A DNA stretch of 64,000 bases. Origin: Pseudomonadota bacterium (GTDB lineage Bacteria; Myxococcota_A; UBA9042). The DNA is taken from contig SXRM01000037.1 in NCBI GenBank assembly GCA_005792545.1, positions 1,706-65,705 of the forward strand, read 5' to 3'. Shown here in pieces: positions 1-64,000 of the stretch. Below the pieces are notes generated by a model. That model had not been told where the DNA came from. It did not search any database and worked only from the letters and a program-made list of their open reading frames with translations. Both the position numbers and the translations under genes were made by a program. Within the stretch, counting starts at the first letter, position 1, and each line of letters starts with the position of its first letter.

Positions 1-122
1 TGTGCCGGCGGAAGCTGCCAACCCATAGCAGACTTCAAGAAAATCAACGCTCTGAGCAAAAGCGGGGTCCGCCTGAGGGCGTCGGCGGGCAGTTGATGGG
101 ACGGTGGGCGAGCGCCGGGCGA

Positions 123-151
123 TTGCCGCAGCCCTTGCGCGGGCCTATACT
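123..151 (+). promoter_or_regulatory. sigma70-like promoter for thiolase-rnj-engB-rimI operon
   Basis: TTGCCG (123-128), 17 nt spacer, TATACT (146-151), 44 nt upstream of ATG 196. Confidence 0.6.
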
Positions 152-195
152 GCCGCCCCCGCGGCCGGCCCGGCCGCAATAAGGTCGCCCACGCC

Positions 196-1386
196 ATGAA
201 GCCGCAGAAATCCATCGTCATCGTCGCCGGCAAGCGCACGCCGTTCGGCAGCTTTGGGGGTTCGCTCAAGGACCTGACGGCGACCGACCTCGGCGTGTCC
301 GCGTCAAAGGCCACCCTGGCCAGCATCGGCTGCGACCCCGCCAAGGTCGACATGGTGGTGTTCGGCAATGTGTGCCAGACGTCGGCCGACGCCATCTACT
401 TCGCCCGCCACAGTGGGCTGCGCAGCGGCTGTGGCGTCGCGGTGCCGGCACTGACAGTCCAGCGCCTGTGCGGCAGCGGCTTCGAGGCGATCTTGCAAGC
501 CATGCAGGCCATTGAGCTCGGCGAGGCCGAAGTTGTGCTGTGCGGCGGCAGCGAGTCGATGTCGCAAGCACCGCACGTCGTCCGCGGCGCGCGCTGGGGC
601 CTGCAGCTCGGACCCGGCGGCAAGCTCGAAGACACGCTGTGGAGCTGCCTGACCGACACCCAGACCGGCATGGCGATGGCCAACACGGCCGAGAAGCTCG
701 CGCGCACGCACAGCATCAGCCGCCAGGCCTGCGACGACTTCGCATTGCTCGGCCAGCAGCGCTACGCCAAGGCGCTGGCAGACGGCGTCTACGACGACGA
801 GATTGCGCCCGTCGAGGTGCAGACACGCAAAGGCCCGCAGGCGGTGAGCAAAGACGAGCACCCGCGGCCAGAGACGACCCCCGAAGGGCTGACCAAGCTC
901 AAGGCGGTATTTGAAAAAGACGGCGTGGTGACGGCAGGCAACGCCAGCGGCATCGTCGACGGCGCGTGCGCGCTGCTGGTGACGAGCGAGGCGCGCGCCA
1001 AGGCCGAGGGTTGGCCCGTGCTCGCACGGCTGGTTGCGGCGGCGGCGGTGGGCTGCGACCCGACGGTGATGGGCATTGGCCCAGTCCCAGCGGTGCAAAG
1101 GACCCTGGCGCAGGCGGGCCTGACGCTTGCCCAGATGGACGCCGTCGAAGTCAACGAGGCGTTTGCGCCGCAGTTCCTGGCCGTTGCCAAGGACCTGGGC
1201 CTGGACCTGGACAAGACCAACATCCACGGCGGCGCAATTGCGCTGGGCCACCCGCTGGCAGCGTCCGGGGCGCGCATTACGTTGCACCTGGCCCTGCACC
1301 TGCGGCGCTCCGGCGGCCAGTATGCGGTGGGCTCAGCGTGCATCGGCGGCGGTCAGGGTATCGCCATCGTGCTGCAAAAGGCCTAG
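196..1386 (+). CDS. acetyl-CoA C-acyltransferase (thiolase)
   Basis: Motifs RTPFG, QRLCGSG (catalytic Cys), NEAFA, GHPLAASGAR, CIGGGQG. Confidence 0.95.
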   Translation: MKPQKSIVIVAGKRTPFGSFGGSLKDLTATDLGVSASKATLASIGCDPAKVDMVVFGNVCQTSADAIYFARHSGLRSGCGVAVPALTVQRLCGSGFEAILQAMQAIELGEAEVVLCGGSESMSQAPHVVRGARWGLQLGPGGKLEDTLWSCLTDTQTGMAMANTAEKLARTHSISRQACDDFALLGQQRYAKALADGVYDDEIAPVEVQTRKGPQAVSKDEHPRPETTPEGLTKLKAVFEKDGVVTAGNASGIVDGACALLVTSEARAKAEGWPVLARLVAAAAVGCDPTVMGIGPVPAVQRTLAQAGLTLAQMDAVEVNEAFAPQFLAVAKDLGLDLDKTNIHGGAIALGHPLAASGARITLHLALHLRRSGGQYAVGSACIGGGQGIAIVLQKA

Positions 1387-1392
1387 ACCGTC

Positions 1393-3084
1393 TTGGCAAA
1401 TACCAAAGCCGCGCGCGTTGCCGATTCGGGCGGCGCATCCCTGCAACTGCTGCCGCTTGGTGGCGTCGGCCGTATCGGCGCCAATGCCATGCTGCTTGGC
1501 TGCGGCGACGATTGGCTGCTGCTCGACTGCGGCGTGACCTTTCCCGAGCCAGAGCTGACTGGCGTCGAGTTGGTGCTGCCGTCGATGGCCGTGCTGGGGT
1601 CGTTCGCCAGCAAGATCCGCGCCATCGTGCTCACCCACGGCCACGAGGACCACATTGGCGCAGTGCCTTACGCGTTGCAGGTGCTGCAGGTGCCCGTGTA
1701 TGCGACCCGCTTCACGGCTGGGCTCGTTCAGCACAAGCTCCGCGAGCACGGCCTGGCCGACCAGGTCACGCTGCATGTCGTTGCGCCCAAGACGCGTGTG
1801 CGGATCGGGCCGTTTGACATCGGTTTTCTGCGGGTGACGCACTCGATTCCGGACTGCGTCTCGCTGGCGATTCGGACGCCGCTTGGCAACGTACTGTTTA
1901 CCGGTGACTTCAAGATCGAAGCCGGATTGCGCGACGGCGAGGTGTTCGACGAGGCCGGCTTTCGCGCGTTCGGCGACGAAGGCGTGGACCTGATGATGGC
2001 CGACTCGACCAATGCCGAGGTGCCCGGCTGGTCGGGCAGCGAGGCTGCCGTTGGCAAGCACCTGGCCGAGGTCTTCAGTGGCATCCGCGGCCGCATCCTA
2101 GTCGGCCTGTTCGCTTCCAACATCTATCGCCTACACAGCATCATCGATGCCGCGCGCGTGAACGGCCGCTATTGCGTGTTGCTCGGCAAGTCGCTCGAGC
2201 GCTACACGACGGCGGCCAACGCCTACACGAGCATGCCGTTCGACTCCGAGGACATCATCGGCGTCAAGGACCTGCACCGCTACGACGACGACGAGGTTGT
2301 CATCATCTGCACAGGGTCGCAGGCTGAACCGCGCGCAGCCTTGTCACGTGTGGCCAATGGCACCCACCCGGAGGTCGCAGTCAAACAGGGCGATACGGTG
2401 GTGCTTTCGGCGCGGCAGATTCCGGGCAACGAGCGCCGCATCCACGCGATGCTCAACGACTTCGCTCGCGGCGGTGCGCACGTCATCTACACGCGAACGG
2501 ACCGCGAGATTCACGCCAGCGGCCATGCCTATCAGGAAGAGCTGCGGACGTTGCTGACTTGGGTGCGGCCGCGGCGCTTCATCCCGGTGCACGGCGAGTA
2601 TACTTTCTTGCAGCGGCACGCCGAGCTTGCGCAAGAGTGCGGCGTCGAGCGCACGCTGATCATCGAGAACGGCCAGACCGTCACCCTGGGCACGGATGGT
2701 ATGCGCGTGAGTGACGTGCGCACGCTCTCGCCCTGGTATGCCGATGGCCTGGTCTACGGCGACGCCGAGTCGTTGCAGTTGGTGGCCCGGCAGCAACTGG
2801 GCTGGCACGGTGCGGTAGCCGTGCAACTTGACTTGGACCGCAGCGACGGCGTCGTCACGGGTCGGGCGAGAGCGCTGCCGTGGGGCGTTCAACACGAGCA
2901 GGGCGAATTAGCCAAAGAAATCGAGACAACGCTGCAGCGCTGGTCGAGCGGCCTGAACGCCAAGATGCCGCTATCTGCCGTCGAAGGCCAGATCCAGTCG
3001 GTGGTGCGCAAGGTGGTCAAACGCTACAGCCAACGCAAGCCCGTCGTGCTGTCGTTCGTGCGCTGGTCCGACGACGTGGAGTAG
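1393..3084 (+). CDS. rnj: ribonuclease J
   Basis: PLGGVGRIGAN, THGHEDHIG metallo-beta-lactamase motif, THSIPD, TGDFK, HASGHA, PVHGE; TTG start. Confidence 0.93.
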   Translation: MANTKAARVADSGGASLQLLPLGGVGRIGANAMLLGCGDDWLLLDCGVTFPEPELTGVELVLPSMAVLGSFASKIRAIVLTHGHEDHIGAVPYALQVLQVPVYATRFTAGLVQHKLREHGLADQVTLHVVAPKTRVRIGPFDIGFLRVTHSIPDCVSLAIRTPLGNVLFTGDFKIEAGLRDGEVFDEAGFRAFGDEGVDLMMADSTNAEVPGWSGSEAAVGKHLAEVFSGIRGRILVGLFASNIYRLHSIIDAARVNGRYCVLLGKSLERYTTAANAYTSMPFDSEDIIGVKDLHRYDDDEVVIICTGSQAEPRAALSRVANGTHPEVAVKQGDTVVLSARQIPGNERRIHAMLNDFARGGAHVIYTRTDREIHASGHAYQEELRTLLTWVRPRRFIPVHGEYTFLQRHAELAQECGVERTLIIENGQTVTLGTDGMRVSDVRTLSPWYADGLVYGDAESLQLVARQQLGWHGAVAVQLDLDRSDGVVTGRARALPWGVQHEQGELAKEIETTLQRWSSGLNAKMPLSAVEGQIQSVVRKVVKRYSQRKPVVLSFVRWSDDVE

Positions 3085-3087
3085 CCG

Positions 3088-3738
3088 ATGCCTGACCGAC
3101 CTGGTGCACCATCCAAGCCGGCGTCGCAGCGTGGTCGCACGCTACGGGTCAATGCGGCGCAGTTCGTGGCGGCAGTCAATAAGGTCGGCGAGGTGCCGCA
3201 TGGGCCGCCTGAGGTCGCGTTCTGCGGTCGCAGCAACGTCGGCAAGTCGTCGCTTATCAACGCCATGTGCAACCAGAACGCACTTGCGCGCACCAGCAAG
3301 ACTCCAGGGCGCACGCAGTCGGTGGTGCTGTTCGACGCGACGCTGTCGAGCGGCCAGGTGCTGCGCCTGGTCGACCTGCCGGGCTTCGGACATGCGGAAG
3401 TCAGCAAGACCATGCTCGCGGCGTTCGCGGAGATGATCCAGTACTACCTGCTGGCGTCGCAGCAGCTCAAGCTCGTGGTCATCTTGCAAGACTGCCGCCG
3501 CGACCGCGACGACGACGCCATCGGTTTTGCGGGCTGGCTGCGCGACAACCACGTCGCCTATACCGTCGTCGCTACCAAGTCGGACGCCGTACCCGCCACC
3601 CGCCGCGGCGCCGTCTGCCAGCGCCTTCAGACCGAGTTTCGGCTCAAGCAACCGCCGCTGGCTGTCAGCGCACGCGATCGATCGGGCATCGACGACCTGG
3701 TCGTGCGCGTGCGCAACGCGGCGTTTCCCAAGCCGTGA
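3088..3738 (+). CDS. engB: ribosome biogenesis GTPase YihA/YsxC
   Basis: GRSNVGKSS (G1), SKTPGRT, DLPGFG (G3), TKSD (G4). Confidence 0.92.
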   Translation: MPDRPGAPSKPASQRGRTLRVNAAQFVAAVNKVGEVPHGPPEVAFCGRSNVGKSSLINAMCNQNALARTSKTPGRTQSVVLFDATLSSGQVLRLVDLPGFGHAEVSKTMLAAFAEMIQYYLLASQQLKLVVILQDCRRDRDDDAIGFAGWLRDNHVAYTVVATKSDAVPATRRGAVCQRLQTEFRLKQPPLAVSARDRSGIDDLVVRVRNAAFPKP

Positions 3739-4187
3739 GCGCGCCCGTGGCGGTGCGGTCTTGCACGGTGGCCGACGTCGCGACGCTTGCAGAGTTGGAA
3801 GCGCGGTGCTTTGCCGACGCGTGGAGCACAGGCAGCGTCCACAACGAAGTCAGCGCCGCGCATGGTCGGGCTTGGCTAGCGACAGACGACGGTGAGCCGG
3901 TGGGCTACCTGCTGGCGTGGCTGGTCGGCGATGAAGCGCAGATCAATCGGGTGGGCGTGATTGCCGAACAGCGCGGCCGTGGGCTGGGGCTTGAACTGGT
4001 GCGCGTTTGCCTGGCTGCCGTTGCCGAGCAGGGTGCGCAGTCTGCGCTCCTCGAAGTCCGCGCCGACAATGCGCCCGCGCTGGCCGTCTATCGCCGTTGC
4101 GGCTTTGCGCAAATCGGTCGACGCAAGGCGTATTACCCGGACGGCGGCGATGCGCTGGTGTTGCGCGTGACGCTGACAGCGGACTGA
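3735..4187 (+). CDS. rimI: RimI-like ribosomal-protein N-acetyltransferase (GNAT)
   Basis: GTGA overlap with engB stop; QRGRGLG acetyl-CoA motif, LEVRADN, YRRCGF, RKAYYPDGGDA. Confidence 0.85.
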   Translation: MSAPVAVRSCTVADVATLAELEARCFADAWSTGSVHNEVSAAHGRAWLATDDGEPVGYLLAWLVGDEAQINRVGVIAEQRGRGLGLELVRVCLAAVAEQGAQSALLEVRADNAPALAVYRRCGFAQIGRRKAYYPDGGDALVLRVTLTAD

Positions 4188-4599
4188 CAGCGTCACGTCG
4201 GCATACGCCGCGGGGCGATCCACGGCAGGCGGCTGCGACCCCGTGGATCAACACCTTGAACACGCGTGAACCCGCGCAATGCCCGCGCCGCGGCAGCAAA
4301 GCCCGCACAACCACGACGACGTTGTTGTGGGTTTGTCATGCAGCCATCACAGGCGACCTGAGTCCAGTTCCGCTTTGGCGAAGTCGGCGTAACCTGCGCC
4401 TGCCCCGTCCGGCGGTGGTGGCAACCGGCCACCCAGGGCCGGCGGTTCCATAGGCCCGGCGCTGCGACCGAACCCCGCAGAGGCCGGCTGAGACCCGCAC
4501 CCCAGGCGCTGCTCGATCGCGACCTGCCGTCCTGCCTCAGCTCCGTTTCTGCCCGGCCCTCCCTCGCCTCGCAGGCCAAGCGACGAAGGAGAAGCCGCG

Positions 4600-7500
4600 A
4601 TGAAACCACGACCTTGTTCACATTCCCTCACTGCCGCGCTTGCGGTGGCTGGCCTTGCGCTAGCCGCATGTACTGCCGACCCCGGCGCCGCCGGCAAGGA
4701 CGGCAAGAACGGCACCATCTGCACCATCAAAGACAACGCCGACGGCAAGAAGGCGCTGACGTGTGACGACGGCACCAGCATCGTCATCGCCGACGGCAAG
4801 TCGGGCACCGACGGCAAGGGCTGCACGCTCACCGACGACGCCAACGGCAAGAAAATAACCTGTGGCGACGGCACGACCGTCACCTTGACCTCAGGCAAGG
4901 ACGGGACGGCCGGCAAGGACGGGGCGGCGGGCGTCAACGGCAAGTCGTGCACGGTCAAGGACAACGGCAATGGCACCAAGACCATCAACTGCGAAGACGG
5001 CACCACCGTCACCGTCGCCGATGGCAAGCCAGGCGTCAACGGCCAAAGCTGCACCATCAAAGACAACGGCGATGGCACCAAGGCCATCAACTGCCCGGGC
5101 GACGCCACGGTCATCGTCAGCGACGGCAAGGCCGGCAAAGACGGCACCAACGGCAAGTCGTGCACGGTCAAAGACAACAACGACGGCACCAAGACCATCA
5201 GCTGCGAAGACGGCACCAGCGTGACGGTCTCGGACGGCAAGGTCGGCGCTGCGGGCAAAGACGGCGGGACCGGCAAAGACGGCGCCGCGGGCGCCAATGG
5301 CAAGTCTTGCACCGTCAAGGACAACGGCAACGGCACCAAGACCATCAGCTGCGAAGACGGCACCAGCGTCGTCGTCGCCGACGGCAAGGTCGGCCCGGCC
5401 GGCGTCTCTGGCGCCAGCACCGGCGTCAACGTCGAAGTCAAGAGTGTTTCGACGGTCGCCACCGACCCCATCAAGGTCGTGTTCACGCTCAAGGACGACA
5501 AGGGCTACCCGATCGACGTGTGCGGCAACTACTCGCTAAACACGGTCATCACGCCGCGCTTCAGCCTGTCGGTCGTCAGCAAAGACAGTGCGGGCAACAC
5601 CCTGCCCTACACGGTGCTGACGCGGTCGGCGTCGACCACCGGGCCGACCGTCGCCAACCCGACATCGCTCAGCCCGCTTGGCAGCAACTGCAAACCGGCG
5701 GTAACGACCGCTGGCGCATCGACCGGCCACGGCACGTTCGCAGAGAACGCTCCGGGCGAGTACACCTACACCTTCCCGACTGCCGACACCGCGGCTGGCC
5801 CGGTCAAGGTTGGCTACGATGCCGCCAAGATGGATTTGACCCACGTGCTGTGGATCCAAGTCTCGCGGCAAACCGACGTCAACTACACGCAGAACACGGT
5901 GACCTTCAAAGCCACCAACAAGGAATATGCGTTCGTGCCGAGCGGCAAGGCCACGCCGGTGCGCCGCGAGTTGGTCGCGACCGCGACATGCAACAACTGC
6001 CACCGCGGCTTTGCGCCCGAGGGCACGACCTCGGGGTCGTTCCACGGCGCGGGCCGCGTCGAGGCGCCGTACTGCAACGTGTGCCACAACGACCGCAAAG
6101 TCTCGGCGACCGGTGCGGACAATGAAGTGGCCAATACGGGCGTCTACATTCACCGCCTGCACAGCTCGGACCACCTCAACCCGGCCAACCTGTACTATGG
6201 GATCAAGTTCTCGTTCCCGCAGGACATTCGTAACTGCAAGGCCTGCCACGCGGGTTCGCTGCAGCAAGACCAGTACAAGACCCGGCCCAACCGGCAGGCC
6301 TGCACTTCGTGCCACGACTACGTCGATCTCAAGACCAACACGCTGCCCAAGTGTGCAAAGCCGCGCAAGGCCGACGCCAATGGCGTCCTGGAGCCATGCC
6401 AGCACACCGCAGGTCCGCAAGCCGACACCGCCTGCGTCAACTGCCACACTCCGCAGCAGATCGACGACAGCCACCAGACCGTTGTGCCGCCGGACCCGAA
6501 CAACATCTACGCCAAGCCAACGGGCGGCAACACCAACACCAACGCCGGCTATCTGACCGCCGCCGGCTTCGTGCCGTCGGGTGCCGATGTCATCACCTAC
6601 GACCTCAAAGAAGTGACGACCTGGCTGGACGGCAGCGTGCGCAGGCCGCAAATGACCTTCAAGTTCAAGAAGAACGGCACAGACGTGGTGTTCCAGACCT
6701 ACCAGGCCGGCAGCGTGACCGAGCTCATGGCTGGCTTTGTCGGATCGCCGAGCGCCTACTTCGTGTTCGCGGTGCCCCAAGACGGCATCAAGATGCCAGC
6801 CGACTTCAACGCCAGCGCCAGTGGCTACATCAAGAACGTGTGGAACGGCACCACCAGTTCGATTACGGTCGGCACGGTGACGCAAGGCAAACAGGGCACC
6901 ACCGACTGCACTGCCAGCGCGCCGTGCACCTGCGCCGCCGCGCCCAACAACTGCGTGGTGCCGCTTGGTAGCCTGACGCTCGATGCCACCACCGGTTACT
7001 ACACCATCAAGCTGTTCACGGCGCAGGTGCCGGCCAACGCGACCATGCTGCAAGGTGGTCTGGGCTACACCTACAACCTATCGAGTGCCCCACCGCTGAC
7101 GCAGATCAACCTGCCGAAGTACCCGTACGATGCCGCAACCAAGATTGGCGGCCTGGTGGTGCCACCGCCCAACGTGTGGAAGCCCGCATTGACCAAGGCG
7201 GCAACCACCGGCACCATGACGACCGGCTATCAGGGCACGCAACTGTGCGCCGACAAGGCCTGTGACTGCACAACCGCAGCGCCCTGCAACGACTGGGCCG
7301 CCCGTCGCCAGATCGTCGACAACAAGCTGTGTCTGAACTGCCACAAGCAGCTGGGCGCCGCACCGAGCTTCCACGGCGGTCAGCGCAACGACGGCCAGTC
7401 CTGCAGCTGGTGCCACACGCCGAACCGCACCAGCACCGGCTGGTCGGCCAATTCCAAGGACTTCGTGCACGCCGTGCACGGCGCCCGCAAGCGCGTCGTT

Positions 7501-8004
7501 CCGTTCACCTGGCAGGCTTTCTCGGCGACGCAGAACTTTGGCGAAGTCGAGTTCCCGGGCCCCATCAGCAACTGCACGGCCTGCCACGTAGCTGGCGCGT
7601 TCGACTACAGCGGCAACGCGGTCAAGGCGGCCTTGCCAAACATGCTGCCCAGCACAGTGGCGCAGGGCAAGTACAACAGCGACCCATTGGCGAACAGCAC
7701 GTACTTCCGCCTGTCGCCCTATGTGATCGCGGACAACGTGTACAGCTACGGCAGCGGCTTCTCGTTCTCGTCGGCAACCGGCTTGGCCACTGAGGCCACC
7801 GACACCACACTGGTCAAGTCGCCAATTACCGCGACCTGTAGCGCGTGCCACGACAACGACCCGGCGCTCGACCACATGGAGGCCGCCGGCGGCAAGTTCT
7901 ACGCCACCCGCGCGCAGTACAAGGCGCCCGGCGCGACCAAAGAACAGTGCTTGCTGTGCCACGGCCCCGGCAAGATCGCGGCCATTGCCACCGTGCACAA
8001 GTAG
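4600..8004 (+). CDS. OmcA/MtrC-family decahaem c-type cytochrome lipoprotein with N-terminal repeat stalk
   Basis: Lipobox LAAC (Cys24); ten CxxCH motifs in 5+5 arrangement (CNNCH, CNVCH, CKACH, CTSCH, CVNCH / CLNCH, CSWCH, CTACH, CSACH, CLLCH) separated by haem-free domains; RBS AAGGAG. Confidence 0.9.
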   Translation: MKPRPCSHSLTAALAVAGLALAACTADPGAAGKDGKNGTICTIKDNADGKKALTCDDGTSIVIADGKSGTDGKGCTLTDDANGKKITCGDGTTVTLTSGKDGTAGKDGAAGVNGKSCTVKDNGNGTKTINCEDGTTVTVADGKPGVNGQSCTIKDNGDGTKAINCPGDATVIVSDGKAGKDGTNGKSCTVKDNNDGTKTISCEDGTSVTVSDGKVGAAGKDGGTGKDGAAGANGKSCTVKDNGNGTKTISCEDGTSVVVADGKVGPAGVSGASTGVNVEVKSVSTVATDPIKVVFTLKDDKGYPIDVCGNYSLNTVITPRFSLSVVSKDSAGNTLPYTVLTRSASTTGPTVANPTSLSPLGSNCKPAVTTAGASTGHGTFAENAPGEYTYTFPTADTAAGPVKVGYDAAKMDLTHVLWIQVSRQTDVNYTQNTVTFKATNKEYAFVPSGKATPVRRELVATATCNNCHRGFAPEGTTSGSFHGAGRVEAPYCNVCHNDRKVSATGADNEVANTGVYIHRLHSSDHLNPANLYYGIKFSFPQDIRNCKACHAGSLQQDQYKTRPNRQACTSCHDYVDLKTNTLPKCAKPRKADANGVLEPCQHTAGPQADTACVNCHTPQQIDDSHQTVVPPDPNNIYAKPTGGNTNTNAGYLTAAGFVPSGADVITYDLKEVTTWLDGSVRRPQMTFKFKKNGTDVVFQTYQAGSVTELMAGFVGSPSAYFVFAVPQDGIKMPADFNASASGYIKNVWNGTTSSITVGTVTQGKQGTTDCTASAPCTCAAAPNNCVVPLGSLTLDATTGYYTIKLFTAQVPANATMLQGGLGYTYNLSSAPPLTQINLPKYPYDAATKIGGLVVPPPNVWKPALTKAATTGTMTTGYQGTQLCADKACDCTTAAPCNDWAARRQIVDNKLCLNCHKQLGAAPSFHGGQRNDGQSCSWCHTPNRTSTGWSANSKDFVHAVHGARKRVVPFTWQAFSATQNFGEVEFPGPISNCTACHVAGAFDYSGNAVKAALPNMLPSTVAQGKYNSDPLANSTYFRLSPYVIADNVYSYGSGFSFSSATGLATEATDTTLVKSPITATCSACHDNDPALDHMEAAGGKFYATRAQYKAPGATKEQCLLCHGPGKIAAIATVHK
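4684..5417 (+). repeat. six intragenic tandem modules C-T-(V/I)-K-D-N-x-x-G-T-K-T-I-x-C-x-D-G-T separated by 3-8 Gly-X-Y triplets
   Basis: Repeats visible in protein and DNA (ggcaagtcgtgcacggtcaa... recurs near 4940, 5152, 5300). Confidence 0.92.
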
Positions 8005-8120
8005 GTGCTGCGTCTCGGCGGAGGAGTTGGTCTCGGCCAGCCCCTCCGCCGGGCGGTCCATCGCCGGCAATCCCCTGACAAATCAGGAAGCTGAACAAAG
8101 CCCCCCTCGGTTCAGGCGGA

Positions 8121-8558
8121 CTAGTTGTTCTTGGCGCCGTCGGCGATCCAGGCCTTTACGGCGTCGATCTTGTACTGGTCCAGCCGCGCACCGGGGGGCA
8201 TGCCGCCCTTGGCCTTGCCAAATGGGTGGTCGAGCACGATCCACAGCACGCTTTTGTCTGGCTTGCCGGGCTCGACACGGTTGAGCGGCTTGCCGGCGTC
8301 GTCGATCTCGCCGGATTCCTTGCCAACGAGGTTGGCAAAGCTCGTGGCCTTGTCTTTGAGGCTCAAGTTGCCGGCGCCAGTGCCCTCGCCGTGGCAAGCC
8401 GAGTTGGTGCACGACTTTGCGAAGACCTCGGTCTGGAGCACGCTGAGCTTGGGCTCCAGGGCCGGCGTCGATGATGCGGAGTCGCAAGCGCCAGCCAACA
8501 GGCAAGCAACCGGCAGGCAGACCCGCCAGGTTCGCGATGAGTTAACACTACTTGGCAT
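8121..8558 (-). CDS. monohaem cytochrome c-like lipoprotein (CX4CH)
   Basis: Lipobox AGAC; SCTNSACHG; candidate Met ligand in GGMPP; C-terminal AVKAWIADGA helix typical of class I cytochromes c. Confidence 0.7.
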   Translation of the reverse strand: MPSSVNSSRTWRVCLPVACLLAGACDSASSTPALEPKLSVLQTEVFAKSCTNSACHGEGTGAGNLSLKDKATSFANLVGKESGEIDDAGKPLNRVEPGKPDKSVLWIVLDHPFGKAKGGMPPGARLDQYKIDAVKAWIADGAKNN

Positions 8559-9108
8559 CGGTCAGACTCGGAGCATCTGCGGCGGAGGCAGCATCGGCGT
8601 TGCCATCGCTTGTGGCGCCAGCGTCGGCCGGCTTGGCTTCGCCGACGCAGGCGATGAGCACGCAGCCCTTGCCCGCGCTGGGATTGGCCGGGTCGCCGGC
8701 ACACCGCGCCCCAGCGCCACATTGCGCATCGGCAACGCAAGGCATCGTGCAGAACGCTTCTTTGCCGGCCGTAAACGCAGCGGTACACATCACGGCGGCC
8801 AGGTCGTCCTTGCCGGCCTTGCCGTCGTTGGCCTTGCATTCTCCGCCCTTGGCGGTACACGGCATGCCGACGCCGTAGGGTTGGTCGCACCAACGCTCCT
8901 GACAGGCTTCCAGGGGCGGTGTCGGGTGCTTGCACGCCGCCTTGGCGCCATCGGCGAGCGTGCCGCCATCGCTGCTTGACGCGGAATCACTCGCAGCGTC
9001 TGTGGCGACTGCCGTTGGTTCCTTGGCCGCGCACGCCGCAATGAGCACCGCAAGGACCAGTGCTCCGCCGCGGGCTCTGCCCAGGCCTTCGAAACGAGCG
9101 ACGCACAT
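8548..9108 (-). CDS. Cys-rich lipoprotein of unknown function
   Basis: GGAGG RBS 7 nt upstream; lipobox IAAC; Cys-rich core; stop overlaps the next gene by 11 nt. Confidence 0.7.
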   Translation of the reverse strand: MCVARFEGLGRARGGALVLAVLIAACAAKEPTAVATDAASDSASSSDGGTLADGAKAACKHPTPPLEACQERWCDQPYGVGMPCTAKGGECKANDGKAGKDDLAAVMCTAAFTAGKEAFCTMPCVADAQCGAGARCAGDPANPSAGKGCVLIACVGEAKPADAGATSDGNADAASAADAPSLTDAK

Positions 9109-9139
9109 GGTTGAACCTCCAGACGGTCGCGGCTGCGAA

Positions 9140-10126
9140 CTAGTCGTTATTGCAGATGATGACGCCTTCTTTGAGCGCCGGGTAGTAATACGACACTGTC
9201 GTGCACATCTCTTTGGGAAAGAACATTTGCTTGCCGCTGGTGTTGTTCCAGGTGCAGGTCACTGTGATTTCGTCGCCTGCTTTGAGGTCGAGCGACGTTG
9301 CGCCCACACCAAAGACCTCAACCGGCCCGGCGTCGCGGAATTCAGGCTTCCACTGGGCCACGTTGAACATGGTCTTGGACGGATAGGCCTTGTCAAGCGG
9401 CCGCGTGTGTTCGACTTTGATCTTGGTCCCCATCTCGTGCATGTGGCCCAAGGTGGCGAGCAACTTGATGTCGGCCGGCACTTTGCACTTCGTGCTGCGG
9501 GTGGTCTCGCCTTTGGCGGCGACGTCGACCAGGCTGTCGTTCAAGATGAAGTAGCTGACTTCGGTCAAGCTGGCCTCGGTCGCGAACTCGAGGCGGGCTA
9601 CATCTTGAATCTCAATGGTCTTGGCGCCGTAGTTGACATAATGCGACTGAAACACCGGCCGCATCCCTTTGGCCAGCCGCACGGCGTAGCCCTCTTGGAG
9701 CAAGGACTTGTCGCTGTGCGCATCCGGATCCGGCAGTACCAACGGCTGCAGGTTGACCATCTGCGCGACGCTGGTGCAGTCAAAGGTCTGACCGGGCTTG
9801 TAGTTGCCACCCTTGTCTTGCAAGGCCACGACGTGGTGACCCATCGTGCCCTGGAAGCCGCGAAACTTGCGGATCATATAGTCTTTTTCGGGCACCCACT
9901 CGGGCACCCAGCACAGCATTTTCTCTTCGCCGGGGGCGACCGTCAGCTTGGGCCCGACGAACTGCATGCCTTTGTCCGCGCTGGGCGCGGCGGGCACGTT
10001 CTTGGCTTTCTGATCCACGACAGCAGGTGCGTCGGGGGCGGCACTCTCGCACGACATCGCAACCGCAGCAGTCAGCACGGCGGCGCAGGCGAGCGCGGGG
10101 ACACGATTGGGCTTGAAAAAGCGCAT
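9140..10126 (-). CDS. copper type II monooxygenase (PHM/DBH-like) lipoprotein
   Basis: All six Cu ligands visible: GHHVV (H,H), QSHY (H), GHMHEMG (HxH), KEMC (M); lipobox AMSC. Confidence 0.85.
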   Translation of the reverse strand: MRFFKPNRVPALACAAVLTAAVAMSCESAAPDAPAVVDQKAKNVPAAPSADKGMQFVGPKLTVAPGEEKMLCWVPEWVPEKDYMIRKFRGFQGTMGHHVVALQDKGGNYKPGQTFDCTSVAQMVNLQPLVLPDPDAHSDKSLLQEGYAVRLAKGMRPVFQSHYVNYGAKTIEIQDVARLEFATEASLTEVSYFILNDSLVDVAAKGETTRSTKCKVPADIKLLATLGHMHEMGTKIKVEHTRPLDKAYPSKTMFNVAQWKPEFRDAGPVEVFGVGATSLDLKAGDEITVTCTWNNTSGKQMFFPKEMCTTVSYYYPALKEGVIICNND

Positions 10127-10158
10127 GGTTGCGACCTCGATGGGCGGAAGGGACGCGG

Positions 10159-10190
10159 ACTATACCAATTTGAGGCGCTTGCGCAAGCGC
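10159..10190 (-). promoter_or_regulatory. candidate promoter of the monooxygenase operon overlapped by a perfect 16 bp palindrome
   Basis: Minus strand TTGCGC (10186-10181)-N16-TATAGT (10164-10159); GCGCTTGCGCAAGCGC at 10175-10190. Confidence 0.5.
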
Positions 10191-10318
10191 AAAAATCGCA
10201 AGAATGACCGCAGTGTGCCGTTTGCGGGGCGGGCGATGGGGCGCTTGGGTTGCGGTCTCAGCGATTGCAAACAGCTCATCGCTCGAGCTAGACTGCGGCT
10301 GCGTCTGCCGTTCGGCGT

Positions 10319-11629
10319 GTGGTGCTGGCCTTGGTGTTCACGACCGCACAAATCGGCCACTTGCTGCACTACCCGCTGGCCGTGGCCCTGACGTGCGCGT
10401 CGCTGGGGCTGGCAGTTGCACGACCCGCCCTGGCGCAAGGTGCTGGGCCAGCCGCAGATGCCACGCCTACGAGCGCTGCCGCCGACGCCACCCCGGCAGG
10501 CCTGAGCGAAGCTGAACTCAAGGCGCTGGCCGAGGGCGCCGCTGCCGATGCCAGTTCCGCGCCCGCCGCCCCGGCGACGCCTCAGGCCACCAGCAGCGCG
10601 GCGTTGTCCAACCCAGCGCTGTCGCTGATTCTCGACACGGCGCTGGCGGGCTACAGCGAAGGCAAGCCGCTGCTTACCGGCGGCCACGACCCCAAGCGCA
10701 ACGGCTTCAACCTGCAGCAGCTGGAGCTGCACGCCGAGTCGTCGGTGGACCCGTACCTGACGCTGCAAGCCAACATCGTGTTTGCCCAGTTTGGCGTAGA
10801 AGTCGAAGAGATGTACGCAGAATCGCTGGCGTTGCCCGGGGGGCTCCAGCTCAAGGCCGGACAATTCTTGAATGCTTTTGGCCGAATCAACCCGACGCAC
10901 CTACACAGCTGGAGCTTTGCTGACCAGCCGCTGATGATTGGCAAGTTCTTTGGCAGCGAAGGCAGCCGCGGGCTGGGGGCGCAACTGGGGTGGCTGCTGC
11001 CGCTGCCGTGGTACGTCGAAATCAAAGCGGCGGCGACCGACGCCGTCGGGGCTTGCTGTGCGCGGTCGCTGCTTGGGGGCAACGACCTGCCGGTGCGCTC
11101 GCCGGCCGATGTGGCCTACACGGGCAATCTCAAGACCTTCCTGCCCCTCGACGAAGACTGGTCGCTGACGTTGTCGACCTCAGGCCAGGCGGGGCCGAAC
11201 GCGAGCGGCAACGGCAACCGCAGCGAGATCCTGGGCGGCGACCTGTACCTGCGTTACCGGCCAGTCGCGGACCCCGAGCGCCGCCACCTGTCGCTGCAGG
11301 TGGAGCACGCGGTGCGGGCGCGGCAAGTGCCGGGGCGCTCGTTGGTGGACCACGCCGGCTATGCGCAGCTGGTCGGCGCCTTGGCGCTGCGTTGGGAATT
11401 GGGCGTGCGCACCGAATGGACCACCGGCGTTGCGGGAGATCCGCTGGACCCCGACTGGACCACCAATCGCCAGCGCCATGCGGCGCAGCTGACTTTTTAC
11501 CCTTCACACTTCTCGCGGGTCCGCGTGCAGGCCACACTCGACCGACCGACGTGGCGGTCAGAGCCGATCTGGGGCGCGGTAGTGGCGTTGGAAGCGTTGA
11601 TTGGCGCGCACGGCTCGCACGGGTTTTAG
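10319..11629 (+). CDS. outer-membrane beta-barrel of the zinc-regulated receptor/porin type
   Basis: Signal peptide; GGHDPKRNGFNLQQLEL, FGRINPTHLHSW, alternating beta-strand pattern, C-terminal GAHGSHGF; exact start uncertain. Confidence 0.72.
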   Translation: MVLALVFTTAQIGHLLHYPLAVALTCASLGLAVARPALAQGAGPAADATPTSAAADATPAGLSEAELKALAEGAAADASSAPAAPATPQATSSAALSNPALSLILDTALAGYSEGKPLLTGGHDPKRNGFNLQQLELHAESSVDPYLTLQANIVFAQFGVEVEEMYAESLALPGGLQLKAGQFLNAFGRINPTHLHSWSFADQPLMIGKFFGSEGSRGLGAQLGWLLPLPWYVEIKAAATDAVGACCARSLLGGNDLPVRSPADVAYTGNLKTFLPLDEDWSLTLSTSGQAGPNASGNGNRSEILGGDLYLRYRPVADPERRHLSLQVEHAVRARQVPGRSLVDHAGYAQLVGALALRWELGVRTEWTTGVAGDPLDPDWTTNRQRHAAQLTFYPSHFSRVRVQATLDRPTWRSEPIWGAVVALEALIGAHGSHGF

Positions 11630-11762
11630 GAACTGTCCCAGAATAAGTCATTCTGGGACTGGTTCCGTTTGCTAGCTGGGTGGGTCGCAAGCTCGCGTCT
11701 TTGCAAGCCGACTCGCCGCTCCGCTAAATTGCAAAGCGATCGAGTTGATTTCGGACAAATCC
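11629..11762 (+). mobile_element. 134 bp dispersed MITE/REPIN-like element, copy 1
   Basis: 45 bp core at 11680-11724 identical to copy 2; 38 nt left-arm hairpin; imperfect terminal inverted repeats (14/21); flanked by TTA(G) direct repeats. Confidence 0.75.
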
Positions 11763-11775
11763 TTAGGAGTTTCAA

Positions 11776-12693
11776 ATGATACGCACAGTGACCCTGTTTG
11801 CGCTGGGCTTGGCAGCGACCATGCTGGCCGTGCCGGCTCGTGCGTTGCAAGTCGTGGCGACGCTGCCGAGCCTGGCGACCCTGGCGCGCGAGGTCGCCGG
11901 GCCGCACGCAACGGTCGAGTGCCTGTTGAGTCCGCGGCAGGATCCGCACTACGCCGATGCGCGGCCCAACCTGATCCTGTCGCTCAACCGCGCGGATCTG
12001 CTGGTCGTCAATGGCCTGGAGTTGGAGGTCGGCTGGCTGCCGGGCCTGGTGCGGCAGGCGCGCAATCCCAAGATCCAGACCGGCACGCCCGGCTATTTCG
12101 ACGCCTCGCTGCACGTGCTGCGCCTGGCGGTACCTGGGCGCGTGGATCGCGCGATGGGCGACATCCACCCGGGCGGCAATCCGCATTTTCACTGGGATCC
12201 GCGCGCGGCGGCGCTGGTGGCAGTAGCGCTCGGCAAGTCGCTGGGCGCGCTGGATCCGGCGCACGCGGCGGATTACACCAAGAATGCCGCGGTGATGTCG
12301 GCCCGCTTCAAGGCGCTGGCCCACGAGTGGACGCAGAAATTCGCGGCGTTGCCCGAGGCCGAGCGCAAGCTGGTCGTGTACCACGATTCGCTGGTGTACC
12401 TGGTCGACTGGTTGGGCTTAAAGCAGGTCATTACGGTCGAGCCCCGGCCGGGCATTCCGCCCGACCCGGGGCACCTGGCCAAGGTGGTGGGCACGGTGCG
12501 CACGACGGGCGCCAAAGCGCTGGCACAAGAGGAGTATTACCCGCGCGGGGCTTCCGATCAGGTCGCCAAGTTGACGGGCTTGCGGATGGCGATCGTACCG
12601 GGTGGCGCCAACTTCGGCAGTGGTCAGCGCTTTGACGACTACGTGCGCGGGCTGGCAAAGACGCTGTATGAGGCGCTGCATGGCGCACCGTAG
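11776..12693 (+). CDS. Zn/Mn-type ABC substrate-binding protein (ZnuA/TroA family)
   Basis: QDPHYADARP, DIHPGGNPHFHWDP, VYHDSLVY metal-site motifs; signal peptide; RBS AGGAG. Confidence 0.88.
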   Translation: MIRTVTLFALGLAATMLAVPARALQVVATLPSLATLAREVAGPHATVECLLSPRQDPHYADARPNLILSLNRADLLVVNGLELEVGWLPGLVRQARNPKIQTGTPGYFDASLHVLRLAVPGRVDRAMGDIHPGGNPHFHWDPRAAALVAVALGKSLGALDPAHAADYTKNAAVMSARFKALAHEWTQKFAALPEAERKLVVYHDSLVYLVDWLGLKQVITVEPRPGIPPDPGHLAKVVGTVRTTGAKALAQEEYYPRGASDQVAKLTGLRMAIVPGGANFGSGQRFDDYVRGLAKTLYEALHGAP

Positions 12694-13465
12694 CCTCGTC
12701 GCCGCGGCGCTGCTGGTGTGCCTGTGGCCCGCGTGCGCTTGGGAGCCCGGCAACCCCTGGGGCGTGCTGCAGCTCGGCGTGCAGGTGCGCGCGACCGTTG
12801 CCGCTGACCGGTTGTTGCCCGACGGGCGCTTCAAGACCGCAAGCGAATACTTGTGGCGCTACGAGCACTTTGACGTTGAGCTGGACGCCGCGCGCGTCGC
12901 AGTTGTGCCGGACACCACCAAGCTGTCGTTCGATCCCGCCAAACCGCCAAGCGGATACACGCTGTGCCACGGTGGTCATTGTCACGCCACTGACGGCAGG
13001 CTGGTGGACTACGCAACCGTGGAGGCCGGGTTGCTGGGTGAAACTGGTTCGGGGCCGCTGTTGCTGCCGCTGGACGTGACCGCGGACGCAGCGCTGCCAT
13101 CGGCAGTTGTGGCGCCTGCGGGACCGGTCGACCTGCCGCTGGGGACCGTCGCCAACGTTCAGGTGTCGTGGCGTCGTGCGGTCGTCAAGGCGCGCGTGTG
13201 GGACGGCTCGCCCAAAGGCGACCGGCTGCCCAAAGGCGGCATCGCCGTGCTGTGGCCGTTGCCGGCCGGGTCGGTGGCGGCACAAGTCCGCGCCAAGGTC
13301 GGGCCGCACGAGCCGCTGCAGTTGCGGCTGCACATGGCCGTCGAAGTCCCGGCAAGCTGGCTGGACAACGTGGATGTTGCTGCAGGCCCTGCGGATACCA
13401 AGGCCTTGGAATCTGCGCTGTTGCATGCCGCCAGTGCCAGCGTGACCGTGAACCGCCGCGACTGA
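12680..13465 (+). CDS. exported protein with CHGGHCH metal-binding motif
   Basis: ATG overlaps SBP end; hydrophobic N-terminus ending WPAC; YTLCHGGHCHATDG. Confidence 0.65.
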   Translation: MAHRSLVAAALLVCLWPACAWEPGNPWGVLQLGVQVRATVAADRLLPDGRFKTASEYLWRYEHFDVELDAARVAVVPDTTKLSFDPAKPPSGYTLCHGGHCHATDGRLVDYATVEAGLLGETGSGPLLLPLDVTADAALPSAVVAPAGPVDLPLGTVANVQVSWRRAVVKARVWDGSPKGDRLPKGGIAVLWPLPAGSVAAQVRAKVGPHEPLQLRLHMAVEVPASWLDNVDVAAGPADTKALESALLHAASASVTVNRRD

Positions 13466-13468
13466 CAG

Positions 13469-13810
13469 CTACGCGTCCCTGGCCGCGGGCAGAAACGCGA
13501 AGTACACCGCCGCCACGAGCAGTCCGAAAGCGACCAGGTGGTTCCAGCGCGGCCGCTCGCCGAGCCATAGGGCCGCGAAGCCGACGAACACCACCAGCGT
13601 GATGACCTCTTGCAGCATCTTGAGCTCGAACGCCGAAAACCGCCCGTAGCCCAGCCGGTTGGCGGGCACCTGCAGCGCGTACTCGACGCCAGCGATGAGC
13701 CAACTGACCACGATGGCCTGCCACATCGGCACATCGCGAAAGCGCAAATGGCCATACCACGCCGCAGTCATGAAGACGTTGGAGGCAATCAGCAAGAGGA
13801 TCGTGGACAT
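13469..13810 (-). CDS. small DMT-family membrane protein (DUF486-like)
   Basis: SNVFMTAAWYGHL, EYALQVPANRLG, LKMLQEVITL; four hydrophobic segments. Confidence 0.85.
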   Translation of the reverse strand: MSTILLLIASNVFMTAAWYGHLRFRDVPMWQAIVVSWLIAGVEYALQVPANRLGYGRFSAFELKMLQEVITLVVFVGFAALWLGERPRWNHLVAFGLLVAAVYFAFLPAARDA

Positions 13811-13904
13811 CGGCTGTCGTGGCGCCAGCGGGCGCGCTGCCGGGTAGCGTAGGCTAGCGCGACATTGCGACCAGTTTTGTCAGCAAGGACGCATGCGCCG
13901 GAGA

Positions 13905-15683
13905 TCAAAACCCGAAAACGCCTGGCTCGCGCTTGAGCAGCACCCACGGCCCTGGTTCGGGCAGCGCCATCGGGCGCAAGCGACCGCCGCTCCACTGCAG
14001 CCACACGTGGTCGGGGTCGGTGAGCGGCCGGTCAAAGCGAAACGCCACCACCGTCGGATGCCCGTGGTCATCGGTCTGGCGCACGATAGCGGTCATGCCA
14101 TTGATGTCGACCCGGTCGCCGGCCTTGAACATGTCGCGCGGGCCGCGCAGCAGTTGTTCAGCCTCGGTCTCGAGCAGCACGCCTTGCACGGTGCGGAGCT
14201 CAACCGTGTGCGCGTCGACGACCCGCAGTTCGATGTCGTGCAGGGCCAGGCACAACGCCCGCCACCGCGCCGGCGCCGGCTCGCGGTGTGCCATTCGCCA
14301 CAGCATCCCATAGATGCCCATGACGTCTGGAACAGCTGGGAAGATCGCGGTTTTTCCCACGGCAGCGTCCAAACCGGGGCGGTAGCCAGGCCCGGCGACC
14401 GCACGCGACGCCCAGCCCAAGACCAGCGTGCCGCCCAAAAATGCCACCGGCGCCATCACCAGGTGCAGGGCCACCAACAACCGCGCGCCTCCACGCGCCA
14501 ACAGCGATGCGTGCTGCGCGGCCAGCCCGGTCCACGCCGAGAACTTGGGCAGCAGCGGCCCAATCGCACACGCAACCGCGGCCGCGCCGCCAATGCTGGC
14601 AACGGTCAATAGGCGGCCGGCGGGAAAGGTCGCCGCAACCGGCACCAGCGCCAATAGCGATCCGGCCAGAATCCACACCAGATGCCTGCGCGCGTCGGCA
14701 TCGATAGCCGGCCACGCTCTGCCGACCAGCCACGCCAGCGCAACGGCGCCAAGCAGACCCGCCCCAGCAAAGCCCCAAATCGTGCCCGGCAGACCAACGG
14801 TCACTTCGATCGGCGCGTTGAAGGTCAGCACCCCGAGCAAGCCAGGGATGCGCAGGGCCGCAGCCGCGAGGTAAGGTCCCGTCTCCCGCACCGGATCGAG
14901 GTAGGCGCCCGAGTGGCGGGCGCCAAAGCCAAGTGCTTTGTAGGTCACCGCGTACACGACCGCCAAAGCCAGCAGCGGCCAAAGCGCCCGCCACCGCTCG
15001 ACCATGCGCGAACCGGGAGCGCCGGCGCCCGAAAGCTCAAAGCACACCGGCAACGCCAGGGCGCTCAGCGCCGTCTCGCCGCCGCACAGGCCAACCGCGA
15101 AACCGGCAACGGCCAGGGCGCGACCAGGTGGCCAGCCCCGCTGTCGCCAGCGCAACCACGCGACAGTGCCCCAAATGGCCGGCGCCACCGCCACCAGGGC
15201 ATTGCGGTTGGCCAGCCACGTCGCGGGCAAGGTATGAGCGTCATCGACCGCGTACAGCAAGGCCGCAAGGCCACCCAACCCCGGGCCAAGCGTGCGCAGC
15301 AACAGCGTTGCGACGCCGGCAACGACCAGCGCGTAGAGCGCGATGGATACGGCGTGCGCCAACGCCGGGCAATCAGCAAAGGCGGTGTGGTCCAGATAGG
15401 TCAGCGCGCTCGACAGCGGCCGCAAAAAGCGAACCCGCAGCTCGGGGTGCGCAAACCATGGGTAACCAATGTCCTGCGCCATGCGCATCCGCACCGGGTC
15501 GCCGTCGCCGAAGTCGTAGAGGTTCCACCACGCGTGCGGGCCGGGAACCTTGCCCTGCACGGTCGCGGCATGGCCCCAGTCGTCGATGATGAGGCCAGCG
15601 CCCAGCCCCGGCAGGGCCACCAAGGTCGCTACCACTACGGCCAGCAGCCGCGGTCGGGCCATCCAGGCGCGCACGTCGATCAT
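13905..15683 (-). CDS. polytopic membrane protein, GT-C-fold glycosyltransferase-like
   Basis: Many TM segments; acidic IIDDW in first loop; LLYAVDDAHTLPATWLANRNAL resembles TMTC/GT-C motif; start chosen at MIDVRAW. Confidence 0.55.
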   Translation of the reverse strand: MIDVRAWMARPRLLAVVVATLVALPGLGAGLIIDDWGHAATVQGKVPGPHAWWNLYDFGDGDPVRMRMAQDIGYPWFAHPELRVRFLRPLSSALTYLDHTAFADCPALAHAVSIALYALVVAGVATLLLRTLGPGLGGLAALLYAVDDAHTLPATWLANRNALVAVAPAIWGTVAWLRWRQRGWPPGRALAVAGFAVGLCGGETALSALALPVCFELSGAGAPGSRMVERWRALWPLLALAVVYAVTYKALGFGARHSGAYLDPVRETGPYLAAAALRIPGLLGVLTFNAPIEVTVGLPGTIWGFAGAGLLGAVALAWLVGRAWPAIDADARRHLVWILAGSLLALVPVAATFPAGRLLTVASIGGAAAVACAIGPLLPKFSAWTGLAAQHASLLARGGARLLVALHLVMAPVAFLGGTLVLGWASRAVAGPGYRPGLDAAVGKTAIFPAVPDVMGIYGMLWRMAHREPAPARWRALCLALHDIELRVVDAHTVELRTVQGVLLETEAEQLLRGPRDMFKAGDRVDINGMTAIVRQTDDHGHPTVVAFRFDRPLTDPDHVWLQWSGGRLRPMALPEPGPWVLLKREPGVFGF

Positions 15684-15779
15684 GGGCGGCACTCGACCCG
15701 GAGCAGAACCGGCGCAGCAGCAGTGTGACCGCGCCATCCAAAATCGACAACCGGCCCATTGCGTGCGATGCTGGTCGGC

Positions 15780-16757
15780 ATGCTCAGAGCCCGCATCGCC
15801 GCCACAGCCGCCTACCGAGCCGGGTCGCCCAGGTCCACGCGCGAACTTGCAGAGGCCAGCGCCCAGACGCGGCCGTTGGGCGAGATCGAGGCGATGATCG
15901 GCATCCAGAGCCGCCATTTCTCTGACCCAGAGGATACCGTCGCCAGCCAGGGCGCCAAAGCGGTGCAGTTGGCGCTGGACAAGGCCGGCCTCGCGCCGCG
16001 CGACGTCAAGCGGCTAATCCTGACCAATTCCACTGGCTTTGACATGATGTGCCCGGCCACCGCCAATGCCGTGTGTGACATCCTCGGCATGGACGGCACT
16101 TGTGGCTGCGTAGACATGAACAATGCCTGCGTCGGCTTTCTCAACGGCCTGGACTATGCCGCGCGGCTGGTCCACACCGGCATCGCGCCGGTCGTCGTGG
16201 TGTCGAGCGAGGTCGGCAGCAAGCACATCCGGCCAGATGACCCGCGTCCGTACTTGATCTTTGCCGACGCTGCGGCCGCGGCTGTGCTGACTTGCCCTGA
16301 GCCCGGCAGCGACGTTGGGTTTTCGGCGACATATTTCGGCAACCGCGGCCAGTACCGCGAGAGCGTGGTCATGCGCCATGCCTGCCTGACCGGCCAGCGC
16401 GAGACCTTGCAGTTCCTCAAGTCGGGCAAGGACATCGCTAAGCTCGCGGTTTTGGGTCTGCGCCAGGTGGCCGACGACGTCTTTGCCCAGTCGGGCTTGG
16501 GCTGGAACGACGTCGACTGGATCGTGCCGCATCAACCAAACGGCACCATGCTCCAAGACATTGCGGAGTTGTTCGGCATTGACCAGGCAAGAATGGTGCC
16601 GGTCGTGCACTTCATCGGCAATGTCGGATCGTGCTCGACGGCCTACGGCCTGGCCGAACTGTACGCCACGCGCGATGTGCGCCCCGGCCAAAAAGTCTTG
16701 CTGATAGGTGTCGGCGCCGGCTTGAGCTACGGCGCCCTGCTCTACCACGCCGGCTGA
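15780..16757 (+). CDS. 3-oxoacyl-ACP synthase III (FabH/OleA-like)
   Basis: Triad NNACVG (Cys), VPHQPN (His), GNVGS (Asn); GVGAGLSYG; start could be 15768. Confidence 0.88.
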   Translation: MLRARIAATAAYRAGSPRSTRELAEASAQTRPLGEIEAMIGIQSRHFSDPEDTVASQGAKAVQLALDKAGLAPRDVKRLILTNSTGFDMMCPATANAVCDILGMDGTCGCVDMNNACVGFLNGLDYAARLVHTGIAPVVVVSSEVGSKHIRPDDPRPYLIFADAAAAAVLTCPEPGSDVGFSATYFGNRGQYRESVVMRHACLTGQRETLQFLKSGKDIAKLAVLGLRQVADDVFAQSGLGWNDVDWIVPHQPNGTMLQDIAELFGIDQARMVPVVHFIGNVGSCSTAYGLAELYATRDVRPGQKVLLIGVGAGLSYGALLYHAG

Positions 16758-16789
16758 GTGTGCCGGCTGCGCCAACGACAGGAGCCGAT

Positions 16790-17539
16790 TTGAAACGTCC
16801 TGCGAACCTGTGGACCGCCTGGTACCTGGCCAATTTTGGTCTCGCAGCCCGTTACCACCGCTACGAAATCGACGGCCTGGACACGCTGCTGCAAGGTCGC
16901 GCCTGCATGATCGTCGGCTACCACGGCCGGCCCATCGCCTGGGATGTGTTGTTCCTCGCCGTTGAACTCTACAAGCGCCTCGGCTACTTGCCGCACGGCC
17001 TCATCCACGGCAGCTTCAAGCACGGCCCCGCCGCCAAGATGGTCCGCGACCTCGGATTCGTGTTCGGCGACACGCCGGAGCTACAGGCAGCGATTGAACG
17101 CGGCGAGCACATGTTGGTCGCACCCGGTGGCACGCGCGAGGGCTGCCGCAGCTTTCGCCACCGCTACCAAGTCGACTGGGACGACAAGTGCGGCTACCTG
17201 CGCATTGCAGCCAAGTATCGGCTGCCGATTGTGCCCGTGGCGGCGGACGGCGTGGACGACGTCTTTGAGGGCCTGAACAACGGCGATGCCCTGGGCAAGG
17301 TGCTGCAAATGCCGGCCAAGCTGCCGTTCTGGTTCGGCTTTGGCCCGCTTGGGCTGTGGCCGCTGTCGCCACCGTTTCCGGTCAAGGTGCGCCAGCGCAT
17401 CGGCCAACCGCTCGACCTGTTCCCCGCCGGCGCCATTGATCCTGGCGACAAAGCAGCGCTTCTGGCCGCTCACCGTAGCATCGGTGAACACATCCAGCTT
17501 ATGCTCAACGACCTGCGCGCTGGCGTGCGCGCGCATTGA
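16790..17539 (+). CDS. glycerolipid acyltransferase (PlsC/DGAT2/TMEM68-like)
   Basis: AGGAG RBS then TTG 16790; GYHGRPIAWD, APGGTREG, LPIVPV. Confidence 0.8.
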   Translation: MKRPANLWTAWYLANFGLAARYHRYEIDGLDTLLQGRACMIVGYHGRPIAWDVLFLAVELYKRLGYLPHGLIHGSFKHGPAAKMVRDLGFVFGDTPELQAAIERGEHMLVAPGGTREGCRSFRHRYQVDWDDKCGYLRIAAKYRLPIVPVAADGVDDVFEGLNNGDALGKVLQMPAKLPFWFGFGPLGLWPLSPPFPVKVRQRIGQPLDLFPAGAIDPGDKAALLAAHRSIGEHIQLMLNDLRAGVRAH

Positions 17540-17582
17540 CGCCGCGCCATTGTTGCCACCTGCCCTGCCCTCCAAGGTGTCC

Positions 17583-18494
17583 ATGTCCGTTTCTGACCCA
17601 CCTCGAAGCAGTTCAACCGCCCATCCAAGTAGCCCAGCCGCCGACGCCCATTGGGCCGTGGTGCTCGGCGTATCGTCGGGCAGCGGTCACGACATCGCCA
17701 AGGCGCTGGCCCAAGACCCGGGTCTGAACATCTTCGGCGCCCACCGCGGCAACTGGCCCGAGCAGATGGCCGAGCTTGACGCCAACATCGGGGCGTTGGG
17801 CCGCCGCATCGAGCACTTTGTCGGCGATGCTGGCACGCCCGACGGTGTCCGCAAGGCCGCGGATCTGTTGGAAGCGACCGTACCCAAGCGCTCGGTGCGC
17901 ATCTTCGTGCACTCGATTGCCAACGCGAGCCTGGGCCTGATGCTGCCCGGCGGCAAGGGGCCGATGCGGCAGTTCATCGCACCCAACTTCCACAAGACCA
18001 TGGACTCGATGGCCAACTCATTTTGCTGGTGGGCCCAGGAGCTGTACGGCCGCGACCTGCTGGCGCCGGGAGCTCTGCTGCTTGGGTTGACCAACCCGAT
18101 CAGCGACTCGATGATCCACAATTTCGCCCTGATTACCGCAAGCAAGGCCGCGCTGCAGGTCTACGTCAAGCACCTGGCGTGGGAGATGGGGCCGCACGGC
18201 TACCGGGTCAACCTGCTCAACTTCGGCACTGTGGACACGGTCGCCGTCAAAAAGGCCTTTACGCCCGAGAAATGGCAGCGTTTCTGCGACGTGGTGGCGC
18301 AGGCCATTCCCGCACACCGCATGCTGACCACCGATGAGGTTGGCCGCTTTGTGTCGCTGCTGCTGCGGCCGGAAGCCAACTGGTTCAACGGTGCCACCAT
18401 CGATTTTACCGGCGGCCAGTCGCAGAGCCTGCTCGACTGCCTGCTGTATGACGAGTGGGATCCGCGCGTCCACCCCGGGGCGGGCCAGGACTGA
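17583..18494 (+). CDS. FabI/FabL-like enoyl-thioester reductase (SDR)
   Basis: LGVSSGSG Rossmann motif, FVHSIANA, F-x6-K in place of Y-x6-K, RVNLLNFG, IDFTGG. Confidence 0.78.
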   Translation: MSVSDPPRSSSTAHPSSPAADAHWAVVLGVSSGSGHDIAKALAQDPGLNIFGAHRGNWPEQMAELDANIGALGRRIEHFVGDAGTPDGVRKAADLLEATVPKRSVRIFVHSIANASLGLMLPGGKGPMRQFIAPNFHKTMDSMANSFCWWAQELYGRDLLAPGALLLGLTNPISDSMIHNFALITASKAALQVYVKHLAWEMGPHGYRVNLLNFGTVDTVAVKKAFTPEKWQRFCDVVAQAIPAHRMLTTDEVGRFVSLLLRPEANWFNGATIDFTGGQSQSLLDCLLYDEWDPRVHPGAGQD

Positions 18495-19072
18495 TGCGCG
18501 CATTCGCACACACCGCCGCAGCCGCGCCTCAACTTGGGGCCGACGATGCCGCGGACAAGCCGGCGACCAAGGTCGCCACGGAGAGCCCGATGAACCCCGA
18601 TGTCCGTTCCATGTTGACAGAAGACCAACTCGCTGTGCTGCGCGGGTCGTACCGCCGCGCGGTCATGGACATGATTGCGACCAAGATCGTCGCCGCGCCC
18701 TACCCGCCCGCCGGTGCGCTGGTCGCCTTTGCGGCCGACCGCTTCTACAACGACGCGCCGCCGGTGTTGACGCAAGCCGACCGCGAGCGCTGCCTCATCG
18801 CCATCTTCGCAGCCGGCCGCCGTCCGGCCTTTGCGATGGCCGTGCACGTCTATTGGGGTCTAATGGAAGGGCTGACGGTCGGCGAAATTGCCGAGATCAT
18901 CACCCTGAGCGCGCTGTACGGCGGCCTGGACGTGCTCACCGACAACAACAAAACGCTGGCCGACACGCTCAAGTTCCTGGCCAAGACTGCCGACGCTGGC
19001 GGCGAGGCGGCGCAGTCGCAAGTGGTGCTGCCGGCGCTGGTCAACGCATTCCGGCCGCCCATCGCGATCTGA
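18494..19072 (+). CDS. carboxymuconolactone decarboxylase/AhpD-like protein
   Basis: TGATG overlap; RERCLIAI...VHVYWGLMEGLTVGEIAEIITLSALYGG pattern; no CxxC. Confidence 0.65.
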   Translation: MRAFAHTAAAAPQLGADDAADKPATKVATESPMNPDVRSMLTEDQLAVLRGSYRRAVMDMIATKIVAAPYPPAGALVAFAADRFYNDAPPVLTQADRERCLIAIFAAGRRPAFAMAVHVYWGLMEGLTVGEIAEIITLSALYGGLDVLTDNNKTLADTLKFLAKTADAGGEAAQSQVVLPALVNAFRPPIAI

Positions 19073-19082
19073 TCGCCGACGC

Positions 19083-20291
19083 GTGGCGACGGTTGCCTGG
19101 TTCAGCGATACCGAGGGCCAGTGGCCCAAGCTGCTGCATTTCTTGGACGGCAACCCGTGCGTGGCGCTGCGCGACGGGCAATTGCAGGTAGCCCCGGACT
19201 GCGTGCTGGTGTTCGGTGGCGACAGCGTCGACCGCGGCCCGGCCGGCTTGCGCCTCTTGCGCACGCTGGTGGACGCCAAGCGGCGCCAGCCCGACCAGGT
19301 GGTGCTGCTGGCCGGCAATCGAGACATCAACAAGTTACGGTTGCTGAACGAAGTCGCGCCCGACCCCGGCAAGCGTCGCCTGCATCGCCGCCTGCCCGAT
19401 GAACTCAAAAGCGCTGATCGCGCACCGCTGCTGCGCTGGACCCTGGCCGAGACCATGAGCGCCAAGGTGGCATTCGCGTGTCGCCAGCAAGAGCTGCAGG
19501 AGATGGGACTGCCTGCCGATGATTCGGCGACCGCCGAGTCGATGCTCGACGACGTGCGGCCAGGTGGGACGCTGCTGGAGTACCTGGCCTGCGCGCAGCT
19601 GATGTGGCGGCACGGCGACGCGCTGTACGTGCACGGCGCCGTGACCGACAGCAACCGCGGGCTCACGCCTGGGTTCGCGGGGCGCGACCTCGATTTTGAC
19701 GCATGGCAACAGCGGCTCAACGCCTACTTTGCACGATCAGTGGCCGCGGCGGCGGCCGGCGACAGCGCGGGCTGCGAGGCTCTGCTGGCCTATCAAGCGC
19801 CGCTGCCAGGCCAGAAATCCAATCCGTACAGCGTCGTGTACAGCCGGACCACCGACGACGACGGCACGCCGCAAGCACTGGCTGGCGAGGTCTGCAACGC
19901 ATTGAACGACCAGGGGATTGCGCGGCTGGTGCTCGGCCACGCCCCGATTGGCGACACTCCGTGCGTGGTGCGCGGTACTGGTGTGGACGTGCTGCTGGGC
20001 GACACCAGCTACAGCCGGCTGGAGCACGGCGCGCGCTTGATCTTGGATGAGGCGGGCAGTCAACTGCGCGGCCGCGTTCGGCTGGACGATGGCTGCGAAG
20101 TCGAAGCGACGACCTGGCACTGCCCCAGTGACCCGGGCCCACTGGGGCTGCACACAACAGACGGCGATCTGGTTGCTGCGCGCCTGAGTGACGGCCGCTA
20201 CTTGCTGTCCCGCGGCCTGCCGGGATGGTCGCGGCGGCAGGTTGCCGTGACCGCGGCTGAGGCGGTGCAGTTGGTGACCCGTACGCGTTGA
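19083..20291 (+). CDS. calcineurin-like metallophosphoesterase (variant motifs)
   Basis: FSDTEG, GGDSVDRG, LAGNRD, VHGA, LGHAPIGD. Confidence 0.78.
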   Translation: MATVAWFSDTEGQWPKLLHFLDGNPCVALRDGQLQVAPDCVLVFGGDSVDRGPAGLRLLRTLVDAKRRQPDQVVLLAGNRDINKLRLLNEVAPDPGKRRLHRRLPDELKSADRAPLLRWTLAETMSAKVAFACRQQELQEMGLPADDSATAESMLDDVRPGGTLLEYLACAQLMWRHGDALYVHGAVTDSNRGLTPGFAGRDLDFDAWQQRLNAYFARSVAAAAAGDSAGCEALLAYQAPLPGQKSNPYSVVYSRTTDDDGTPQALAGEVCNALNDQGIARLVLGHAPIGDTPCVVRGTGVDVLLGDTSYSRLEHGARLILDEAGSQLRGRVRLDDGCEVEATTWHCPSDPGPLGLHTTDGDLVAARLSDGRYLLSRGLPGWSRRQVAVTAAEAVQLVTRTR

Positions 20292-20441
20292 TTCGCGCGC
20301 GGCCGGCTGTTTTTCGGTTGCCGCCGCCCCTTGCAAAACGCTACGCTACGCGCCCCTCGCGCCTTGGGCGACGGTCTGATGCTAGGACCGCAGCCCGTGC
20401 CGGCGCGCGCACCGCTGACCGCACAGGGAACGGATATCACC

Positions 20442-23400
20442 ATGAAACCAAACGGCATTGCCGTGAATCGTTTGTGGATCGCCGCTCTGTGCGCTGCGGC
20501 GAGCGGCTGTATCGCGGGCGGCGGCGGCGGCGGTGGCGGCGGTGGCCCCTTTGTGGCAGACAGCGAGCAGAGCGACCTGGTGCTGCAAATCGGCGACGGC
20601 GACGCAACCGGTGGCACCGGCGATGGGACCGCTGGGGCCGAGACGGACGGCCCTTCGACCGGCGACAGCGGCGGAACCGGCGACGGCGGCGGGCAGACGG
20701 GGGACGGCGGCGGCATCGGCGACACCGCGAGCCAAGGCGACACGGCGACCACCGACGCCAAGGACAGTGCAAGCGGCTGCACCAAGGCCGGCGATTGCGA
20801 CGACGGCAACCCATGCACCAACGATACCTGCAACGCCAACAAGTGTGCGTATGCGCCGGTGGCCGGCTGCGGCACCCAGCCCGTGCCCTGTGACGCCAAG
20901 AACGCGTGCCCGGCGGGCGGCGGCGTCTGCGACAACGAGGCCCACGCTTGCGTGCCGTGCCTGGTCAGCAAGGACTGCGGCGCCGGCAAGGTCTGCGCCG
21001 GCAAGCAGTGCGTCGCCGCGCCAGCTTGCAAGAGCGACGTGGACTGCAAGGCCAGCGGCAAGGTCTGCAACAAGACCGCGGGCGCCTGCGTCGAGTGCAA
21101 TCAGCCGGGCGACTGCGGCACCGACAAGGCCTGCATCAACAACCAGTGCTTTGCGGCACCGCCGTGCGCGACCAGCAAAGAGTGCGACAAGGTCTGCGAC
21201 TTCCAAAAAGGCGTCTGCGTCGATTGTTTGAGCGCCGAAGACTGCCCGGCCGGCCAGACCTGCACCCCCGACAAGCTGTGCAAGCCGGCGCTGTGCACCG
21301 CCAACGCGTGCGGCGCGGGCCAGAGCTTCTTTGTCTGCAAGCCGGGCGGCGGCGGCTACCTCGCAGGCGTGTCGTGCGAGGACGGCAATGCGTGCACGGT
21401 CAATAGCTGCGCGCCGGACAAGGGCTGCTCGACCAAGTTCAACGCGGCGACCTGCGACGATGGCGACCAGTGCACCGAAGGTGACGTCTGTTCGGTCGGA
21501 CAATGCGTCGGCGCCAAAAAAGAGTGCGACGACGGCAACGCCTGCACCAACGACAGCTGCAGCCCCAAGCTCGGCTGCGTGACCGGCCCGGCTTTTGGCA
21601 ACTGCGACGATGGCAACTTTTGCACCACCGGCGATTACTGCGAAAACGAGAAGTGCACCGGCACGCCCAAGGTCTGCGACGACGGCAACATCTGCACCAA
21701 GGACGTATGCGACCCCAAAGCCGCATGCCAGTTCGACACTGCCGAAGGCCCGTGCGACGACAAGAACGTGTGCACGAGCAACGACAAGTGCGTGTCGGGC
21801 GTGTGCCTGGGCGAGGCCAAGGGCTGCGACGACAACAACGCTTGCACCGATGATAAGTGCAACGTCGCCGGCGGCGGCTGCAGCTACACCAACAACGCCG
21901 CTGCTTGCGAAGATGGCAACCAGTGCACCACCGGCGACAAGTGCTCGCTCGGCAAGTGCTATGCAGGCGTCACCAAGAACTGCGACGACGCCAATCCGTG
22001 CACCACCGACAGCTGCCTGAACGGAGCCTGCCAGGGCCTGAACAACACGGTGGCCTGTAACGACGGCGACGCATGCACACTTGGCGACGCCTGCAGTGGC
22101 GGTGCTTGCAAGGCCGGCGCGACGCCGCAGACGTGCAACGACAGCAACCCCTGCACCGACGACAAGTGCGACAAGCTGGTCAACTGCCAGTACCTGGCCA
22201 ACACGGCAGACTGCAACGACAGCAATGTCTGCACCGACGCCGACAAGTGCGCCAACAAGGCCTGCGTGGGTGGCGCGGCCAAGACTTGCGAGGACAACGA
22301 CGCTTGCACCCAGAACACCTGCGACAAGGTCGCGGGCTGCAAGTACCCGGCCGATCTCGCCAAGTGCGACGACAAGGACCTGTGCACCACCGACAGCTGC
22401 TCAGCGCCTGGCGGCGCCTGCAAGCACGACAAGGTGCCCAACTGCTGCACCAAGCAAAGCCAGTGCGACGACGCCGACCCGTGCACCGACGACATCTGCG
22501 CCGGCAACCAGTGCGTGCACAAAGGCAACGGCAAGTGCTGCGCAGAAGACGGCGAGTGCAATGACAATTCGGCGTGCACCGCTGACTCGTGCCTGCTCGG
22601 CAAGTGCCAGTTCACCACCTTGCCTGGCACGCCAACGCCTGCCGTTCTGGGCGACTGGGAAGACCTGGGCGACATCCAAGACTGGGTCGCCAACCCCAAC
22701 GTCGGCGTCATCGGCTGGTCGCAGAGCAGCACGGCCGGCGCCAACACCGGGTCGGGCGCGCTGCTGTTTGGCGACCCCGGCAAGCTCAAGAACGCCAGCG
22801 GCACGGTGTCGGTGTCGATCCTCAGTCCCAAGTTCACCGTGCCGGCCGGCGGCAAGGCCACGTTGTCGCTGAGTTGGAAGCAGGATTTCGTCGGCTTGTC
22901 GTCCACGGCCTACCCACCACTGGTGGTCTACGTTGTCGCGGGCGGCAAGGAGACGGCGCTCAACACCGGCTACTACAACACGCTCAAGAAGTACCAGCCG
23001 ATTACGGTCGACTTGTCGCCCTACGGCGGCCAGTTGGCGCAGGTCAAGCTCGTCGGCCTCATCTACCACAGCGCAGCCTCGCCGGCCTCGGGCTATGGCG
23101 TGGTGGTCGACGACGTCACCACCTCATGGACCTGCAAAGCGACGACCTGCACCGCAGACAGTGGCTGCACGACAGCCTCGGCGTGTTCGCAGGGCGTGTG
23201 CGTGGCCGGTTCGTGCGCCTACGCGTTCAAGTGCTGCACGCTGGCCACCGACTGCAACGACAACAACCCGTGCACCACCGACTCGTGCAGCGGCACCAAG
23301 TGCGTGCACAGCAAGATCGCCGGCTGCTGCGGCAAGGACACGGAGTGCAACGACAGCAACGTGTGTACCTACGACACCTGCAATGTCGCCACCAAGACCT

Positions 23401-24149
23401 GCAAATTCGCCGGCGTGTCCGAATGCTGCACCAGCAATGCCAATTGCAACGACAACGAAGCCTGCACCATCGACAGTTGCGACGCCGGCACCTGCAAGTT
23501 CCAGAACACCTGCTGTGCCACTGACAAGGAGTGCGACGACAAAGACAACACCTGCACCATCGACAAGTGCAACCTGACGACCAAGAAGTGCGAGTACACC
23601 GGCACCGGCGTCGCCGGCTGTTGCACCCCGATTGTGTGGAAGGAGAGCTTTGACACGCCGCTCGCGGGCTGGACCATCTCGAATTCTGGTGGCGCCACAA
23701 AGGGTTGGCAGCAATGGGCCACACCCAAGAACCCACCGGGTCCCAAGTCGGCGCCCGGCGTGCTGTACTATGGCGACCCGCCGTTACTGAACTTCAATTT
23801 TGGCGCCAACAGCGGCACCATCAAGTCGCCCAAGATCACGTTGCCGCCGACGGCGACCAAGCTGACCGTCAAGGCGTGGCTGTACATGGACACCGAAGCC
23901 GGCGGCGCCGGGTCCTACGACGACCTCTACCTGTATCCGGTTGTCGACGGCGTGCAGATGGCGGCAGTCTGGACCAAGTCGACGGTCGGTTTCACGGTCG
24001 GTTCTTGGATTGCGATTACCGGCGATCTGACGGCCTACAAGGGCAAGTCGCTGGAGCTGCTGTTCAACTTCAACACCAAGGACAGCATCGGCAACAGCGG
24101 CCTGGGCGTGCTCATCGACGACCTCATCGTGGAGCGCGCGTGTCCGTGA
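20442..24149 (+). CDS. large Cys-rich surface lipoprotein with about 21 C-D-D-G-N-x-C-T-x-D-x-C repeats and two beta-sandwich domains
   Basis: Lipobox ASGC, Gly/Asp/Thr linker, repeats counted by eye, two mutually similar domains (GxLxFGDP...SPKxTxP...DLxxYxG...GVxxDD). Confidence 0.85.
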   Translation: MKPNGIAVNRLWIAALCAAASGCIAGGGGGGGGGGPFVADSEQSDLVLQIGDGDATGGTGDGTAGAETDGPSTGDSGGTGDGGGQTGDGGGIGDTASQGDTATTDAKDSASGCTKAGDCDDGNPCTNDTCNANKCAYAPVAGCGTQPVPCDAKNACPAGGGVCDNEAHACVPCLVSKDCGAGKVCAGKQCVAAPACKSDVDCKASGKVCNKTAGACVECNQPGDCGTDKACINNQCFAAPPCATSKECDKVCDFQKGVCVDCLSAEDCPAGQTCTPDKLCKPALCTANACGAGQSFFVCKPGGGGYLAGVSCEDGNACTVNSCAPDKGCSTKFNAATCDDGDQCTEGDVCSVGQCVGAKKECDDGNACTNDSCSPKLGCVTGPAFGNCDDGNFCTTGDYCENEKCTGTPKVCDDGNICTKDVCDPKAACQFDTAEGPCDDKNVCTSNDKCVSGVCLGEAKGCDDNNACTDDKCNVAGGGCSYTNNAAACEDGNQCTTGDKCSLGKCYAGVTKNCDDANPCTTDSCLNGACQGLNNTVACNDGDACTLGDACSGGACKAGATPQTCNDSNPCTDDKCDKLVNCQYLANTADCNDSNVCTDADKCANKACVGGAAKTCEDNDACTQNTCDKVAGCKYPADLAKCDDKDLCTTDSCSAPGGACKHDKVPNCCTKQSQCDDADPCTDDICAGNQCVHKGNGKCCAEDGECNDNSACTADSCLLGKCQFTTLPGTPTPAVLGDWEDLGDIQDWVANPNVGVIGWSQSSTAGANTGSGALLFGDPGKLKNASGTVSVSILSPKFTVPAGGKATLSLSWKQDFVGLSSTAYPPLVVYVVAGGKETALNTGYYNTLKKYQPITVDLSPYGGQLAQVKLVGLIYHSAASPASGYGVVVDDVTTSWTCKATTCTADSGCTTASACSQGVCVAGSCAYAFKCCTLATDCNDNNPCTTDSCSGTKCVHSKIAGCCGKDTECNDSNVCTYDTCNVATKTCKFAGVSECCTSNANCNDNEACTIDSCDAGTCKFQNTCCATDKECDDKDNTCTIDKCNLTTKKCEYTGTGVAGCCTPIVWKESFDTPLAGWTISNSGGATKGWQQWATPKNPPGPKSAPGVLYYGDPPLLNFNFGANSGTIKSPKITLPPTATKLTVKAWLYMDTEAGGAGSYDDLYLYPVVDGVQMAAVWTKSTVGFTVGSWIAITGDLTAYKGKSLELLFNFNTKDSIGNSGLGVLIDDLIVERACP

Positions 24150-24180
24150 CTTTGGAATACGTCATCCCCGCATCGGGTTT

Positions 24181-24314
24181 GGTCACGTGAAAAATCTGCT
24201 CGATTTTCCACGTACGCCCCGTGCTTGCTCAGTGGGTCGCAAGCTCGCGTCTTTGCAAGCCGACTCGCCGCTCCGCTGTTGGGCAGGGCGATCCACTTGT
24301 TCTTACACAACTCC
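24181..24314 (+). mobile_element. 134 bp dispersed element, copy 2
   Basis: Core 24232-24276 identical to copy 1 at the same offset (51 nt); flanked by TTT(G) direct repeats; left-arm hairpin of different sequence but same geometry. Confidence 0.72.
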
Positions 24315-24326
24315 TTTGTGCCGCTA

Positions 24327-25580
24327 ATGCGCTTCAGTTCCGGCCTTAGCCGTCATCCCGAGACCAGTCAGGCCGTTGGCGAGGCAGCGGACATTGCCCG
24401 CGCCGGCCTTGCGGGCGAAGAGCCGGACCTGGTCCTGCTGTTCGTGACCTCCCATCACGCCGACCAGTTTGCGGACTTGCCGCTGACGGTGGCAGCACAC
24501 TTTCCGCGGGCGCTGCTCCTCGGCTGCTCGGCGGGCGGCGTGGTCGGATCAGCCACCGAAGTCGAGCGCGCCCCCGGCCTGTCGATGACGCTGGCGAGCC
24601 TGCCCGGGGTGGATCTGCGGCCCTTCCACGTCGAGGACAGCGACGTACCCATGCCAGAGCGCGCACCGCTGGCCTGGCGGCAACGACTTGGCCTGCCGCC
24701 ATTGATGACTGCTGCGGACGACGCCAGGCCGACGCCAATCGTGGTGCTGCCCGAGCCGTTTTCGGTGCGCATCGAGCGCCTTTTGCGCAGCCTGGACGCT
24801 GCGTTTCCAGACGGCGTCAAAGTGGGCGGCGCGGCAAGTGGCGGCACGCGGCCGGGCACCCATGCGCTGTGGTTGGGTCCGCGACTGTTCAGGCGCGGCG
24901 CGGTGGGCGTGGCGCTGCGCGGCAACCTGGCGGTCGACGGCGTGGTCGCCCAGGGCTGTAAGGCGCTAGGCACGCCGATGCTGGTCACGCGGTCGCAGGG
25001 CAACGTGATCCTCGAACTCGACGGCCGCACGCCGCTCGATGTCATCCGCAGCCTCGCCGCCGACCTGTCGGCCGAAGACCTCGAGCTCGCCAAGGCGGCG
25101 CTATTTGTCGGCATCGAGATGGAGCCGGATCGCGTCGAGTACGGCCACGGCGACTTCTTGGTGCGCCAGATTGCCGAGGTTGACCAGACCAAGGGCTGGA
25201 TGTCGCTCGGCACCAAGATTGCGCCGTGGCAGGTGGTGCAGTTCCACGTCCGCGACGGCAAGACCAGCGCCGCGGACCTGCGGCGGATGCTCGAGCGTTA
25301 CCGTAGCCAGCAGACGGAAGGCGATCCGCAAGGCGCACTGTTGTTTTCGTGCGTGGGCCGCGGTGAGAACCTGTACGGCGCGCCCAACCAGGAGAGCCGC
25401 ATCATCGAGGCGCTGGTGCCGGGCGTGCCGCTGGGCGGCTTTTTCTGCAATGGCGAAATCGGCAAGGCCGGCAAGGCGACGGCGTTGCACGGGCTGACCG
25501 CCAGCCTTGCGCTGTTTCGCGATCCGGGCGAACCGGCGGCGCCGCCGCAGTGGCAAGTGCGCGGGGCGGCAGACGCGTGA
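24327..25580 (+). CDS. FIST-domain protein (NosP-like)
   Basis: LLGCSAGG, GGAASGG, VAQGCKALG, FSCVGRG, GFFCNGEIG. Confidence 0.9.
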   Translation: MRFSSGLSRHPETSQAVGEAADIARAGLAGEEPDLVLLFVTSHHADQFADLPLTVAAHFPRALLLGCSAGGVVGSATEVERAPGLSMTLASLPGVDLRPFHVEDSDVPMPERAPLAWRQRLGLPPLMTAADDARPTPIVVLPEPFSVRIERLLRSLDAAFPDGVKVGGAASGGTRPGTHALWLGPRLFRRGAVGVALRGNLAVDGVVAQGCKALGTPMLVTRSQGNVILELDGRTPLDVIRSLAADLSAEDLELAKAALFVGIEMEPDRVEYGHGDFLVRQIAEVDQTKGWMSLGTKIAPWQVVQFHVRDGKTSAADLRRMLERYRSQQTEGDPQGALLFSCVGRGENLYGAPNQESRIIEALVPGVPLGGFFCNGEIGKAGKATALHGLTASLALFRDPGEPAAPPQWQVRGAADA

Positions 25581-26929
25581 ACCCTTTCGGTTGTCGCAGT
25601 GCGCTGGTCGCCTTGGTGCTGGCGTCGATATCGGTCGCACATCCAGCCGCCGGTCTGGACCTGGACCAGGCCTGGGCACTGGCGCGGCAACGGCTGCCGG
25701 CACTGCGCGCAGCGCAAGCGCGGACCGACGCCATGCGGGCACGCGTCGACGTAGCGGCCATCCCGCTACTGCCAACCGCGTCGCTCGACGTGACTCAAGC
25801 GGCGACGACGGCCAATTTTGTGCAGCGTCCAGGGGCGGTGCCGCGATCGTTTACGACCGGTTCCAGCGCCAACACGGTCGGCACTTCGCCAGAGCTGTAT
25901 CCGTTCTTTCAAGTTGGGGGCAATGCGCGGTGGACGGTGTGGGACTTCGGCCGCACGGCCGCGGCACTGGACGCCGCCCGCTCGAGTGCTCGCGCTGCGG
26001 CGCTGGGTGAAGACACGCTGCGCCAGCGGCTGTGGGTAGTGGTCGCCACGGCCTATTTGCAAGCACTAGCGGCGCAGGCAGTAGCTGAGGTCGCCGAAGA
26101 CGCCGTGCAATTGGCGACCCGTCGCCGCGACCTCGTGCAGGCGCGCGTCAAGGCCGAAGTGCGGCCAATGCTGGACCTGTTGCGCGCCGAGGCCGACCTG
26201 CAATCCGCAGACGTGGCCCGCATGCGCGCCTACGACGACATCCACAATGCTCGGCTGGCGTTGGGGCTGGCGATGGGCCTGGACCGCGCGCCGGACGGGG
26301 CTTTGGAAGCGCCGCGCCAACCGACCGCGGTGGTCAGCGACGCCGAGTTGCAAAGCGGCGCTGCCGTGGACAATTGGACAGCGGAGGCGAGCAGCCGGCG
26401 CCCGGAACTGCGGGCCTTGGATGCCGACCTCGATGCGGCCCGTGCCCAGTTGCGCGCCGCGGCGCTGCAGTGGCTGCCGAGCGTGTTCGTCAGCAGCCAG
26501 GCGACACTTGCCGGCACTGAGTTCGACAACCTGGTCTACAACTACAGCGCCACGGCCGGCGCTAGCCTGCCGATTTCAGGTGTGTGGCTGGCCGTGCCGC
26601 AGGCGGCGGAAATGCGCGCCAACTTGCGTCAAATCCAGGCTAATCGCGACGCCGTAGTCTTGCAGATTCGCGGCGAGGTCGACGGCGCCCGCCAGCTGTG
26701 GCTGCAGGTACGTCGGCGCCGCGGCCCGCTGCAGACCCTGTTTGCGCTCGCCGACAAGGCCCACGAACACGCGCGGGCGCGGTACCTGGCGGGCGCGGCG
26801 TCGCTGGTCGAGGTCATCGACACCGAGGCTGCGCGCAACCAGGCAAAGCTCCAGGTGGTGCAGGCCGAGCTCGACGAAGTGCTGGCCGTAGCGCGCTGGC
26901 AAGTGGCCATGGGGCGCATCGGCCAATAG
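25577..26929 (+). CDS. TolC-family outer-membrane efflux protein
   Basis: GTGA overlap; signal peptide; TVWDFGR, VATAYLQ, WLPSV, RYLAGAASLVEVID. Confidence 0.85.
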   Translation: MNPFGCRSALVALVLASISVAHPAAGLDLDQAWALARQRLPALRAAQARTDAMRARVDVAAIPLLPTASLDVTQAATTANFVQRPGAVPRSFTTGSSANTVGTSPELYPFFQVGGNARWTVWDFGRTAAALDAARSSARAAALGEDTLRQRLWVVVATAYLQALAAQAVAEVAEDAVQLATRRRDLVQARVKAEVRPMLDLLRAEADLQSADVARMRAYDDIHNARLALGLAMGLDRAPDGALEAPRQPTAVVSDAELQSGAAVDNWTAEASSRRPELRALDADLDAARAQLRAAALQWLPSVFVSSQATLAGTEFDNLVYNYSATAGASLPISGVWLAVPQAAEMRANLRQIQANRDAVVLQIRGEVDGARQLWLQVRRRRGPLQTLFALADKAHEHARARYLAGAASLVEVIDTEAARNQAKLQVVQAELDEVLAVARWQVAMGRIGQ

Positions 26930-26968
26930 CCAACCCAGCCGCCCCGATCGACGCGACAGGAACGATGG

Positions 26969-28732
26969 ATGACCCTGGCAAACTTCGCGGCTCCCGTCCG
27001 CACTCAGCAACTGCACGAAACGCTGCGCGACAACGCTGGTCGGCCGGTGCCGGCGACGTGCGTGTACCGCACCGACGACATCGCGGGCACGGTGCGGGCG
27101 TGCTTTGCGCGCGGCGAAGCGGTGTTGATGGTTGGGTCGCTGACCAGCGCGACCGGCAACTTCGAGCTGGAGATCTGGCGTCCGCATCCGGCGGTGGCGG
27201 GTTGTGCGGTCGTTGGCATTCAGCCACTGAGTCTCGCAGTCGATGCCTCCGGCGATGTGCTGCCGACCCAGCCCGCACTGCACGGCGACCCAGACGACGT
27301 GCTGCGCAGCGACCGCATTGCGTTGCACCTGCACCGCGAGGGCACCGATCGCCACACTATCCAAGCAGGGGCCGGCGTGACGCTCGCGCAGATCAACCGG
27401 GCGCTGCGCGAGTTTTTTGCCGCCGACGAGTACTTTGACTACTGCGTGCCGGTCGACCTGACCACCATCGACAGCGCGCAGGTAGGCGCGGTCTATGCCA
27501 CTGGCGCGCAGGGGCCGTCGCGGTTCCGCATCAGCGACGTCGCGCGGCGGGTGACGCTGTGCAACGACGAGGCACTGACCCGGCTCGGCGACGCGGCGAG
27601 CATCGCTGCGCACGAAGGCCTGTGGGGCATGACCGGCGCGGTCGTGGATCTGGAATTGCGGGTGTATCGGCGCCCTAAGCACCGGTTTGGCTTCTTCATT
27701 CCGCTGGTGCGTTCAGCGACGGGCAACTGGATCGATCAAGTGGCTGCCGTCCTGGCGCTGCTGCGCGACGCAACCACGCTGACTTTGCAAGACGGCGCGC
27801 TATCGTCGGGCTGGGCCAATGGCGTCATCGACGGCGCAGAGGTGGTCGCGCGCGAGACCCTGGAACTGGTCGCGAACACCAAGTTGCCCGCGGGTCCCAA
27901 CCGTCAGGTGGCTCAACGCGTGCTCGCGCTGATGCAAGCCCGAGAAAAGAGCGGCGGCTATCGCAGCCAAAGCGACTTTGGCGTCTATCTGACCGGCAAC
28001 GCGCGGTTTTCAGAGCTCGATGGCTTCTTGGACGACGCCGACAGCCCGCTGGCGCGCCTGTTGGAGTATGCAGAGCACAGTGAGCGCTTTCTGCACGCCG
28101 ACGGCATGACCACCGTCATCGACGACATGCGCGGATTGGAGGACATGCGGTTGTTGCGCGAAGCGTTCGCCGACATCGCCCGCCAGTACGCCAAGCATCG
28201 CGAGCCAGGCCAGGGCAAGCCGTTTAGCGAGAGTACCGACATCAATTGCTCGATCGATCCGCAGGCCGCCGCGGCGATGTCGGTCGATCAGTTGCGCGAG
28301 CAATTTCGTTGGATCCTGCAGCCCTATTACGCCTACGAGATGCGCATCCGCGACCTGGCCGAGGTCGCCAGGGCCCACGGCGCGTCGGTGACCCTGTGCC
28401 GCTACGGCCATCTGAACCCGCGCTCGACCAACCTGCACACCCGGGTCACGGTCCACGCTCCGGAAGGCTCGATCGCTGCGCCTGTGCTGGTGCAAGTGGT
28501 GCAGCGGGCGCGCGACAACCTGCTGGCGGTGCTAAAGGACTTGAGCGAGCGCCACGCCGCAATCCGTGCCGAGGGCGGCGAAAAGGGCAAGATGACCGCC
28601 GACGCCTGGCACCTGATGACGGCTGCGCAGCGCGACGAAGCGGTAGCCCTGCTAGCGGCGGCCGACCCGCGCTGGCAAGCCCACCTCAAGGGTCATTGGG
28701 CGCGGGCAGTGCAAGCGGCGCGCAAGCTTTGA
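26969..28732 (+). CDS. FAD-binding PCMH-type oxidoreductase (divergent D-2-hydroxyacid dehydrogenase-like)
   Basis: AGAGVTLAQIN, QVGAVYATGAQG, GLWGMTGAV, YGHLNPRSTNLH, AEGG. Confidence 0.65.
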   Translation: MTLANFAAPVRTQQLHETLRDNAGRPVPATCVYRTDDIAGTVRACFARGEAVLMVGSLTSATGNFELEIWRPHPAVAGCAVVGIQPLSLAVDASGDVLPTQPALHGDPDDVLRSDRIALHLHREGTDRHTIQAGAGVTLAQINRALREFFAADEYFDYCVPVDLTTIDSAQVGAVYATGAQGPSRFRISDVARRVTLCNDEALTRLGDAASIAAHEGLWGMTGAVVDLELRVYRRPKHRFGFFIPLVRSATGNWIDQVAAVLALLRDATTLTLQDGALSSGWANGVIDGAEVVARETLELVANTKLPAGPNRQVAQRVLALMQAREKSGGYRSQSDFGVYLTGNARFSELDGFLDDADSPLARLLEYAEHSERFLHADGMTTVIDDMRGLEDMRLLREAFADIARQYAKHREPGQGKPFSESTDINCSIDPQAAAAMSVDQLREQFRWILQPYYAYEMRIRDLAEVARAHGASVTLCRYGHLNPRSTNLHTRVTVHAPEGSIAAPVLVQVVQRARDNLLAVLKDLSERHAAIRAEGGEKGKMTADAWHLMTAAQRDEAVALLAAADPRWQAHLKGHWARAVQAARKL

Positions 28733-28735
28733 TCG

Positions 28736-31156
28736 CTAATTGCTGCTCGGCTTCCAGCCTTTTTGGACCTTGCCGCTGTGGTACACCCACAGTCGCTGGT
28801 TGGCGGCGAAGGGCCCTTTGTAGGTCTTGACGTCGGCGCCGATCCAGCGGACTTCGATGCTGTCGACGCTCTCGGCGGTGCCGAGGCCAAAGTGGCAGGT
28901 CGGGCTGTCCTGGCCACCCTGCCCACCGCCACCATTGACGTAGCGCACCTGTTTCTTGCCGCCCACCGTAATCTCGACGCTGGCGCCAAGCCCCATGCGG
29001 TTGCTCTTGCCGTCTCCGACCGTGCGGACCTGCAAGAAGCCGCCTTTCTTGCTTGCGGGCAACTGGTTGCGCAACAGCTCGTTCTGGGCAATCAGCTCCA
29101 GGTCGCCGTCGTTGTCGAGGTCGGCCGACGCCAGGCCCCAACCGCCGCGCGAGGTGATGCCGGCGTGCAGGCGATCGATGCTGAAGGTGCCGTCGCCGTT
29201 GCCCCAGTAAAAGTCGGTCGGTCGGCCTTCGTAGACGGCGCTGATCGCCAGGTCCAAGTCGCCGTCCTGGTCAAAATCGCCGAGCGCAGGCACCGAGTGG
29301 GTCTCTTGATAGCGGATGCCGGCGTCGCCCATCGGGATCTCGAAGGTGCCCTGGATGTCGTTCCAGTGGCCGGGCTTGTCCTGGATCAGCACCTGAGTCT
29401 TGTTGCTGAAGTTGTAGAAGCGCGGGTGGGCAAGGTTTGCGACCACCGCGTCCAGAAGGCCGTCGCCGTTCAAGTCGCCAAACGCGGCGCCGATGCTGTG
29501 GCCAAAGTAGGTCTGGCCGCCCCAATTGGTCTTCTTGCCGGCGAGCGTGGTCCCTGCTCCATCTTCGGTAAAGGTGCCGCCGTCGTTGCGGAAATACAGG
29601 TTGCGCACCAGCACGTAGTTGTTGACGAACACGTCGACGTCGCCGTCGCGGTCGGCGTCTACGGTCAGCGCGCCGCGGCTGGGGGTCTTGTAGCCCTGCG
29701 GCCCGGGAAAGCCGTGGGTGCCCGTCCAATCCTCAAACTTGCCGCCGCCCAGGTTGTGGAACACCGTATCCTGGTAAGGCGAGTAGTCGTCCCAGCACTG
29801 AAAGCGCGACACGTACAGGTCGAGCAGGCCATCGGCGTCAAAATCGCCCCAGGCCGCGCCGGCGCTCGGCGCGTGCTTGCCCTTGCCCTTGCAGTCGTTG
29901 TAGGTCTGGTTGCCGTCGATGCCCGAGTTGGCGGTCACGTCGGCAAACTTGCCCTTGCAGTCGCCTTTCCACAGCCGGTCGGGATCGGAGTAACCCTCGA
30001 CAAACGTGAAGATATCCGGGCAGCCGTCGTTGTCGTAGTCGCCCCACACGCCACCCGACGCTGCGCCTTGCAAGCCCGAGTCGGCGGTCGCCTCGACCAG
30101 CTTGCCGTCGTCGTTGCGCCACAGCTGGGGCCCAGGCATCAGCAGGTCGTCGTCGCCATCGTTGTCAAAGTCGCCGAACGAGTGGCGGTTCGACGGCTTC
30201 TTGGGCTCGCCCTTGTCGTCCGCTGGCGTCGGCATCGGCGCAAACACCAGCTCGGCCGGCGCGGGCTCCGGCAGCGGCTCGACCCACAGGCGCACCAGAA
30301 AGTCGGTGGCGTGCGACGACGACAGCCCGTTCCAGTTGAAGTAAGACTGATTGTTGAGCGTGAAGTTCTTGACCGTCGGCAAGTTCCACGCGGAGTGGCA
30401 GCGGGCGAACGTCTCGCAGCACTTCTGCGCGTCGGTACACTCCTTGGCGATGGTGCTGTCCAGCGCGAACGCGGCCGAATTGACGCCTTCGCGCTTGTGG
30501 GCGACGTACACCAGCTGGGGTTGCTCAAAGGTCATGGGCTCCGGCAGCGCGTAGTCCAGCCAGCCGTCGCCGTTGCCGCTCGGCGCCGGGTCGCCCTTGA
30601 GGTCGCCGGGACAACGGCCGCCTGTGAAGTAGCTCTGGAACTGCCAGAAATCAAATCCGTTGTTGCTCAGGTCCGGGAACAAGCCGGCAGTCAGATCGGC
30701 GGCATCCGGCGCGGGATTGCCCGCCCAGCGAATCGAGAAACCCCAGACGCGCACCGGCTTTTCCAGGTCAAAGCGCACAGCCTCCCACAGCTGCTGATCG
30801 GCCATCTTCTTGCCGACCACATTCAGGCCTTGTTCGGGCAGCGACTTGCCAGGCTTGCCGTCGTCCCACTGAATTGTCTGCAAGCCCTTAGGGATCCAGC
30901 CGAGCGCCGTATTGCAGCCGCTCGCCGGTGGCAGGTCGGGCTTGGGGCCGTAGTCGGGTCCGGCATCCGCTGGGATTGCAGCACTGTCGGCGCCGGCATC
31001 GCCGGCAATGGCGACGTCGGCCGCAGTGTCCTGGCCAAGGCTGTCCTTGGCGACAACTGCGTCAGCCGACGCCGGGCTGGCTGGCGTCGCGGTCGAACCG
31101 CCGCAGGCCGCGCCGAGCAAACCTGGCAGCACAAGGACAAGGGCGCGCATCGACAT
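28736..31156 (-). CDS. CRTAC1/ASPIC-UnbV family FG-GAP-repeat lipoprotein
   Basis: GGAGG RBS; lipobox GAAC; seven DxDxDGxxD repeats; C-terminal HFGLG ASPIC/UnbV motif. Confidence 0.85.
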   Translation of the reverse strand: MSMRALVLVLPGLLGAACGGSTATPASPASADAVVAKDSLGQDTAADVAIAGDAGADSAAIPADAGPDYGPKPDLPPASGCNTALGWIPKGLQTIQWDDGKPGKSLPEQGLNVVGKKMADQQLWEAVRFDLEKPVRVWGFSIRWAGNPAPDAADLTAGLFPDLSNNGFDFWQFQSYFTGGRCPGDLKGDPAPSGNGDGWLDYALPEPMTFEQPQLVYVAHKREGVNSAAFALDSTIAKECTDAQKCCETFARCHSAWNLPTVKNFTLNNQSYFNWNGLSSSHATDFLVRLWVEPLPEPAPAELVFAPMPTPADDKGEPKKPSNRHSFGDFDNDGDDDLLMPGPQLWRNDDGKLVEATADSGLQGAASGGVWGDYDNDGCPDIFTFVEGYSDPDRLWKGDCKGKFADVTANSGIDGNQTYNDCKGKGKHAPSAGAAWGDFDADGLLDLYVSRFQCWDDYSPYQDTVFHNLGGGKFEDWTGTHGFPGPQGYKTPSRGALTVDADRDGDVDVFVNNYVLVRNLYFRNDGGTFTEDGAGTTLAGKKTNWGGQTYFGHSIGAAFGDLNGDGLLDAVVANLAHPRFYNFSNKTQVLIQDKPGHWNDIQGTFEIPMGDAGIRYQETHSVPALGDFDQDGDLDLAISAVYEGRPTDFYWGNGDGTFSIDRLHAGITSRGGWGLASADLDNDGDLELIAQNELLRNQLPASKKGGFLQVRTVGDGKSNRMGLGASVEITVGGKKQVRYVNGGGGQGGQDSPTCHFGLGTAESVDSIEVRWIGADVKTYKGPFAANQRLWVYHSGKVQKGWKPSSN

Positions 31157-31273
31157 GACAACCTCCATAGGCGGCTGAGCGTACGCCAAATCGGGGTTTG
31201 GAGCAAAGGGGGGCTTTGTTCAGACGCTTGAAATCACGAATGAACTACAGGTGGATTCGATCGCCCCAGGCGG

Positions 31274-32176
31274 CTACCAGCGCCAGCCAATGCCGCCGCG
31301 CCAGGTCGCCAACAGGTCCATGGTCAACGCGACCGCATAGTGCAGGGCCACGCCGAGCCAGACGCTGCCGTGACGTAGCGCCAACCAGCCGAGCACGCTG
31401 CCGGCCACAATTGCGCCCAAAGTCTCCGCCAGGGGCTTGCCAAAGTGCGCGATAACGTACGGCACCAGCATCCACGCCAGCGCATACGCGCCCCAGTCGC
31501 GGTGCAGGCCAAAAGCAATCCAGCCGCGCCAGAAGCACTCGCCGCTGACGAATACCAGCACGTAGAGCGCCTGATAGGTCGCAAACTCGAGGACTTGCAG
31601 GGTATTGGCGCTATCGAGCAGCGCCCGCGCCAGCGGGTATTTGGCCTGAAACGCCGCGGTGCCGCTGGCGTACCACACGGCCGGCAGCACCAGCAGGTAG
31701 AGCCCCAAGTACACTGGCCATGTGCGTTGCCCGCTCGGGGCGCGCCGCCAGCCCAGATCGCGCATCGTCAACCCGAGCCGATCCGCCAGCAACCACGGCA
31801 CGCCGAGCCTGAAGATCGCGGCAGCGATCGAGAAGTAGGCAAAGCCCCACACCGGCCGCAGCCAACCCACTGCGGGCAAGCGCGGTTGCCACCACCTTTC
31901 CCAGGCATCCAGGCGACCGAGGTACCAGAAGGCACACAGCGCGACGGCAGTGCCAGCCAGCACCCAGGCCGTACGGTCCGTCTGGCCGCGCCGCCACGCT
32001 TGAGGGTCGGCTAGGCGCAACAGCAGCGCCAGCGCCGCCCAGCCGCAAGCCAGATGGACGATGAACCACGCCTCCGGCTCCACCACACCGGCATGGCGCG
32101 CCAGCACCTGCCCAGCCAGCAGAGCGGCAGCGGCAATCAGCACCCACGGCTTGCCCGGCAGCGCCGCGGACGGCAT
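31274..32176 (-). CDS. CPBP-family intramembrane glutamic protease
   Basis: GECFWRGW, HFGKPLAE, LHYAVA; multi-TM. Confidence 0.8.
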   Translation of the reverse strand: MPSAALPGKPWVLIAAAALLAGQVLARHAGVVEPEAWFIVHLACGWAALALLLRLADPQAWRRGQTDRTAWVLAGTAVALCAFWYLGRLDAWERWWQPRLPAVGWLRPVWGFAYFSIAAAIFRLGVPWLLADRLGLTMRDLGWRRAPSGQRTWPVYLGLYLLVLPAVWYASGTAAFQAKYPLARALLDSANTLQVLEFATYQALYVLVFVSGECFWRGWIAFGLHRDWGAYALAWMLVPYVIAHFGKPLAETLGAIVAGSVLGWLALRHGSVWLGVALHYAVALTMDLLATWRGGIGWRW

Positions 32177-32179
32177 GGA

Positions 32180-34978
32180 CTACCGCCGCAAGAACGTGGG
32201 CACCGGCGCGTGGCGCTCGTTGGCCGGCTTCTTGCGCAGGTTGAGCGTCAGGCGCGCGGGGTTGTAGACCAGCAGGTTGTGGGTCGTCGGCGTGGTGATG
32301 ATGAACTGGGCGCGGGTCACCCCAAGAAAACGCGCCACCTCGTCGATGCGCTCGACCGACAGGTGCGCGAATGGTTCGTCGAGGATGAAAAAGCCCGTTG
32401 CGTCGCCGCCCTCTTCCATGGTCAACGCCATCAGTAGGATAAGCGACGACACCACGCTCTGACCGCCCGACAGCTTGGGGTCGTCGACCGCCACCGGCTT
32501 CTTGCCGTCAAAACCGATGCGGATTTCGAGCCCTGCCTTGCCGAGCAGATCGTCGTTGTCCTCGCGCAGCACCTCGGCATTGGGCACTTTGACCTGCACT
32601 TCGACGCGGCACAGCTCTCCCAAGCGCAAGACATTGTTCCGGTATCTGCGAATGGTCTCGTGCACGACGCGCCGGTAGGCCTGGCGGGCCAGCGCCAGCT
32701 CTTCGTTGCCCTGGGCCAGCTGATTGCGGTGGCGGGCCATGGCGCGCTCGTGCTCCGCAAGCTCAGCTGCCGCGCGCTCAAAGATGTGGACGCTGCGCGG
32801 ATCGCGGTTGCCGTCGAACTGAGCGATGCGATCGCGCACGAGGTTCAGGCGCTCGATGAGCTGCAGCTCTGGCGGCAGCAACTCTTGCGCAGCCGGGGTC
32901 TGCAGCTCGGGCGGCACGGTCGCCGCCAGTTCGGTGCGCTCGGCCTCCAGGCGCTGCAACTTGGCTGTGTAGGCGCCGAGCTGGGTGCGCGCGCGGTCGC
33001 GTTCCAGGATCGCCTCGCGATTGCGGTACTCCAGCTGCGAAATGCGCCGCTCGCGGTCCACCACCTCGACGTTGGCAAGATCGATCTGGTTGAGCAACGC
33101 GAACAGCCGCTCAGAAGCACCCCGGCGCGCATCGACTAGCTCAGCGATGCGGCCAGGCAGCGCATCCGGGTCGCCGATGCGCGCGAGCAGCTTGCCGCGC
33201 ACCTTGTCCGCGACCAGCAGTTCGTCGATTTGCGCAATACGCCGCGACGTGGGCCCGAGCGACGCTTCCAGGCTGTCGCGCAGTTGGCGCAAACGACCGA
33301 GCTCAGACTCGACTTGGGCTTTGCGATGGCCACCGGACGACGCGCCGCAGTACAGGTCGGTGACACCCACGAAAATGCCGCCGCGGGTGTCTTGCCGATA
33401 GCCGTCGGGCGTGATGCTGGTCTGCCGCCCCAGCTTGTGCCCCTCTTCGACGCTGTGCACCAGCTGCACCGACGCCAGCTGCTGCACGATGTGCTCGGGC
33501 AGACGGGCGTCTGTGATTTGCACCGCCGACAGCGCTGAGCCTTGGCGCACCGGATGCCGGCGCGAACTCTCCCATGCGGTCACATAGTTGCGGTACTTGT
33601 TGCGCTGACCGATCTTGCGGCCGGACAGCTCGTCTTTGGCGTCGACCAGGATCGTGAAGCGGGCGTTGCCAAGCACGGACTCGACGGCGACCTGCCACTC
33701 TGGCTCAGTGATTTCAAGCACGTCGGCGACGATCGAGGCTTCAATGCCCTCGCGCCGCAATTCGCGCAGCATGGCCGCCGTGGCCTCCGGCGGCGCACGC
33801 CGAGACCGGCCACCGCCGTCCAGCTGACTCAATTCGCTGCGAAGCTCTGAGATCTGCGCGATGACCCGGGTCAGATCGCCGCGGGTACTCGACTCGCCGG
33901 CCACCAGCCGCGTGCGCTCTTCCGCCAGCCGTTCGGCCTCGCCCGCCGCATCCAGTGCACCCTGCGACCGCAGCTCTTCGAGCTCCGCCTCCATGCGCTT
34001 GAGGTCGCGATGCCTGCCGTCCAGACCTTCCTTTTCGGTCATCAGCGCCTGGTAGCCGCGCTTGGTTGCTTCGATGCCCTCGCGCAGCTCAGACACCGCC
34101 ACACGCAAGGCGTCGGCTTCACCGGTAAAGCCGGTCAGCACGTCGTCCGCCGCCTTGAGCACCGAGCCGGCGCGGGCGAGATCGCTGTGTACGTCGTCGA
34201 CGTCGCGACAGAGGCCCTTGAGACGCGACGCCGGCAGCGAAACGTCGCGCAGTTGCCGCTCTTGGGCTTCCAGGCCGCTCAGCTCTTTGTACTGCTCGGC
34301 GTCGCGGCGCAGGACATCGACGTGCAGCGCCTGCACCTGCAAGCGGCGCTCCATATCCTCGAGATCGCGTTGGCCGGCCAGGTACTCGCTGCGGGCGTCG
34401 GCGTAGCGCTCCAGAACTTGCTTGTCGCCTTGCAGCTCCAGCACGTATTCGAGCAACTGCTCTGGCGTACGCTGCGCCAGCTTGTGGGTCTCGCCCTGCT
34501 CCAGCGCTAGAACCTTGAGCAGCGTGCGCGGCACCTGCGCCTCTTCAAGCGCCTTGGCGTACTCCTCCGGGCCCATGCCGTGCGCCGCGATCTTGAGCGT
34601 GTCGATCGGGGCGTCGCCGGCCACGATGTGGTAGCGACGTTGCCACTGGCCTTGCTTGCGTTCGAGCACGCAGGCGATGGTGGCCTGGTCGTCAAATACG
34701 CCGCGCGACGAAAACGGTCGCTTGCCCGTGCCCTTGCGCAGCGGGTTGGTCACCACCGCTTTGACGATCGCTACGCCGGTGTCGTCGCGCAGGTACTGCG
34801 GCATCTTGCGCGACGTCGACAGCTTGCGCGCGCCCAGCAACACCCGCACGGCGTCGAGCACGGTGGTCTTGCCGCTGCCATTGGGCCCGGCGATGAGCAC
34901 TACCTGCTCGTCGAGCGGCATGCGCACGTGGGACCAGTAGTCCCAATTCATCAATTCCAACCACTTGAACGTGAACAT
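32180..34978 (-). CDS. SMC-family ATPase, MksB/JetC-like
   Basis: Walker A GPNGSGKT, Q-loop LEQGE, coiled coils, hinge ADVLEITEPEWQVAVESVLGNARFTILV...ITPDG, LSGGQ, Walker B/D-loop FILDEPFAHL; 932 aa. Confidence 0.85.
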   Translation of the reverse strand: MFTFKWLELMNWDYWSHVRMPLDEQVVLIAGPNGSGKTTVLDAVRVLLGARKLSTSRKMPQYLRDDTGVAIVKAVVTNPLRKGTGKRPFSSRGVFDDQATIACVLERKQGQWQRRYHIVAGDAPIDTLKIAAHGMGPEEYAKALEEAQVPRTLLKVLALEQGETHKLAQRTPEQLLEYVLELQGDKQVLERYADARSEYLAGQRDLEDMERRLQVQALHVDVLRRDAEQYKELSGLEAQERQLRDVSLPASRLKGLCRDVDDVHSDLARAGSVLKAADDVLTGFTGEADALRVAVSELREGIEATKRGYQALMTEKEGLDGRHRDLKRMEAELEELRSQGALDAAGEAERLAEERTRLVAGESSTRGDLTRVIAQISELRSELSQLDGGGRSRRAPPEATAAMLRELRREGIEASIVADVLEITEPEWQVAVESVLGNARFTILVDAKDELSGRKIGQRNKYRNYVTAWESSRRHPVRQGSALSAVQITDARLPEHIVQQLASVQLVHSVEEGHKLGRQTSITPDGYRQDTRGGIFVGVTDLYCGASSGGHRKAQVESELGRLRQLRDSLEASLGPTSRRIAQIDELLVADKVRGKLLARIGDPDALPGRIAELVDARRGASERLFALLNQIDLANVEVVDRERRISQLEYRNREAILERDRARTQLGAYTAKLQRLEAERTELAATVPPELQTPAAQELLPPELQLIERLNLVRDRIAQFDGNRDPRSVHIFERAAAELAEHERAMARHRNQLAQGNEELALARQAYRRVVHETIRRYRNNVLRLGELCRVEVQVKVPNAEVLREDNDDLLGKAGLEIRIGFDGKKPVAVDDPKLSGGQSVVSSLILLMALTMEEGGDATGFFILDEPFAHLSVERIDEVARFLGVTRAQFIITTPTTHNLLVYNPARLTLNLRKKPANERHAPVPTFLRR

Positions 34979-35040
34979 CGCGCGCTGTCGTCACCCTTCG
35001 AACGGCCACCGCCGTCCAATCCATGCCCGATCGTGCTTGC

Positions 35041-35787
35041 CTATTCGCCAAACTCGTCGCCGTCGACTTCGCTGGCCTCGTCCGCGCCTTCAGCCACGTC
35101 GGCCACGCCTTTGTCCAGGACGTCCCACAACACCGAGTCGCGCAGCTTTTGGGCCATCTGTACGCCGTCGATCAGCAGGTCGAGCAGCGGCCCTTCGCGC
35201 AGGTTGCCGGCGCGATCCTCGCGCACGAAACCCGCCGATTTGAGCTGGCCGACGTAGCGGGCAAACGCCGTCTTGCCGAACTTGCGGCCAAACTCGGCGT
35301 ACAGCTGATCGCGGCTGATCGAAGGCGCAGGGCCTGGCTCTGCCGGAGCCGAAGCTGCGGCGCCAGTGCCATCCGCAATCGGCGCCGGCGCCAGGTGATC
35401 CGCGGGATCCAAGCGTTTGGGCAGCACGAGCTTTGCCCACAGCACCACCAACAGCGCCACCGCGCCGCGTGGCAACCGCGCGTTGGTGGCCCAGTCGAAA
35501 GCAATGTCGCCTTCGATTGCGCGCTTGAGCCGCGCGGCAAAGTAATCCGACGTGAAGGACTCAACGAGCTCAAGGCCCACCATGCCCAAACGCCGGCCGA
35601 CCATCGCCCGCAGGTCGTCGTCGAGCAGCAAGTCGCGGTACGCGCGCTTGGGCACCCAGCGTTCGATGAGCAGGCGCGAGCAGATTTCCTCTGCGCGCGT
35701 TTCGCGTTCAGCGTCGTGGCGCGCGGAGCCCCCGTCGTTGCGCAGCTGTGCCGCCGGTGCTGCCGTGGTCTGATCGCGGTCTTCCAT
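35041..35787 (-). CDS. KITE (MksE/MukE/JetB-like) tandem winged-helix protein
   Basis: Directly upstream of the SMC gene; ALLVVLWAKL helix and GPLLDL motif; about 250 aa; family call partly from context. Confidence 0.6.
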   Translation of the reverse strand: MEDRDQTTAAPAAQLRNDGGSARHDAERETRAEEICSRLLIERWVPKRAYRDLLLDDDLRAMVGRRLGMVGLELVESFTSDYFAARLKRAIEGDIAFDWATNARLPRGAVALLVVLWAKLVLPKRLDPADHLAPAPIADGTGAAASAPAEPGPAPSISRDQLYAEFGRKFGKTAFARYVGQLKSAGFVREDRAGNLREGPLLDLLIDGVQMAQKLRDSVLWDVLDKGVADVAEGADEASEVDGDEFGE

Positions 35788-35971
35788 TCGTCGGCGCCAA
35801 CCGCGTGCTCAATGGCAGACGGCGGCGCAGGGATAACATAATGTGGCGGGCTTGGCTATCGGCGCGATCGGGGAACAGCACCGCCGTTGCCCATCAGATC
35901 AGGCTGTTGAACCGAACAGGCAAATGCGGCCGCTGCGCACGCTGCGGTCACTCGCGGCCTGGCACGAAGCT

Positions 35972-36541
35972 TCAGGCAGGCGCAGCCTGTCGCCAGTCGG
36001 CCGCGTCAGCACGCGCGCGTTCTGCCAGTTTGATCAATGCCCCGACATCAAGCGACGGGCGAAGCGCTGCCCGCGCCGCCAATTGCGCCCGCGCCTGCCC
36101 TTCGCCTAGCCGCGCCGCCTGCTCGCGCGCTTCGGCCGCGCGCAGGGCGGACTGCAGTCGCTCAATCGTCCGGTACGCCTCCGCGTAATCGGACTCCAGA
36201 TTTGCGCGGCGCTGTTCGTGCGCCGGGTCTGCGCGCGGCGGCTCCGGCGGCGCTGCCAGGGCCTGACGCGCCCCAGCAATAGTCATGCCCTTGTCGTACA
36301 GCAGACTGCGGATCCGCAGCAGGCGCTCGGCGGCCGGCCTGCCATACAGCAGGCGGTTGGTCGAACTGCGCTCTGGGCGCACCGAGCCGAACTGGTCGGT
36401 CCAAAACCGCACAACGTGGGTCTGTACGCCAAGCAGGTCGGCCAATTCGCCAATCCGCAACAGGGTCTTGTCCGGCCACTGGTCGAGCGGCACTGCGGGG
36501 CGCACGCTCGAATCGGGTGGGGCGGCTGGTTTGCTGGGCAT
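35972..36541 (-). CDS. MerR-family HTH regulator (ihfA-linked type)
   Basis: LRIGELADLLGVQTHVVRFW...RLLY...LYDKGMTIAGAR; follows ihfA. Confidence 0.88.
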   Translation of the reverse strand: MPSKPAAPPDSSVRPAVPLDQWPDKTLLRIGELADLLGVQTHVVRFWTDQFGSVRPERSSTNRLLYGRPAAERLLRIRSLLYDKGMTIAGARQALAAPPEPPRADPAHEQRRANLESDYAEAYRTIERLQSALRAAEAREQAARLGEGQARAQLAARAALRPSLDVGALIKLAERARADAADWRQAAPA

Positions 36542-36691
36542 GACGTCGCTCGTTTGGAGGCAGCGCCGAGCCTAGCGCAAAACCCGGCGCGCGTGAACGG
36601 GCCGGGACGGCACCGGGTGCGGATCGCGCTGTGGGGTCTACGGCCTGGTGCGCGGAACTGGTGAATATGCATGGCGTTCAGGTTGGACCCG

Positions 36692-36740
36692 GCGGCTAAA
36701 GCCGCAGGCTTGTTGTACGAAGCCCGGCCTGCGCCGGGCT
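36692..36740. repeat. REP-like double hairpin (second family, single copy in window)
   Basis: GCGGCT-AA-AGCCGC (36692-36705) and AGCCCGG-CCTGCG-CCGGGCT (36721-36740). Confidence 0.5.
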
Positions 36741-36900
36741 AATTTTTCCTTGTGATGATCTAGCTTTGCGGAGGCAAGGCTTTTCGCCCGGAGGCCGCGG
36801 CCTCAGCCGCCGGCAGCAAATACCAGGACCGTGTGGGCACCATGCCAGCGATCGCCCCCATTTCAGGAACCGCACCCGACCGCACCATCAACGGCAAGCC

Positions 36901-36942
36901 CAAAAACGCCGCGACCCGGCAGCCAAACAACTGCCGGGTCGC
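36901..36942 (-). terminator. intrinsic terminator after ihfA
   Basis: Perfect 12 bp stem GCGACCCGGCAG/CTGCCGGGTCGC (36911-36942) followed on minus strand by GGCGTTTTT. Confidence 0.72.
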
Positions 36943-36966
36943 GATCGCGAACGTTGTGCTCTGCGA

Positions 36967-37248
36967 CTACTTGCCGTTGAGCTGGCTCTTGAGCACCTGC
37001 GACGGCTTGAAGGTCAGCACGCGACGCGCCGAGATCTCGATCGGCTGGCGGGTCTGCGGATTGCGGCCCATGCGCGCTTTCTTCTCGCGAACCACGAAGT
37101 TGCCAAAGCCGGAGATCTTGACTTTCTCCTGCTTGGCCAGCGTGTCCTTGAGGGTGTCAAACACGTGCTCGACCAACTCGGCGGCTTCGCGCTTGGAGTA
37201 TCCGCCCAGCTTGTCATACACAGCTTCGATGATGTCGGCCTTGGTCAT
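36967..37248 (-). CDS. ihfA: integration host factor subunit alpha
   Basis: MTKADII, KISGFGNF, GRNPQT, ISARRVLTFKPSQ; AGGAG RBS. Confidence 0.93.
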   Translation of the reverse strand: MTKADIIEAVYDKLGGYSKREAAELVEHVFDTLKDTLAKQEKVKISGFGNFVVREKKARMGRNPQTRQPIEISARRVLTFKPSQVLKSQLNGK

Positions 37249-37466
37249 GGTCTGGCTCCTGTCCAATCAATGCGGCACTGGTTGCGCCTGGGCCACTGCC
37301 GGAAAATCCGGGCGCGCGGCGTGGTGGCTAGCCCCGCTGGTTGTGCGTCTGCCGGCGATGGCGAGACGCGAGATTCTGCCTCTGGTTCGCGAAGCGCTCG
37401 CACCGTGCGAGCGACCGCCGGGGCGTGGGCCAATGCCCAGGCTGCACCCCGCGCGACGACAACCGG

Positions 37467-37829
37467 CTACTTGCCGGCGGCCGCCTGCTTGATCTGGTTG
37501 AACACCACTTTGAACGCCTCGAGATCGGCAAGTGCCAGATCGGCCAGCGCCTTACGGTCAAGCTGCACGCCGGACTTGTTCAGCCACCCGGCAAACACCG
37601 AGTACTTGCTGCCCAGCGAGCGCACGGCGGCGTTGATGCGCACGATCCACAGCGAGCGGAATTCGCGCTTCTTGCGGCGACGCTCGCGAAACGCCAGCTT
37701 GAGGCCACGGTAGACCTGCTCGCGGGCAGTGCGGAACAGCCGCGAGCGCGCTGCGCGCATGCCCTTGGCCATCTTGAGAACTTTCTTGTGACGGGCGCGG
37801 GTTTTGGTCCCGCCCTTGACGCGTGGCAT
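37467..37829 (-). CDS. rplT: 50S ribosomal protein L20
   Basis: MPRVKGG, RRRKKREFRSLWIVRINAA, LDRKALADLA. Confidence 0.97.
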   Translation of the reverse strand: MPRVKGGTKTRARHKKVLKMAKGMRAARSRLFRTAREQVYRGLKLAFRERRRKKREFRSLWIVRINAAVRSLGSKYSVFAGWLNKSGVQLDRKALADLALADLEAFKVVFNQIKQAAAGK

Positions 37830-38252
37830 GTCGAACTCCATTGCCGCGACGCGCATCTGGTCGGATGCGTGCGTGCGGCCCTATCGCCAACGCCGTCGGT
37901 CGCGTCCAAGCCAGCCTTTGGCCAGGCACGCGCCGGCAGTTGGTGCGCGGCGAAATCCATGAAAATGCGGGCTGACCGGGACACCCCAGCCCACCCCGAC
38001 CATCGGCCACCGGGGGTACGCCCCGGAAGCCTCCCGACCGCGCGCGTGGCCCGATCGGCAATACACCGTGTCCGGCACAACTCAACCCCGTGTTTTCCAC
38101 GGGAAATCGCAGCTTGCGGCGGAGCGCGCCCGCCAGCGGTTGCCGGCGAGGTCGCGGAGTTTACAGCGTTCACGATCCGTTGCCAAGGCCTCCAGCCGGG
38201 CCGTCGCGAAATTCCTCGCGCCGCTGCGGTGGAAAACCTGAGCAACCGGCCG

Positions 38253-38450
38253 CTAGCCGTACGGCATCTGCTCGTGAACCATCCGCTGCAAACCGGCGGG
38301 CACCACGCCCGGCTCGCGCATCTGGCGCTTGCGCTTGGTGGTCTTGCTGCTCAGCAAGTGGCGCTTACCGGCCTTGCCGCACTTGATGCGGCCGTTGGCC
38401 ATGATCTTGAAGCGCTTGGCGGCGGCGCGGCGCGTCTTCTGCTTTGGCAT
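38253..38450 (-). CDS. rpmI: 50S ribosomal protein L35
   Basis: [15 protein letters not shown]...GKRHLL..KTTKRKR. Confidence 0.96.
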
Positions 38451-38624
38451 GTCGTCTCCTGGTCATGCGCCCCCATTGAGGGCGCGGGCTGGGGGCGGCC
38501 TACGCGGTCGCGCCCGTCGGGGCAAGCGGCGAATGCCGCCCATCTTGGTTGTCCGTGTTGAGCAAACCGGGCGACCGAGCGGGCGCCCACCTCATCGGCG
38601 CCGCAACCGCAACGCCTGGAAAAG

Positions 38625-39296
38625 CTACGAGACCTGGCCGCCCGAGCGCCGCGTCGTGACCGTGGGCCCCGTCGGCACAATGGGCGCTGGCGCCGCCGGG
38701 GTCTGCGCGGGCGCAGGCGCCTCCGCCGGCTTGATCGGCGCACCGCCGCGCCTGGGGTTGAGCATCATCGACATGTTGCGGCCCTCGACCTTGGGCAGCA
38801 CGTCGACCGCCGACACGTCGGCCAGCGCAGTCGCGATTTCCATCAGCCGCTCTTGCTGCGTACGGGCGTAAGCGATCTCGCGACCGCGGAACATCACCGT
38901 CACCTTGACGCGATCGCCGTCCTGCAGGAAACGGCGAGCCTGGTTCATCTTGGTCTGGAAGTCGTGATCATCGGTCTTGGGCCGGAATTTGACCTCTTTG
39001 ACTTCGATATGCGTCGAGGTTCGCTTGGCTTCGCCCGCTTTCTTCTTCTGCAAGTACTTGAACTTGCCGTAGGCCATGAGCTTGCAAACCGGCGGCCGGG
39101 CGGCAGCGGCACCCTCGACGAGATCGACGCCGGCCTCGTGCGCCATGCGCATGGCTTCTTCGATGGGCACGACCCCCAGCTGGTCGCCGTCAACGCCGAC
39201 GAGGCGCACCTCTGGTACGCGAATGCGGTGATTGACGCGCGGTTCACGCGCGCGAGCGTCTTCTTGCTGCCTCGAGGGGATGCTTGGTGCGACCAT
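38625..39296 (-). CDS. infC: translation initiation factor IF-3 with Pro/Ala-rich C-terminal extension
   Basis: RVNHRIRVPEVRLV, PPVCKLMAYGKFKY, KEVKFRPKTDDHD, FRGRE; start codon uncertain. Confidence 0.95.
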   Translation of the reverse strand: MVAPSIPSRQQEDARAREPRVNHRIRVPEVRLVGVDGDQLGVVPIEEAMRMAHEAGVDLVEGAAAARPPVCKLMAYGKFKYLQKKKAGEAKRTSTHIEVKEVKFRPKTDDHDFQTKMNQARRFLQDGDRVKVTVMFRGREIAYARTQQERLMEIATALADVSAVDVLPKVEGRNMSMMLNPRRGGAPIKPAEAPAPAQTPAAPAPIVPTGPTVTTRRSGGQVS

Positions 39297-39602
39297 TCGG
39301 GGTGAATTTCCTCCATTGTGTGCGGTCAGCCGCGTCGGACACCGAGGCGTCTTCCGAGCCGGACTGCGGAGCACGCCAACCGGCGATCGCTCTTACAGTT
39401 CAAGCTGTTCCGGAGTTCGCCGTCCGCTGTGGCGCTGCCGCCGGCGCTTTTTGCGCCGTTCTACCAACTCGACCCACGCGTTGGCGGCGCGGATTGTGCA
39501 GCAAAACCGTGGACTGTTCAAGGGCGACGTGCGACTGCCGGCGAGTCGGTGCGGCTCCGAGCTTTCGGCGAGCAATACCGGCTTCGGTCTGCAGCAGGGG
39601 GG

Positions 39603-39630
39603 TTGACGGCCTCGAACCGGTCTTTATACT
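39603..39630 (+). promoter_or_regulatory. sigma70 promoter upstream of tRNA-Ala
   Basis: TTGACG-N16-TATACT. Confidence 0.7.
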
Positions 39631-39755
39631 AGTGCGCCCACGGACGGCCTGCGCGGCCTGTCCTCGCCGTTTGCGCAGCCCGAATTCGCAGCGCTCGCCC
39701 TCGCCAGGCGGCCGCAGTGACCGAAATCAGGCCATGCAAAGCGGTCAACTAGTAC

Positions 39756-39828
39756 GGGGGTGTAGCTCAGCTGGGAGAGTACCTGAATGGCATTCAGGGG
39801 GTCACGGGTTCGATCCCCGTCATCTCCA
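39756..39828 (+). tRNA. tRNA-Ala(GGC)
   Basis: Cloverleaf; G3:U70 alanine identity pair; anticodon arm CCTGA-ATGGCAT-TCAGG (A32/U38); TTCGATCC T-loop; 3' end ACCC (no encoded CCA). Confidence 0.97.
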
Positions 39829-39906
39829 CCCGTCGCGATCGCCAGAATCAGTAGACCAGGTCGCGTGTTTCGCGGCCGTGTCGACCGTGCGATGCCGAAA
39901 GACGCA

Positions 39907-39944
39907 AAGGGCCTGACCTCAACGGTCGGGCCCTTGGTGTTTTT
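39907..39944 (+). terminator. probable intrinsic terminator after tRNA-Ala
   Basis: AAGGGCCTGACC/GGTCGGGCCCTT stem followed by GGTGTTTTT. Confidence 0.6.
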
Positions 39945-40092
39945 GGCCCGAACAGCGTGGGCCTGGGCGTCGCAGGCGCTCGGCGTTTTTTGCCTGTGTC
40001 TTTGCGTTTTTATCGCGGTTCGGTGAACACTGGCCCGCCGCCGCGGATGGTGTCGACGGCGCAGCGCTTCCGCCCCGCAGGGACCAACACCC

Positions 40093-41394
40093 GTGTCGAT
40101 TGCCGCCCCCTCGCATGCCGCGCCCGGGCCCAACGCCGACCTGTCGCCACAACAGCGCCAGTGGCGCCACCGGGTGTTCGCGGCCACCTGGCTGTCGTAC
40201 GTCGGCTTCTATTTTTGCCGCAAGCCGTTCTCGATCGCCAAGGCCGATCTCGGCAAGGCCAATGGCTTCGACGCCGACCTGCTGGGCCAGATCGGGGCCG
40301 CGTACCTCATCGCCTACACGCTGGGCCAGTTCGTTTCGGGTGGCATCGGCCCGCGGATTGGTCCGCGGCGGATGCTACTAAGCGGCATGGCGATTTCGGC
40401 GGCGACCGCGCTGGCCTTTGGCGCAATCTCGGGCGCATTGACGTTTGCCGTGGTTATGGTCGTCAACGGCCTGGCCCAGGCGACCGGGTGGTCGAACAAC
40501 CTGGGGGTCATGGCGCAGTGGTTCCGCCGGCAAGAGCGCGGGCGCGTCATGGGCCTGTGGTCGACCAATTTCCAGGTCGGCGGCGTTGCGGCCAATGCCC
40601 TCGCGGCGTTTGCGCTGGCCCACTTCGGGTTGGCCTGGAGCTTCTGGTCGGGGGCGCTGGCGCTGTCTGCCGTCATCGCAGTGTTCTGGTTCCATCAGGC
40701 GAACCAACCGCAAGACGTCGGCCTGCCGGCGATCGTGTCGGACGAAGCTCCGGCTGCAGGTCCCGGCGCGGATGCGGGCGAAGTGCGCTGGGATCGCAGC
40801 ACGTGGATCAGCGTGTTTCTGGTCGGCGGCGCGTATTTCGGCATGAAGTTCATTCGCTACGCGCTGTGGTCGTGGGCGCCGTACGTGCTCGGCAACAACT
40901 TCAAACTGGCGGGCGACGACGCGGGTTACGTGTCCACGGTGTTCGACTTGTGCGGCATTGCGGGGGTCATCGCGACCGGTTACCTGTCCGATCGGCTGTT
41001 TGGCGGGCGGCGCGCCTTCATCAGCTTTTTGATGCTGCTGGGACTGGTCGGCGCCACGGCGCTTTTGTTCACGGTCGGCGCACAGAGTGTGACTGCGTTC
41101 GCGCTCTGCATTGGCCTTGTCGGCTTCGCGCTGTTCGGGCCCGACGCGTTGCTGACTGGCGCGGGCGCGATGGACATCGGCAAGGGCCGCGGAGCTGTGC
41201 GGGCGGCCGGCATCATCTCGGGCTTGGGATCCGCAGGTTCGGTCGTGCAAGAACTGGTCATCGGCAAGTCGTACGCCGCAACTGGCGGTGCGATTGGGCC
41301 GATCCTGTTGATGCTGCTGGGGTCCGCGGCGTTCGCTGCTGTGTGCGTGGCGGTAATCCTGGTGCGCAACCGCCAGGGCGCGAGCGACGTGTAG
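40093..41394 (+). CDS. MFS transporter, organophosphate:Pi antiporter (GlpT/UhpT-like)
   Basis: YFCRKPFS, WFRRQERGRVMGLWST, GYLSDRLFGGRR; 12 TM. Confidence 0.88.
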   Translation: MSIAAPSHAAPGPNADLSPQQRQWRHRVFAATWLSYVGFYFCRKPFSIAKADLGKANGFDADLLGQIGAAYLIAYTLGQFVSGGIGPRIGPRRMLLSGMAISAATALAFGAISGALTFAVVMVVNGLAQATGWSNNLGVMAQWFRRQERGRVMGLWSTNFQVGGVAANALAAFALAHFGLAWSFWSGALALSAVIAVFWFHQANQPQDVGLPAIVSDEAPAAGPGADAGEVRWDRSTWISVFLVGGAYFGMKFIRYALWSWAPYVLGNNFKLAGDDAGYVSTVFDLCGIAGVIATGYLSDRLFGGRRAFISFLMLLGLVGATALLFTVGAQSVTAFALCIGLVGFALFGPDALLTGAGAMDIGKGRGAVRAAGIISGLGSAGSVVQELVIGKSYAATGGAIGPILLMLLGSAAFAAVCVAVILVRNRQGASDV

Positions 41395-41420
41395 CCGCGA
41401 CGGCCTGCCCCTCCTATAAT
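41392..41420 (+). promoter_or_regulatory. candidate sigma70 promoter
   Basis: TAGCCG-N17-TATAAT, 44 nt upstream of ATG 41465. Confidence 0.45.
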
Positions 41421-41464
41421 TGGCGGCCCCCAAACGCCTTGCGGGCCGGGACTGGATTGAACCT

Positions 41465-42190
41465 ATGGGATTTTTGGACTTTCTTACCGGCGGCGGCGAT
41501 CCGCAAAAGCAGATCGACAAGCTCAAGCGCATTCTGATGGATCAATACCGTCAGCGCGAGCAGCGGCTGGAGGCCATCGACGACCTGGTGCGCATGGGCA
41601 CGCCGGCCGCGCTGGCTGCGCTGCTCGAACGTTTTACGCTGCGCGTCAGTGGTCCGACGGTCGACGAGCAAGAGAAGCAGTACACCTACGAAAAGATTGC
41701 ACTTTGGGGTCCGTCGGCCGTCGAACCGTTGCAGCAGTTCATCTTCACCAAAGACGCCGTGTACTTTCCGCTGCGCGCGCTGCGCGACCTCGCAGGCGAC
41801 GAGGTTGCCGTCGATACCCTGCTCAAGGCCATCGCCGACTGCGATCCGGGTTACCATCAGGGCCTGGATCGCTTGCGCGAAATCGTCAGCAACCTGCGCG
41901 ATTTTCGCCACGACCGCGTGCGCGCTGCGCTGGTGGGCCTGCTGCAGTCGCGCTCGAATGAAATTCGCTTCTACGCGCTGGACGGGCTGAGCGGCTACCC
42001 GGCCGAAGAGATCGCCGAACAATTCGCAAGTCGCATGATCGACCCCGCGGAAAGTCAGCGCGTCAAGGCGCTTGCGTACGAACTGGCGGTGGAGCATCGT
42101 TTGCCTCTGGCAGCCTGGGCGGAGGCGCTGACGCCGGCACTGCCGCCGAGCTACAGCCTGGATGGCGACGGCTACCTGGCGCGCGCCTAG
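41465..42190 (+). CDS. HEAT-repeat protein
   Basis: Helical repeats (EQRLEAIDDL, VRAALVGLLQSRSNEIRFYALDGL). Confidence 0.7.
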   Translation: MGFLDFLTGGGDPQKQIDKLKRILMDQYRQREQRLEAIDDLVRMGTPAALAALLERFTLRVSGPTVDEQEKQYTYEKIALWGPSAVEPLQQFIFTKDAVYFPLRALRDLAGDEVAVDTLLKAIADCDPGYHQGLDRLREIVSNLRDFRHDRVRAALVGLLQSRSNEIRFYALDGLSGYPAEEIAEQFASRMIDPAESQRVKALAYELAVEHRLPLAAWAEALTPALPPSYSLDGDGYLARA

Positions 42191-42358
42191 CGCGATCGCA
42201 GCCGATGCTGCGTTTATGGCGTGGCGCCGCGCCCAGCGCCGGCTGAGGGCGCGCGGCTGGTGCCGCTGACCGATTCGAGCCTGCGCAGTGAGGCTGACCG
42301 ACCGCGTCTGACTGCTACTCTCTCACTCATCGTTTCCCCACTTTTTTGCGGAGCCAAC

Positions 42359-42832
42359 ATGCCGACCATCCCGATCACGCCTGCGGGCCTCGCCAAGCTG
42401 CACACGCAGCTCAAGCGGCTGCGCGAAGTCGAGCGGCCGCAGAACGTGCGCGATATTGAAGAGGCGCGCGCCCACGGCGACCTGCGCGAGAACGCGGAGT
42501 ACCACGCAGCCAAGGAACGTCAGGGCCACATTGCCGGCCAGATGCAGTTCTTGGAGTCGGTGATCGCAGACGCTGAAGTCATCGACCCCAAGAAGCTCTC
42601 GGGCACGCGCGTGACTTTCGGCGCGACGGTGACGGTCACCGATGTTGAGACGGAGGAAACCAACCGCTTTCAGATCGTCGGCGAGCATGAGGCCGAGTTG
42701 TCGGCCGGCCAGATTTCGATCAAGGCGCCCACCGCGCGCGGCTTGCTTGGCAAGGAAGAGGGCGATGAGGTCGCCATAACCACGCCACGCGGCAAGCGCG
42801 TGCTGAGCATCGACAAGGTGGAGTGGCTGTGA
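42359..42832 (+). CDS. greA: transcription elongation factor GreA
   Basis: AHGDLRENAEYHAAKE, VTFGATV, ISIKAPTARGLLGK. Confidence 0.95.
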   Translation: MPTIPITPAGLAKLHTQLKRLREVERPQNVRDIEEARAHGDLRENAEYHAAKERQGHIAGQMQFLESVIADAEVIDPKKLSGTRVTFGATVTVTDVETEETNRFQIVGEHEAELSAGQISIKAPTARGLLGKEEGDEVAITTPRGKRVLSIDKVEWL

Positions 42833-43275
42833 AGTCGGTGCTCGACCTGCCCACCGAACCGATCGCTGACGCCGACGCCCTGCACCGGCTCGGGCGCTAC
42901 GTGGCGCGGCAGTTGGGAGCGGGTGACGTGCTGGCGCTGGTGGGCGATCTGGGCACGGGCAAGACGACATTTGTGCGCGGACTGGCCGAGGGCCTGGGCT
43001 TGGATCCAGAGGCGGTGTCGAGCCCGACGTTTGCGCTGGCGCAACAGTACCGCGGCGGCGATGTGTCATTGGTGCATGCCGACCTGTACCGCATTGGCTC
43101 GGATGCGGAAGCCGAAGCCGCGGGCCTCTCGGATCTGCTGCACGACCCAGAAGCAGTCGTGGCGGTCGAGTGGCCCCTGAACGCCAAGGGGCTGATGCCG
43201 CGCCATGCGCTTTGGCTGCACTTCGCGATCGTGGCTGCGGGCCGGGCTGTGGTGCAGGTATTGCCTCCGGCCTGA
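42829..43275 (+). CDS. tsaE: tRNA threonylcarbamoyladenosine biosynthesis ATPase TsaE
   Basis: GDLGTGKTT, VSSPTF, HADLYRI, VEWP; GTGA overlap with greA. Confidence 0.93.
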   Translation: MKSVLDLPTEPIADADALHRLGRYVARQLGAGDVLALVGDLGTGKTTFVRGLAEGLGLDPEAVSSPTFALAQQYRGGDVSLVHADLYRIGSDAEAEAAGLSDLLHDPEAVVAVEWPLNAKGLMPRHALWLHFAIVAAGRAVVQVLPPA

Positions 43276-43377
43276 TCGCCGCGTCATCGCAACCCGGTGT
43301 TTTCTTGAAAGCGCGACCGCCCGGCGTACGCTTGGCCGCGCCGCGCGATTGTGCGCGGCGGTTCGGTCGTCGCCACT

Positions 43378-44211
43378 ATGTGCACGCTTCGTCCCTATTT
43401 GGCCCTGGTCCTGGTCGCCCTGTTTGCGGTGCCCGCCATTGGCAGCGAACCGCCGGCGCACGAGGGCCGCGAGTCGCACGCGTGCCCGCTGGACGGGACC
43501 GCCACGTTCCCGATTGGCAGTGACGGCAAGACCTCGCCCAAGCTCTACACCGACCTGGAGATCCCGACCCAAGCCTACACCAACCTCGTCGTCGCCTGTC
43601 CCAAGTGTGGCTACGCCTCGTGGACAAGCGACTTCTCGCGCCCCGTCGATGCGGCAACTGAGGGCTGGGTCAAGGCCAACCTGGCCACCACGGCGCGCCG
43701 AGCCGCCGAGGATCCGGCCTGGGCTTACCGCCACCACGTGCAGCTGCTCAACCGCCGCAACGCACCCTTGCGCGAGCGGATCGGCGCGCTGGTGTTCCAG
43801 TCCTACGTGCTCAAGCGCCGGCGCCCGCGCGGCGGCAGCGATCCCAACGTCGAACGCGAAATCGCCACTGTGCGTCGCGACATCACCACCTTGCTGGCCC
43901 AGGGTCTGCGCGAAGACCCACCCAAAGCGGCGCGCACGCGGCTGGAGTGGGCGTATCTGCTGGGCGAACTGACGCGGCTGGTCGGCGAACCGGCGAACGC
44001 CAAGCCTCTGTTGGCCGATGTCTGCGCGCAGAAGGACACCCTTGGCCTTACGCTGGGCAAGATGGCGTGCGATCAAGCCGATAAGGCCGCGCACAAGGAT
44101 ACCTTTGAAGAGTACCGCGACGGCCTGATCAACCCTGCGGCTGCAATCGCGTACAAGCCCGCAGAACCACCGGCCGCGCCTACGGATTCGGCGCCGACGC
44201 CGCCCAAATAG
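43378..44211 (+). CDS. DUF2225-like protein with signal peptide
   Basis: CPLDG...CPKCGYA N-terminal motif, TPR-like YLLGELTRLVG; hydrophobic N-terminus ending AIG. Confidence 0.6.
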   Translation: MCTLRPYLALVLVALFAVPAIGSEPPAHEGRESHACPLDGTATFPIGSDGKTSPKLYTDLEIPTQAYTNLVVACPKCGYASWTSDFSRPVDAATEGWVKANLATTARRAAEDPAWAYRHHVQLLNRRNAPLRERIGALVFQSYVLKRRRPRGGSDPNVEREIATVRRDITTLLAQGLREDPPKAARTRLEWAYLLGELTRLVGEPANAKPLLADVCAQKDTLGLTLGKMACDQADKAAHKDTFEEYRDGLINPAAAIAYKPAEPPAAPTDSAPTPPK

Positions 44212-44232
44212 GCGGACGGTATCGCGGCGCAG

Positions 44233-44817
44233 CTAAAAACTGGCGCCCAACTGCACGTTCAAGAACGGCTCTGCTGAGCCATCGGTGGTTGCCTGGCTGC
44301 TCGACTGCAGCAGCCAGCCGTAGCCGGCTTGGACCAGGCCGGTCAGGCCGAGTTGCGCGGTCAGCGGCCAACTGATTTTGTAGCCACCAAAGACACCAAG
44401 CGATGTGCTGGTCTTGGGTGCGGCCGCGGACACCGTGCCGGTCGTGGTGGCGAATTCCTTGCGGGCATACAGCACCTCGACGCCGCCGTGAAAGCCGTCG
44501 TCAAAGTTGCCACTGAAGTAGTACGACCCTTGCGCGCCGGCCAGGATCAGGTTGCTGGTGGTGGTGGCGCTGCCAAAACCGGTGTTGGCGGTCTCAGTGC
44601 GCTTGCCGCCGCCGCCGATTGCGGCAATGCCGATCATGGGCAGAACCCGAAATTCGGCGGTCGCCTCGAAAATCGGCTCCAACAGATGCAACGGGTTGAA
44701 CGTCACGGTAGCGCGGTAGCGCGATGGGCCACCCTCGCTGGACTGCGCCATGGCTGGCACGCCGGCGGCAGTAGTGGCTGCAACGACAACGGAAATGATC
44801 AACGAACGTGCGGTCAT
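44233..44817 (-). CDS. small outer-membrane beta-barrel (DUF3575-like)
   Basis: Signal peptide; alternating strands; terminal VQLGASF. Confidence 0.65.
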   Translation of the reverse strand: MTARSLIISVVVAATTAAGVPAMAQSSEGGPSRYRATVTFNPLHLLEPIFEATAEFRVLPMIGIAAIGGGGKRTETANTGFGSATTTSNLILAGAQGSYYFSGNFDDGFHGGVEVLYARKEFATTTGTVSAAAPKTSTSLGVFGGYKISWPLTAQLGLTGLVQAGYGWLLQSSSQATTDGSAEPFLNVQLGASF

Positions 44818-44988
44818 GGTGTGCTCGCAAGCGCCGACGGGGCACGCACACGCTGGCGCGGCGGCGCGGCGCTGTCAAGGTGGCCATGGGGCGACGACCG
44901 GCGAAACGACGTGAGATCTGGCGATTCCGCCGAAAACGGGTAGTCTTGCCGCGGGGGGTGTAGCGGGCCAATGCCACACGGCGGCAGG

Positions 44989-46536
44989 ATGATTGCAAAT
45001 GTGGCCGGAGCTGTCGCCGAGACCTTGGCCCAGGTCGCGCCGCGCACGCGCTCGACGCCAACCGCGGTCGTCGCCAACGCCGGTGCGCCACAGCCTGGCC
45101 TGCGCGTCGCCGTCCACGACCGTTCGCGCCTGGAGTGGGTTGCAACCGTCCCCATCGCGCCAGCGGGCGACGACCACACCTGGGACATCACCTTCGACAT
45201 CACGGTGCCCGACGCCATCTGGCTGGCACACCACCCGTGGGACCACTTCACGGTGCGCTCGCGACTGATGAGTCCAGTGCTACTGCCCGGCCACCGCCAG
45301 GTCGGGTTGCCGGTCGAGCAGTTGCGTCGTCAGGCGCTGGCTGCTGCGCATGAGCTCAAGCTGGCGACCGAAGCCGTCGGTGGCCGCCTGCTGGCCATTC
45401 GCAAGCGCGACCGGCTCATCGACGACCGCGAGGCCGATGAACTGGTTGCGGGAATCGAACGCGCCAACGGCGGCGCTCTGCGCGCACGCGAAAGCCTCGA
45501 TCAGCTTCGGCTGCACGCCGACGAAGCGCTGTTGCGCGAGTTGGGTCTGGCGGACGAGTTTATCTCGAACCAGTTGCTGATGCTGGTCACCAAGGTCGTG
45601 CGCACGCTTGGGCCACTGCGCGCGCGCTCTGGTCGTATTGACCCTGCGCTGGTGGGCGCTGGCGCCGACCGCGTGCAGGCGACCATCCACGCCGCCATGG
45701 CTCGCGAAATCGCCCATCGCAAGCGCCAAGGCATGCGGTTCGCCGATCCGCGCAAGCCGTTGGACATCGAGGGCTTCGTGCAGCGCGGCGCACTGCTAAA
45801 GAAGCACTTCCAGCAGGCCCTGTTCTTGGAAGCGCGCGCCTACATGCTCGACCAGCGGCTGCGCAATTGGATTGCCGCGGCGATGGCGATGGTAGCGTCG
45901 GTGTTCTACTTCGTGGGCCAGATCTGGCTGTTCAGCAACGCGACGGCGGCCAGCACTACGTTTTCATTGCTCGCGGCCTGCGGAATTGGCGCTTTGGTAT
46001 ACGCCGCCAAGGACCGCATCAAGGAACTCGGGCGCGACTGGCTGGCCCGCCGGGTCAAGCACGGCTACGCCGACCGCGTCGCCCACCTGAGCCTGCAAGG
46101 GCGAATGGACCCGAACCACAGCGACTTTGCGCTCGCTCGCGAGACGATCACGCTAACGCGCAAGATGGAACCGGACCCGCTGAATGCGGCACTCGGCAAC
46201 ACCAGCGTCGTGCATCACCTGACGATCAAAGAGCGGCTCAAGCACGACGGGCTGCCGATCCTGCACCAGCAAGGGCTAGTAGGCCTTAAGCACGTGTTTC
46301 GCTACGATTTTTCTCCGCTGCTGGTCAAGCTGGACGACCAACGCAAGCGTGTGCCGGTGCTGGCCAGGCAGCGCGTGACCTTGCGCACCGCGACCCGTGT
46401 CTATGGCCTGCCGGTGACGGTGCGCCTGCACAAAGTCGGCACCGACTTCGCCATCACCCATCGCGGTCACCTGCGCGTGCGGCGCGACGGCCTGGAGCGG
46501 GTGGTGCTGCAAGCCGAAAAGGACGCGCCCGCGTGA
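44989..46536 (+). CDS. hypothetical membrane protein (two central TM helices)
   Basis: Long ORF with host-like codon usage; two hydrophobic segments (IAAAMAMVASVFYF, LLAACGIGALVY). Confidence 0.75.
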   Translation: MIANVAGAVAETLAQVAPRTRSTPTAVVANAGAPQPGLRVAVHDRSRLEWVATVPIAPAGDDHTWDITFDITVPDAIWLAHHPWDHFTVRSRLMSPVLLPGHRQVGLPVEQLRRQALAAAHELKLATEAVGGRLLAIRKRDRLIDDREADELVAGIERANGGALRARESLDQLRLHADEALLRELGLADEFISNQLLMLVTKVVRTLGPLRARSGRIDPALVGAGADRVQATIHAAMAREIAHRKRQGMRFADPRKPLDIEGFVQRGALLKKHFQQALFLEARAYMLDQRLRNWIAAAMAMVASVFYFVGQIWLFSNATAASTTFSLLAACGIGALVYAAKDRIKELGRDWLARRVKHGYADRVAHLSLQGRMDPNHSDFALARETITLTRKMEPDPLNAALGNTSVVHHLTIKERLKHDGLPILHQQGLVGLKHVFRYDFSPLLVKLDDQRKRVPVLARQRVTLRTATRVYGLPVTVRLHKVGTDFAITHRGHLRVRRDGLERVVLQAEKDAPA

Positions 46537-46850
46537 CAGCGCCTTTTGCCTGGGCACGATGGATGGCGGGCCTGGCTGTGCCAGGGCTGTCGCTGGCCCT
46601 GCGGCGGCAATGGGTTGCTGCGGCCTGGTCGGTCTATGCGGTTGTGCACTTGTTGGCGCTGGCCTGGGCCGATGCGACGGCGGTTGTGCAGCGCTTTGAT
46701 GGCGACTTGCTGGCCGAGCCTGTCGCCGTGGCATGGATACCGGTGCGCTTTGGGCCACAGGCTGGGTGGGCGCTGGCCTTGGCCCTGTCAGTGCACGTAC
46801 TTGCAGCCTGGTCCGGCGCACGCAGCGGGGTAGCGGCCGACCCGGGCTAA
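46533..46850 (+). CDS. small hydrophobic hypothetical protein
   Basis: GTGA overlap with upstream stop; hydrophobic stretches. Confidence 0.5.
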   Translation: MTAPFAWARWMAGLAVPGLSLALRRQWVAAAWSVYAVVHLLALAWADATAVVQRFDGDLLAEPVAVAWIPVRFGPQAGWALALALSVHVLAAWSGARSGVAADPG

Positions 46851-46921
46851 TCACCTTCCGCCCGCGACGGTCCTGCGCTAACCTTGGGGCCCCAAATCGG
46901 GTCACCGCAAGGACCGCGACC

Positions 46922-47257
46922 GTGCGCATCGTCAACAAACCCTGGGGCCATGAGGAGATCTGGAGCGAGACCGGCCGTTACGCTGGCAAGTTCCTGATCA
47001 TCCGCAAAGGCTTGCGATTGAGCCGCCAGTACCACCAGTGCAAGGAAGAGTCGATTTGTGTGCTCGAGGGTACGCTGTCGCTCGAGCTCGGCCCCGGCCC
47101 TGACCAGGTCGTCAACTTGCTGCCCGGCCAGTCGTGGCACATCACACCGGGCACGGTGCATCGCTTTTGCGCGCCGCACGGCGACGTTCGGCTGGTCGAG
47201 GTCAGCACGCCAGAGTTGGACGACGTTGTGCGTCTCGCGGACGACTTTGCGCGCTGA
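46922..47257 (+). CDS. cupin-domain protein (mannose-6-phosphate isomerase type II C-terminal-like)
   Basis: KPWGHEEIW, LSRQYHQCKEE, PGTVHRF, EVSTPELDDVVRLADDF. Confidence 0.85.
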   Translation: MRIVNKPWGHEEIWSETGRYAGKFLIIRKGLRLSRQYHQCKEESICVLEGTLSLELGPGPDQVVNLLPGQSWHITPGTVHRFCAPHGDVRLVEVSTPELDDVVRLADDFAR

Positions 47258-47274
47258 CAAAGCGCTTGACGCGC

Positions 47275-47303
47275 TTGGCATCGTCGCCGTTCGCCCCTAC
47301 ACT
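47275..47303 (+). promoter_or_regulatory. candidate sigma70 promoter for the giant TPR gene
   Basis: TTGGCA-N17-TACACT. Confidence 0.45.
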
Positions 47304-47457
47304 CGGACGCGCGCCGTGCAGGGCCATCCCGCCCTTGCGCGGTGTGTTCGCGCAAACCGGCGCAGTCGCTCGCGGACGCGCCAGAAATTTGCCGTATCGG
47401 GCACGGCACTAGCCGCGGCTGCAGCCGGGGCAAGGCCAGATCCGTTCTGAGGTTCCG

Positions 47458-50400
47458 ATGATCGCGCCAGATCAATCCGCGCCGACCGATGGCATGCAGT
47501 GGCCTGTGCTGGGCGACGTCGAGCAAATCGCCGAAGCGCTGCAATACGGCACCGCCGACGCCGCCAAGGCGACAGAAGTGCTGCTGGAATTGTCGTCGCG
47601 TGAGCCTCACCCGCGCGTGCGTGCGGCGCTGCTGCGGGCCACAGCCAGCCTGGTCGCCGGTAATGACGCCGCTCGGGCGACGGGGCTGTACCGGGAGTCA
47701 TTTCGTTTGTTTCCGACGGTCGAGGCCGGCCAGGCCCTCGCCCAACTGACGGCGGATGACCCGACCTTTCAGCGGCTGTTCCGCTACGGCCACGTCGTCG
47801 ACGCGGTGGCAGCGCTGGCGGCAGAAGGGCCGACTGCGGTCGAGGCGCTGGCCGATGCCGCGCGAGGCCACGTAAGCCAGGGTCACGGTCGCGCGGCCCT
47901 TTTGTGTCTGGATCGCTTGCTGGCCGCCCAGCCCGAACACGCGGAAGCGCAAGAACTGCGCGAGACGGCGCTGGCCCAGATCGAAGCACGTCAGGAAGCG
48001 CTGATTGCGCAGCGGCTGGCCCTGGCAGAATGCGACGAAGCCGACCGCGCCAACAGCCTGTTGGCCTACGCAGAGCTGCTTTTGGCCGGCGACGAGCCGC
48101 TCGCAGACGCCGCCGCAGCCCTGGCAGACGCAGTGGAGAGTGGTGCCGAGTTCGCGGCTGCAGCGCCGCTGTGGGTCGAGGTTGCGCGGGCGCTGGGCGA
48201 CGAGACCGAATTGACGCGGGCGTTGGCCTGCTCGTTGGCAGCCGGCGATGCGTTGCCAACCCGACTGCAACATGCCGACGAACTGGTCAACATCGCCGGG
48301 ATCGATCGCACCGCGCCGGCCGCGGCCCTGGTCGCGCTCAAGACGCTGCACGAAGCGATGCCGGACGATCTGGCGATTGCCGCGCGACTTGAAGGTGCGA
48401 CGCGACTGGCCAGCGACGATCCCGACGGCCAGTTGGAGGTCATGCGCTTGCAGGCGGTCCGCGACCGTGATCGCCTGGCTGAGACCGTGGCCAGCCTGGG
48501 TCTGGCCTCGCTCGCTGCTGGCCGTCAAGACTGGGCCGGCGCCGAGCGGCACTATCGCCGGGTGCGCACGCTGGCACCGCAAGATGGCGAGGCGTTGGAC
48601 TTTTTCGAGCGATTCTACCGGCAGACCGGCGACCACAAGCGCCTGCTCGTAGCGCTGAGCCAGCGCTTGGGCGCGACCGAGGGTCGCGAGACCGTGCGGA
48701 TTGCCCTGGAAATGGCGCAGCTGTGCGAGGGTCCACTCGAGTCGCCGGACCGCGCCGTCGAGGCCTTTCAACGCGTACTGACCGTGCAGCCGGACCACGA
48801 CGGCGCCTTGCGGGCGCTGCGTCGCCTGCACGAGGGTCAGGGTCGCTGGGCGGCCGTGCGCGACACCCTGGAGCGGACCGCACGGGCCCAACTGGCTAAG
48901 GCAGCAGTGGATCCGCGTACCAAGAGCGCGGCCGTCGCGACGCTCGAGCAACTCGTCGACGTGTGCGCCGATGCCGCTCGCGCAGACGACAAGGCTGCGG
49001 CAGCGCAGTTTGCGCGCCAGATCCTCGATGTCGATCCCGGCCATGCACGCGCTCTGGCGCTGGTCGATGCACACCTGCATGAATCGGGCCGCTTTGCCGA
49101 ACTGGTCGCGGTGCTGCGGCGGGCAGCTGCCCAAGCGGGCGACGCCAAGGCGGGGATCCTGCTGCGGATGGGCAATGTGCTCGCCGATGACCTCGGCCAG
49201 CCTGCGGCAGCCATCGATGCCTGGCGCGCCGCGTTGGACGCCCAGCCGGGGCTCGCAGAAGCGCAATCACGCCTGCGCCATGCTGCGCGCGCTACCGGCG
49301 ACTCGGGTGCTGTGCTGGCGTCGCTCCTGGACGAAATCGGCTCGGTAGTGGGCATTGCAGCAATCGATCTCAACACGCCGGTGCCCGAAACCTTGGGTGC
49401 CGTGATTGCCGCGCCGGCTCAGGCCGACGTCGCGGCACAATTGCTCGAGGCCGCGGTGCTCGCCGAGGCGCGCGGCGATGGAAAACGTCTTGCAGGTCGC
49501 CTCTATGCCCTGATCGCGGCGGGAACCCCCGCGGACGATGCGGCGGTCGAGGGCGTGGTGCGGTGCTGGGCAACGGCCGACGACGGCGCGCAATTGCTGA
49601 CGGTGTTGCAGCGGTTGGTGGGCTTGGAGGACCAGGCCGAGCGCAAGGCGCGGTTGCTGACACTGCAGGCCGATATCCAGCTCAATGTCGCCATGGACAT
49701 GGCCGGCGCGCTGGCGACCGCCAAGCAAGCCCGGCAGCTGTCCGCCGACGATTCGCGCACCCGCGAGATCCACATCGAGGCAGCAATTGGCGTGGGCGAC
49801 CTGGACGAGCTGCGCGGTGCGTGCGGCACGACCAAAGAGGGCCTCAGCCTTTTTGCCGATCGGGCATTGCACATCGCCGCGTCGAGCGAGGGTGTCGGTC
49901 GGTTTAGGTGGTGGCAGGCCGCCGCGACCGTGCTGCACGACGAACTTGGCGAGACGGAGCGCGCCGCGCTGGCGCTCTCTGACGCGGTCCAAGCTTGCTT
50001 ATCGGCAGCCGCGGAACCTGCCACGGCCTCGACGCAGCAGTTCTTGGGAGCAGCGGAGCGCGGCCAGCTGTGCGACCAGTTGCGCAAATACGCCCACGAC
50101 GCGGGATTGCGCGGCGCAGAGCGGCTGGCGCTCGAAGCGTGGCTTGAAGTCGCCGAGGGCGCGGAACTGCGTGCGGCGCGGTTGGCCCTGGTCGACCTGA
50201 TGGTGGCTTCCGGCGAGTTGGGCGACGCCGACGCGATGGCACGCAGCCTCGCCGAAGAAGCGGTAGCCGAGCGCGACGCGACGATGCTGGTGCAGGCGCT
50301 GGACCGCCAGATTGGTCTGGTCCAGGACCCGGAAGTCGCCGATCCGGCTCTGGGCTGGGAGTCGATTGCCGACGTGCTGACCTTGGCGGCGGGCGACGCA

Positions 50401-53400
50401 GAGTTGCTGACGTTGGCCGGCGACGCCCTGCTCGAGCGGTGCATGCGCGCGTGCGGTGATCTGGCACAGGGTGAGACCCTGTGGCCGACGCTGGCCCGCA
50501 TTGCGGTGGCCGGGCTGGCGTGCTGTCGCCCGCGAGAAGCTGCGACGCGCTTGCAGTTGCTGGAATGGCAAGAGACGGCCTGCGTCGAGTCGGGCCAGTG
50601 GCAAGGTGCGGTGCAGGCCGCTCAAGCGCTGGCAGAGGCCAGCTTGGGCGATGGCGCCGCAGGGTCGGCGAGCGCGGCGTGGGTGCGAGCGGCGGAATGG
50701 GCGCAGGACCGGCTGAATGACAGAGCGACCGCCGAAGCGCTCTACCGCAAGGCGGTAGCCGCAAGTCCTGAGGATACTGCGGCGTGGGCGGGCCTCGTGG
50801 CGACGCTGCGCGACGGCGACGCGACGGCGCTCGCGCTGGTCCTTGAAGATGTTCTGACACTGCCGGCGACGGGCCGCGAATCGCGCGCACGCTACGCGCT
50901 GGAGCGCGCTGAGTTGTCGTCGGCCTTGGCAGAATCGGACCCGCTCGGCGCCGTGTGGCCGGTCGTCGGTAGCCTCGGCGAAGTCGACGGCCTGACCGAG
51001 GCCGAAGAGGCGCTGGTCGCTATTGCCGCCGGTCAGTTGGACATGCCGGAGTTCGGGTCTGCGATTGCGCAGCGCCTGCTGCCAGTGTTCGAGCGCCATG
51101 GCCGTGCCGAAGAAGCGATGCGTTGCCGCGAACTCATCGCGCTGCACGCGCCGCGCCGCAGCGATGCCCGCATCTCGGGTCTGGTTGCCGTTGCCGATGC
51201 CGTCGCCCAAGGTTCACCGCGGCAGGCGTTTGACGCCCTGTTTCATGCGGTCGCCGACGCTCCGGAGCGCGCTGACCTGTTCGACCGCCTCGACGCACTT
51301 GCCGGTCGCATCGGGGCTCAGGATCGGCTCCAGCGGCTGCTGCGCGGCATGGCTGGCCTGGACACCAGCGGCGAATTCGTCGCGGTCGCCGAGGCGGCGC
51401 GGGCCGCAGTGCTTGGCAAGCTGGCCCAGCTGGCCGTGGCCCGCGCGGATTACGCTCAGGTCGTTGAGGCCTGTTCGGCGTGGCAAGCCCTGCAAGCCGA
51501 GGCGGCTGAGCCTTGGGCGCTAGCCGAGCAGGCATACCTGGCGCTGGGCGAAGGCAACGCCGCGGACGCTGCCGCGCAAGCCCAGACGGAGCGCGGCACC
51601 CCTGCTGCTCGCGCCGATGCCTGGCTGCGGCGGATCGCGCGCGCAGCCGATGAGGATGCCGCGCTAGCGTGGGAAGTTTCCAAGCAGGCAGTGGCCGCCC
51701 TGCCGCAGGACGTTGGTGTGCGTCAACGCCATCTGGCGCTGGCACACGACCTCGGCGATGACGGGGCACTGGCCGAGGCACTGGCTGGCGCGTTGGACGC
51801 GCTACCGTCAGCGCTGGCGGACGTTGGCGTTGCGCGGCGACAACTTGCAGAAGCGCTCACGCGCTGCGGAGACGACCGGGCCTTGCAAGCCGCGACGAGC
51901 TGGCTCGCGCTTCTGGACGACGATCCGGCCGACGACGAGGCCATCGCGGCGTGCTTCTCCCTGCTGCCGGCCCTGCGGAGCGCCAACGCCGCGGAGGCGC
52001 GCGCCTTGCTGGAGCGGCTGGAACCCATTGCCGATGCGCGCGGCGAGAGTGACCGGGTCGATGCGCTGCTCGACGCCCTGGTCGAGTTGGCCGCGGACGA
52101 CGTTACCCGCGTTGAGCTGTTGCAACGTCAGGCCCGCGTGCGCGAGGTCGCGCTCGGCGACCAGTTGGGCGCGCTGACCTGCCTGGGCCGGGCTGCCCAA
52201 TTGTCTGGCAACGTGCAGACGCAGTTGCCGGGCATGACCACGGCGGGCAAAGCCGCGCTCGATGCCGGCCAGGCGCCAGCGCAAGTGGCGGCGGCTTTCG
52301 AATGGGCTGCGGCAAGTCGCTCACAAGCCTCCGACCGCCTGGCGCTGCGTCGCGCGGGTCTAGGCGTCGTCGGCGATGGTGCCGGGCTCGACGCTAGTCG
52401 GGCGCTACTCGAGGGCGTTCTAGCGGACGATCCGACCGACGCCGGCGCGATGGCGCAGCTGGACCGGTTGGCCGCTGCTAGTGGCGACGCGCGAGCGCGG
52501 CTAGCCCTGTTGAGCTTGCGCATTGCACGCGCAGGCAACGCGGACGAAGCCAACGCGATCTGGCTGGAGCGCGCGCAAATCGCCGCTGATGCCGCGCTAA
52601 CCGATGATGCTCGCCATTCGTACACGCAGGCGGCGCTGTCCGGTGACGCTGAATTGCGCATCGCAGCGCGGGCCGGACTTGCCGATCTATGCGAAAGCAC
52701 CGGCGATCTCGTGGGTGCAGCTGCCGCAGTGCGCGGTCTGGTGAGCGATCATACCGATAAGGACGACCGCGTCGGGTTGCGCATGCGCGCGGCCGCGCTG
52801 GCCCAGGCGGGCGAAGACCTGCCACTGGCGCGCGACATCTTGGCCGAAGGTCTAGCGGAAGCGAGGGACAGCTTGGCGTTGTTCAACGCCATGGATGCCG
52901 TGCTGGCAGACGCCGGCGACGACGAAGCGCTGGTCGAACACCTGCGCGACGCCTGGCAGCGCATCACGGACCTCAGTGACGACGATCGCCACGCCGTAGC
53001 CGCGCGCTGGATCGGTCTTGTTCAGCTGCTGCATGGTCCGGGTGAAGACCTGGCTAACGCCGCAGCCAACCTCGATAGCGGGATGCTGGCCGACGGTGCC
53101 ATTGGCGATGCTTTGGACGCGCTGACCTCCGCCGACACCGAAGGCGCCCAGTGGGCGCCCTGGCAACAGCAAGCCTGGTCGCTGGTGGCTGAGCGGGCGG
53201 CGCGTGCGCAGGACGCTGAGCGCGAACTGGGTGCGCGCTTGCAGCTGGGCACTTCTGGCTTGGACCGGACGACCCGCGTCGATGGCCGGCGGCGCTCCGC
53301 GGCGCTGTTGGATCAAATCGGCGAGACGGGCGCCGCGCTGGCCAAGTGGTACGAAGTGCTTGAGCTCGGCGTCGTCGACAACGTGGGCTGGACCGATGGC

Positions 53401-56400
53401 GATGTTGATGCCATCTTCGAATTGGCAGATCGGGCGGACTCGGCGAGCGAAGCGGGCGAGTATGTGCAGCTCGCTGCAGCCGAACTGACGGACCTGGCGC
53501 GCAAGGCCTCGGTGCTGCTGCGTCTTGCCGACCGGGCGGCTGCTGCCGGTGATCGCGAAGCGCAATGGGCGCTGGCCCAGCAAATCCTGGCTGAAGACCC
53601 TGCGCACAGCGCCGCGCTTGCCGCTCGCGGTGAGGCCTTGGCCGCATGGTCGGATGCCCCCCCCGAAGCTCGCGTGGCGCACGCGCGCGATGTCGCGGCT
53701 CATGCGAGTGATAGCGCGCGGGCGGCCGCACAGTTGGAATTGGCAGCGCTGTTGGTTGCCGACCCCGCCACCGTAGAAGAAGGGGCGCGGACGGCGCTGG
53801 CGATCGCGCAAGCAGACACCAGCCAGGCCCAAGCCGCATTCGCGTTGGTCCAAGCCGTGGCGGACCGGACTGAAGCAACTGTCGCGCTGGCCCGCCTCGC
53901 TGCGCCGCTGTCGGTTGCGGCGGCCGCCTGGCTACAGAACCGCGCCCGCGATGCTGGCGACTGGGCTGAACTGGACGCGCTGCTTGCAGCAAGTGCCGAA
54001 CGCTCAGGCGCTGACGATCCCGACGCTGCTGTCGCGGCGCTGCTCGAATTGGCCGATTTGCGCTCAGGCGAGCGCAACGACGCGGCCGCGGCTGCACAGG
54101 CACTGGACCGGGCCCGCGCGCTTGCACCGACCAACGAATCGGTGCTGCGGCTGCGGCTACAGATGGCCGACGACGCCGGCGACCACGCGGTGGTTGCCGA
54201 CCTGTGCGAAGCGCTAGCGGCCGTCGTCCAAGGCGAGGAAGCGCCGGTGCTGTCTTACCGCGCCGCCGAAGCCTGGTATGCCGCGGACCAACATGACCGC
54301 GCGATTGCTGCGTGCGACCGGGCAGTAGCCGCAGACGACAGCGCGGCCGATGCACACTTGCTGCGCGCCGAACTGCGCGATCGGCAAGGGCAGCCCGAAG
54401 TTGCGGTCGCGGACTTGGACGCCGCGGCCAGTCGCCAGCGTGGCGTGGACGAGGCTGCGGCTGCGCGGTTGTGGCTGCGAACGGCAGAGCTGGCGCGCAA
54501 AGCCAATCTGCCAGAGGCATGGTCCAAAGCGCTCGCGCAGGCCACGGGCGCAGGGGCTGGTTCGCGCGCAAACGCACTTGCGGAAGCGGGAAGTCTCGAA
54601 GGCGCCTGGCTGCGGCGCGCGGTCGCCGATCTGGCGCCCGCCCTGCACGCTGCCAATCTTGCAGGGGAAGCGCTGGCGCTGCGCCGCCGTTTGGCGGACA
54701 CGGCGACGGGTGCCGATCGCCTCGCAGCACGCCGCGGTTTGGCCCAGCAATCGGCAGCCGACGGCGACCCGGTGGGCGCGCTGGCCACACTTTTCGAGGT
54801 CGCTACCGACCGCGAACTGCCGCCGGACGACCTGCTGGAAGTGTTGGTCGAGGCACACGGGGTCGCTGCCTCGGGCGCATTGGTCGAGGATTGGATCGAT
54901 CGGGTGGCCGAGCTGGTGGGCTGCGGCGACGTGCCGGAAGACCAGGCCACGGCGGTCGTTGGGTTTGCGGCGCAGACTGCCGCGGACGCCGGTCGCGCGG
55001 ATCGCGGCGCCGACTTGTGGGACGCGCTGTGGGACCAACGGCCAGACGACGGCGACGCCCGCGACGGCACCCTGGCGTTGCGACGGCAGGCGGACGATCC
55101 GTCGCGTTTGGCAGCGGCGCTGGAAAAGGCGTTGGTGTTCGCCGACGCCGCAGACAAGCCAACGCTGCGCATTGAACTGGCCGCGCTCAAGCTGGACGAC
55201 CTCGGCCGCCCGCGTGAGGCGCTGCGACTGGTGCAAGACGTGCTGGCGGCTGACGCGGCCCACGATGAGGCGCTGGCCTTGGCCGAGCGTCTAACCGACA
55301 ACGCGGTGCTCGGCGACGAGACGCTAACGCTGCTCGACAAACACTATCGAGCCACCAAGAACTGGACCGGCCTGGAGCGCGTGCTCAGCAAGCGCATGGA
55401 ACGCGCTAAGAACGCGGCCGTCAAAGCGGAACTGGCGCAGATGCTGGCGCAGCTGCAGTCCGAGCAGCTGAGCCATGCCGACGACGCGCTGCGCAGCCTG
55501 TGGGCGGCGATGCAAGCCGATCCGCGGCTGACCACGCTTGAGACCATTGAGAAGCTCGCCCGCAATTCGGACCACGACGATATGCTGGCCAAGGCCTACG
55601 GGCAGGTGCTGACTTCGGCGCTGCGGCCCGATGACCGCGCCCAGGTGCTGACACGGGCGGCGGCGCTCGACAAGCGGCGGGGCGACCTGGCGGCGGCCGA
55701 GCGGCGGCTGCGCGAGGCGCTGCAGGTGTCGCCCAACCTTGGTGACGCTTTTGACCTGCTCGACGTGCTGCTCGATGAGCAGAATCGCTTTAGCGACCTG
55801 GTGACGTTGCTACTCGAGCGCGCCGCCAAGGTGGGCGAATCGGATGTGCAGCGGGCGTTGTTCGGCCGGGCCGCCGAACTGGCGCGCGCGACCAACGACC
55901 AGGAAGGGGCGCTGGACGCCTACGCGCGGCTGGCGGCGCTGGACCCGGGCGATGTTGCCAGTCGACTCGCGCAGGTCGAGATTCTGCGCGAAGCCGGGCT
56001 GGATGCGCGCTTGAGCACCGCGCTCGCCAGTCTTGCCGACGTGACCGGCGACCGGCGCGAACGCGCCGAACTGCTGTGCGAAGCCGCCCGCCTGCAGCAC
56101 ACTGGCGCCGACGCCAACGAGCGCATCGAGGGGCTGTACCAGCGGGCCTTCGCGGCGAGCGGCGCCTGCGACGAGGCTTTCGTGTGGCTAGAGCGCCACC
56201 TGCACGGCAACCCGCGGCAACTGATCCCGATCCTGCAGGCGCGGGCCGAAGCGCTGTCGAAGGGTCCAACGCGGACGCTGGCATTGCGCAAGTTGGCCCA
56301 CGCCCACCGCGACCTGGACAACGCTGCTGACGCCTGTGCGGCGCTGGAAGCAGCGCTCGCCGACGACAAGCACAACGCGGCAGTGCTTGACGAACTTATT

Positions 56401-57525
56401 AAGACCTCGGAATTGCTGCGCAATTGGACGTCGTGGGCCAACGCCATGGAACTGCGGCTGGTCACCGAAAAGGCCCGCGACGTTCGCGTCGCGCACCTGG
56501 CGCAGCTGGCGCGGGTGCTGCTGACGGAGCTAGGCGACGAGCGTCGCGCCAAGCCAATCGTGGCGGAATTGCAGAAGCTGGCGCCCAAAGAGCCGGCCAC
56601 GCGGCAGGTGCTGGCGATGGTCAAGTCGCACAGCGGCGACCCGGCTGAGGCTGCGGCAGGCCTTGAGCAGGTGGTCAAGGAGACCGACGACCCGCAGGCG
56701 CTGCTGGCCATCCACCAGCAGTTGGCCGATCTGTACCTGGGCCCCTTGAACAACCCGGGCAGGGGTATTCGCGAGCTGCAGCGGCTGGTGGCGCTCGATC
56801 CGCGGCGCTGGGAGTTCCGGCGCAAGCTGTGCGATCTGTACGCCCAGCGGCAGTCGTTTGAAGCGCTGGCGGAGTCGCTCAAGCAATGGCTGGCGCAGCT
56901 CGAAGACCCTGACGACAAACGCACGCTACAGCTGGCGCGCGGCTTGGAAATCGTGACCATCATGCGGGAACTGGCCGACGTTCTGATGACGCTCGGCAAG
57001 CCGCAAGAAGCCGCGACCAACTTGCGGCGCGCCTGGGAGCTCAACGGCAGTGACGCGGCGCTCAACACCACGCTCGCGCCGTTGCTCGAGCTGACGGGCG
57101 AAGTGCGATTGGCTGGCGAGCTGCACGACTGGCTGGCAGCGCACCACGCCAGCGACAAGGCCAAAGTTGCCGTACACTTGTCGCGCTCGGCGCTGCTGCA
57201 CGAACGTCAAGGCGACCTGCAGGGCGCCCGCGACCGCTTCAAGCGGGCGATGGAGTCCGCGCCCGGCGACGACGAGGCCACGCTCGGCAGCGCACGGGTG
57301 TGCCTGGCGTTGGGCGAAGCCGATCGCGCCATGCGCTTGTTTGACCTGGTCGCGCGCAAGCCGGCCAACACCGTGCCCGCGGATTTGCGCGCCGATGCGC
57401 AGGTCGGCATGGGCAAGTGTCGCCTCCAGCGCAATCAGCGCGACCAGGCGCGGGCCTGCTTTGAGCAGGCGCTGGCGCTGGTGCCGGGCCACAAGGCCGC
57501 TGCCGAGGCCTTGCTGGGGCTTTAG
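47458..57525 (+). CDS. giant (3355 aa) TPR/alpha-solenoid protein
   Basis: Uninterrupted 10 kb ORF; recurring TPR-like units (...LALDPxxxxA...) throughout; no signal peptide seen. Confidence 0.85.
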   Translation: MIAPDQSAPTDGMQWPVLGDVEQIAEALQYGTADAAKATEVLLELSSREPHPRVRAALLRATASLVAGNDAARATGLYRESFRLFPTVEAGQALAQLTADDPTFQRLFRYGHVVDAVAALAAEGPTAVEALADAARGHVSQGHGRAALLCLDRLLAAQPEHAEAQELRETALAQIEARQEALIAQRLALAECDEADRANSLLAYAELLLAGDEPLADAAAALADAVESGAEFAAAAPLWVEVARALGDETELTRALACSLAAGDALPTRLQHADELVNIAGIDRTAPAAALVALKTLHEAMPDDLAIAARLEGATRLASDDPDGQLEVMRLQAVRDRDRLAETVASLGLASLAAGRQDWAGAERHYRRVRTLAPQDGEALDFFERFYRQTGDHKRLLVALSQRLGATEGRETVRIALEMAQLCEGPLESPDRAVEAFQRVLTVQPDHDGALRALRRLHEGQGRWAAVRDTLERTARAQLAKAAVDPRTKSAAVATLEQLVDVCADAARADDKAAAAQFARQILDVDPGHARALALVDAHLHESGRFAELVAVLRRAAAQAGDAKAGILLRMGNVLADDLGQPAAAIDAWRAALDAQPGLAEAQSRLRHAARATGDSGAVLASLLDEIGSVVGIAAIDLNTPVPETLGAVIAAPAQADVAAQLLEAAVLAEARGDGKRLAGRLYALIAAGTPADDAAVEGVVRCWATADDGAQLLTVLQRLVGLEDQAERKARLLTLQADIQLNVAMDMAGALATAKQARQLSADDSRTREIHIEAAIGVGDLDELRGACGTTKEGLSLFADRALHIAASSEGVGRFRWWQAAATVLHDELGETERAALALSDAVQACLSAAAEPATASTQQFLGAAERGQLCDQLRKYAHDAGLRGAERLALEAWLEVAEGAELRAARLALVDLMVASGELGDADAMARSLAEEAVAERDATMLVQALDRQIGLVQDPEVADPALGWESIADVLTLAAGDAELLTLAGDALLERCMRACGDLAQGETLWPTLARIAVAGLACCRPREAATRLQLLEWQETACVESGQWQGAVQAAQALAEASLGDGAAGSASAAWVRAAEWAQDRLNDRATAEALYRKAVAASPEDTAAWAGLVATLRDGDATALALVLEDVLTLPATGRESRARYALERAELSSALAESDPLGAVWPVVGSLGEVDGLTEAEEALVAIAAGQLDMPEFGSAIAQRLLPVFERHGRAEEAMRCRELIALHAPRRSDARISGLVAVADAVAQGSPRQAFDALFHAVADAPERADLFDRLDALAGRIGAQDRLQRLLRGMAGLDTSGEFVAVAEAARAAVLGKLAQLAVARADYAQVVEACSAWQALQAEAAEPWALAEQAYLALGEGNAADAAAQAQTERGTPAARADAWLRRIARAADEDAALAWEVSKQAVAALPQDVGVRQRHLALAHDLGDDGALAEALAGALDALPSALADVGVARRQLAEALTRCGDDRALQAATSWLALLDDDPADDEAIAACFSLLPALRSANAAEARALLERLEPIADARGESDRVDALLDALVELAADDVTRVELLQRQARVREVALGDQLGALTCLGRAAQLSGNVQTQLPGMTTAGKAALDAGQAPAQVAAAFEWAAASRSQASDRLALRRAGLGVVGDGAGLDASRALLEGVLADDPTDAGAMAQLDRLAAASGDARARLALLSLRIARAGNADEANAIWLERAQIAADAALTDDARHSYTQAALSGDAELRIAARAGLADLCESTGDLVGAAAAVRGLVSDHTDKDDRVGLRMRAAALAQAGEDLPLARDILAEGLAEARDSLALFNAMDAVLADAGDDEALVEHLRDAWQRITDLSDDDRHAVAARWIGLVQLLHGPGEDLANAAANLDSGMLADGAIGDALDALTSADTEGAQWAPWQQQAWSLVAERAARAQDAERELGARLQLGTSGLDRTTRVDGRRRSAALLDQIGETGAALAKWYEVLELGVVDNVGWTDGDVDAIFELADRADSASEAGEYVQLAAAELTDLARKASVLLRLADRAAAAGDREAQWALAQQILAEDPAHSAALAARGEALAAWSDAPPEARVAHARDVAAHASDSARAAAQLELAALLVADPATVEEGARTALAIAQADTSQAQAAFALVQAVADRTEATVALARLAAPLSVAAAAWLQNRARDAGDWAELDALLAASAERSGADDPDAAVAALLELADLRSGERNDAAAAAQALDRARALAPTNESVLRLRLQMADDAGDHAVVADLCEALAAVVQGEEAPVLSYRAAEAWYAADQHDRAIAACDRAVAADDSAADAHLLRAELRDRQGQPEVAVADLDAAASRQRGVDEAAAARLWLRTAELARKANLPEAWSKALAQATGAGAGSRANALAEAGSLEGAWLRRAVADLAPALHAANLAGEALALRRRLADTATGADRLAARRGLAQQSAADGDPVGALATLFEVATDRELPPDDLLEVLVEAHGVAASGALVEDWIDRVAELVGCGDVPEDQATAVVGFAAQTAADAGRADRGADLWDALWDQRPDDGDARDGTLALRRQADDPSRLAAALEKALVFADAADKPTLRIELAALKLDDLGRPREALRLVQDVLAADAAHDEALALAERLTDNAVLGDETLTLLDKHYRATKNWTGLERVLSKRMERAKNAAVKAELAQMLAQLQSEQLSHADDALRSLWAAMQADPRLTTLETIEKLARNSDHDDMLAKAYGQVLTSALRPDDRAQVLTRAAALDKRRGDLAAAERRLREALQVSPNLGDAFDLLDVLLDEQNRFSDLVTLLLERAAKVGESDVQRALFGRAAELARATNDQEGALDAYARLAALDPGDVASRLAQVEILREAGLDARLSTALASLADVTGDRRERAELLCEAARLQHTGADANERIEGLYQRAFAASGACDEAFVWLERHLHGNPRQLIPILQARAEALSKGPTRTLALRKLAHAHRDLDNAADACAALEAALADDKHNAAVLDELIKTSELLRNWTSWANAMELRLVTEKARDVRVAHLAQLARVLLTELGDERRAKPIVAELQKLAPKEPATRQVLAMVKSHSGDPAEAAAGLEQVVKETDDPQALLAIHQQLADLYLGPLNNPGRGIRELQRLVALDPRRWEFRRKLCDLYAQRQSFEALAESLKQWLAQLEDPDDKRTLQLARGLEIVTIMRELADVLMTLGKPQEAATNLRRAWELNGSDAALNTTLAPLLELTGEVRLAGELHDWLAAHHASDKAKVAVHLSRSALLHERQGDLQGARDRFKRAMESAPGDDEATLGSARVCLALGEADRAMRLFDLVARKPANTVPADLRADAQVGMGKCRLQRNQRDQARACFEQALALVPGHKAAAEALLGL

Positions 57526-57659
57526 GGCCTCGAAATGATTGACTCAATCATTTCTCTGGCCCATTTGCTTGCTCAGTGGGTCGCCAGCTCGCGGCCTCGG
57601 AGGCCGACTCGCGGCTCCGCCTTGGGCCGAGAGTGTTCAAGTCATTGTTTTCCAGTCCC
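57525..57659 (+). mobile_element. 135 bp dispersed element, copy 3
   Basis: Core 57576-57620 at offset 51; terminal inverted repeats 14/19; TTA(G) direct repeats; left-arm hairpin GAAATGATTG/CAATCATTTC. Confidence 0.72.
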
Positions 57660-57690
57660 TTAGCAGCAGGCCGCTTGTAAAGGTTAGCCG

Positions 57691-58773
57691 ATGTCCGATT
57701 CATCCAGCGTATCCGGGCTGCCCCGCCCGTGCCGGGTAGCCGTCGTCGGTGCCACCGGCTATGGCGGCGCCGAATTGTTGCGCCACCTGCTGGTTCACCC
57801 GCACGTGCAGGTCACGCGCCTGGTAGCCAAGGACAACATCGGCAAGCCGCTCGGTCAGGTGCACCTGTCGCTGGACGGCCTGACCGATCTGCGCATTGAG
57901 GACGCTGATGCGGAGTCGGTCGCTGCTGACGCCGATCTGGTGTGCGTGGGCCTGCCACACAAGGTTTCGGCGCAGGTGGTGGCGCGCTACGTCGACCTGG
58001 GCAAGGCTGTGGTGGACCTGAGCGGCGACTACCGCCTGCTTGATGCCGCGACGTACCGCACCTACTACGAAGTCGACCACCCGCTGCCCGAGCGCCTGGG
58101 TTCGTTTGTGTACGGCTTGCCGGAGCTGAGTCGTGCGGCGCTGCGCGGCGCCCGCCGGGTGGCCTCGCCGGGGTGCTTTGCCACCGCTATTACCTTGGCA
58201 TTGTTGCCGTTTGCGACCCGGGGCCTGCTGCAAGGCCGCGTGCGCGTGACTGCCATGACCGGGTCCTCCGGCTCGGGCGCAAACCCGGCGCTCGGGACGC
58301 ACCACCCGCTGCGGGCGCAGACGTTGCGGGCCTACAAGCCATTGACACACCAGCACACGCCCGAGATCGAGCAGACGCTGCGGCTGGCCGGCGCGCCGGA
58401 CTTCGCGCTGGACTTCGTGCCGGTGTCGGCGCCGCTGGTGCGCGGAATCCTGGCGACCTGCTGGTTCGACGTCGACGCAGGGCTGGACCCGGCCGAGCTC
58501 ATGGCGATGCCCGGAAAGCAGTATGCGGGCGAGCGTTTAGTGCGCGTTCTGCGCGACCGCCTGCCCGAGGTCAACGCAGTGGCCGGGTCGATGTTTGCCG
58601 AAGTGGCGGTCAGCGTGGACGAGCGCATCGCCAGCGGCCGCCGCACCGTGCTCGCCCACTGCGCCATAGACAACCTCATCAAAGGCGGCGCGGGCCAGGC
58701 CGTGCACGCCATCAACTTGATGCTTGGCTGCGACGAATACCAGGGCCTGCTGGCCCCGGCGCAGTGGCCGTAA
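57691..58773 (+). CDS. argC: N-acetyl-gamma-glutamyl-phosphate reductase
   Basis: GATGYGGAEL, YGLPE, ASPGCFAT, SGSGA, IDNLIKGGAGQA. Confidence 0.95.
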   Translation: MSDSSSVSGLPRPCRVAVVGATGYGGAELLRHLLVHPHVQVTRLVAKDNIGKPLGQVHLSLDGLTDLRIEDADAESVAADADLVCVGLPHKVSAQVVARYVDLGKAVVDLSGDYRLLDAATYRTYYEVDHPLPERLGSFVYGLPELSRAALRGARRVASPGCFATAITLALLPFATRGLLQGRVRVTAMTGSSGSGANPALGTHHPLRAQTLRAYKPLTHQHTPEIEQTLRLAGAPDFALDFVPVSAPLVRGILATCWFDVDAGLDPAELMAMPGKQYAGERLVRVLRDRLPEVNAVAGSMFAEVAVSVDERIASGRRTVLAHCAIDNLIKGGAGQAVHAINLMLGCDEYQGLLAPAQWP

Positions 58774-58775
58774 CC

Positions 58776-59615
58776 ATGGCAACACTGGTCGACCGCAAGA
58801 TCCTGGTCAAAGTGGGCGGCGAGACCGTCAAGGCCGCTGCCGATCGCGAGCGCCTTGCACGCGACATCGCCGCCGTGGTGCGGATGGGCGCCAAAGTGGT
58901 GGTGGTGCACGGTGCCGGTCCGCAGATCACCGCACTGGCAGAGCGCCTTGGCGTGCCTTCGCTGTTTCGCGGTGGGCGCCGCGTGACCGATGCCGCCATG
59001 CTGCGCGCGGTCGCCATGGCGATGTGCGGCGAAGTCGCGACCGACCTGCTGGCGGCGCTGCTGGCCGCAGGTGTCGATGCCTTGCCGTTTCCGGCTGCGG
59101 CGGCTGGCATCGTGGTCGGGCATAAGCGGCCACCCAAACAAGTGCCGGGCGAGGCAGAGCCCGTGGACTTTGGGTTGGTGGCGGACGTCGATAGCGTTCA
59201 GGCGCGGCATCTGCTGGCGCTGTGGTCGGCGGGGCTGGTCCCGGTGCTGTCATCGCTGGTCGCAGATGCTGGCGGCAACCTGCTGAACCTCAACGCGGAC
59301 ACCCTGGTCACGGCGCTGGTGCCCGCGCTCGGCATCGACGAAGTGGTGCTCGTGACCGGCGTGCCTGGTGTGTTCCGCAGGCTGGACGACCCGACGACGC
59401 ACTTGCCGCTGCTGTCCGATACCGACCTGCCTGGGCTAGTCCACAGCGGCGCGGTGCAGGGCGGCATGGTTGCCAAGCTTGAAGAAGTCGGCAACATCCT
59501 GCGCAAAGGCGCCCAGCGGGTCATCATTACCGGCTACCAGGATGAGGGCGCGATGACGGCCGCGGTCACCGACTACCCGACAATGTGCACCATCGTGCAG
59601 CGGAGCGCACGGTGA
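58776..59615 (+). CDS. argB: acetylglutamate kinase
   Basis: VKVGG, VVVHGAGPQI, GRRVTD, NLNAD, GGMVAKL. Confidence 0.93.
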   Translation: MATLVDRKILVKVGGETVKAAADRERLARDIAAVVRMGAKVVVVHGAGPQITALAERLGVPSLFRGGRRVTDAAMLRAVAMAMCGEVATDLLAALLAAGVDALPFPAAAAGIVVGHKRPPKQVPGEAEPVDFGLVADVDSVQARHLLALWSAGLVPVLSSLVADAGGNLLNLNADTLVTALVPALGIDEVVLVTGVPGVFRRLDDPTTHLPLLSDTDLPGLVHSGAVQGGMVAKLEEVGNILRKGAQRVIITGYQDEGAMTAAVTDYPTMCTIVQRSAR

Positions 59616-60232
59616 AATACGGCTGGCTTGTTTCGGCCTGTGGCGTCGCCCTTGCGTGGACCGCGCCTGCGCGAGCCCATGACGTGGACGGTAAGTGGGG
59701 CATCGGCTTCGAGGAGACGCTGACCGCGGTCGGCAGCCGCCAGATCATCCCGATCACCGATGGCCTGAGTGGCACCACGACAGCGGCGCAGCCTGACATC
59801 CGTGCTTCAGGGTTGTGCGGCCGCTGGTGGTTCGGCAACGTCGGCGTTGAAGCGGTGTTCGGGTTCGCGCTGCACAAGCCGGCGGAAGGCGATACGGAAT
59901 TCGGCAGTTTCTTGTCCGCCGGCCTGCTGTACAGCGTCGTGCGGGCGCCACAGGTCAACTTGACCATCGGCCTGCGTGCACTGGGCGGCGTCGGCCGGAC
60001 CAACGCCAGCAACGTGTCGACCGGCACGCGACTTGGCATGGCTTTCGAGATCCCGATTCGCGCGGAGTACTTCTTCAACCCGCAGTTCGCCATCGCCGGC
60101 GCGTTCGGACCGACGCTGGCCTATAACGGCGACCGCAGCAACCCGCTGACTGGCGGCAGCTCATCGGTCGACCTGGCCATTGCGCGCGGCGACTTTGGCG
60201 GCGGTCTCGGCTTTACCTACTACATTCACTGA
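59612..60232 (+). CDS. outer-membrane beta-barrel protein
   Basis: GTGA overlap with argB; signal peptide ending ARA; beta-strand pattern; terminal FTYYIH. Confidence 0.65.
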   Translation: MKYGWLVSACGVALAWTAPARAHDVDGKWGIGFEETLTAVGSRQIIPITDGLSGTTTAAQPDIRASGLCGRWWFGNVGVEAVFGFALHKPAEGDTEFGSFLSAGLLYSVVRAPQVNLTIGLRALGGVGRTNASNVSTGTRLGMAFEIPIRAEYFFNPQFAIAGAFGPTLAYNGDRSNPLTGGSSSVDLAIARGDFGGGLGFTYYIH

Positions 60233-60284
60233 CACGGCCGCGGCGCCTCGGTCGCGTTCGCCAGCGCCAACGCCAAGGACATCC

Positions 60285-61349
60285 ATGCCCGCCTCAATAC
60301 CCCCTGTCACCCGCATTGCGCTCGTACCCGGCGACGGCATCGGCCCTGAAGTCATCCGCGCGGCAGTCCACGTGCTTGACGCTTGCCAGGCCCGATTCGG
60401 CGGCAGCTTCTCGACCGAGTGGTTTGACCTGGGCGCCGAGCGATACCTAAAGACCGGCGAGACGCTGCCGCAAGCCACCTTCGAGCACTTGCGCGACGAC
60501 TTCGACAGCATCCTTCTGGGCGCGTTTGGCGATCCACGCGTGCCGAGCAACATCCACGCCAAGGACATCCTGCTCGGCCTGCGTCAGCGCCTAGACTTGT
60601 ACGTCAACCTTCGACCGGTGCGGCTGGTAGACGCGCGGCTGTGCCCGCTCAAGGACGTGACTGCGGGCGGTGTCGATATGGCCATCGTCCGCGAAAACAC
60701 CGAGAGCGTCTACGTGGGCATCGGCGGTTCGTTCAAGCCAGACACCGACGACGAAGTCGCGCAGAACATGATGCTGTCGACCCGCAAAGGCTGCGATCGG
60801 TTGCTACGGTACGCTTTCGAGCTGGCACGGACGCGGCGGCACAAGTTGGTGCTGTGCGACAAAGCCAACGCCATCGAGGCGGCACACGGGCTGTGGCGCA
60901 AGTCGCTCAAAGCACTGGCGCCCCTGTATCCCGATGTGCAGGCGACGACGCTGTACGCCGACGTCGCTGCGATGCGCATGACCACCCACCCACACGAGTT
61001 CGATGTGGTGGTCGGCGACAACATGATCGGCGACATCCTGAGCGATCTGGCGGCCGCGCTGGTCGGCGGCTTGGGGCTGGCGCCATCGGCGTCGACGCAC
61101 CCTGGCCGGGTCGCCCTGTACGAGCCGGTGCAGGGCTCTGCGCCCGACATCGTCGGCACCGGCAAGGCCAATCCGCTGGCGGCGATCTTGTCGCTGGGGA
61201 TGCTGCTGCGCGACCAGGGCATGGCGCAGGCGGCCGACGCGTTGGAGTCAGCGTGTGCGCAAAGCGTGGTCGAACGCGCCTGCACACCTGACCTGGGGGG
61301 CACGTTGACCACCAGTGCAGTGGCGGCTTGGGTGGCAGCAAAGCTGTAG
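60285..61349 (+). CDS. isocitrate/isopropylmalate dehydrogenase family enzyme (LeuB-like)
   Basis: PGDGIGPEV, LRQRLDLYVNLRP, VRENTE, DNMIGDILSD, EPVQGSAPDI, ANPLAAILS. Confidence 0.88.
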   Translation: MPASIPPVTRIALVPGDGIGPEVIRAAVHVLDACQARFGGSFSTEWFDLGAERYLKTGETLPQATFEHLRDDFDSILLGAFGDPRVPSNIHAKDILLGLRQRLDLYVNLRPVRLVDARLCPLKDVTAGGVDMAIVRENTESVYVGIGGSFKPDTDDEVAQNMMLSTRKGCDRLLRYAFELARTRRHKLVLCDKANAIEAAHGLWRKSLKALAPLYPDVQATTLYADVAAMRMTTHPHEFDVVVGDNMIGDILSDLAAALVGGLGLAPSASTHPGRVALYEPVQGSAPDIVGTGKANPLAAILSLGMLLRDQGMAQAADALESACAQSVVERACTPDLGGTLTTSAVAAWVAAKL

Positions 61350-61367
61350 TGCGCTGAACGAGCTATA

Positions 61368-61501
61368 CAGCATCGCCTTGAGTTGAGATCAGAACCTTGG
61401 ATAACCGCGGAGCGACGAGTCGGCTTGCAAAGCCGCGAGTTTGCGACCCACGCAACAAGCAGGAACAGCAATCGCGATGGCCACGGGTCATTGCGGTCCT
61501 G
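61368..61501 (-). mobile_element. 134 bp dispersed element, copy 4
   Basis: Core 61451-61407 on minus strand; TATA direct repeats; terminal inverted repeat CGAG(C/G)TATACAG; left arm overlaps the last codons of the CHAT gene. Confidence 0.65.
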
Positions 61502-64000
61502 TATACCTCGCCCCCGAGCCCACAAACGCCGCCCAGTAGAACGGATGCTGCCACTTCGGGTTGGCGCGCACCACCGCCTGCGCCGTCCGCAGTGCCTCTG
61601 CTTTGGGCTGCCCGCCCTTCCAGGCCCGATAGAAGGCCTCCATGAGCGCCCGCGTCGCCTGATCGTCCACCGGCCAAAGGCTGAGCACCACCGACTGCGC
61701 CCCGGCAATGGCCAACGCGCGCCGCAAGCCATGGACGCCGTCGCCGCCGCGAACCTCGCCCATGCCGGTATTGCATGCCGACAGCACCGCCAACTCAGTG
61801 CCCTGCAGGTCCAGGCTGGCGACCTCCAGTGCCGTCAGCACGCCGTCGTTCGGGCTCTTGTGGCGGTTGAAGCCGGCGAGCAGTAAGCCACTGCGCAGCA
61901 GCGGCATCTTGGCAGCGACGGCGGTCGCTTTGCCGGCGGCCAGGAAAAACCCGTGGGTGGCCACGTGCAGCAATTTCGGTCCGCGCGTGGCCAGCAACGC
62001 CTGCTTGGTCGCTGCGGCGCCCGTCAGCAGTCGTGCATCGCTGAACAGTTCCGCGACCGCCTGCCCTTCGGCCCTGGTGCCGGGCAACGCGTCCACAGCC
62101 ATGGCACTCAGGTCTGCCGCGCGGTCGACGGCGACCTTCGCACGCGGCCCAAAATCCGGGTTGGCCAGTACCAGCGGCGGTTGCCGCGAGGCCGCGCGCG
62201 CTGCGCCGGTGATTAATTCGCGCCCCGATCCCAGATAGCTGAGCGTGGTCGTTTCACCCAGCGCTTGGCCCCCGGCCACAGGCAAAGCGGCCAGGGGCAC
62301 CAAGAGCAGCGTGCCATCGGCCGAGACATGCAGGCGACTGGCACCCTTGAGGGCCGGCATCAGGGGCTGAAGCACGCGCCCGGCCAGTGCGAGCAGCGCC
62401 GGTTGGGCCTCTGTGGCCGGATTCGCCAGCGCCTGCCGCGCAGCCTTGACCGACTGGTCCAGTTCATCGGTAGGGCCCAGGTCATACCACTTGGGTGCAC
62501 CGCGGTCGCGCAGAACGCAGGCGGCCATGCGCGCCGGCAAGGGGTGCGGCGACCAGGCTCCCGCGCGCAACGTGTCTTGCGGAGTCCAGGCGGCAAACTC
62601 GACGAGCGCCGTCGCCGCATCCAGCTTGCTCTGAACCGCCGCGACCGTGGCTTCGGGCGCGGTCTTGTCGCGCCATGCCGCGCTGCGTTGGCCCAATTCG
62701 CCCTCGTGGCGGGCAATGGTTGCGGTCAGTTCACTGACCCTGCCTTGCCACGCCGCCACATCGGCCTTGGCCGGCTTGTGCAGGTAATAGGCCGCCAACT
62801 GCAGCCGCGCCTCGCTCAGCGCAGCGACCGCCTGCTGATCCTGCGGGTCCAGGCGTCGGCGCAGCACATCGACGGTGTCGGCCAGCACATCGACTGCGCG
62901 ACCGTGACGACGCAGCACAGTCTGCAGCGCAAGCTCGGCGGCCTGCGGGTTTTGTGGCAGCCATTGCACGGCGTATCGCAGCACGACCGCGGTCTCGTCG
63001 CTGACGTTTTGCAGGACACTGGCCTTGCGCTGCTCGTCGCCACTCCACAGCAGCAGGGCCACCTCCGCGTCGCGGATGGCAGTGGCGCGCACGCGCAGTG
63101 GCAGCGCTTGCTCGTGGGCGCCACGGGCGTCGAGCAGGTCGCCGAGGCGCCAAAGTTCGGCAAAAGCCTCGCCGGAATTGTCACCCGCCACCTTTTCGGC
63201 CATCGCGAGCGACTTGCGCATGTTCCTTTCGGCGTCGGCCAGCTTGCCCTGCATGGCGTCGGTCATCGCCAGGTTGTACCAGTCCGCCGCCAATTCGCGG
63301 CTGGGATCGCCAAACAGCTTGCTGTCCAGGATCATCGCTTTGGTATTGTGCTCCCGCGCCTGCGCGAACTGGCCCGCCGCGCCAAGCGCCGCGCCGAGGT
63401 TGCCATGGGCAGTCGCAGCTTGCGCACGGTCTTCGCCGAACGCTGCGACTTGAGTCGCCAGCGCCTGCCGCATCAGGGCGACCGCGGTGGTCGGGTCGTC
63501 CGCCAACAGCGCATCGGCCAGGTTGTTCTGCGCAGACGCGGTGTTTGGGTGCGTCGGGCCGTTGGTTGCGAGGTGAATGCGCAGGACTTCGCGCCGCCGC
63601 GCCAACAAGCGATCGCGGTCGCCACAAGAATCGTCGATGCGAGCCAGCACATCCAAGGCACCGACGCGCGCTGGGTGATCTGGGCCGTGCGCGCGCACGA
63701 TCAGCTTCTCGGCGCGTTGTGCATCGCGTTCTGCACCTGCGACGTCACCCCGGTCGAGCGCGAGACTGGCAAGTTCCAGCAGCGAGTTGGCCAGGTCGGG
63801 GTGGTTCTTCCCCTGCACCTTTTCGCGCAAAGGCAAGGTCTGGCCTAGTAAGAGCGCGGCCTTGTCCGGCTGGCCCATCCGCCGCAGCACCCGCGCATAG
63901 TGCTCGGCGATGTTGATGACGTCGGGATGTTCTTCGCCGTAGGCGGTTACCCCAATTGCGAAGGCCGCTTGCAGCTTCTTGGCTGCTTCATCGAGCAAAC
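61488..64000 (-). CDS. TPR-repeat plus CHAT (caspase-like) domain protein, 5' end outside window
   Basis: Kinesin-light-chain-like TPRs (HPDLANSL, HPNTASAQNNLA); LHVATHG and VLSACNTG catalytic dyad; HPFYWAAF. Confidence 0.92.
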   Translation of the reverse strand, partial: LLDEAAKKLQAAFAIGVTAYGEEHPDVINIAEHYARVLRRMGQPDKAALLLGQTLPLREKVQGKNHPDLANSLLELASLALDRGDVAGAERDAQRAEKLIVRAHGPDHPARVGALDVLARIDDSCGDRDRLLARRREVLRIHLATNGPTHPNTASAQNNLADALLADDPTTAVALMRQALATQVAAFGEDRAQAATAHGNLGAALGAAGQFAQAREHNTKAMILDSKLFGDPSRELAADWYNLAMTDAMQGKLADAERNMRKSLAMAEKVAGDNSGEAFAELWRLGDLLDARGAHEQALPLRVRATAIRDAEVALLLWSGDEQRKASVLQNVSDETAVVLRYAVQWLPQNPQAAELALQTVLRRHGRAVDVLADTVDVLRRRLDPQDQQAVAALSEARLQLAAYYLHKPAKADVAAWQGRVSELTATIARHEGELGQRSAAWRDKTAPEATVAAVQSKLDAATALVEFAAWTPQDTLRAGAWSPHPLPARMAACVLRDRGAPKWYDLGPTDELDQSVKAARQALANPATEAQPALLALAGRVLQPLMPALKGASRLHVSADGTLLLVPLAALPVAGGQALGETTTLSYLGSGRELITGAARAASRQPPLVLANPDFGPRAKVAVDRAADLSAMAVDALPGTRAEGQAVAELFSDARLLTGAAATKQALLATRGPKLLHVATHGFFLAAGKATAVAAKMPLLRSGLLLAGFNRHKSPNDGVLTALEVASLDLQGTELAVLSACNTGMGEVRGGDGVHGLRRALAIAGAQSVVLSLWPVDDQATRALMEAFYRAWKGGQPKAEALRTAQAVVRANPKWQHPFYWAAFVGSGARYTGPQ

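Follow-up and report, generated by a model that had tools for sequence, protein, structure and literature searches.

A decahaem OmcA/MtrC-family cytochrome on a stalk of two-Cys modules and collagen-like triplets in Myxococcota

The open reading frame at 4600..8004 (+) of the window, by which we mean the whole 64,000-nucleotide stretch of DNA analysed, encodes a 1134-aa predicted lipoprotein in which a decahaem head of the MtrC/OmcA type is carried on a haem-free stalk. We hold with moderate confidence that this protein is a terminal cytochrome anchored in the outer membrane, that the stalk acts as a non-conducting spacer or leash, and that the head is charged by contact. The architecture appears to be undescribed: a literature search found no paper on a stalked decahaem design, and searches combining collagen-like with multiheme and Anaeromyxobacter with collagen returned nothing relevant.

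The decahaem head and its stalk

The head begins near residue 272 and consists of a beta, a pentahaem, a second beta and a second pentahaem domain. It scored 303.4 bits with the NCBIfam profile TIGR03507 (cut-off 209.3) and 158 bits with the Pfam profile PF22113 (cut-off 30, E 1.7e-46). In an alignment of 60 sequences, the first block has invariant candidate distal His residues at positions 482, 518, 521, 602 and 625, and the second block has conserved candidates at 925, 957, 960, 1092 and 1133. The arrangement of 5 + 5 CXXCH motifs together with ten invariant or nearly invariant additional His residues fits the predicted bis-His ligation. By sequence, the head matched MtrF in the PDB (3pmq, 7.6e-22). 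Using the AF2 model, in which the pLDDT of the head is mostly 80-95, Foldseek matched UndA (3ucp, 1.2e-17), MtrC (4lm8, 9.1e-17, TM 0.67 normalised by target length) and MtrF, with E values for the three from 1e-17 to 3e-14 and a probability of 1.0. Profiles, predicted fold and lipoprotein signal all fit and place the head among the OmcA/MtrC-family decahaem c-type cytochromes, in agreement with the preliminary description.

The Shewanella proteins MtrC, OmcA, MtrF and UndA are likewise lipoproteins with ten CXXCH motifs, two pentahaem domains and two beta domains, and MtrC and MtrF were matched at TM scores of 0.59-0.68 normalised by target length. However, identity over the fold alignment is only about 14-17%, and the head described here measures about 860 aa compared with 593-800 residues in the matched PDB chains. 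The N-terminus differs as well: Shewanella MtrC/OmcA-type proteins have only a short linker after the lipid Cys, whereas 247 haem-free residues follow it here.

The N-terminus, MKPRPCSHSLTAALAVAGLALAAC, contains the lipobox L-A-A-C with Cys24, which hardly varies among the 60 aligned sequences; the lipobox Cys is kept in at least 90% of homologues. The residue at +2 is Thr, whereas a Lys there has been reported to retain lipoproteins in the inner membrane of Myxococcus. Positions 4600-5420 of the window correspond to residues 1-273 of the cytochrome, that is, to the signal peptide and the stalk. The coordinates of all features are collected in Table 1.

Table 1. Features of the stalked cytochrome gene, in window positions
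Feature	Position	Strand	Basis
Signal peptide with lipobox LAAC; Cys24 = predicted lipidated first mature residue	4600..4671	+	sequence, alignment
Stalk without haem motifs (residues 25-271), built of Gly-X-Y runs and six CFSR modules in alternation	4672..5412	+	sequence, profiles, AF2
CFSR module 1, residues 41-66, Cys41/Cys55; AF2 strands 40-46, 50-55, 60-63	4720..4797	+	
CFSR module 2, residues 75-99, Cys75/Cys88	4822..4896	+	module profile, AF2
CFSR module 3, residues 117-142, Cys117/Cys131; best Pfam CFSR stretch 113-150	4948..5025	+	
CFSR module 4, residues 151-176, Cys151/Cys165	5050..5127	+	module profile, AF2
CFSR module 5, residues 188-213, Cys188/Cys202; best TIGR04203 stretch 187-216	5161..5238	+	
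CFSR module 6, residues 237-262, Cys237/Cys251	5308..5385	+	module profile, AF2
OmcA/MtrC-type head (predicted), residues 272-1134, and stop codon	5413..8004	+	TIGR03507, PF22113, Foldseek
First pentahaem block, with CXXCH motifs at 464, 492, 546, 568 and 612	5989..6447	+	sequence
Second pentahaem block, with CXXCH motifs at 911, 935, 992, 1080 and 1117	7330..7962	+	sequence

Behind Cys24 the stalk has the composition first proposed for it. Six two-Cys modules of ~26 aa, with 12 Cys in total, are joined by linkers of 8, 17, 8, 11 and 23 residues with Gly at every third position. Because all of the linkers are 3n+2 long, they hold 3, 6, 3, 4 and 8 Gly-X-Y triplets, respectively; with about 4 more before module 1 and about 3-4 after module 6, the whole stalk contains ~31. 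The runs are poor in Pro, and the longest unbroken one in the cytochrome is 8 triplets. All ten CXXCH motifs lie in the head and none in the stalk, and the residues F, W, Y, H, M and R, of which the head has 127, are absent from the 247 residues of the stalk. Lacking His, Met, Tyr, Trp and Phe, the stalk can provide neither cofactor ligation nor an aromatic relay, so its earlier characterization as haem-free and non-conducting stands. Structure prediction of the monomer, which had been proposed as a check, gave unstructured linkers (AF2 pLDDT below 50) and modules that form separate units of three short strands (pLDDT 55-77).

A Pfam profile search identified the modules as PF19079 (CFSR, for collagen-flanked surface repeat), at 39.8 bits over four stretches against a cut-off of 27, and all six copies were detected using a purpose-built module profile. 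A search of solved structures for folds resembling the stalk gave only chance-level matches, the best being gp76 (E 0.019). Linkers of length 3n+2 are the rule, in 25 of 26 cases within the cytochrome subclade and in 288 of 316 among diverse CFSR proteins. The DNA encoding the stalk has a repeat of 102-bp period, whose mere 73% matches indicate an old duplication, as well as repeats of 9 and 18 bp. Four species-level orthologues (L013, which is 90% identical, L014, L015 and L018) each have six modules and stalks of 242-253 aa. An assembly artefact or a recent repeat expansion was ruled out by these orthologues and by the 73% matching of the repeat.

Stalk exchange in the head family and the wider distribution of the repeat

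The design is not peculiar to one gene, as might have been thought from the preliminary description; stalks occur throughout a clade of MtrC/OmcA homologues in Myxococcota. With 250 species-level loci, the head family is confined almost entirely to this phylum, and it is environmentally widespread. Among the 120 homologues and the 53 species loci examined, no complete protein lacks a stalk, and only in P0088 and L050 does the counted stalk stretch contain a CXXCH motif, a single one. The preliminary description had asked about variation in stalk length. This is large, from 24 to 857 aa among complete homologues, and the kind of stalk is exchanged as well: CFSR modules, 2x DUF7151, Cys-free plain collagen and Dicty_CTDC all occur. 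At least nine changes of stalk type are needed on the head tree, in which a Dicty_CTDC stalk is nested inside the CFSR clade. Thus some stalk is always present in the clade while its kind is interchangeable. Nearly all members open with Cys followed by Gly-X-Y triplets in the alignment consensus, and many of those with DUF7151 or Dicty_CTDC keep only 0-5 triplets. Stalks of the Anaeromyxobacteraceae are bare collagen without Cys modules; Anaeromyxobacter oryzae Red232 (locus L061) is a cultured relative with such a plain-collagen stalk.

The joint search for the module and for multihaem proteins gave a divided answer. Within this genome the module profile found CFSR in two decahaem cytochromes only. 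Elsewhere, however, the module is the known PF19079/TIGR04203 repeat of some 1000 lipoprotein clusters: it has 1033 cluster representatives, mostly not cytochromes, and cytochromes made up 8 of the 149 best-scoring CFSR proteins checked (about 6%). A module specific to cytochromes was rejected globally on this last count, yet it holds within this genome. CFSR is a generic lipoprotein stalk. Like the present protein, PF19079/TIGR04203 proteins have the 26-aa two-Cys module in register amid Gly-X-Y and a lipoprotein N-terminus (most of the other CFSR proteins start with a lipobox), but most carry heads that are not cytochromes. The other domains found in carriers include DUF4988, Fib_succ_major, Laminin_G_3, SRCR and Filamin, which appear typical of surface or secreted proteins; DUF7151 and FGE-sulfatase heads occur as well. 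Where the repeat does accompany MtrC/OmcA heads, it sits on at least six divergent subfamilies. Clusters of CFSR cytochromes bear only the name 'OmcA/MtrC family ... [Myxococcota bacterium]'. A literature search found nothing on PF19079 or on a collagen-flanked surface repeat, and the search of solved structures gave none for the repeat.

Genome context and the likely electron source

The four proteins of the genome richest in collagen-like triplets are all multihaem cytochromes, and sister cytochromes contain 26 and 33 uninterrupted triplets. Upstream of the window gene lies a gene for a GTPase, and from the downstream side a lipoprotein operon converges on it; the same window also encodes a 1272-aa Dicty_CTDC repeat protein. 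No neighbour is common to three contigs carrying homologues, neither these contigs nor the window contains a PF11854 (MtrB) partner, and no barrel/13-haem pair adjoins the window gene. The preliminary description had set the protein in the frame of Shewanella MtrAB, which did not hold up. Unlike in MtrCAB, the gene has no mtrAB beside it, and a genome-wide search for MtrB/PioB (PF11854), the 26-strand porin of that complex, found nothing at E <= 0.1; as the genome is only 78% complete, this absence is provisional.

A candidate for a different conduit was found on contig C113, which encodes a CcsBA-like protein, a stalked OmcA-like paralogue, a tetrahaem protein and NrfC/NrfD-like proteins, together with a collagen-stalked 9-haem protein, a 24-haem protein, a barrel and then a 13-CXXCH c7-type protein. 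The barrel was modelled with 22 strands, and structural comparison matched it to outer-membrane barrels. In a neighbourhood survey of 80 loci, a barrel and 13-haem pair lies beside head homologues at 14. This pair resembles the Pcc clusters of Geobacter and Anaeromyxobacter, in which a barrel is paired with a periplasmic cytochrome of 12-14 haems, although the window gene lies outside any such cluster. The pcc clusters of Anaeromyxobacter are reported to contain a porin and a 12/14-haem cytochrome but no gene for an outer-membrane cytochrome (Shi et al. 2014, PMC4245776). The combination of an MtrC-type head with a Pcc-type conduit would be a hybrid of both described systems; the neighbourhood at 14 of 80 loci makes it a candidate.

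In the mechanism that we favour, the head would be a working MtrC/OmcA-type decahaem cytochrome for terminal transfer to or from extracellular acceptors or donors. The tether would be hydrophilic and consist of disulfide-stapled, three-strand CFSR mini-domains in register with collagen-like segments; its contour length may be estimated from ~31 triplets and six modules at roughly 25-40 nm. As a spacer or leash it could hold the head beyond the lipopolysaccharide/exopolysaccharide layer, where it might reach particles. With no route for electrons along the stalk, charging of the head would have to occur by contact, likely with the Pcc-like trans-outer-membrane conduit (22-strand barrel and 13-haem periplasmic cytochrome) whose genes lie at another place in the genome. 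Electrons might also come from neighbouring stalked cytochromes. Some points count against this reading. No conduit gene adjoins the isolated window gene, stable collagen helices usually need longer runs than the maximum of 8 triplets seen here, and the default orientation of lipoproteins in diderm bacteria is towards the periplasm.

Other readings of the stalk and their implications

A rigid trimeric 'lollipop', in which the Gly-X-Y segments of three chains would wind into a collagen triple helix interrupted by trimeric beta units, the CFSR modules, is unlikely but survives best among the alternatives. Such a rod would keep three heads (30 haems) at a fixed height over the membrane, and in the raised layer of heads electrons could then hop sideways from one to the next. 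The triplet register of the linkers is strictly maintained though triplet numbers vary among orthologues, which favours a trimer, but the 9- and 18-bp DNA repeats could give whole-triplet indels by slippage without selection. The sister cytochromes have uninterrupted runs long enough for bacterial collagens; the runs here, in contrast, have 3-8 triplets and are Pro-poor, with no match to Pfam Collagen (PF01391) in the cytochrome at E <= 1 and a score of 23.9 bits, far below the cut-off of 325, with NF038329 (Scl2/SclB adhesin). Hence the protein differs from bacterial collagen-like proteins in having no long uninterrupted Gly-X-Y domain that these profiles recognise. The opening of nearly all clade members with Cys and triplets and the six modules retained by the four orthologues also agree with a trimer. 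On the other hand, many clade members swap collagen for DUF7151 or Dicty_CTDC, so collagen trimerisation is no general need of the head. The 'lollipops' Scl1/Scl2 of Streptococcus and BclA of Bacillus hold a globular head off the surface on Lys/Asp-rich Gly-X-Y in a similar way, and the GKD-rich triplets here presumably resemble those of streptococcal Scl2, which we counted for the trimer. The present protein differs from them in its short runs with disulfide modules between, its N-terminal lipid and its redox head.

It is improbable that the lipoprotein faces the periplasm, with the head spanning or sweeping it between a quinol dehydrogenase and the barrel/13-haem conduit. Besides the default orientation mentioned above, the estimated length of the stalk is close to the width of the periplasm, disulfides form there, and the paralogue has genes for NrfCD-like and tetrahaem quinol modules next to it. 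Nevertheless, the characterised MtrC, OmcA, UndA and MtrF heads are extracellular, CFSR and the heads that co-occur with it read as surface-protein domains, a dedicated 13-haem periplasmic cytochrome is already encoded, and the residue at +2 is not the Lys of the Myxococcus retention signal. An adhesin stalk, in which CFSR would attach to mineral, exopolysaccharide, prey or partner cells and so fix the place of the cytochrome, has the least to recommend it. Cys-stapled repeats are common in adhesins, and both the Dicty_CTDC repeat protein of the window and the weak NF038329 match point that way, but unrelated stalk cassettes, including bare collagen in Anaeromyxobacteraceae, interchange on a conserved head, the modules lack the aromatic and basic residues usual in binding sites, and the same stalk bears many unrelated heads.

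A wider proposal would be that Myxococcota transfer electrons to the outside by a third design. MtrC/OmcA-type and other multihaem heads would be taken off the conduit and raised on collagen/CFSR rods with a lipid anchor, perhaps in trimers that bring 30 haems onto each rod, to form an elevated canopy at 20-40 nm from the outer membrane. Such a canopy would be fed by the Pcc-like barrel/13-haem conduit and conduct sideways from head to head, and the length of its stalks would be tuned by lineage via whole-triplet slippage and cassette exchange. We regard this as speculative, somewhat less probable than the trimer and somewhat more so than the periplasmic orientation.

In current Mtr-type models the terminal decahaem cytochrome sits directly on the porin-cytochrome conduit, with its haems within tunnelling distance. 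The protein described here raises the question of how a stand-off cytochrome gets charged, for which tethered shuttling, a cytochrome canopy and a leash around a docking site are candidates. It also gives a functional context to the uncharacterised Pfam repeat PF19079. Finally, the outer-membrane cytochrome that Anaeromyxobacter-type Pcc clusters lack may be sought among the stalked MtrC/OmcA homologues. A. oryzae Red232 would offer an experimental entry point to the stalked proteins.

Anatomy of the stalked decahaem lipoprotein

The N-terminus of the window protein, MKPRPCSHSLTAALAVAGLALAAC, comprises a signal peptide and a lipobox (L-A-A-C) that ends at Cys24. Residues 25-271 form a stalk of six modules of 25-26 aa, each of the type CTVKDNGNGTKTISCEDGTSVTVSDG with two Cys, joined by linkers of 8, 17, 8, 11 and 23 residues. 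All of these linkers are 3n + 2 residues long with Gly at every third residue, and they hold 3, 6, 3, 4 and 8 Gly-X-Y triplets in module order; triplets also flank the first and last module, bringing the total to ~31. The head, beginning near residue 272, carries ten CXXCH motifs in two sets of five (residues 464-616 and 911-1121), while a sequence scan found none in the stalk. The preliminary description of Cys24, six two-Cys modules, joins of 3-8 triplets and a decahaem body was right on every point.

The head was identified using both sequence and structure. TIGR03507 of NCBIfam (OmcA/MtrC family decahaem cytochrome) scored 303 bits, above its cut-off of 209, PF22113 of Pfam matched with an E-value of 1.7e-46, and the sole sequence relative in the PDB is MtrF (3pmq). 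An AlphaFold2 monomer model (mean pLDDT 75, head mostly 80-95) matched UndA, MtrC and MtrF with a probability of 1.0 in a structure search, with TM-scores, normalised to target length, of 0.59-0.68 against MtrC and MtrF. The ten CXXCH motifs and ten extra His are invariant or nearly so in an alignment of 60 homologues. Two four-Cys inserts in the head, which may be small disulfide knots, are found in the subclade with the same stalk type and are missing from the ~940-aa majority of homologues; one homologous protein, P0022, has three motifs resembling them at a different site.

The stalk module is already catalogued, since PF19079 ('collagen-flanked surface repeat', CFSR) scored 39.8 bits on the stalk, above its cut-off of 27, and the module also matches the TIGR04203 repeat. 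A structure search found no solved structure for this module and a literature search found no paper on it. In the monomer model every module consists of three short beta strands, the first hairpin having both Cys at its open end; pLDDT is 55-77 in the modules and <50 in all Gly-X-Y linkers. Gly (20%), Thr (14%), Asp (12%) and Lys (12%) are prominent in the stalk. Phe, Trp, Tyr, His, Met and Arg are all absent from its 247 residues, whereas the head has 127 of them; the stalk therefore has no haem ligand, aromatic relay or hydrophobic head-packing surface. This composition is the best argument at hand that the stalk would neither conduct nor fold back on the head. The earlier proposal of a haem-free, non-conducting stalk is supported, with neither CXXCH nor redox-capable residues present.

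Features of the window protein, related stalks and associated genes
Feature	Location or carrier	Strand	Details
ORF of stalked decahaem lipoprotein	window 4600..8004	+	1134 aa; GC3 0.86 (coding-type)
Stalk modules 1-6	residues 41-66, 75-99, 117-142, 151-176, 188-213, 237-262		window protein
Four-Cys insert 1 in head	window 6907-6954	+	residues 770-785, CTASAPCTCAAAPNNC
Four-Cys insert 2 in head	window 7246-7287	+	residues 883-896, CADKACDCTTAAPC
Convergent three-gene lipoprotein set	window 8121-10126	-	
Dicty_CTDC protein	window 20331-24149	+	1272 aa
Top collagen-triplet protein	C383:11764-14250 (L012:2765-5251)	-	7 CXXCH, 33 triplets
Top collagen-triplet protein	C113		9 CXXCH, 26 triplets
Other two top collagen-triplet proteins	C113 decahaem paralogue; window protein		
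Electron-transfer cluster	C113:29948-45756 (L011:2949-18760)	all one direction	CcsBA-like maturation protein; CFSR/collagen-stalked OmcA-like paralogue; tetrahaem protein; NrfC-like and NrfD-like subunits; collagen-stalked 9-haem lipoprotein with CarboxypepD_reg domain; 24-haem protein; protein without Pfam match; 13-haem c7-type protein
Stalk	window's subclade		2-6 CFSR modules
Stalk	loci L013, L014, L015, L018		six CFSR modules, 242-253 aa
Stalk	most Haliangiales/Kofleriaceae		two DUF7151 modules, 4 Cys, about 115-135 aa
Stalk	Anaeromyxobacteraceae		Gly-X-Y only, Cys-free, 7-15 triplets, 24-53 aa
Stalk	P0007 (one protein)		Dicty_CTDC array, 857 aa, 120 Cys

An obligatory but swappable stalk

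A search with the head yielded 495 proteins and 250 loci in species-representative genomes. The carriers are nearly all Myxococcota MAGs (Haliangiales, Kofleriaceae, Anaeromyxobacteraceae, Myxococcaceae, Archangiaceae and Polyangiaceae), with one cultured strain, Anaeromyxobacter oryzae Red232 (L061); the closest relative, at 90% identity (L013), is from a MAG labelled M_DeepCast_65m. Some stalk separates the lipobox Cys from the head in every complete member among the homologues and species loci surveyed, and these stalks are free of haem motifs except in P0088 and L050, each of which has one CXXCH in its stalk stretch. In a tree of the head alone (61 rows), stalk type is clade-bound, with at least nine changes compared with a shuffled mean of 25.8, and the Dicty_CTDC stalk is nested within the CFSR clade with 100% branch support. 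Because the conserved head keeps an obligatory but interchangeable stalk, these sequences favour a physical function (spacing, tethering, perhaps oligomerisation) over sequence-specific binding.

Several observations accompany this survey. The repeat type of the P0007 stalk is shared with a Cys-rich Dicty_CTDC protein of the window (PF00526, 1e-27; MAM-like ends), and at L009 a Dicty_CTDC protein lies immediately upstream of the homologue P0004. DUF7151-stalked homologues at L039, L040 and L042 come from contigs assigned to Sideroxydans sp. or 'Proteobacteria bacterium' bins; their position in the tree, nested among sequences of Kofleriaceae/Haliangiales, makes mis-binning likelier than transfer. 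MtrC-like tandem pairs occur in ~22 of 80 loci (including L029, L032, L042, L046, L058, L076, L079 and L092); the second copy is often shorter, as at L029, L032 and L042 (720-790 aa), and is longer at L046 and L058.

Using the stalk only, we searched 1.84 billion cluster representatives and obtained 1033 proteins at E ≤ 1e-3, of which 316 reached E ≤ 1e-10. Among the 149 checked from the best-scoring matches, 141 have the module, most start with a lipobox and eight are decahaem cytochromes. Heads of other CFSR proteins include DUF4988, DUF7151, Filamin, FGE-sulfatase, Laminin_G_3, SRCR and Fib_succ_major. The CFSR/collagen stalk, with heads that are mostly not cytochromes, is thus a generic feature at the N-terminus of lipoproteins and not cytochrome-specific. 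Across diverse CFSR proteins, 288 of 316 inter-module linkers are 3n + 2 residues long (range 2-59). CFSR-stalked cytochromes span at least six head subfamilies of only 25-35% mutual identity, and paralogues resemble one another more in stalk and signal peptide than in the head. The window protein and its own paralogue are 45% identical over 215 aa of stalk, compared with ~27-32% in the head; the metagenome proteins P0008 and P0217 have stalks that are 63% identical (73% over the first 70 residues) and heads from two different MtrC/OmcA subfamilies, between which identity is ~27-32%. Such comparisons suggest that paralogues have exchanged stalk cassettes or undergone gene conversion.

When all six frames of the 7.0-Mb assembly (78% complete) were scanned with our own CFSR-module profile, only two proteins matched: the window protein and a divergent OmcA-like decahaem paralogue, encoded on contig C113, that has four modules and 26 triplets. 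Each of the top four collagen-triplet proteins of the genome is a multihaem cytochrome in which the triplets directly follow the lipid Cys. Association of stalk and cytochrome is therefore very strong locally, and it is weak globally. The 33 triplets of the lipoprotein on contig C383 are uninterrupted, the longest collagen run in the genome, and are followed by a CarboxypepD_reg-like domain.

Genomic link to a barrel and a 13-haem protein

MtrB/PioB was not detectable in the assembly (78% complete), the genes flanking the window gene are unrelated, and no neighbours are shared across three homologue contigs. Of the three products of the convergent lipoprotein set in the window, one is a small cytochrome c bearing a CX4CH-like site (CTNSACH), another is Cys-rich and 186 aa long, and the third is Cu2_monoox_C-like. 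A candidate electron source is the cluster on C113, which looks like a complete quinol-to-surface pathway. The model of its protein without Pfam match has a signal helix followed by 22 beta strands and matches outer-membrane barrels (among them ushers, AlgE and TonB-dependent receptors). Homologues of both the barrel and the 13-haem protein (E-values of 1e-20 to 1e-8 and ~1e-58, respectively) adjoin one or two MtrC-like genes at 14 of 80 loci, which often hold 3-haem and ~10-haem proteins too. The pair matches the layout of the Anaeromyxobacter pcc clusters, in which a porin and a 12/14-haem periplasmic cytochrome occur without an outer-membrane cytochrome gene (Shi et al. 2014, PMC4245776). 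Stalked MtrC/OmcA homologues are good candidates for this missing outer component.

Proposed role of the stalk

Under the lipoprotein +2 rule (Lys versus other residues) known from Myxococcus, the window protein, with Thr and not Lys at this position, would be anchored in the outer membrane, and it is probably surface-exposed, as are characterised family members. The stalk would act as a hydrophilic, disulfide-stabilised spacer or leash with an estimated contour length of ~25-40 nm (~93 residues x 0.29 nm plus six modules x ~2 nm). Because haem-to-haem transfer requires near contact, the head would need to touch the conduit or other stalked heads to be charged. The chain may instead be a rigid collagen trimer and not a flexible monomeric leash, as the strict triplet register of the linkers, the universal Cys-(GXY)n start, the long triplet runs of sister cytochromes and the conserved six-module length would favour. 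However, runs in the window protein are just 3-8 triplets, Pfam Collagen gives no match to it, relatives substitute non-collagen cassettes, and DNA repeats of 9/18 bp would yield whole-triplet indels through slippage anyway.

The head family and the repeat family are both already known, and the database label for such proteins is simply 'OmcA/MtrC family decaheme c-type cytochrome'. MtrC has been noted among the EET genes of Myxococcota in lakes (preprint 10.1101/2022.03.26.485925). Our literature search found no description of the stalk or its universality in the Myxococcota clade, nor of MtrC-type heads paired with Pcc-type conduits. The stalked decahaem cytochrome is a real feature whose mechanism we infer, and what is new here is the segmented CFSR form of the stalk on an MtrC/OmcA head.

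Follow-up and report, generated by a model that had tools for sequence, protein, structure and literature searches.

Organization of the locus

The 64,000-nt stretch of DNA analysed here (the window) comes from an uncultured freshwater myxobacterium and carries, on its minus strand, a module encoded as three small lipoprotein genes. The first gene (9140–10126) codes for a 328-aa protein that, judging by ligand conservation, Pfam and profile comparisons, is a two-copper lipoprotein related to PHM and DBH. It is followed by a gene for a 186-aa lipoprotein with 12 invariant Cys residues (8548–9108) and by a gene for a 145-aa lipoprotein (8121–8558) that has a CX4CH motif and a FoxE/PSCyt1-like domain and is predicted to be a monohaem c-type cytochrome. 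All three are co-directional, and their open reading frames (ORFs) coincide exactly with those listed in the initial annotation. The PHM-like and Cys-rich genes are separated by 31 nt, the Cys-rich ORF has a GGAGG ribosome-binding site 10 nt upstream, and the cytochrome ORF overlaps the stop end of the preceding Cys-rich ORF by 11 nt.

The divergent intergenic region (10127–10318) is likely to contain the promoter of the operon. It harbours a perfect 16-bp palindrome, GCGCTTGCGCAAGCGC, at positions 10175–10190, which overlaps a weak promoter-like match on the minus strand (TTGCGC-16 nt-TATAGT) and might have a role there. This palindrome was not found in those other loci that were compared for it. 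Neither a scan of the locus for consensus promoters and terminators nor an Rfam search of the locus returned a usable match.

The N-termini of all three proteins show a basic n-region, then a hydrophobic stretch and then a lipobox-type Cys (VAMSC26 in the PHM-like protein, LIAAC26 in the Cys-rich protein and LAGAC25 in the cytochrome); the lipobox was assigned by manual comparison with the classical pattern, which fits in each case. The lipobox Cys is invariant in 56 PHM-like homologues and in 59 homologues of the fused form described below, is present in 11 of 13 Cys-rich sequences (of the two that lack it, one is truncated at its N-terminus) and is conserved in at least 90% of the cytochromes. 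The cytochrome has no Lys or Arg among its first seven residues, so that its signal peptide is slightly atypical. These features indicate that the three proteins are in all probability bacterial lipoproteins, and the lipobox that had been proposed for each of them is borne out by the comparison of homologues.

The PHM-like copper protein

The homology of the first protein to PHM is visible only at the level of profiles or folds. Searching the PDB with this single sequence returned nothing but noise, and a profile was needed. The Pfam domain PF03712 (Cu2_monoox_C) matched the protein with 26.7 bits (cut-off 23), and PF01082, the N-domain of PHM, gave no match at E ≤ 0.1. A family profile with the window protein as its first sequence matched rat PHM with an E-value of 3e-14 across residues 29–291 of the PHM chain, that is, over both domains, and matched DBH with an E-value of 8.7e-5. 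The PF03712 score and the profile E-value argue for homology to PHM as opposed to a chance similarity, at a sequence identity of 15–18%. An AlphaFold model of one fused paralogue (pLDDT 88.1, pTM 0.74) matched PHM structures with an E-value of 2.6e-15 and TM-scores of 0.72–0.73 over 287–289 columns (1PHM/3MLL), and its second-best fold match was DBH (4ZEL, E-value 1.7e-12).

The claim that all six CuH and CuM ligands are kept proved correct. The predicted CuH ligands are H97 and H98 (nt 9838–9833) and H162 (nt 9643–9641), and those of CuM are H228 and H230 (nt 9445–9437) and M307 of the EMC motif (nt 9208–9206). In the family profile they align with H107, H108, H172, H242, H244 and M314 of PHM. 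All of 56 split-form homologues share C26, H97, H98, H162, H228, M229, H230, M307 and C308, and the six copper ligands are likewise kept without exception in 59 fused-form homologues. The protein further shares with PHM the Gln that precedes the third His of CuH (Q160; Q170 in PHM) as well as the EMC motif, including its Cys. Sequence and model are thus consistent with the catalytic core of the PHM/DBH family, comprising two β-sandwich domains, a tri-His CuH site and a CuM site made of an HxH motif and a Met, with both sites in the same order and register as in PHM, the catalytic core of PAM (1PHM, 1OPM, 1SDW, 3MLL; PF01082 and PF03712).

The differences from PHM are nevertheless substantial. 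The window protein is a predicted bacterial lipoprotein without a PF01082 match and without a PAL partner. Residues R240, N316 and Y318 of PHM, which we take to hold the carboxylate and backbone of peptidyl-Gly (1OPM and 1SDW structures), are replaced by L226, T309 and V311, respectively, and the family consensus around these positions reads LLGHMH and EMCTxV. By alignment, the peptidylglycine-binding residues of PHM are absent from this protein. With DBH, tyramine β-hydroxylase and MOXD1 (4ZEL) it appears to share the same catalytic core, to which accessory domains have been added, as in DBH. Whereas DBH has a DOMON and a dimerisation domain, the bacterial accessories are a class-I-like haem c domain and a Cys-rich knot, and phenylethylamine substrates are unsupported for the bacterial enzyme.

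The predicted cytochrome

The putative haem motif of the third protein is C50-TNSA-C55-H56 (nt 8411–8391), and the probable axial ligand is Met120 (nt 8201–8199), which is followed by P121. Residues C50, C55, H56, M120, P121, W137 and G141 are invariant among 14 partners or fused domains, and the CX4CH spacing is invariant in 13 of such partners and domains; the canonical CXXCH is absent from the cytochrome. In the alignment, a gap of two residues brings the motif into line with CGGCH in a related fused domain. Cytochrome c3 of Desulfovibrio has haem sites with CX4CH spacing, and the Pfam family PF09698 models sites of this kind in Geobacter proteins. The site of the window protein presumably carries haem. 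The genome holds cytochrome c assembly genes (two members of PF01578, CcmF/CcsA-type), and a gene for a decahaem cytochrome lies right beside the module.

The closest solved relative is FoxE, a dihaem c-type cytochrome in which Met serves as the distal ligand (PMC10654088). A profile of the cytochrome matched FoxE of phototrophic Fe(II) oxidation (5MAB) with an E-value of 2e-8, with CH and MPPG aligned. The Pfam domain PSCyt1 scored 18.7 bits on the window cytochrome, under the gathering cut-off of 22, and 10 of 14 cytochrome members gave similarly sub-threshold PSCyt1 matches (best E-value 1.1e-4). The window protein shares with FoxE and PSCyt1 an α-helical haem c domain and the signature C..CH, GDP..S, MPPG and WI..GA; it differs from FoxE in having one predicted haem instead of two, CX4CH in place of CXXCH (a two-residue insertion) and a lipid anchor. 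With this relationship to FoxE, the assignment of the cytochrome as a dedicated redox partner of the copper protein is well supported by sequence. The same type of cytochrome domain is also found fused to unrelated large proteins, which marks it as a general redox module that could, by its sequence, pass electrons either way; we favour a flow from haem to copper.

The Cys-rich protein

The second protein consists of the lipobox Cys26, a disordered linker, a core of approximately 100 aa with 12 Cys (C59 to C154) and an acidic tail. Thirteen homologues all keep the 12 Cys that follow the lipobox. The protein matches no family in Pfam or NCBIfam, and the core of its AF2 model (pLDDT 79–94) had no match among PDB folds at E < 1. 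Ten of the 12 Cys align with the C-terminal domain of the fused proteins; the split form has one extra Cys pair (CQERWC), and only the Cys and a few Gly and Glu residues are common to both. In the orthologous loci the Cys-rich gene always comes after the PHM-like gene. By this alignment the Cys-rich protein corresponds, in free-standing form, to the C-terminal domain of the fused enzymes, which makes it a likely integral domain or subunit.

The initial annotation had called this protein a copper chaperone or scaffold. A chaperone of the HMA/CopZ, PCuAC, CopC, CusF or Sco type was considered and rejected: there was neither a family nor a fold match, the Cys are conserved in an even number (12), and His61 and Met82 are not kept in the fused-enzyme domain. 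Of the two suggestions, a scaffold (or subunit) is the more apt, given the homology to the fused C-terminal domain.

Phylogenetic distribution of the module

The gene order PHM-like, Cys-rich, cytochrome c recurs in nine other loci with identities of 37–77% (genomes G003, G010, G006, G007, G013 and G033 and three metagenome or MAG loci). In four further cases (G022, G041, G048 and L046) the cytochrome gene is present as a divergent neighbour. At least 59 protein clusters have all three parts joined in one polypeptide, in the order cytochrome c–PHM–Cys-rich; these include one-ORF fusions at loci L013–L018 and a protein of the cultured Nannocystis sp. SCPEA4, and the haem motif, the axial Met and all copper ligands are invariant among them. 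The single-chain lipoproteins (e.g. L013 from G047 and P0072 from Nannocystis sp. SCPEA4) have the same modules, the CX4CH motif, the Met-Pro pair, the six copper ligands and 10 Cys, and their identity to the three proteins of the window runs parallel (about 26%, 31% and 40%). In contrast to this form, in which the cytochrome is N-terminal, the window encodes three separate lipoproteins with the cytochrome last. The single-chain proteins are annotated as 'monooxygenase' or 'hypothetical protein'. Two-part fusions of cytochrome c and PHM also exist (P0156 and P0224), and the source genome itself encodes, in addition, a fusion of the CXXCH type.

Overall, a cytochrome is adjacent or fused in 16 of 19 PHM-like loci from other genomes. 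Certain PHM-like paralogues (G028/G032, G046 and G000:C189) have no cytochrome nearby, so that the cytochrome is not universal in the wider family. That family comprises approximately 7,500 representatives at 50% identity, with up to seven PHM-like paralogues per genome; a locus search with the single PHM-like protein as query recovered only four loci.

All-against-all clustering of the ORFs from 13 loci revealed no conserved neighbours beyond the module, the only recurring ORFs being those of the module itself and antisense shadow ORFs. The immediate neighbours differ from genome to genome and include an HD protein, a molybdopterin oxidoreductase with a multihaem cytochrome, a MopE-repeat protein and an aromatic amino-acid lyase, as well as a histidine kinase, PPDK-like, VTC and DUF3857 proteins, a two-component pair and the Nuo operon. 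The ZnuA/orf436/orf287 cluster was considered as a conserved partner and rejected, as it lies beside no other module among the compared loci.

The decahaem gene that adjoins the module in the window in convergent orientation had been put forward as a possible upstream electron source. It occupies this position elsewhere only in the closest relative, G003, and no OmcA/MtrC-type decahaem gene was found anywhere in four genomes that carry the module or its fused form (G010, G022, G047 and G039). The decahaem gene is a lineage-specific neighbour; the comparison does not support its product as a conserved electron source, and the idea of an obligatory donor was rejected. The view of the module as self-contained fared better: with the same gene order in nine other loci, at least 59 clusters of fused proteins and nothing else conserved around them, sequence comparison supports the three genes as a self-contained, co-conserved module.

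A proposed cytochrome-fed copper oxygenase

The homology of the three parts, the conservation of their ligands, their co-conservation and their fusion are direct observations, and on these grounds we consider it probable that the three genes encode subunits of one membrane-anchored, exported copper oxygenase complex, which would correspond, in dissociated form, to an enzyme that is a single-chain protein in many Myxococcota. From the same data we infer haem and copper occupancy, the direction of electron flow, O2 chemistry, complex formation and the nature of the substrate, as follows. The proteins would be exported through Sec and lipidated, after which the cytochrome c maturation system of the genome would attach haem at the CX4CH site. 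The Cys-rich protein would fold into a disulfide-knotted domain and pack on the catalytic subunit, which would adopt the PHM/DBH fold with copper at CuH (H97, H98, H162) and CuM (H228, H230, M307). The His/Met cytochrome would draw single electrons from the periplasmic electron pool and reduce the copper sites, replacing the ascorbate and cytochrome b561 of the animal enzymes. CuM would then activate O2 and hydroxylate a C–H bond of an envelope or extracellular substrate other than peptidyl-glycine.

The animal enzyme relies on ascorbate recycled by cytochrome b561. Its bacterial relative instead comes with a c-type cytochrome and a disulfide-rich domain, either as products of neighbouring genes or within the same chain. 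Haem feeds single electrons to an extracytoplasmic copper site also in cytochrome-fused NirK nitrite reductases and in the delivery from the cytochrome domain of cellobiose dehydrogenase to LPMOs. These systems are analogous in their way of working only, as their folds and chemistry are unrelated and the catalytic subunit is not homologous.

Electrons might also run the other way: the copper protein would oxidise a reduced substrate, for example Fe(II), Mn(II), Cu(I) or an organic compound, and the cytochrome would pass the electrons on to multihaem cytochromes or the respiratory chain, in the manner of FoxE during iron oxidation. Such a scheme would fit with the Fe(II) oxidiser FoxE being the nearest structurally solved relative of the cytochrome, with the multihaem genes convergent to the module in G000 and G003 (decahaem) and in G006 (c7/NapB-like, with a molybdopterin oxidoreductase) and with the metal-handling flanks in several genomes (the ZnuA cluster in the window; a CopA-like ATPase and DUF3347 in G010). 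However, these multihaem and metal-handling neighbours vary by genome and are not conserved, the four module-bearing genomes mentioned above lack any OmcA/MtrC decahaem, and the His-His-Met CuM and tri-His CuH sites of the O2-activating PHM and DBH are strictly kept. We regard reverse flow as unlikely. Metal-handling genes near some modules could also be read as a sign of a non-catalytic set of copper-binding or storage lipoproteins, or the three genes could be functionally unrelated neighbours. Exact retention of the catalytic ligand set speaks against storage. Unrelated neighbours are hard to reconcile with the single chains that combine all three parts (at least 59 clusters) and with a gene order kept down to 37% identity, and this explanation is scarcely credible.

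The complex might instead be a pure oxidase: the cytochrome would supply the electrons with which O2 is turned into H2O2 or water, in the service of O2 scavenging, signalling or peroxide production, and no organic substrate would be hydroxylated. In keeping with this, no substrate-related gene is conserved beside the module, and the PHM substrate-binding residues are absent. O2 reduction by PHM and DBH, however, is tightly coupled to substrate hydroxylation, and a family of some 7,500 representatives with as many as seven paralogues per genome fits diversified substrates better than it fits one housekeeping reaction; a substrate-free oxidase is very unlikely. A true bacterial peptidylglycine α-hydroxylating monooxygenase, yielding C-terminally amidated peptides, is suggested by PHM being the best match in both sequence and fold, yet this match amounts to just 15–18% identity, the three substrate-holding residues R240, N316 and Y318 are exchanged for L226, T309 and V311, and no PAL/NHL-type lyase or precursor-peptide gene is conserved near the module, which makes peptide amidation highly improbable.

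The fusion of the three parts in other bacteria suggests that the cytochrome-fed oxygenase represents an unstudied enzyme class supplied by a cytochrome and not by vitamin C. We give about even weight for and against the full proposal, namely that copper monooxygenases of the PHM/DBH type that need no ascorbate form a large class which has gone unrecognised, that the operon represents this class in its three-subunit form, and that in it a dedicated CX4CH cytochrome connects the enzyme to the periplasmic electron pool, a novel disulfide-knotted domain completes it and the substrate is an envelope or extracellular compound other than peptidylglycine.

Implications

PHM and DBH are the textbook 'non-coupled binuclear' copper enzymes, and the route by which electrons reach, and cross between, their two distant coppers is still debated. 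To our knowledge, all work on these enzymes concerns the animal forms and uses ascorbate as the donor. We found no studied bacterial PHM-like member in the literature or in the PDB, and bacterial homologues go unmentioned in reviews of PHM (PMC6529398, PMC12164859).

If the proposal holds, a bacterial branch with the same ligand set and a protein-bound haem donor would allow inter-copper transfer to be studied, kinetically and structurally, with a defined one-electron donor. Since the parts are separate at this locus, transfer from haem to CuH to CuM could then be reconstituted and titrated, which is impossible with the ascorbate-driven animal enzymes, and the split three-gene form is the version best suited to such reconstitution. 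What makes the window itself valuable is this split architecture, together with the finding that neither the decahaem nor the chaperone idea is supported. The animal relatives of the copper enzyme make amidated hormones and noradrenaline. The bacterial proteins would, if the proposal is true, constitute a new family of extracytoplasmic C–H hydroxylases, with approximately 7,500 representatives and up to seven paralogues per genome, and may provide an evolutionary root for the hormone-processing enzymes of animals.

Operon organization and genomic setting

Three minus-strand open reading frames occupy positions 8121–10126, laid out exactly as in the initial annotation. They encode a 328-aa copper protein resembling peptidylglycine alpha-hydroxylating monooxygenase (PHM; 9140–10126), a 186-aa Cys-rich protein (8548–9108, its start preceded by GGAGG) and a 145-aa monohaem cytochrome c (8121–8558). 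The first two genes are 31 nt apart, and the ATG of the cytochrome gene overlaps the stop of the Cys-rich gene by 11 nt. In all three products, a basic n-region (slightly atypical in the cytochrome) is followed at the N-terminus by a hydrophobic stretch and then by a Cys of lipobox type, in the motifs VAMSC26, LIAAC26 and LAGAC25, respectively. This Cys is invariant in the alignments of the PHM-like and fused proteins (see below), at least 90% conserved in the cytochrome alignment and kept in 11 of 13 Cys-rich homologues, one of the two exceptions being N-terminally truncated.

The contig belongs to a 7.0 Mb metagenome-assembled genome (MAG), 78% complete. Its nearest relatives carry annotations as MAGs of Myxococcales or Deltaproteobacteria, and 'DeepCast_65m' occurs in the isolate and contig names of one of them. 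Upstream of the operon, divergent genes encode an unknown protein of 436 aa, a binding protein resembling ZnuA and, downstream of the ZnuA-like gene (12602–13465), an unknown protein of 287 aa. The last begins with a lipobox-like sequence, contains a CHGGHCH motif and was not found next to the module in any of the other genomes compared. A 16-bp perfect palindrome, GCGCTTGCGCAAGCGC (10175–10190), lies in the 192 bp that separate the divergent PHM-like gene and orf436. It occurs once in the window, overlaps a weak minus-strand promoter-like TTGCGC-16 nt-TATAGT and could serve a local regulator as operator; it was not found in the other loci compared.

Co-occurrence and fusion of the three parts

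The order PHM-like protein, Cys-rich protein, cytochrome c recurs in nine other loci: in the related genomes G003 (77% identity), G010 (72%) and G006, G007, G013 and G033 (44–48%), and in three loci from metagenomes or MAGs, L041 (44%), L043 (37%) and L045 (39%). The cytochrome is a divergent neighbour in G022, G041, G048 and locus L046. In loci L013–L018 (~26% identity), a single reading frame encodes a 538–557-aa lipoprotein in the order cytochrome c-PHM-Cys-rich. A database search returned 69 clusters, and the 59 full-length ones, among them one from a cultured Nannocystis sp., were aligned. In this alignment the lipobox C17, C43...C48-H49, M118-P119 and the Cu ligands H228-H229, H290, H358, H360 and M430 are all invariant. 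Two-part fusions of a CX4CH cytochrome c to PHM also exist (P0156 and P0224). Altogether, a cytochrome is adjacent or fused in 16 of the 19 PHM-like loci outside the window genome, the exceptions being G028/G032 and G046. The three genes, initially grouped as one module, are thus co-conserved, with all three parts fused in at least 59 clusters, and this coupling, as read from the genomes, is the core result.

An AF2 model of the fused protein of L013 (from G047), a homologue of the window's catalytic subunit, has an N-terminal alpha-helical domain followed by a beta-sandwich core (pLDDT 88.1, pTM 0.74). Foldseek placed this core on PHM (E 2.6e-15, TM 0.72–0.73, ~289/304 residues), with dopamine beta-hydroxylase (DBH) next and no bacterial structure among the matches listed.

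Two further PHM-like paralogues were found in the window genome. One, on another contig (locus L034, G000:C7:11500-17500, 2117–3850, minus strand), is a single-frame fusion of ~560 aa. Its cytochrome domain has the canonical motif CTQCH, its PHM-like core carries VHHV, QVHY, AHMHQLG and DEMC, and its long Cys-rich tail is a different one. The other (L033, G000:C189:51500-57500, 2499–3875, minus strand) keeps all ligand motifs (SHHL, EAHY, GHTHALG, KEMC) and has no cytochrome c gene within ~2.5 kb. In L025 (G033:C29, 9737–10697), the PHM-like orthologue is broken across two frames near residue 120, because of a frameshift or of an error in the assembly; the downstream Cys-rich and cytochrome genes are intact.

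The copper protein

The one PHM domain that Pfam recognized is the C-terminal one (PF03712, 26.7 bits with the cut-off at 23), and a single-sequence search of the PDB gave no match. A profile of 56 homologues (27–81% identity to the window protein) matched rat PHM across both domains (E 3e-14) and human DBH (E 8.7e-5). H97, H98, H162, H228, H230 and M307, the six Cu ligands noted at the outset, are invariant in this family and in register with rat PHM: GHH with H107/H108, QSHY with Q170/H172, GHMH with H242/H244 and EMC with M314/C315. Residues R240, N316 and Y318 of PHM, which we take from PHM-substrate structures to hold the peptidyl-glycine carboxylate and backbone, are replaced in the window protein by L226, T309 and V311. 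Thus, judging from its sequence, this is a PHM/DBH-fold two-copper protein yet, by its binding site, not a peptidylglycine hydroxylase.

The family is large: among cluster representatives at 50% identity, its profile matched 7,494 at E ≤ 1e-3, 2,981 at ≤ 1e-10 and 535 at ≤ 1e-30, and at least one copy is present in 39 of 61 related genomes, with a maximum of seven. Family members are named 'hypothetical protein' in the databases, with one exception, 'monooxygenase'. Full-text literature searches found no papers on bacterial PHM-like proteins, and neither of the PHM reviews PMC6529398 and PMC12164859 mentions bacterial homologues.

The Cys-rich protein

This protein matched no Pfam or NCBIfam family. 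Its 13 homologues share 12 invariant Cys, 10 of which are in register with the C-terminal ~80 residues of the fused enzymes, along with the motif G-x-G...C-T-x-x-G-x-E-C. In the AF2 model, the core (residues 60–160) is confident at pLDDT 79–94, the linker is disordered and the tail acidic; the model had no match among PDB folds at E < 1, and its top, insignificant matches include several knottin-like mini-proteins. Of the two roles offered by the initial annotation, Cu chaperone or scaffold, nothing favours the chaperone, and His61 and Met82, invariant in the split form, are not conserved in the fused domain. The other role is the better fit, and we interpret the protein as a structural part of the enzyme, a domain or subunit stabilised by disulfides.

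The cytochrome

The haem motif (C50-TNSA-C55-H56) and M120-P121 are invariant in an alignment of 14 sequences that comprises stand-alone partners and fused domains. A related fused domain has CGGCH, which aligns once a gap of two residues is opened; CX4CH is therefore a form of CXXCH with an insertion. Matches to Pfam PSCyt1 (18.7 against 22) and Cytochrome_CBB3 were sub-threshold, yet the PSCyt1 match is consistent, given by 10 of the 14 family members. The family profile matched the solved dihaem cytochrome FoxE (5MAB, E 2e-8), bringing CH, MPPG and the C-terminal WI..GA helix into register; the distal ligands of the FoxE haems are Met (PMC10654088). The genome also encodes two cytochrome c assembly proteins (PF01578). 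Haem binding is thus probable.

In the relatives G000–G044, FoxE/PSCyt1-like domains are also embedded in open frames of 860–1150 aa and form a second stand-alone family, in open frames of ~190–310 aa. The domain appears to be a general redox module of the periplasm, joined to several enzymes.

Neighbours of the module

All-against-all clustering of the open reading frames of 13 loci revealed no conserved neighbours besides the module. The convergent decahaem OmcA/MtrC-type lipoprotein gene (4600–8004, plus strand) had been suggested as an upstream electron source. This idea fared poorly: apart from the window, a decahaem adjoins the module only in G003, and TIGR03507 decahaems are absent genome-wide from G010, G022, G047 and G039. 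At L023 (G006:C71, 4890–8232), the gene for a 293-aa multihaem cytochrome (c7/NapB/MtrC-like matches), followed by a molybdopterin oxidoreductase, converges on the module's cytochrome gene, so that a multihaem cytochrome differing from the window's decahaem abuts the module there too.

The G010 locus (L022, G010:C2, 72% identity) keeps the flanking thiolase gene and has next to it, divergent from the module (4235–7585), genes for a 910-aa ATPase of P1B type (CopA-like, two HMA domains) and, after it, a DUF3347 protein. This pair may supply the enzyme with copper; the window genome's orthologue of the ATPase lies on another contig, C60. Metal-related neighbours vary (ZnuA in the window, its cluster beside no other module compared; CopA and DUF3347 in G010; a MopE-repeat protein in G033), and their recurrence is suggestive, not systematic. 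The divergent neighbour in L041 (2721–4721) and L043 (2698–4758) is a DUF3857 lipoprotein of ~670 aa, whose two copies share 59% identity, and L045 has a HisKA_3/LuxR two-component pair immediately upstream of the module.

Proposed mechanism

We propose that, at the periplasmic face of a membrane, the three lipoproteins would form a complex equivalent to the single-chain enzyme. Single electrons drawn from the periplasmic pool by the His/Met haem would reduce the copper sites, and CuM would activate O2 and hydroxylate a substrate. Of this picture, the sequences show the homology, the conserved ligands, the co-conservation and the fusion, from which cofactor loading, the direction of electron transfer, the O2 chemistry and complex formation are inferred. 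The main rival, a less probable one, is electron flow in reverse, in which the cytochrome would be the acceptor, like FoxE, which the cytochrome family profile matches; the O2-activating ligands, strictly kept in the copper protein, agree poorly with this. We classify the module as a PHM/DBH fold joined by a dedicated cytochrome c and a novel Cys-rich subunit.

Follow-up and report, generated by a model that had tools for sequence, protein, structure and literature searches.

A MITE superfamily with a shared hairpin, linker and core in uncultured freshwater Myxococcota

Four copies of a short repeat lie dispersed through the stretch of DNA analysed here (the window, 64,000 nucleotides of one contig), and they raise the question of what kind of element this is, how it is spread and why its central 45 bp are so well kept. 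A first-pass annotation, made from the letters alone, had described the repeat as a new family of 134-135 bp with a core at a fixed position and short direct repeats at its ends. We found the four copies where it had placed them (Table 1), with cores starting 51, 51, 51 and 50 nt from its left ends and, as it had claimed, identical in copies 1 and 2. The cores follow the pattern GTGGGTCGC(A/C)A(G/A)CTCGCG...GCTCCGC. The proposed direct repeats hold for copies 1 to 3 (TTA/TTA, TTT/TTT and TTA/TTA). The "TATA" read at copy 4 is a TA duplication joined to the TA of the terminal TACAGG...CTGTA, and this element was redrawn with longer boundaries. Its ends, its 136-nt ACAGG..CCTGT span and its CTA/T...A/TAG flanks (slashes mark the element ends) assign it to subfamily A, and the four copies represent four different subfamilies. 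A fifth match in the window (31574-31591) has three mismatches and no counterpart to the second core half, and was treated as chance.

Table 1. Copies of the element in the window, with their parts and target duplications
Feature	Position in the window	Strand	Length and ends	Basis
Copy 1, subfamily C	11629..11762	+	134 bp	sequence
Copy 1, left-arm hairpin	11629-11666	+		
Copy 1, linker GTTTGCTAGCTGG	11667-11679	+		
Copy 1, core	11680-11724	+		
Copy 1, right arm	11725-11762	+		
Copy 1, TTA target duplication	11626-11628 and 11763-11765			
Copy 2, subfamily D2	24181..24314	+	134 bp	sequence, subfamily assignment, flanking 3-mers
Copy 2, core	24232-24276	+		
Copy 2, flanking TTT	24178-24180 and 24315-24317			
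Copy 3, subfamily B	57525..57659	+	135 bp	sequence
Copy 3, core	57576-57620	+		
Copy 3, TTA duplication	57522-57524 and 57660-57662			
Copy 4, subfamily A variant	61366..61503	-	138 bp, TACAGG...CTGTA	sequence
Copy 4, core	61451-61407	-		
Copy 4, TA duplication	61504-61505 and 61364-61365			

Using nhmmer, we detected about 233 copies of the 45-bp core in the 7.03-Mb assembly that holds the window (G000), in line with the hundreds that had been predicted from the density in the window; they fall into subfamilies, and the elements make up ~0.45% of this assembly. A reversed control pattern gave 0 matches. At thirteen contig ends, an A-type core lies no more than 160 nt from the break, a sign of recent copies of high identity. 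Among congeners, the strict core pattern is present in 0 to about 330 copies, its exact form being abundant in some species only, and species without any strict match carry 36-43 diverged core copies. A genus-restricted distribution, suggested by the strict pattern searches, was dropped after a covariance-model search, which placed diverged cores in 20 genomes, representing 9 or more of the family's 14 sampled genera; beyond the family, the same search returned single marginal core matches only.

When the window was compared with Rfam 15, a tRNA was the sole match at the gathering threshold, and at a permissive E-value the element itself gave a chance-level miRNA match only (E = 7.3), in keeping with its description as a new family. 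It had no match in the plasmid collection or among the viral contigs, and a literature search for MITEs in Myxococcota returned nothing relevant.

The insertion of these sequences was observed directly at two of the window copies. At copy 1, five congeners read TTCTAGGA(G/A)TT where G000 reads TT[TTA]-134 bp-[TTA]GGAGTT, and the element is also absent from two more distant congeners. At copy 3, the congener G003 retains the empty site ...GGGTTGTAG/CACTCGG... and G000 reads ...GGGCT[TTA]-135 bp-[TTA]GCAGCAGG, with a gap difference of 139 nt between the two genomes. At both sites the insertion is precise and has duplicated 3 bp (TTA), and the boundaries first proposed for these two copies proved exact in the sister species. 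The two flanks of copy 4 lie on different contigs in all relatives, so that an empty site is unobtainable there. Elsewhere, a copy of subfamily A was found within the CTAG of the hairpin loop of a subfamily E copy, and in G003 an IS5-like transposase gene is interrupted by a copy at the TTA of GAT-TAC (DYE motif), and its reading frame is restored when the copy is taken out.

The architecture of the elements is almost constant, with a length of 132-138 bp and a core offset of 50-53 nt. They contain no open frame of more than 46 aa, and the longest (43-46 aa) are attributable to a short GC-rich element. In each of the six subfamily consensuses, the left end agrees with the reverse-complemented right end at 17-19 of 26 positions, thus forming imperfect terminal inverted repeats (TIRs). 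Subfamilies B, C, D, D2 and E start with GG(G/A)nC.. and duplicate the 3-bp TWA, preferably within C-TWA-G; the flanking 3-mers are identical in 14 of the 18 copies of subfamily E (13 of them TTA or TAA) and in 13 of the 30 copies of subfamily B. Subfamily A starts with TACAGGATCGC and duplicates TA within CTAG (flanks nCTA/T...A/TAGn), and this duplication is intact in 46 of 64 copies. Across subfamilies the ends are unrelated in sequence (GGGCC.., GGAAC.., TACAGG.., ACATGCC.. and GGCGATC..; the ends of the elements include GGGCCTGGAAA..., GGAACTGTCCC..., GGGCCCCGCC... and TACAGGATCGC...). Its inverted ends, its duplicated targets, the precise empty sites and a copy number in the hundreds show the element to be the non-autonomous mobile element that the first-pass annotation had taken it for. 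The family is an undescribed MITE superfamily in uncultured freshwater Myxococcota, and its transposon nature is in itself ordinary.

From duplication size and target, we tentatively take the two kinds of ends to be of IS5 and IS630 type. Members of the IS5 family (IS1031/IS427-like) duplicate 3 bp of TWA/TNA, and IS630 or IS427-type elements duplicate TA within CTAG. An IS427-type IS5 transposase could equally give the TA duplication at CTAG of subfamily A. The genus has both IS5-type (DUF4096 + DDE_Tnp_1) and IS630-type (HTH + DDE_3) transposases, and the matches to IS630-type, IS4/IS5-type and Y1 transposases in the assembly all lie on contigs other than that of the window. The resident two-ORF IS5-type elements use the same TWA targets as the MITEs, but their ends (GAGGGTGT...) match GGGCC... 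poorly, and no A-type ends bound the IS630-like transposase genes of the genus. The sequence TATACAGG upstream of one IS630-like gene lies inside a divergent small ORF conserved in two species, and we regard it as a coincidence and not as an IS end. Scanning G000 for subfamily ends without a nearby core yielded one A copy that is truncated, palindromic halves belonging to the same copies and otherwise only chance matches. We also screened all DDE_3 and DDE_Tnp_1 loci for surrounding inverted repeats, and the only long pair was formed by two MITE copies that flank an IS in G003. An autonomous element with matching ends was found neither in G000 (78% complete) nor among ~35 transposase loci from five genomes, all searched in fragmented metagenome assemblies in which insertion sequences are collapsed or break contigs.

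The first-pass annotation had also seen in the element a mixture of MITE-like and REP-like traits. The REP-like half would have a RAYT or an IS200-type HUH (Y1) transposase mobilise it, in agreement with the GTGG at the start of the core, the hairpin inside the core and the occurrence of Y1_Tnp genes in the genus. However, Y1_Tnp counts run opposite to those of the cores (15 in G001 with 4-6 cores, 0 in G004 with ~300 cores), and the single weak partial Y1 match in G000 is located on a contig without any core. HUH single-strand transposition yields neither TIRs nor target duplications, and REPs leave no target duplication; here, TIRs are accompanied by precise 2-3-bp duplications that the empty sites confirm. 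The replication-linked strand bias expected for single-strand transposition was likewise rejected, with 51% of the copies on the G-rich strand and an orientation without link to GC skew. Mobilisation by a Y1 enzyme is therefore largely refuted and scarcely credible, and only the MITE half of the mixture, with its TIRs and duplications, stands.

The elements are, with good probability, MITEs in the full sense: 132-138-bp non-coding derivatives of cut-and-paste DNA transposons, mobilised in trans by DDE transposases encoded elsewhere, an account that covers their end types, their shared module and the preferential retention of sense copies. DDE enzymes encoded at other loci would move them, subfamilies B, C, D, D2 and E following the IS5 (IS1031/IS427-like) habit and subfamily A that of IS630 or of IS427-type elements.

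All subfamilies share a module consisting of a variable left hairpin, the T-rich linker TTTGCTTGCT and the ~45-nt core, which is also carried by solo and tandem forms without a clear right end. The core is made up of two boxes flanking a short stem-loop, and the boxes are near-invariant across subfamilies and genera. Within each subfamily, the core has diverged about half as much as the arms. The left-arm hairpin changes in sequence across subfamilies and keeps its fold, and window copy 1 folds with z = -4.3. In the inner stem of the core, we detected GC/AU, CG/AU and UA/CG/GC exchanges as well as length variants, in counts that overstate the number of independent events because the copies are related by descent. 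Single-sequence folding gave the core a fold energy no better than that of shuffles (z = 0.18), the consensus helix from RNAalifold is invariant and hence uninformative, and an alternative outer helix is only partly supported, its register failing for the main variant of G010. Hairpin, linker and core were also found directly 3' of the tmRNA gene in three species. The module appears to predate the individual subfamilies and to be under selection.

One way to account for such a core is that linker and core, and not the divergent ends, are read by the enzyme that mobilises the element or by an essential host factor; the core would then be conserved for propagation, and the arms would merely have to form their folds, the point of cleavage following from structure or from the distance to the core. 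The near-invariant boxes fit this reading, given that the subfamilies differ in end sequence and duplication size and that the boxes persist across genera, and so do the nearly fixed length and offset and the arm hairpins that outlast their sequence. However, no candidate protein emerged, common descent with substitutions only explains the constant length equally well (the loop motif ACTCGAT is still common to B, D, D2 and E), each subfamily has recognisable TIRs as ordinary DDE transposition requires, and solo and tandem cores occur without a clear right end. We consider recognition through the core quite improbable. In the DDE-driven account, too, the core boxes may be a protein-binding site needed for propagation.

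The elements are not oriented at random with respect to genes. The left end faces the 3' end of a co-directional gene at a ratio of 125:30, and the ratio on the right side is 68:66 (Fisher p = 1e-7); between tandem genes, 40 sense copies stand against 11 antisense copies. In 54 copies the left end has a stop codon no more than 12 nt away, and in 16 copies the right end does (p = 6e-6). In a genome of 66.5% GC, A/T-rich targets are found mostly at stop codons, so that the elements land at gene ends, and a TAG stop is rebuilt because they begin with G. Accordingly, in window copy 1 the TAG stop of the upstream gene is re-created by the left TTA and the first G of the element, and in window copy 3 the stop of the upstream gene is preserved through that G. 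At stops, sense copies outnumber antisense copies 20:12 among those that share 93% identity or more with their consensus and 34:4 among older ones (p = 0.010), a comparison in which age and subfamily are confounded (17:1 in B, 12:1 in C and 5:6 in the young E), and subfamily-specific insertion preferences may account for the age effect. Sense copies directly after a stop codon were, we infer, preferentially retained. In such copies, the left hairpin and the U-rich linker would be transcribed first after the gene, and the likeliest cause of retention would be a harmless or useful 3'-end hairpin, terminator-like or stabilising.

Taken further, the same bias could mean that the core, alone or together with the left hairpin, serves the host in the first place, as a functional RNA or terminator cassette for which MITEs are no more than the vehicle, its spread and retention being driven by a benefit to neighbouring genes (in forming 3' ends, in stabilising mRNA or as a small RNA). 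The growth of the sense bias with age, the compensatory changes in the inner stem, the slower divergence of the core and the module behind the tmRNA gene all point this way, as does the precedent of SPRITE, a terminator-like pneumococcal repeat enriched near gene 3' ends (PMC3049150). Several observations weigh against it. The wide variation in copy number among congeners indicates that the expanded form is dispensable, species without strict copies still keeping their diverged ones, and Rfam has no match. Behind the left hairpin comes (N)TTTGCTTGCT, a linker that has no more than 4-5 T in 8 nt, and GC content is low in some of the stems. In a consensus terminator scan, the left-arm hairpins of copies 1-3 went unflagged, and weak sites were called elsewhere in copies 3 and 4; neither a canonical terminator nor a sigma-70 promoter was detected in the scanned window copies. 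The fold energy of the core is at the level of shuffled sequences, and the core would be mostly untranscribed if the hairpin upstream of it terminates. A primarily host-serving cassette is unlikely in our view.

A bolder proposal, which we put forward as speculative and rather doubtful, is that linker and core form a lineage-specific structured recognition module, kept throughout one family of Myxococcota. The module would have passed from one transposon chassis to another, or survived the loss of its chassis, although these differ in their ends and in their duplication chemistry (TA or TWA), and it exists also as solo or tandem units, including those after the tmRNA gene. It would be bound by a putative protein (a propagation or host factor) or be a transcript 3'-end element retained by the host, and the elements would be carriers of a functional cassette, more than transposons in decay.

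The superfamily is very active and is one cause of contig breaks beside larger insertion sequences, and it is useful for genome annotation, for assembly and for strain tracking by insertion polymorphisms. More interesting are the invariant structured module across subfamilies, duplication classes and genera and the age-dependent sense excess at stops. Should the module turn out to terminate or stabilise transcripts, or to bind a protein, it would provide a clear bacterial case of a transposon-borne regulatory sequence filtered by selection at gene 3' ends.

Among known systems, subfamilies B-E resemble MITEs derived from the IS5 family (IS1031/IS427-type) in their small size, imperfect GG.. 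TIRs, TTA/TAA duplication in C-TWA-G and high copy number. They differ in that their core is also common to a TA-duplicating subfamily, that a matching autonomous element is lacking and that resident IS5-like ends are different, the kinship itself being presumed from duplication and target habits. The eukaryotic counterpart of IS5-derived MITEs is the PIF/Harbinger "Tourist" group. Subfamily A is similar to IS630/Tc1-mariner-derived MITEs such as RUP of Streptococcus pneumoniae, which has terminal inverted repeats and target duplications (PMC3049150), and Correia of Neisseria, in its TA at CTAG, length of ~138 bp, TACAGG... ends, multiple copies and stable fold; unlike in these, its internal module is found also in the TWA class, and the IS630-like transposases of the genus lack A-type ends. 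With REP/BIME sequences mobilised by RAYT, the Myxococcota element shares a short, intergenic, hairpin-forming, highly repeated and mosaic nature and a GTGG-like core start, but it has TIRs and 2-3-bp target duplications and no association with Y1. BOX of Streptococcus pneumoniae (PMC3049150; reviewed in PMC10969869) is likewise a mosaic of conserved and variable modules in which tandem units are possible, and SPRITE (PMC3049150) likewise combines a hairpin with a U-rich tract near gene 3' ends and is suspected of terminator co-option. Both are lineage-restricted, with reduced density in relatives, as is the element described here, which belongs to another phylum and has no sequence relationship to them. 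Target duplications and empty sites, not demonstrated for SPRITE (PMC3049150), are demonstrated for the Myxococcota element, and its orientation bias, in contrast to SPRITE and BOX, is quantified and age-dependent.

All four copies of the 132-138-bp element that the first-pass annotation had placed in the window were recovered at those positions, each with an exact 18-mer of the ~45-nt core, and the core is the same in copies 1 and 2. A fifth match in the window, probably due to chance, has three mismatches and lacks the remaining core. At gathering score, Rfam matches nothing in the window except a tRNA gene. The window corresponds to C270:1706-65705 of an assembly (G000) of 7.03 Mb in 435 contigs (66.5% GC, estimated completeness 78%). 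Using a profile built from the core, we detected 233 copies in the whole assembly, or about one per 30 kb, in line with the hundreds of copies that had been forecast; a reversed control pattern had no matches.

All copies share the same order of left-arm hairpin, T-rich linker (Y)TTTGCTTGCTnnG, core and right arm. Subfamilies were defined from the arm sequences, and the consensus of each has imperfect terminal inverted repeats (17-19 of 26 positions match); open frames in these consensuses reach at most 46 aa. Long open frames host just six of the 233 copies.

Subfamilies of the element in G000
Subfamily	Copies	Length (bp)	Ends	Core divergence	Arm divergence	Sense:antisense (stop-codon test)
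A	74	138	TACAGGATCGC...GCGATTCTGTA	0.05	0.10-0.11	9:3
B	30	135	GGGCCTGGAAATG...TTTTCCAGTCCC	0.056	0.095-0.125	17:1
C	16	134	GGAACTGTCCC...GGACAAATCC	0.058	0.10-0.25	12:1
D	10	136				5:2
D2	8	134				6:3
E	18	132	GGGCCCCGCC...GGACAGGCTCC	0.023	0.04-0.06	5:6
Solo units	~20		right end not clear			
Unclassified, smaller groups included	57					

Coordinates of element copies and associated features
Feature	Location	Position	Detail
Copy 1, subfamily C	window	11629-11762(+)	core 18-mer at 11680(+)
Copy 2, subfamily D2	window	24181-24314(+)	core 18-mer at 24232(+)
Copy 3, subfamily B	window	57525-57659(+)	core 18-mer at 57576(+)
Copy 4, subfamily A	window	61366-61503(-)	core 18-mer at 61451(-)
tRNA gene	window	39756-39828	
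A nested in E	C378	~6490-6600	
A nested in E	C380	~9170-9280	
A nested in E	C270	76880-77040	just outside the window
IS5-like element with two MITE copies	G003:C289	541-1850	locus L021
IS630-like gene	G000:C42	~3700-5000	locus L012
tmRNA gene	G000:C365	9736-10098	region to 10690
Solo array	G000:C16	~6800-7050	
Solo array	G000:C115	1-200	
Solo arrays	G000:C303, C423	contig ends	
Solo array	G000:C307	80-300	
Solo array	G000:C173	10700-10900	
Second MITE family	G000:C253	3271-3447	
Second MITE family	G000:C200	14137-14320	
Second MITE family	G000:C377	39476-39680	

The flanks and the empty sites agree with insertion by transposition. The same 3-mer flanks both ends of 14 of the 18 E copies (8 TTA, 5 TAA, 1 TCA) and of 13 of the 30 B copies. 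Since a TTA on one side is matched by TTA on the other, and a TAA by TAA, these are direct duplications lying outside the inverted repeat, and the preference for C before and G after them gives C-TWA-G as the target of the B-E class. Subfamily A has the flanks nCTA|T...A|TAGn, a TA duplication within CTAG that 46 of 64 copies have kept intact. For copy 1, five congeners have the empty site TTCTAGGA(G/A)TT versus TT[TTA]-134 bp-[TTA]GGAGTT in G000, and the copy is also absent from two more distant congeners. For copy 3, the close relative G003 has ...GTTGTAG|CACTCGG... versus [TTA]-135 bp-[TTA]G in G000; at both copies the upstream gene regains its TAG stop through the first G of the element. 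No empty site was obtainable for copy 4, whose flanks are not syntenic in relatives. The earlier interpretation as a non-autonomous mobile element not previously described was right.

Nested copies were also found. At three loci an A copy lies in the CTAG of the left hairpin loop of an E copy; either the composite itself transposed or insertions favour that loop as a hot spot. An IS5-like transposase gene of G003 is interrupted at its DYE motif, GAT-TAC, by a B-like copy in the TTA, and the reading frame is whole again once this copy and one TTA are taken out. A second, inverted copy abuts the other end of the same IS5-like element. The resulting look of a transposase between 140-bp inverted repeats is mimicry, as two separate insertion events explain it. 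At thirteen contig ends of G000, an A-type core lies within 160 nt of the break, as would fit copies that are recent and nearly identical.

In size and target, the duplications match those made by DDE transposases. The IS5 family (IS1031 and IS427 groups) typically makes a 3-bp TNA/TWA duplication, and IS630, like IS427, typically duplicates TA at CTAG. The genus carries both two-ORF DUF4096 + DDE_Tnp_1 elements and HTH + DDE_3 genes. The IS5-like elements, which end GAGGGTGTAT..., use the same TWA sites, and their repeated insertion exactly at the TTA/TAA duplication beside a MITE end indicates a target preference shared with the MITEs. They account for 54 of the 870 contig ends of G000 (for example C6, C45, C66, C186, C350, and C367), where several types occur, with termini (G/A)AGGGTGTAT(T/G)CA.. 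or GAGGGTGTGGCCAAAAT. No transposase gene bounded by MITE ends was detected among the transposase loci searched in these fragmented metagenome assemblies, in which absence is weak evidence. We infer that the partner of the MITEs is a DDE transposase.

Mobilization by RAYT enzymes, the REP-like component of the first-pass annotation, proved wrong, as Y1_Tnp matches number 15 in the congener G001 (4-6 cores) versus none in G004 (~300 cores); the orientation of copies, unrelated to GC skew, also rules against it. Six further Y1_Tnp matches were found in G006 and a single partial one in G000, on a contig without a core. These IS200/RAYT-type genes are expanded in G001 and G006, species with few or no exact-pattern cores.

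Two other observations concern resident transposable elements. The IS630-like transposase genes of G000 (a copy truncated at its 3' end) and G008 (locus L011) have a divergent ~90-aa ORF upstream (MEPRQFTATQGRYLALICLYIKLNRR...) that is conserved between the two species. A second, unrelated MITE family of ~180-200 bp has TWA flanks and resident IS5-like ends (GAGGGTGTATTCA...TGAATACACCCTC); one of its arms contains GAGGGTCATGAG-GCGCC(CGNAA)GGCGC-GGCGCGACGCGG, a loose likeness of the box-hairpin-box arrangement seen in the core.

The core has diverged about half as much as the arms in every subfamily measured. Two boxes, box 1 (TGGGTCGC-N-A-R-Y-TCG) and box 2 (GACTC-R-Y-N-GCTCC), enclose a short stem-loop in the core. 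The inner stem is well supported, with alternative pairs at columns 26:36 (GC, AU), 27:35 (CG, AU) and 28:34 (UA, CG, GC), and its length also varies, for instance CCCC-GTT-GGGG in G006 and 11 bp in a tmRNA-adjacent copy. A candidate outer register, GCNARY:RYNGC with a bulged A, has 57 double-change cells versus 21 in shuffles (0 of 500 reach it). The 20:43 path C:G to T:G to T:A recurs in three G000 backgrounds, in all copies of G011 and between G022 and G043; two pairs of this register are broken in the main G010 variant (GCTAAC...GACGC). Because the copies share descent, all these counts exceed the number of independent events. The outer helix proposed by RNAalifold, GUGGGUCG:CGACUCGC, is 97.5% paired and invariant, so that no covariation signal is possible. 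By itself, the core is no more stably folded than its shuffled versions (z = 0.18); whole elements are markedly more stable than theirs (z = -2.8 to -4.3). The core is presumably functional.

Copies have a preferred orientation relative to genes, which were called from codon-position GC bias (80% of the genome covered). The left end points toward the 3' end of a co-directional gene at 125:30, compared with 68:66 on the right side (Fisher p = 1e-7), and the intervals between tandem genes hold 40 sense and 11 antisense copies (p = 6e-5). On the left side, the upstream stop codon falls on the duplication in 32 of 76 cases, compared with 6 of 41 on the right, and a stop-codon test free of the gene caller gave 54 sense and 16 antisense copies (p = 6e-6). 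Either orientation keeps the stop or lengthens the ORF to the same extent, so the bias is not explained by effects on the reading frame. The sense:antisense ratio is 20:12 among copies with 93% or more identity to their consensus and 34:4 among older ones (p = 0.010); this growth with age, which is confounded with subfamily, points to preferential retention of sense copies, and differing insertion preferences among subfamilies are a possible source of the age effect. In a sense copy following a stop codon, the left hairpin and then UUUGCUUGCU would be transcribed first, so the most economical reading is a predicted terminator-like or stabilizing 3' hairpin. The pneumococcal SPRITE repeat is a precedent for a terminator-like 3' hairpin (PMC3049150; PMC10969869). 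Counting against the terminator-like reading, none of the left-arm hairpins was called as a terminator by the consensus scan.

The hairpin-linker-core module also exists outside canonical MITE copies. About 20 solo units comprise hairpin, linker, core and CCATTTTTGGG, with no recognizable right end, and several lie in tandem arrays with periods of 87-185 bp. Arrays of linker, core, CCATTTTTGGG and a 30-60-nt spacer have a period of ~87-117 bp, and several run into contig ends. Directly after the G000 tmRNA gene (tag ANDNVELALAA), hairpin, linker and core are followed by ~3 tandem 185-bp repeats with a core in each. Hairpin, linker and core also directly follow the tmRNA gene in G003 (L057) and G008 (L061), and the hairpins of the three genomes are mutually unrelated. 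This position lacks the module in seven more members of the genus and in four other genera; in G010 the position holds a different tandem repeat (GGCGAATTTGCTCCGTT).

An exact-pattern search allowing two mismatches gave 195 matches in G000, 206 in G003, 296 in G004, 122 in G010, 21 in G008, few in G001 and G009, one in another genus and none in G002 and G005-G007; allowing three raised the counts slightly and added single matches in G002 and G006. The patchy, genus-limited range that this suggests was overturned by a covariance model of the core, which detected diverged cores in every sampled congener (including 36 in G005 and 43 in G006). It matched 20 genomes spread over at least 9 of the 14 genera sampled in the family (for example G011, 13; G043, 17; G022, 4), and other Myxococcota among the 401 genomes searched gave just single marginal matches. 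Arms and ends around the same boxes are lineage-specific: G011, for instance, has GGCGATCGGTAAAAAT... and a TAA duplication, and G043 has ACATGCCTGCC.... The hosts are uncultured lake Myxococcota (Baikal, Erken, Umeå, Mendota, Zurich, CJ01B). Nothing similar was found in the plasmids, viral contigs, Rfam or papers searched, and we class the elements as an undescribed MITE superfamily. Its structured core, conserved across the family and common to TA- and TWA-duplicating subfamilies, and its age-dependent sense bias at stop codons both go beyond an ordinary MITE.

Follow-up and report, generated by a model that had tools for sequence, protein, structure and literature searches.

A non-autonomous IS5-like transposon of freshwater Myxococcota with a fixed core, changing ends and a hairpin in one arm

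Four copies of a short non-coding element are found within a stretch of 64,000 nucleotides (the window), which occupies positions 1706-65705 of contig C270 in a freshwater Myxococcota genome assembled in 435 contigs with a total of 7.03 Mb and 66.5% GC. All four share a core of 60 nt, while the arms differ in sequence from copy to copy and keep a similar fold. An earlier note on this DNA had therefore assumed that selection acts on the structure of single-stranded DNA or RNA rather than on a terminal sequence, unlike in classical MITEs, and had named an HUH transposase as a candidate enzyme. Two questions are thus raised by the locus, namely how the element moves and why one of its arms is folded.

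The flagged element, copy 2 (24181-24314, forward strand), is a 134-nt MITE of the degenerate subfamily B2, matched by a covariance model at 24181-24280 with 97.1 bits. It is non-coding and situated between the stop of a large gene for a Cys-rich repeat protein (20331-24149) and the next co-directional gene; within the upstream gene about 17 diverged repeats with a 47-nt core (20793-23578) encode Cys-rich CxDDxNxCT modules. The trinucleotide TTT precedes the element at 24178-24180 and follows it at 24315-24317, a putative 3-bp target duplication which is atypical for a family otherwise flanked by TTA or TAA. The left arm (24181-24218, forward) forms the hairpin ACGTGaAAAATC / GATTTTcCACGT with the apex TGCTC at 24197-24201 (-11.7 kcal/mol as RNA, z = -3.3; z = -3.5 as DNA), and is followed by the near-invariant 60-nt core (24217-24276, forward) with its T-rich 5' end (TGCTTGCT). 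Inside the core lies a mini-hairpin, GTCTT-TGC-AAGCC (24249-24261, forward), whose second pair is a T-C mismatch in this copy. The right arm (24277-24314, forward) is a diverged inverted copy of the left terminal repeat and is devoid of a hairpin.

The core recurs at 11665-11724 and 57561-57620 on the forward strand and at 61407-61466 on the reverse strand. Copy 1 (11629-11762, forward, subfamily C, 107.6 bits with the covariance model) has its hairpin at 11629-11666 and is enclosed by a TTA duplication (11626-11628 and 11763-11765), the stop codon TAG of the upstream gene being located at 11627-11629. The same arrangement is displayed by copy 3 (57525-57659, forward, subfamily D, 110.2 bits), with the hairpin at 57525-57562, TTA at 57522-57524 and 57660-57662 and the stop codon TAG at 57523-57525. 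Copy 4 (61366-61503, reverse, 72.5 bits), a variant of subfamily A, ends in TACAGG...CCTGTA inside CTATAC...GTATAG, and its long hairpin CAGGA..GCAAT/ATTGC..TCCTG is weak (z = -1.9 as DNA).

Concerning the first question, the ends of the element proved to be informative. All subfamilies measure 132-138 nt and have sharp boundaries, at which a terminal inverted repeat of about 24 nt is found; it is specific for the subfamily, begins with GG..(C/T)G(T/G) and has at its inner end the motif ACTCGAT, which is common to the subfamilies. Between left and reverse-complemented right arms identity amounts to about 75-80% within the first ~24 nt and falls to about 50% beyond; in the six subfamily consensuses 9-10 of the first 13 positions match, followed by 6-10 of the next 11. 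The partial complementarity of left and right ends noticed earlier in copies 1-3 (14/21, 12/23 and 14/19) was exactly reproduced by a base-by-base count. TTA/TAA flanks were direct in 15 cases (eight TTA/TTA, seven TAA/TAA) and inverted or mixed in none (binomial p = 6e-5); they represent a 3-bp direct target duplication, which varies between copies. In subfamily A the length of the duplication is ambiguous, TA or TATA, because the ends are palindromic. In the GC-rich host genome the TTA/TAA targets lie mostly on stop codons.

Empty sites were found in relatives. The joined flanks of copy 3 align uninterrupted in the sister species G003, G001 and G008, as do those of copy 2 in the congener G003, so that no insertion was shared with the closest species at the two sites tested, and the insertions checked are mostly species-specific and young. 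At the stop codon of copy 3 two other species (loci L053 and L054 of G002 and G009, orthologous to 57520-57690 of the window) carry a different insert of about 120 nt, which lacks the core and is flanked by TAG...TAG; this stop-codon site seems to be a recurrent landing spot.

The element is consequently a non-autonomous cut-and-paste transposon, an IS5-like MITE of 132-138 nt, and is not assigned to the HUH elements on account of its terminal repeats, the 3-bp direct duplication, the empty sites and a Y1 transposase gene with an unrelated repeat of its own. This gene, the only Y1/RAYT-like one in the genome (C146:1560-2470, locus L001), is flanked by inverted copies of GGACGTCC(T/C)CGTCCGCC, about 19 of which occur genome-wide and which constitute a separate REP-like family unrelated to the element; on contig C146 no copy of the element was detected. 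A single-strand DNA element of the REP/REPIN or IS200/IS605 type, with an HUH (Y1) transposase recognising the hairpin as a structure, would agree with a kept fold and a free sequence, as is typical of REP and IS200/IS605 ends, and with the first letters of the element, TA(A)GG or GTAGG, which immediately precede the hairpin and are reminiscent of the GTAG of REPs. However, HUH elements make no target duplication, whereas here a variable one is present (15 direct, none inverted) together with ~24-nt terminal inverted repeats and a hairpin at one end only, and the sole Y1 gene serves as neighbour to a different repeat. We therefore regard this reading as highly improbable, and the HUH transposase suggested earlier is abandoned.

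Likewise, the assumption that structure is kept rather than a terminal sequence was only half borne out: the fold is indeed maintained by compensatory change, but each subfamily possesses sequence-conserved terminal inverted repeats of about 24 nt, as in classical MITEs.

Candidates for the mobilising enzyme are present in the genome. Five matches to DDE_Tnp_1 transposases were obtained, and many insertion-sequence ends of the form GAGGGTGT... are flanked by TNA, often exactly at the end of a MITE; they are related to, but not identical with, the terminal repeats of the element. Several IS5-family insertion sequences (ends GAGGGTGTATTCATAACC, AAGGGTGTATGCAAAAAC, GAGGGTGTGGCTAAATC and others) are flanked by TNA and break contigs about 135 nt in, as at C6:43626 (reverse), C45:30469 (reverse) and C66:48948 (forward); they are also located next to copies of the element at C186, C188 and L008, frequently exactly on the TTA/TAA at a MITE end. 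A search of the fragmented 435-contig assembly, with three mismatches allowed, for an autonomous or long element with the terminal repeats of the MITE, or for solo arms, yielded only chance matches. Movement would be accomplished by IS5-family DDE transposases acting in trans, which are abundant in the genome and share the TNA target, and whose GAGGGTGT ends are related to those of the element.

The family amounts to about 230 copies in this 7-Mb genome. It was found in all ten congeners searched, with 16 to more than 99 matches each, and sparsely in four or five neighbouring genera of the same family, and was absent from 16 genomes of other families. In a pattern scan of public genomes the core was encountered only in MAGs of uncultured freshwater Myxococcota, originating from Lakes Baikal, Zurich, Tanganyika, Mendota and Erken. 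A search of the literature for MITEs of Myxococcota retrieved no paper.

The second question concerns the left arm. The first ~38 nt of the element form a stem-loop of 16-18 bp, the stems being long, with A+T-rich tops and internal mismatches. The earlier description of copies 1-3, with hairpins at the same offset and different stems, proved correct in its sequence details, except that in copy 3 the closing G-C pair had been counted twice, once with the stem and once with the 5-nt apex. The three arms fold well below shuffled sequences (RNA z = -5.5, -3.3 and -6.0; DNA z = -5.7, -3.5 and -7.4), while the right arms of the four window copies fold no better than shuffles (z = 0.0, -1.0, -0.1 and +1.8). 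Of the 213 genomic copies with full flanks, 183 have the apex at a distance of 17-19 nt upstream of the core. At stem positions ±3 to ±8 Watson-Crick pairs make up 93-99%, and each position shows two to four types of pair; the hairpin scores of right arms and of random genomic positions remain at noise level.

Covariation was evident in several ways. Genomic copies comprise 64 distinct 8-bp stem haplotypes, the minimum spanning tree of which contains at least 20 double changes from one Watson-Crick pair to another, compared with 0-2 when the partner is slid. In an alignment of 73 non-redundant copies the paired cells amount to 82%, a fraction that none of 500 shuffles reached (shuffled value 67%), and the covariation score is 0.415 versus 0.187 shuffled and 0.08-0.17 slid. 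For 39 copies from other genomes and genera, the alignment of which was model-fitted, the corresponding values are 86% against 61% paired and a score of 0.557 versus 0.165 shuffled and 0.07-0.12 slid, and both sides vary in 20 of 20 pairs. New stems such as GGCGATCGGTAAAAAT/ATTTTTACCGATGCC and GGGCCTGTTCAAC/GTTGAACAGGCCC appear in other genera. Across genera at least 15 unrelated stem sequences share one geometry, where the core stays about 80% identical and the arms are unrecognisable. In a MAFFT alignment the arm hairpin escaped RNAalifold owing to register shifts. The claim that the arm fold is kept by compensatory change is upheld within the genome and beyond it. Unrelated local terminators, which the earlier note had considered as the opposite outcome, can be dismissed: a whole subfamily has one stem type, which lies within the terminal repeats and the target duplication, and the hairpins are therefore part of the element.

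How such a covariation comes about becomes apparent from the architecture of the arm. The 5' half of the hairpin together with the loop is the left terminal inverted repeat, with the inner repeat motif ACTCGAT at the apex, and the 3' half is an extra segment of about 13 nt complementary to the first ~16 nt of that repeat. Because this segment follows directly after the terminal repeat, the whole left arm folds into the stem-loop of 16-18 bp; the right arm carries the repeat but not the complementary segment, which results in a one-armed fold. The terminal repeat changes between subfamilies and the inner segment changes complementarily, hence the covariation between copies. Simple co-evolution of the two ends of the element is no explanation, since the upper stem (e.g. 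AATGATT/AATCATT) has no mirror in the right arm. By itself, covariation within a repeat family is no sign of a structured RNA or of an HUH mechanism.

A requirement of transposition at the DNA level has to be weighed at this point. The inner segment could act as a third copy of the inverted repeat, either as an extra transposase-binding site or through a cruciform or fold-back at the left end, so that only master copies which keep the hairpin would spread, and an orientation bias in operons (see below) would arise incidentally, because only one of the arms is folded. This would fit the identity of the 5' stem half with the terminal repeat itself and of the apex with the conserved ACTCGAT, the nearly pure Watson-Crick pairing, equal on both strands, and the intact hairpin in every active subfamily, including the youngest with its 47 near-identical copies. 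Yet perfect but unique hairpins are carried at the same offset by single-copy core relatives and by those lacking the arms or the terminal repeats (C357, C82, C194, C395), and a genome search for solo 38-nt hairpin elements found none.

The decay of copies after insertion also bears on this reading. Private substitutions, i.e. those arising after insertion, were expressed as density per site within eight subfamilies, and amounted to 1.9% in the core, 2.5% at left positions 14-24 and 2.5% in the left inner half, compared with 3.4% in the left terminal 13 nt, 3.7% in the right proximal part, 4.1% in the right terminal 13 nt and 4.6% at right positions 14-24. Upper stem, loop, inner half and core have thus acquired about half the private substitutions of the termini and the right arm (core vs right arm p = 2e-10; left inner half vs right terminus p = 0.016; left 14-24 vs right 14-24 p = 0.004). 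The slower decay of hairpin top and core than of the true termini (for upper stem, loop and inner half 2.5% against 3.4-4.1%) points away from a pure transposition requirement, and we consider this explanation possible but rather doubtful. Slower decay of stem and core could alternatively be caused by hairpin-templated repair of the palindrome or by gene conversion among the ~230 core copies.

No RNA-type tolerance of wobble pairs was seen in the stems, the opposite strand folding equally or slightly better (-18.8 vs -19.7 kcal/mol), nor any strand asymmetry of G-U pairs (133 vs 116 on the opposite strand). Private one-sided stem changes on the sense strand are more often A-C than G-T (33 and 17, p = 0.03), which if anything is opposite to the expectation for a sense RNA.

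The core, of which 233 instances were retrieved from the genome with nhmmer, is conserved as primary sequence and T-rich in its first ~10 nt. A compensatory change from GGCTT-TGC-AAGCC in copy 4 to GGCCT-CGG-AGGCC in copy 3 had been pointed out before, and the mini-hairpin was confirmed to covary genome-wide: 51 haplotypes occur among genomic copies, core positions 35 and 41 pair as T-A in 113 copies and as C-G in 57 (97% Watson-Crick), further variants of this region are CC/GG, CG/CG and CA/TG, and the closing pair is inverted in another genus. Beyond these 5 bp neither column variation nor pair tables nor RNAalifold supported any secondary structure of the core. The core fold proposed by RNAalifold on the MAFFT alignment was weak (-4.6 kcal/mol) and not adopted, and a helix GCTTGC/GCAAGC and a pair 26-51 had no supporting neighbours or covariation and were treated as lineage markers. 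Rfam gave no match in the window at gathering score, and none for copy 3 up to E = 10. The idea that selection acts on single-stranded DNA or RNA structure would thus have to be restricted to the left arm and the mini-hairpin, the folds of which are kept, as the 60-nt core is maintained as primary sequence and a hairpin is found in one arm only.

A different organisation of the same core was observed in tandem arrays of the same genome, with a period of 86-118 nt, a CCATTTTTGGG tail and no terminal-repeat arms (C16:6825-7054, C307:81-249, C423:11697-11979, C173:10704-10849, C115:12-148, C303:30-204). In mosaic copies (C183:2596, C174:33193, C61:972) a left arm of one subfamily is joined to a core or right arm from a second one, an indication that recombination has taken place through the common core.

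Such recombination would agree with a fold devoid of any function. A founder palindrome would then be inherited in each subfamily, with intrastrand template-switch repair keeping palindromes and gene conversion among hundreds of copies keeping the core uniform. Double changes within copies are indeed mostly compensatory (7 vs 1), as templated repair would give, and the youth of most checked insertions is in line with this. It is harder to reconcile with one geometry shared across genera by at least 15 unrelated stems beside a core of ~80% identity, and with the right arm, an equally old copy of the inverted repeat, which has neither kept nor gained a palindrome. Together with an orientation bias specific to tandem genes, which shows that the asymmetry matters to the host, these observations render an absence of function very unlikely in our opinion.

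This bias was obtained with crude, GC3-based gene calls made in the present analysis. Between tandem genes 45 copies are inserted in sense and nine in antisense orientation (p = 7e-7), and convergent contexts outnumber divergent ones by 43 to 11, with a genomic baseline of 652 to 589 (p = 7e-5); copies are enriched at the 3' ends of genes. Where copies abut a stop codon in tandem pairs, the hairpin end lies at the stop of the upstream gene in 32 cases and the right end in one, as against 16 and nine in convergent pairs (Fisher p = 0.0014). Being tandem-specific, the orientation bias depends on the downstream gene and was not fixed at insertion. At least 18 sense copies are positioned only 5-33 nt before the next co-directional gene, including argC-like and metal-uptake operon genes, and in G003 the empty site of copy 3 is a 30-nt spacer before an argC-like gene. 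Such short gaps are likely operon junctions, at which transcription would probably continue through the element, so that efficient termination is improbable.

Nevertheless, a Rho-independent terminator, composed of hairpin and T-rich core start and recruited by the host at gene ends, deserves attention. The stem of 16-18 bp is followed by (C)NTTTGCTTGCT, with a mean of 4.4 T in 10 nt in a genome of 66% GC, and stem and T-rich tail are conserved in other genera (e.g. AGTTTTGCT, CTTTTTTCAG); the enrichment at gene 3' ends would suit this role, for which SPRITE offers a precedent. An efficient terminator would, however, be polar on the genes that the 18 or more sense copies closely precede, and would predict sense copies to be depleted between tandem genes, where they are enriched. 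A terminator of this kind is expected to have a G+C-rich stem with an adjoining U tract of 5 or more T in 8 nt; a consensus scan called none at the left hairpins, and a consensus scan for sigma-70-like promoters revealed none in copies 1 and 3. We judge an efficient terminator to be distinctly unlikely. Inspection by eye of core and right arm for sigma-54 or sigma-70 promoters furnished poor matches only, which were rejected.

The account which we favour, and hold to be probable by a modest measure, is that of an IS5-type MITE whose hairpin and core have their place in the RNA made from the adjacent genes, whether by an effect of their own or by being tolerated there, rather than in end-binding by the transposase. 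From their decay at roughly half the rate of termini and right arm, hairpin and core would not be needed as transposase end-binding sequence, and most likely exert their effect, or are tolerated, once transcribed with the neighbouring genes. Between co-directional genes, where the majority of copies are placed 5-35 nt ahead of the next gene, almost only one orientation would survive, with the hairpin at the upstream stop and the unfolded right arm towards the next start. Transcribed along with its neighbours, the hairpin would probably form a 3'-end or intercistronic stem-loop comparable to REP or SPRITE, and hardly an efficient terminator. A more far-reaching proposal, which we think unlikely, sees in hairpin and core a host-constrained cis-element dispersed by transposons, i.e. 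a mobile module of RNA (or single-strand DNA) read by a dedicated factor of the lineage; recombination through the core would swap its terminal repeats, and several IS5-type transposases would spread the cargo to gene ends and operon junctions.

On the favoured account, slower decay of stem and core combined with the orientation rule in operons provides a testable case in which the sites where a selfish element is tolerated are determined by its own architecture. In GC-rich bacteria with few canonical terminators, the element may also have come to serve as an RNA-level signal of gene boundaries.

Closest in mechanism are the MITEs derived from the IS5 family (IS1031/IS427-type), which have a 3-bp TNA target duplication. 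With these the element has in common its small size, the non-coding sequence, terminal repeats starting with GG, the 3-bp TTA/TAA duplication, empty sites in relatives and IS5-family elements with the same target in the same genome. It differs from them in that its subfamilies have different terminal repeats and share the 60-nt core, the reverse of the usual pattern, in that the left repeat is locked in a hairpin by the extra complementary segment, and in that a partner with matching ends was not found in the 435-contig assembly. The eukaryotic counterpart is represented by the PIF/Harbinger-Tourist MITEs; canonical Harbinger elements are relatives of the IS5 family and duplicate 3 bp at their target (PMC12730594).

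Closest in appearance is SPRITE of pneumococcus, an 18-bp duplex with a U-rich tract, enriched at gene 3' ends (PMC3049150). The element resembles it as a dispersed repeat with a predicted duplex of ~18 bp in front of a U-rich tract; both are situated near the 3' ends of genes, with an enrichment in convergent pairs. The ends of SPRITE consist of AAAA/TTTT only, and it lacks a proven duplication, whereas the element displays long terminal repeats, a duplication and an invariant core. Its frequent occurrence within apparent operons speaks against strong termination. In its presumed role in RNA the element is nearest to REP, BIME and REPIN with their RAYT (Y1 HUH), which are extragenic palindromes also kept as a fold at gene ends and, as REP-type elements, are known as stabilisers of mRNA 3' ends and attenuators (PMC3049150); unlike these it shows a target duplication, a single hairpin arm and no linkage to the only RAYT-like gene of the genome.

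Correia (CREE/NEMIS), ERIC and Chunjie are MITEs of 100-235 nt that are co-transcribed with their neighbours, fold as RNA, have orientation-dependent effects and are tolerated in operons, as reported for Chunjie of Geobacter (PMC10969869). In all of them the two terminal repeats pair together, whereas the conserved fold of the element is local to one arm, and there is neither sequence similarity nor an Rfam match. The target is different as well, that of Correia being TA. While families of MITEs are normally defined by shared ends with free interiors, this one has a fixed interior with changing ends, and at one of these ends compensatory change has preserved a fold across genera; unusual in comparison with the known systems are the constancy of the core beside variable ends, the folding of a single arm and the orientation rule specific to tandem genes.
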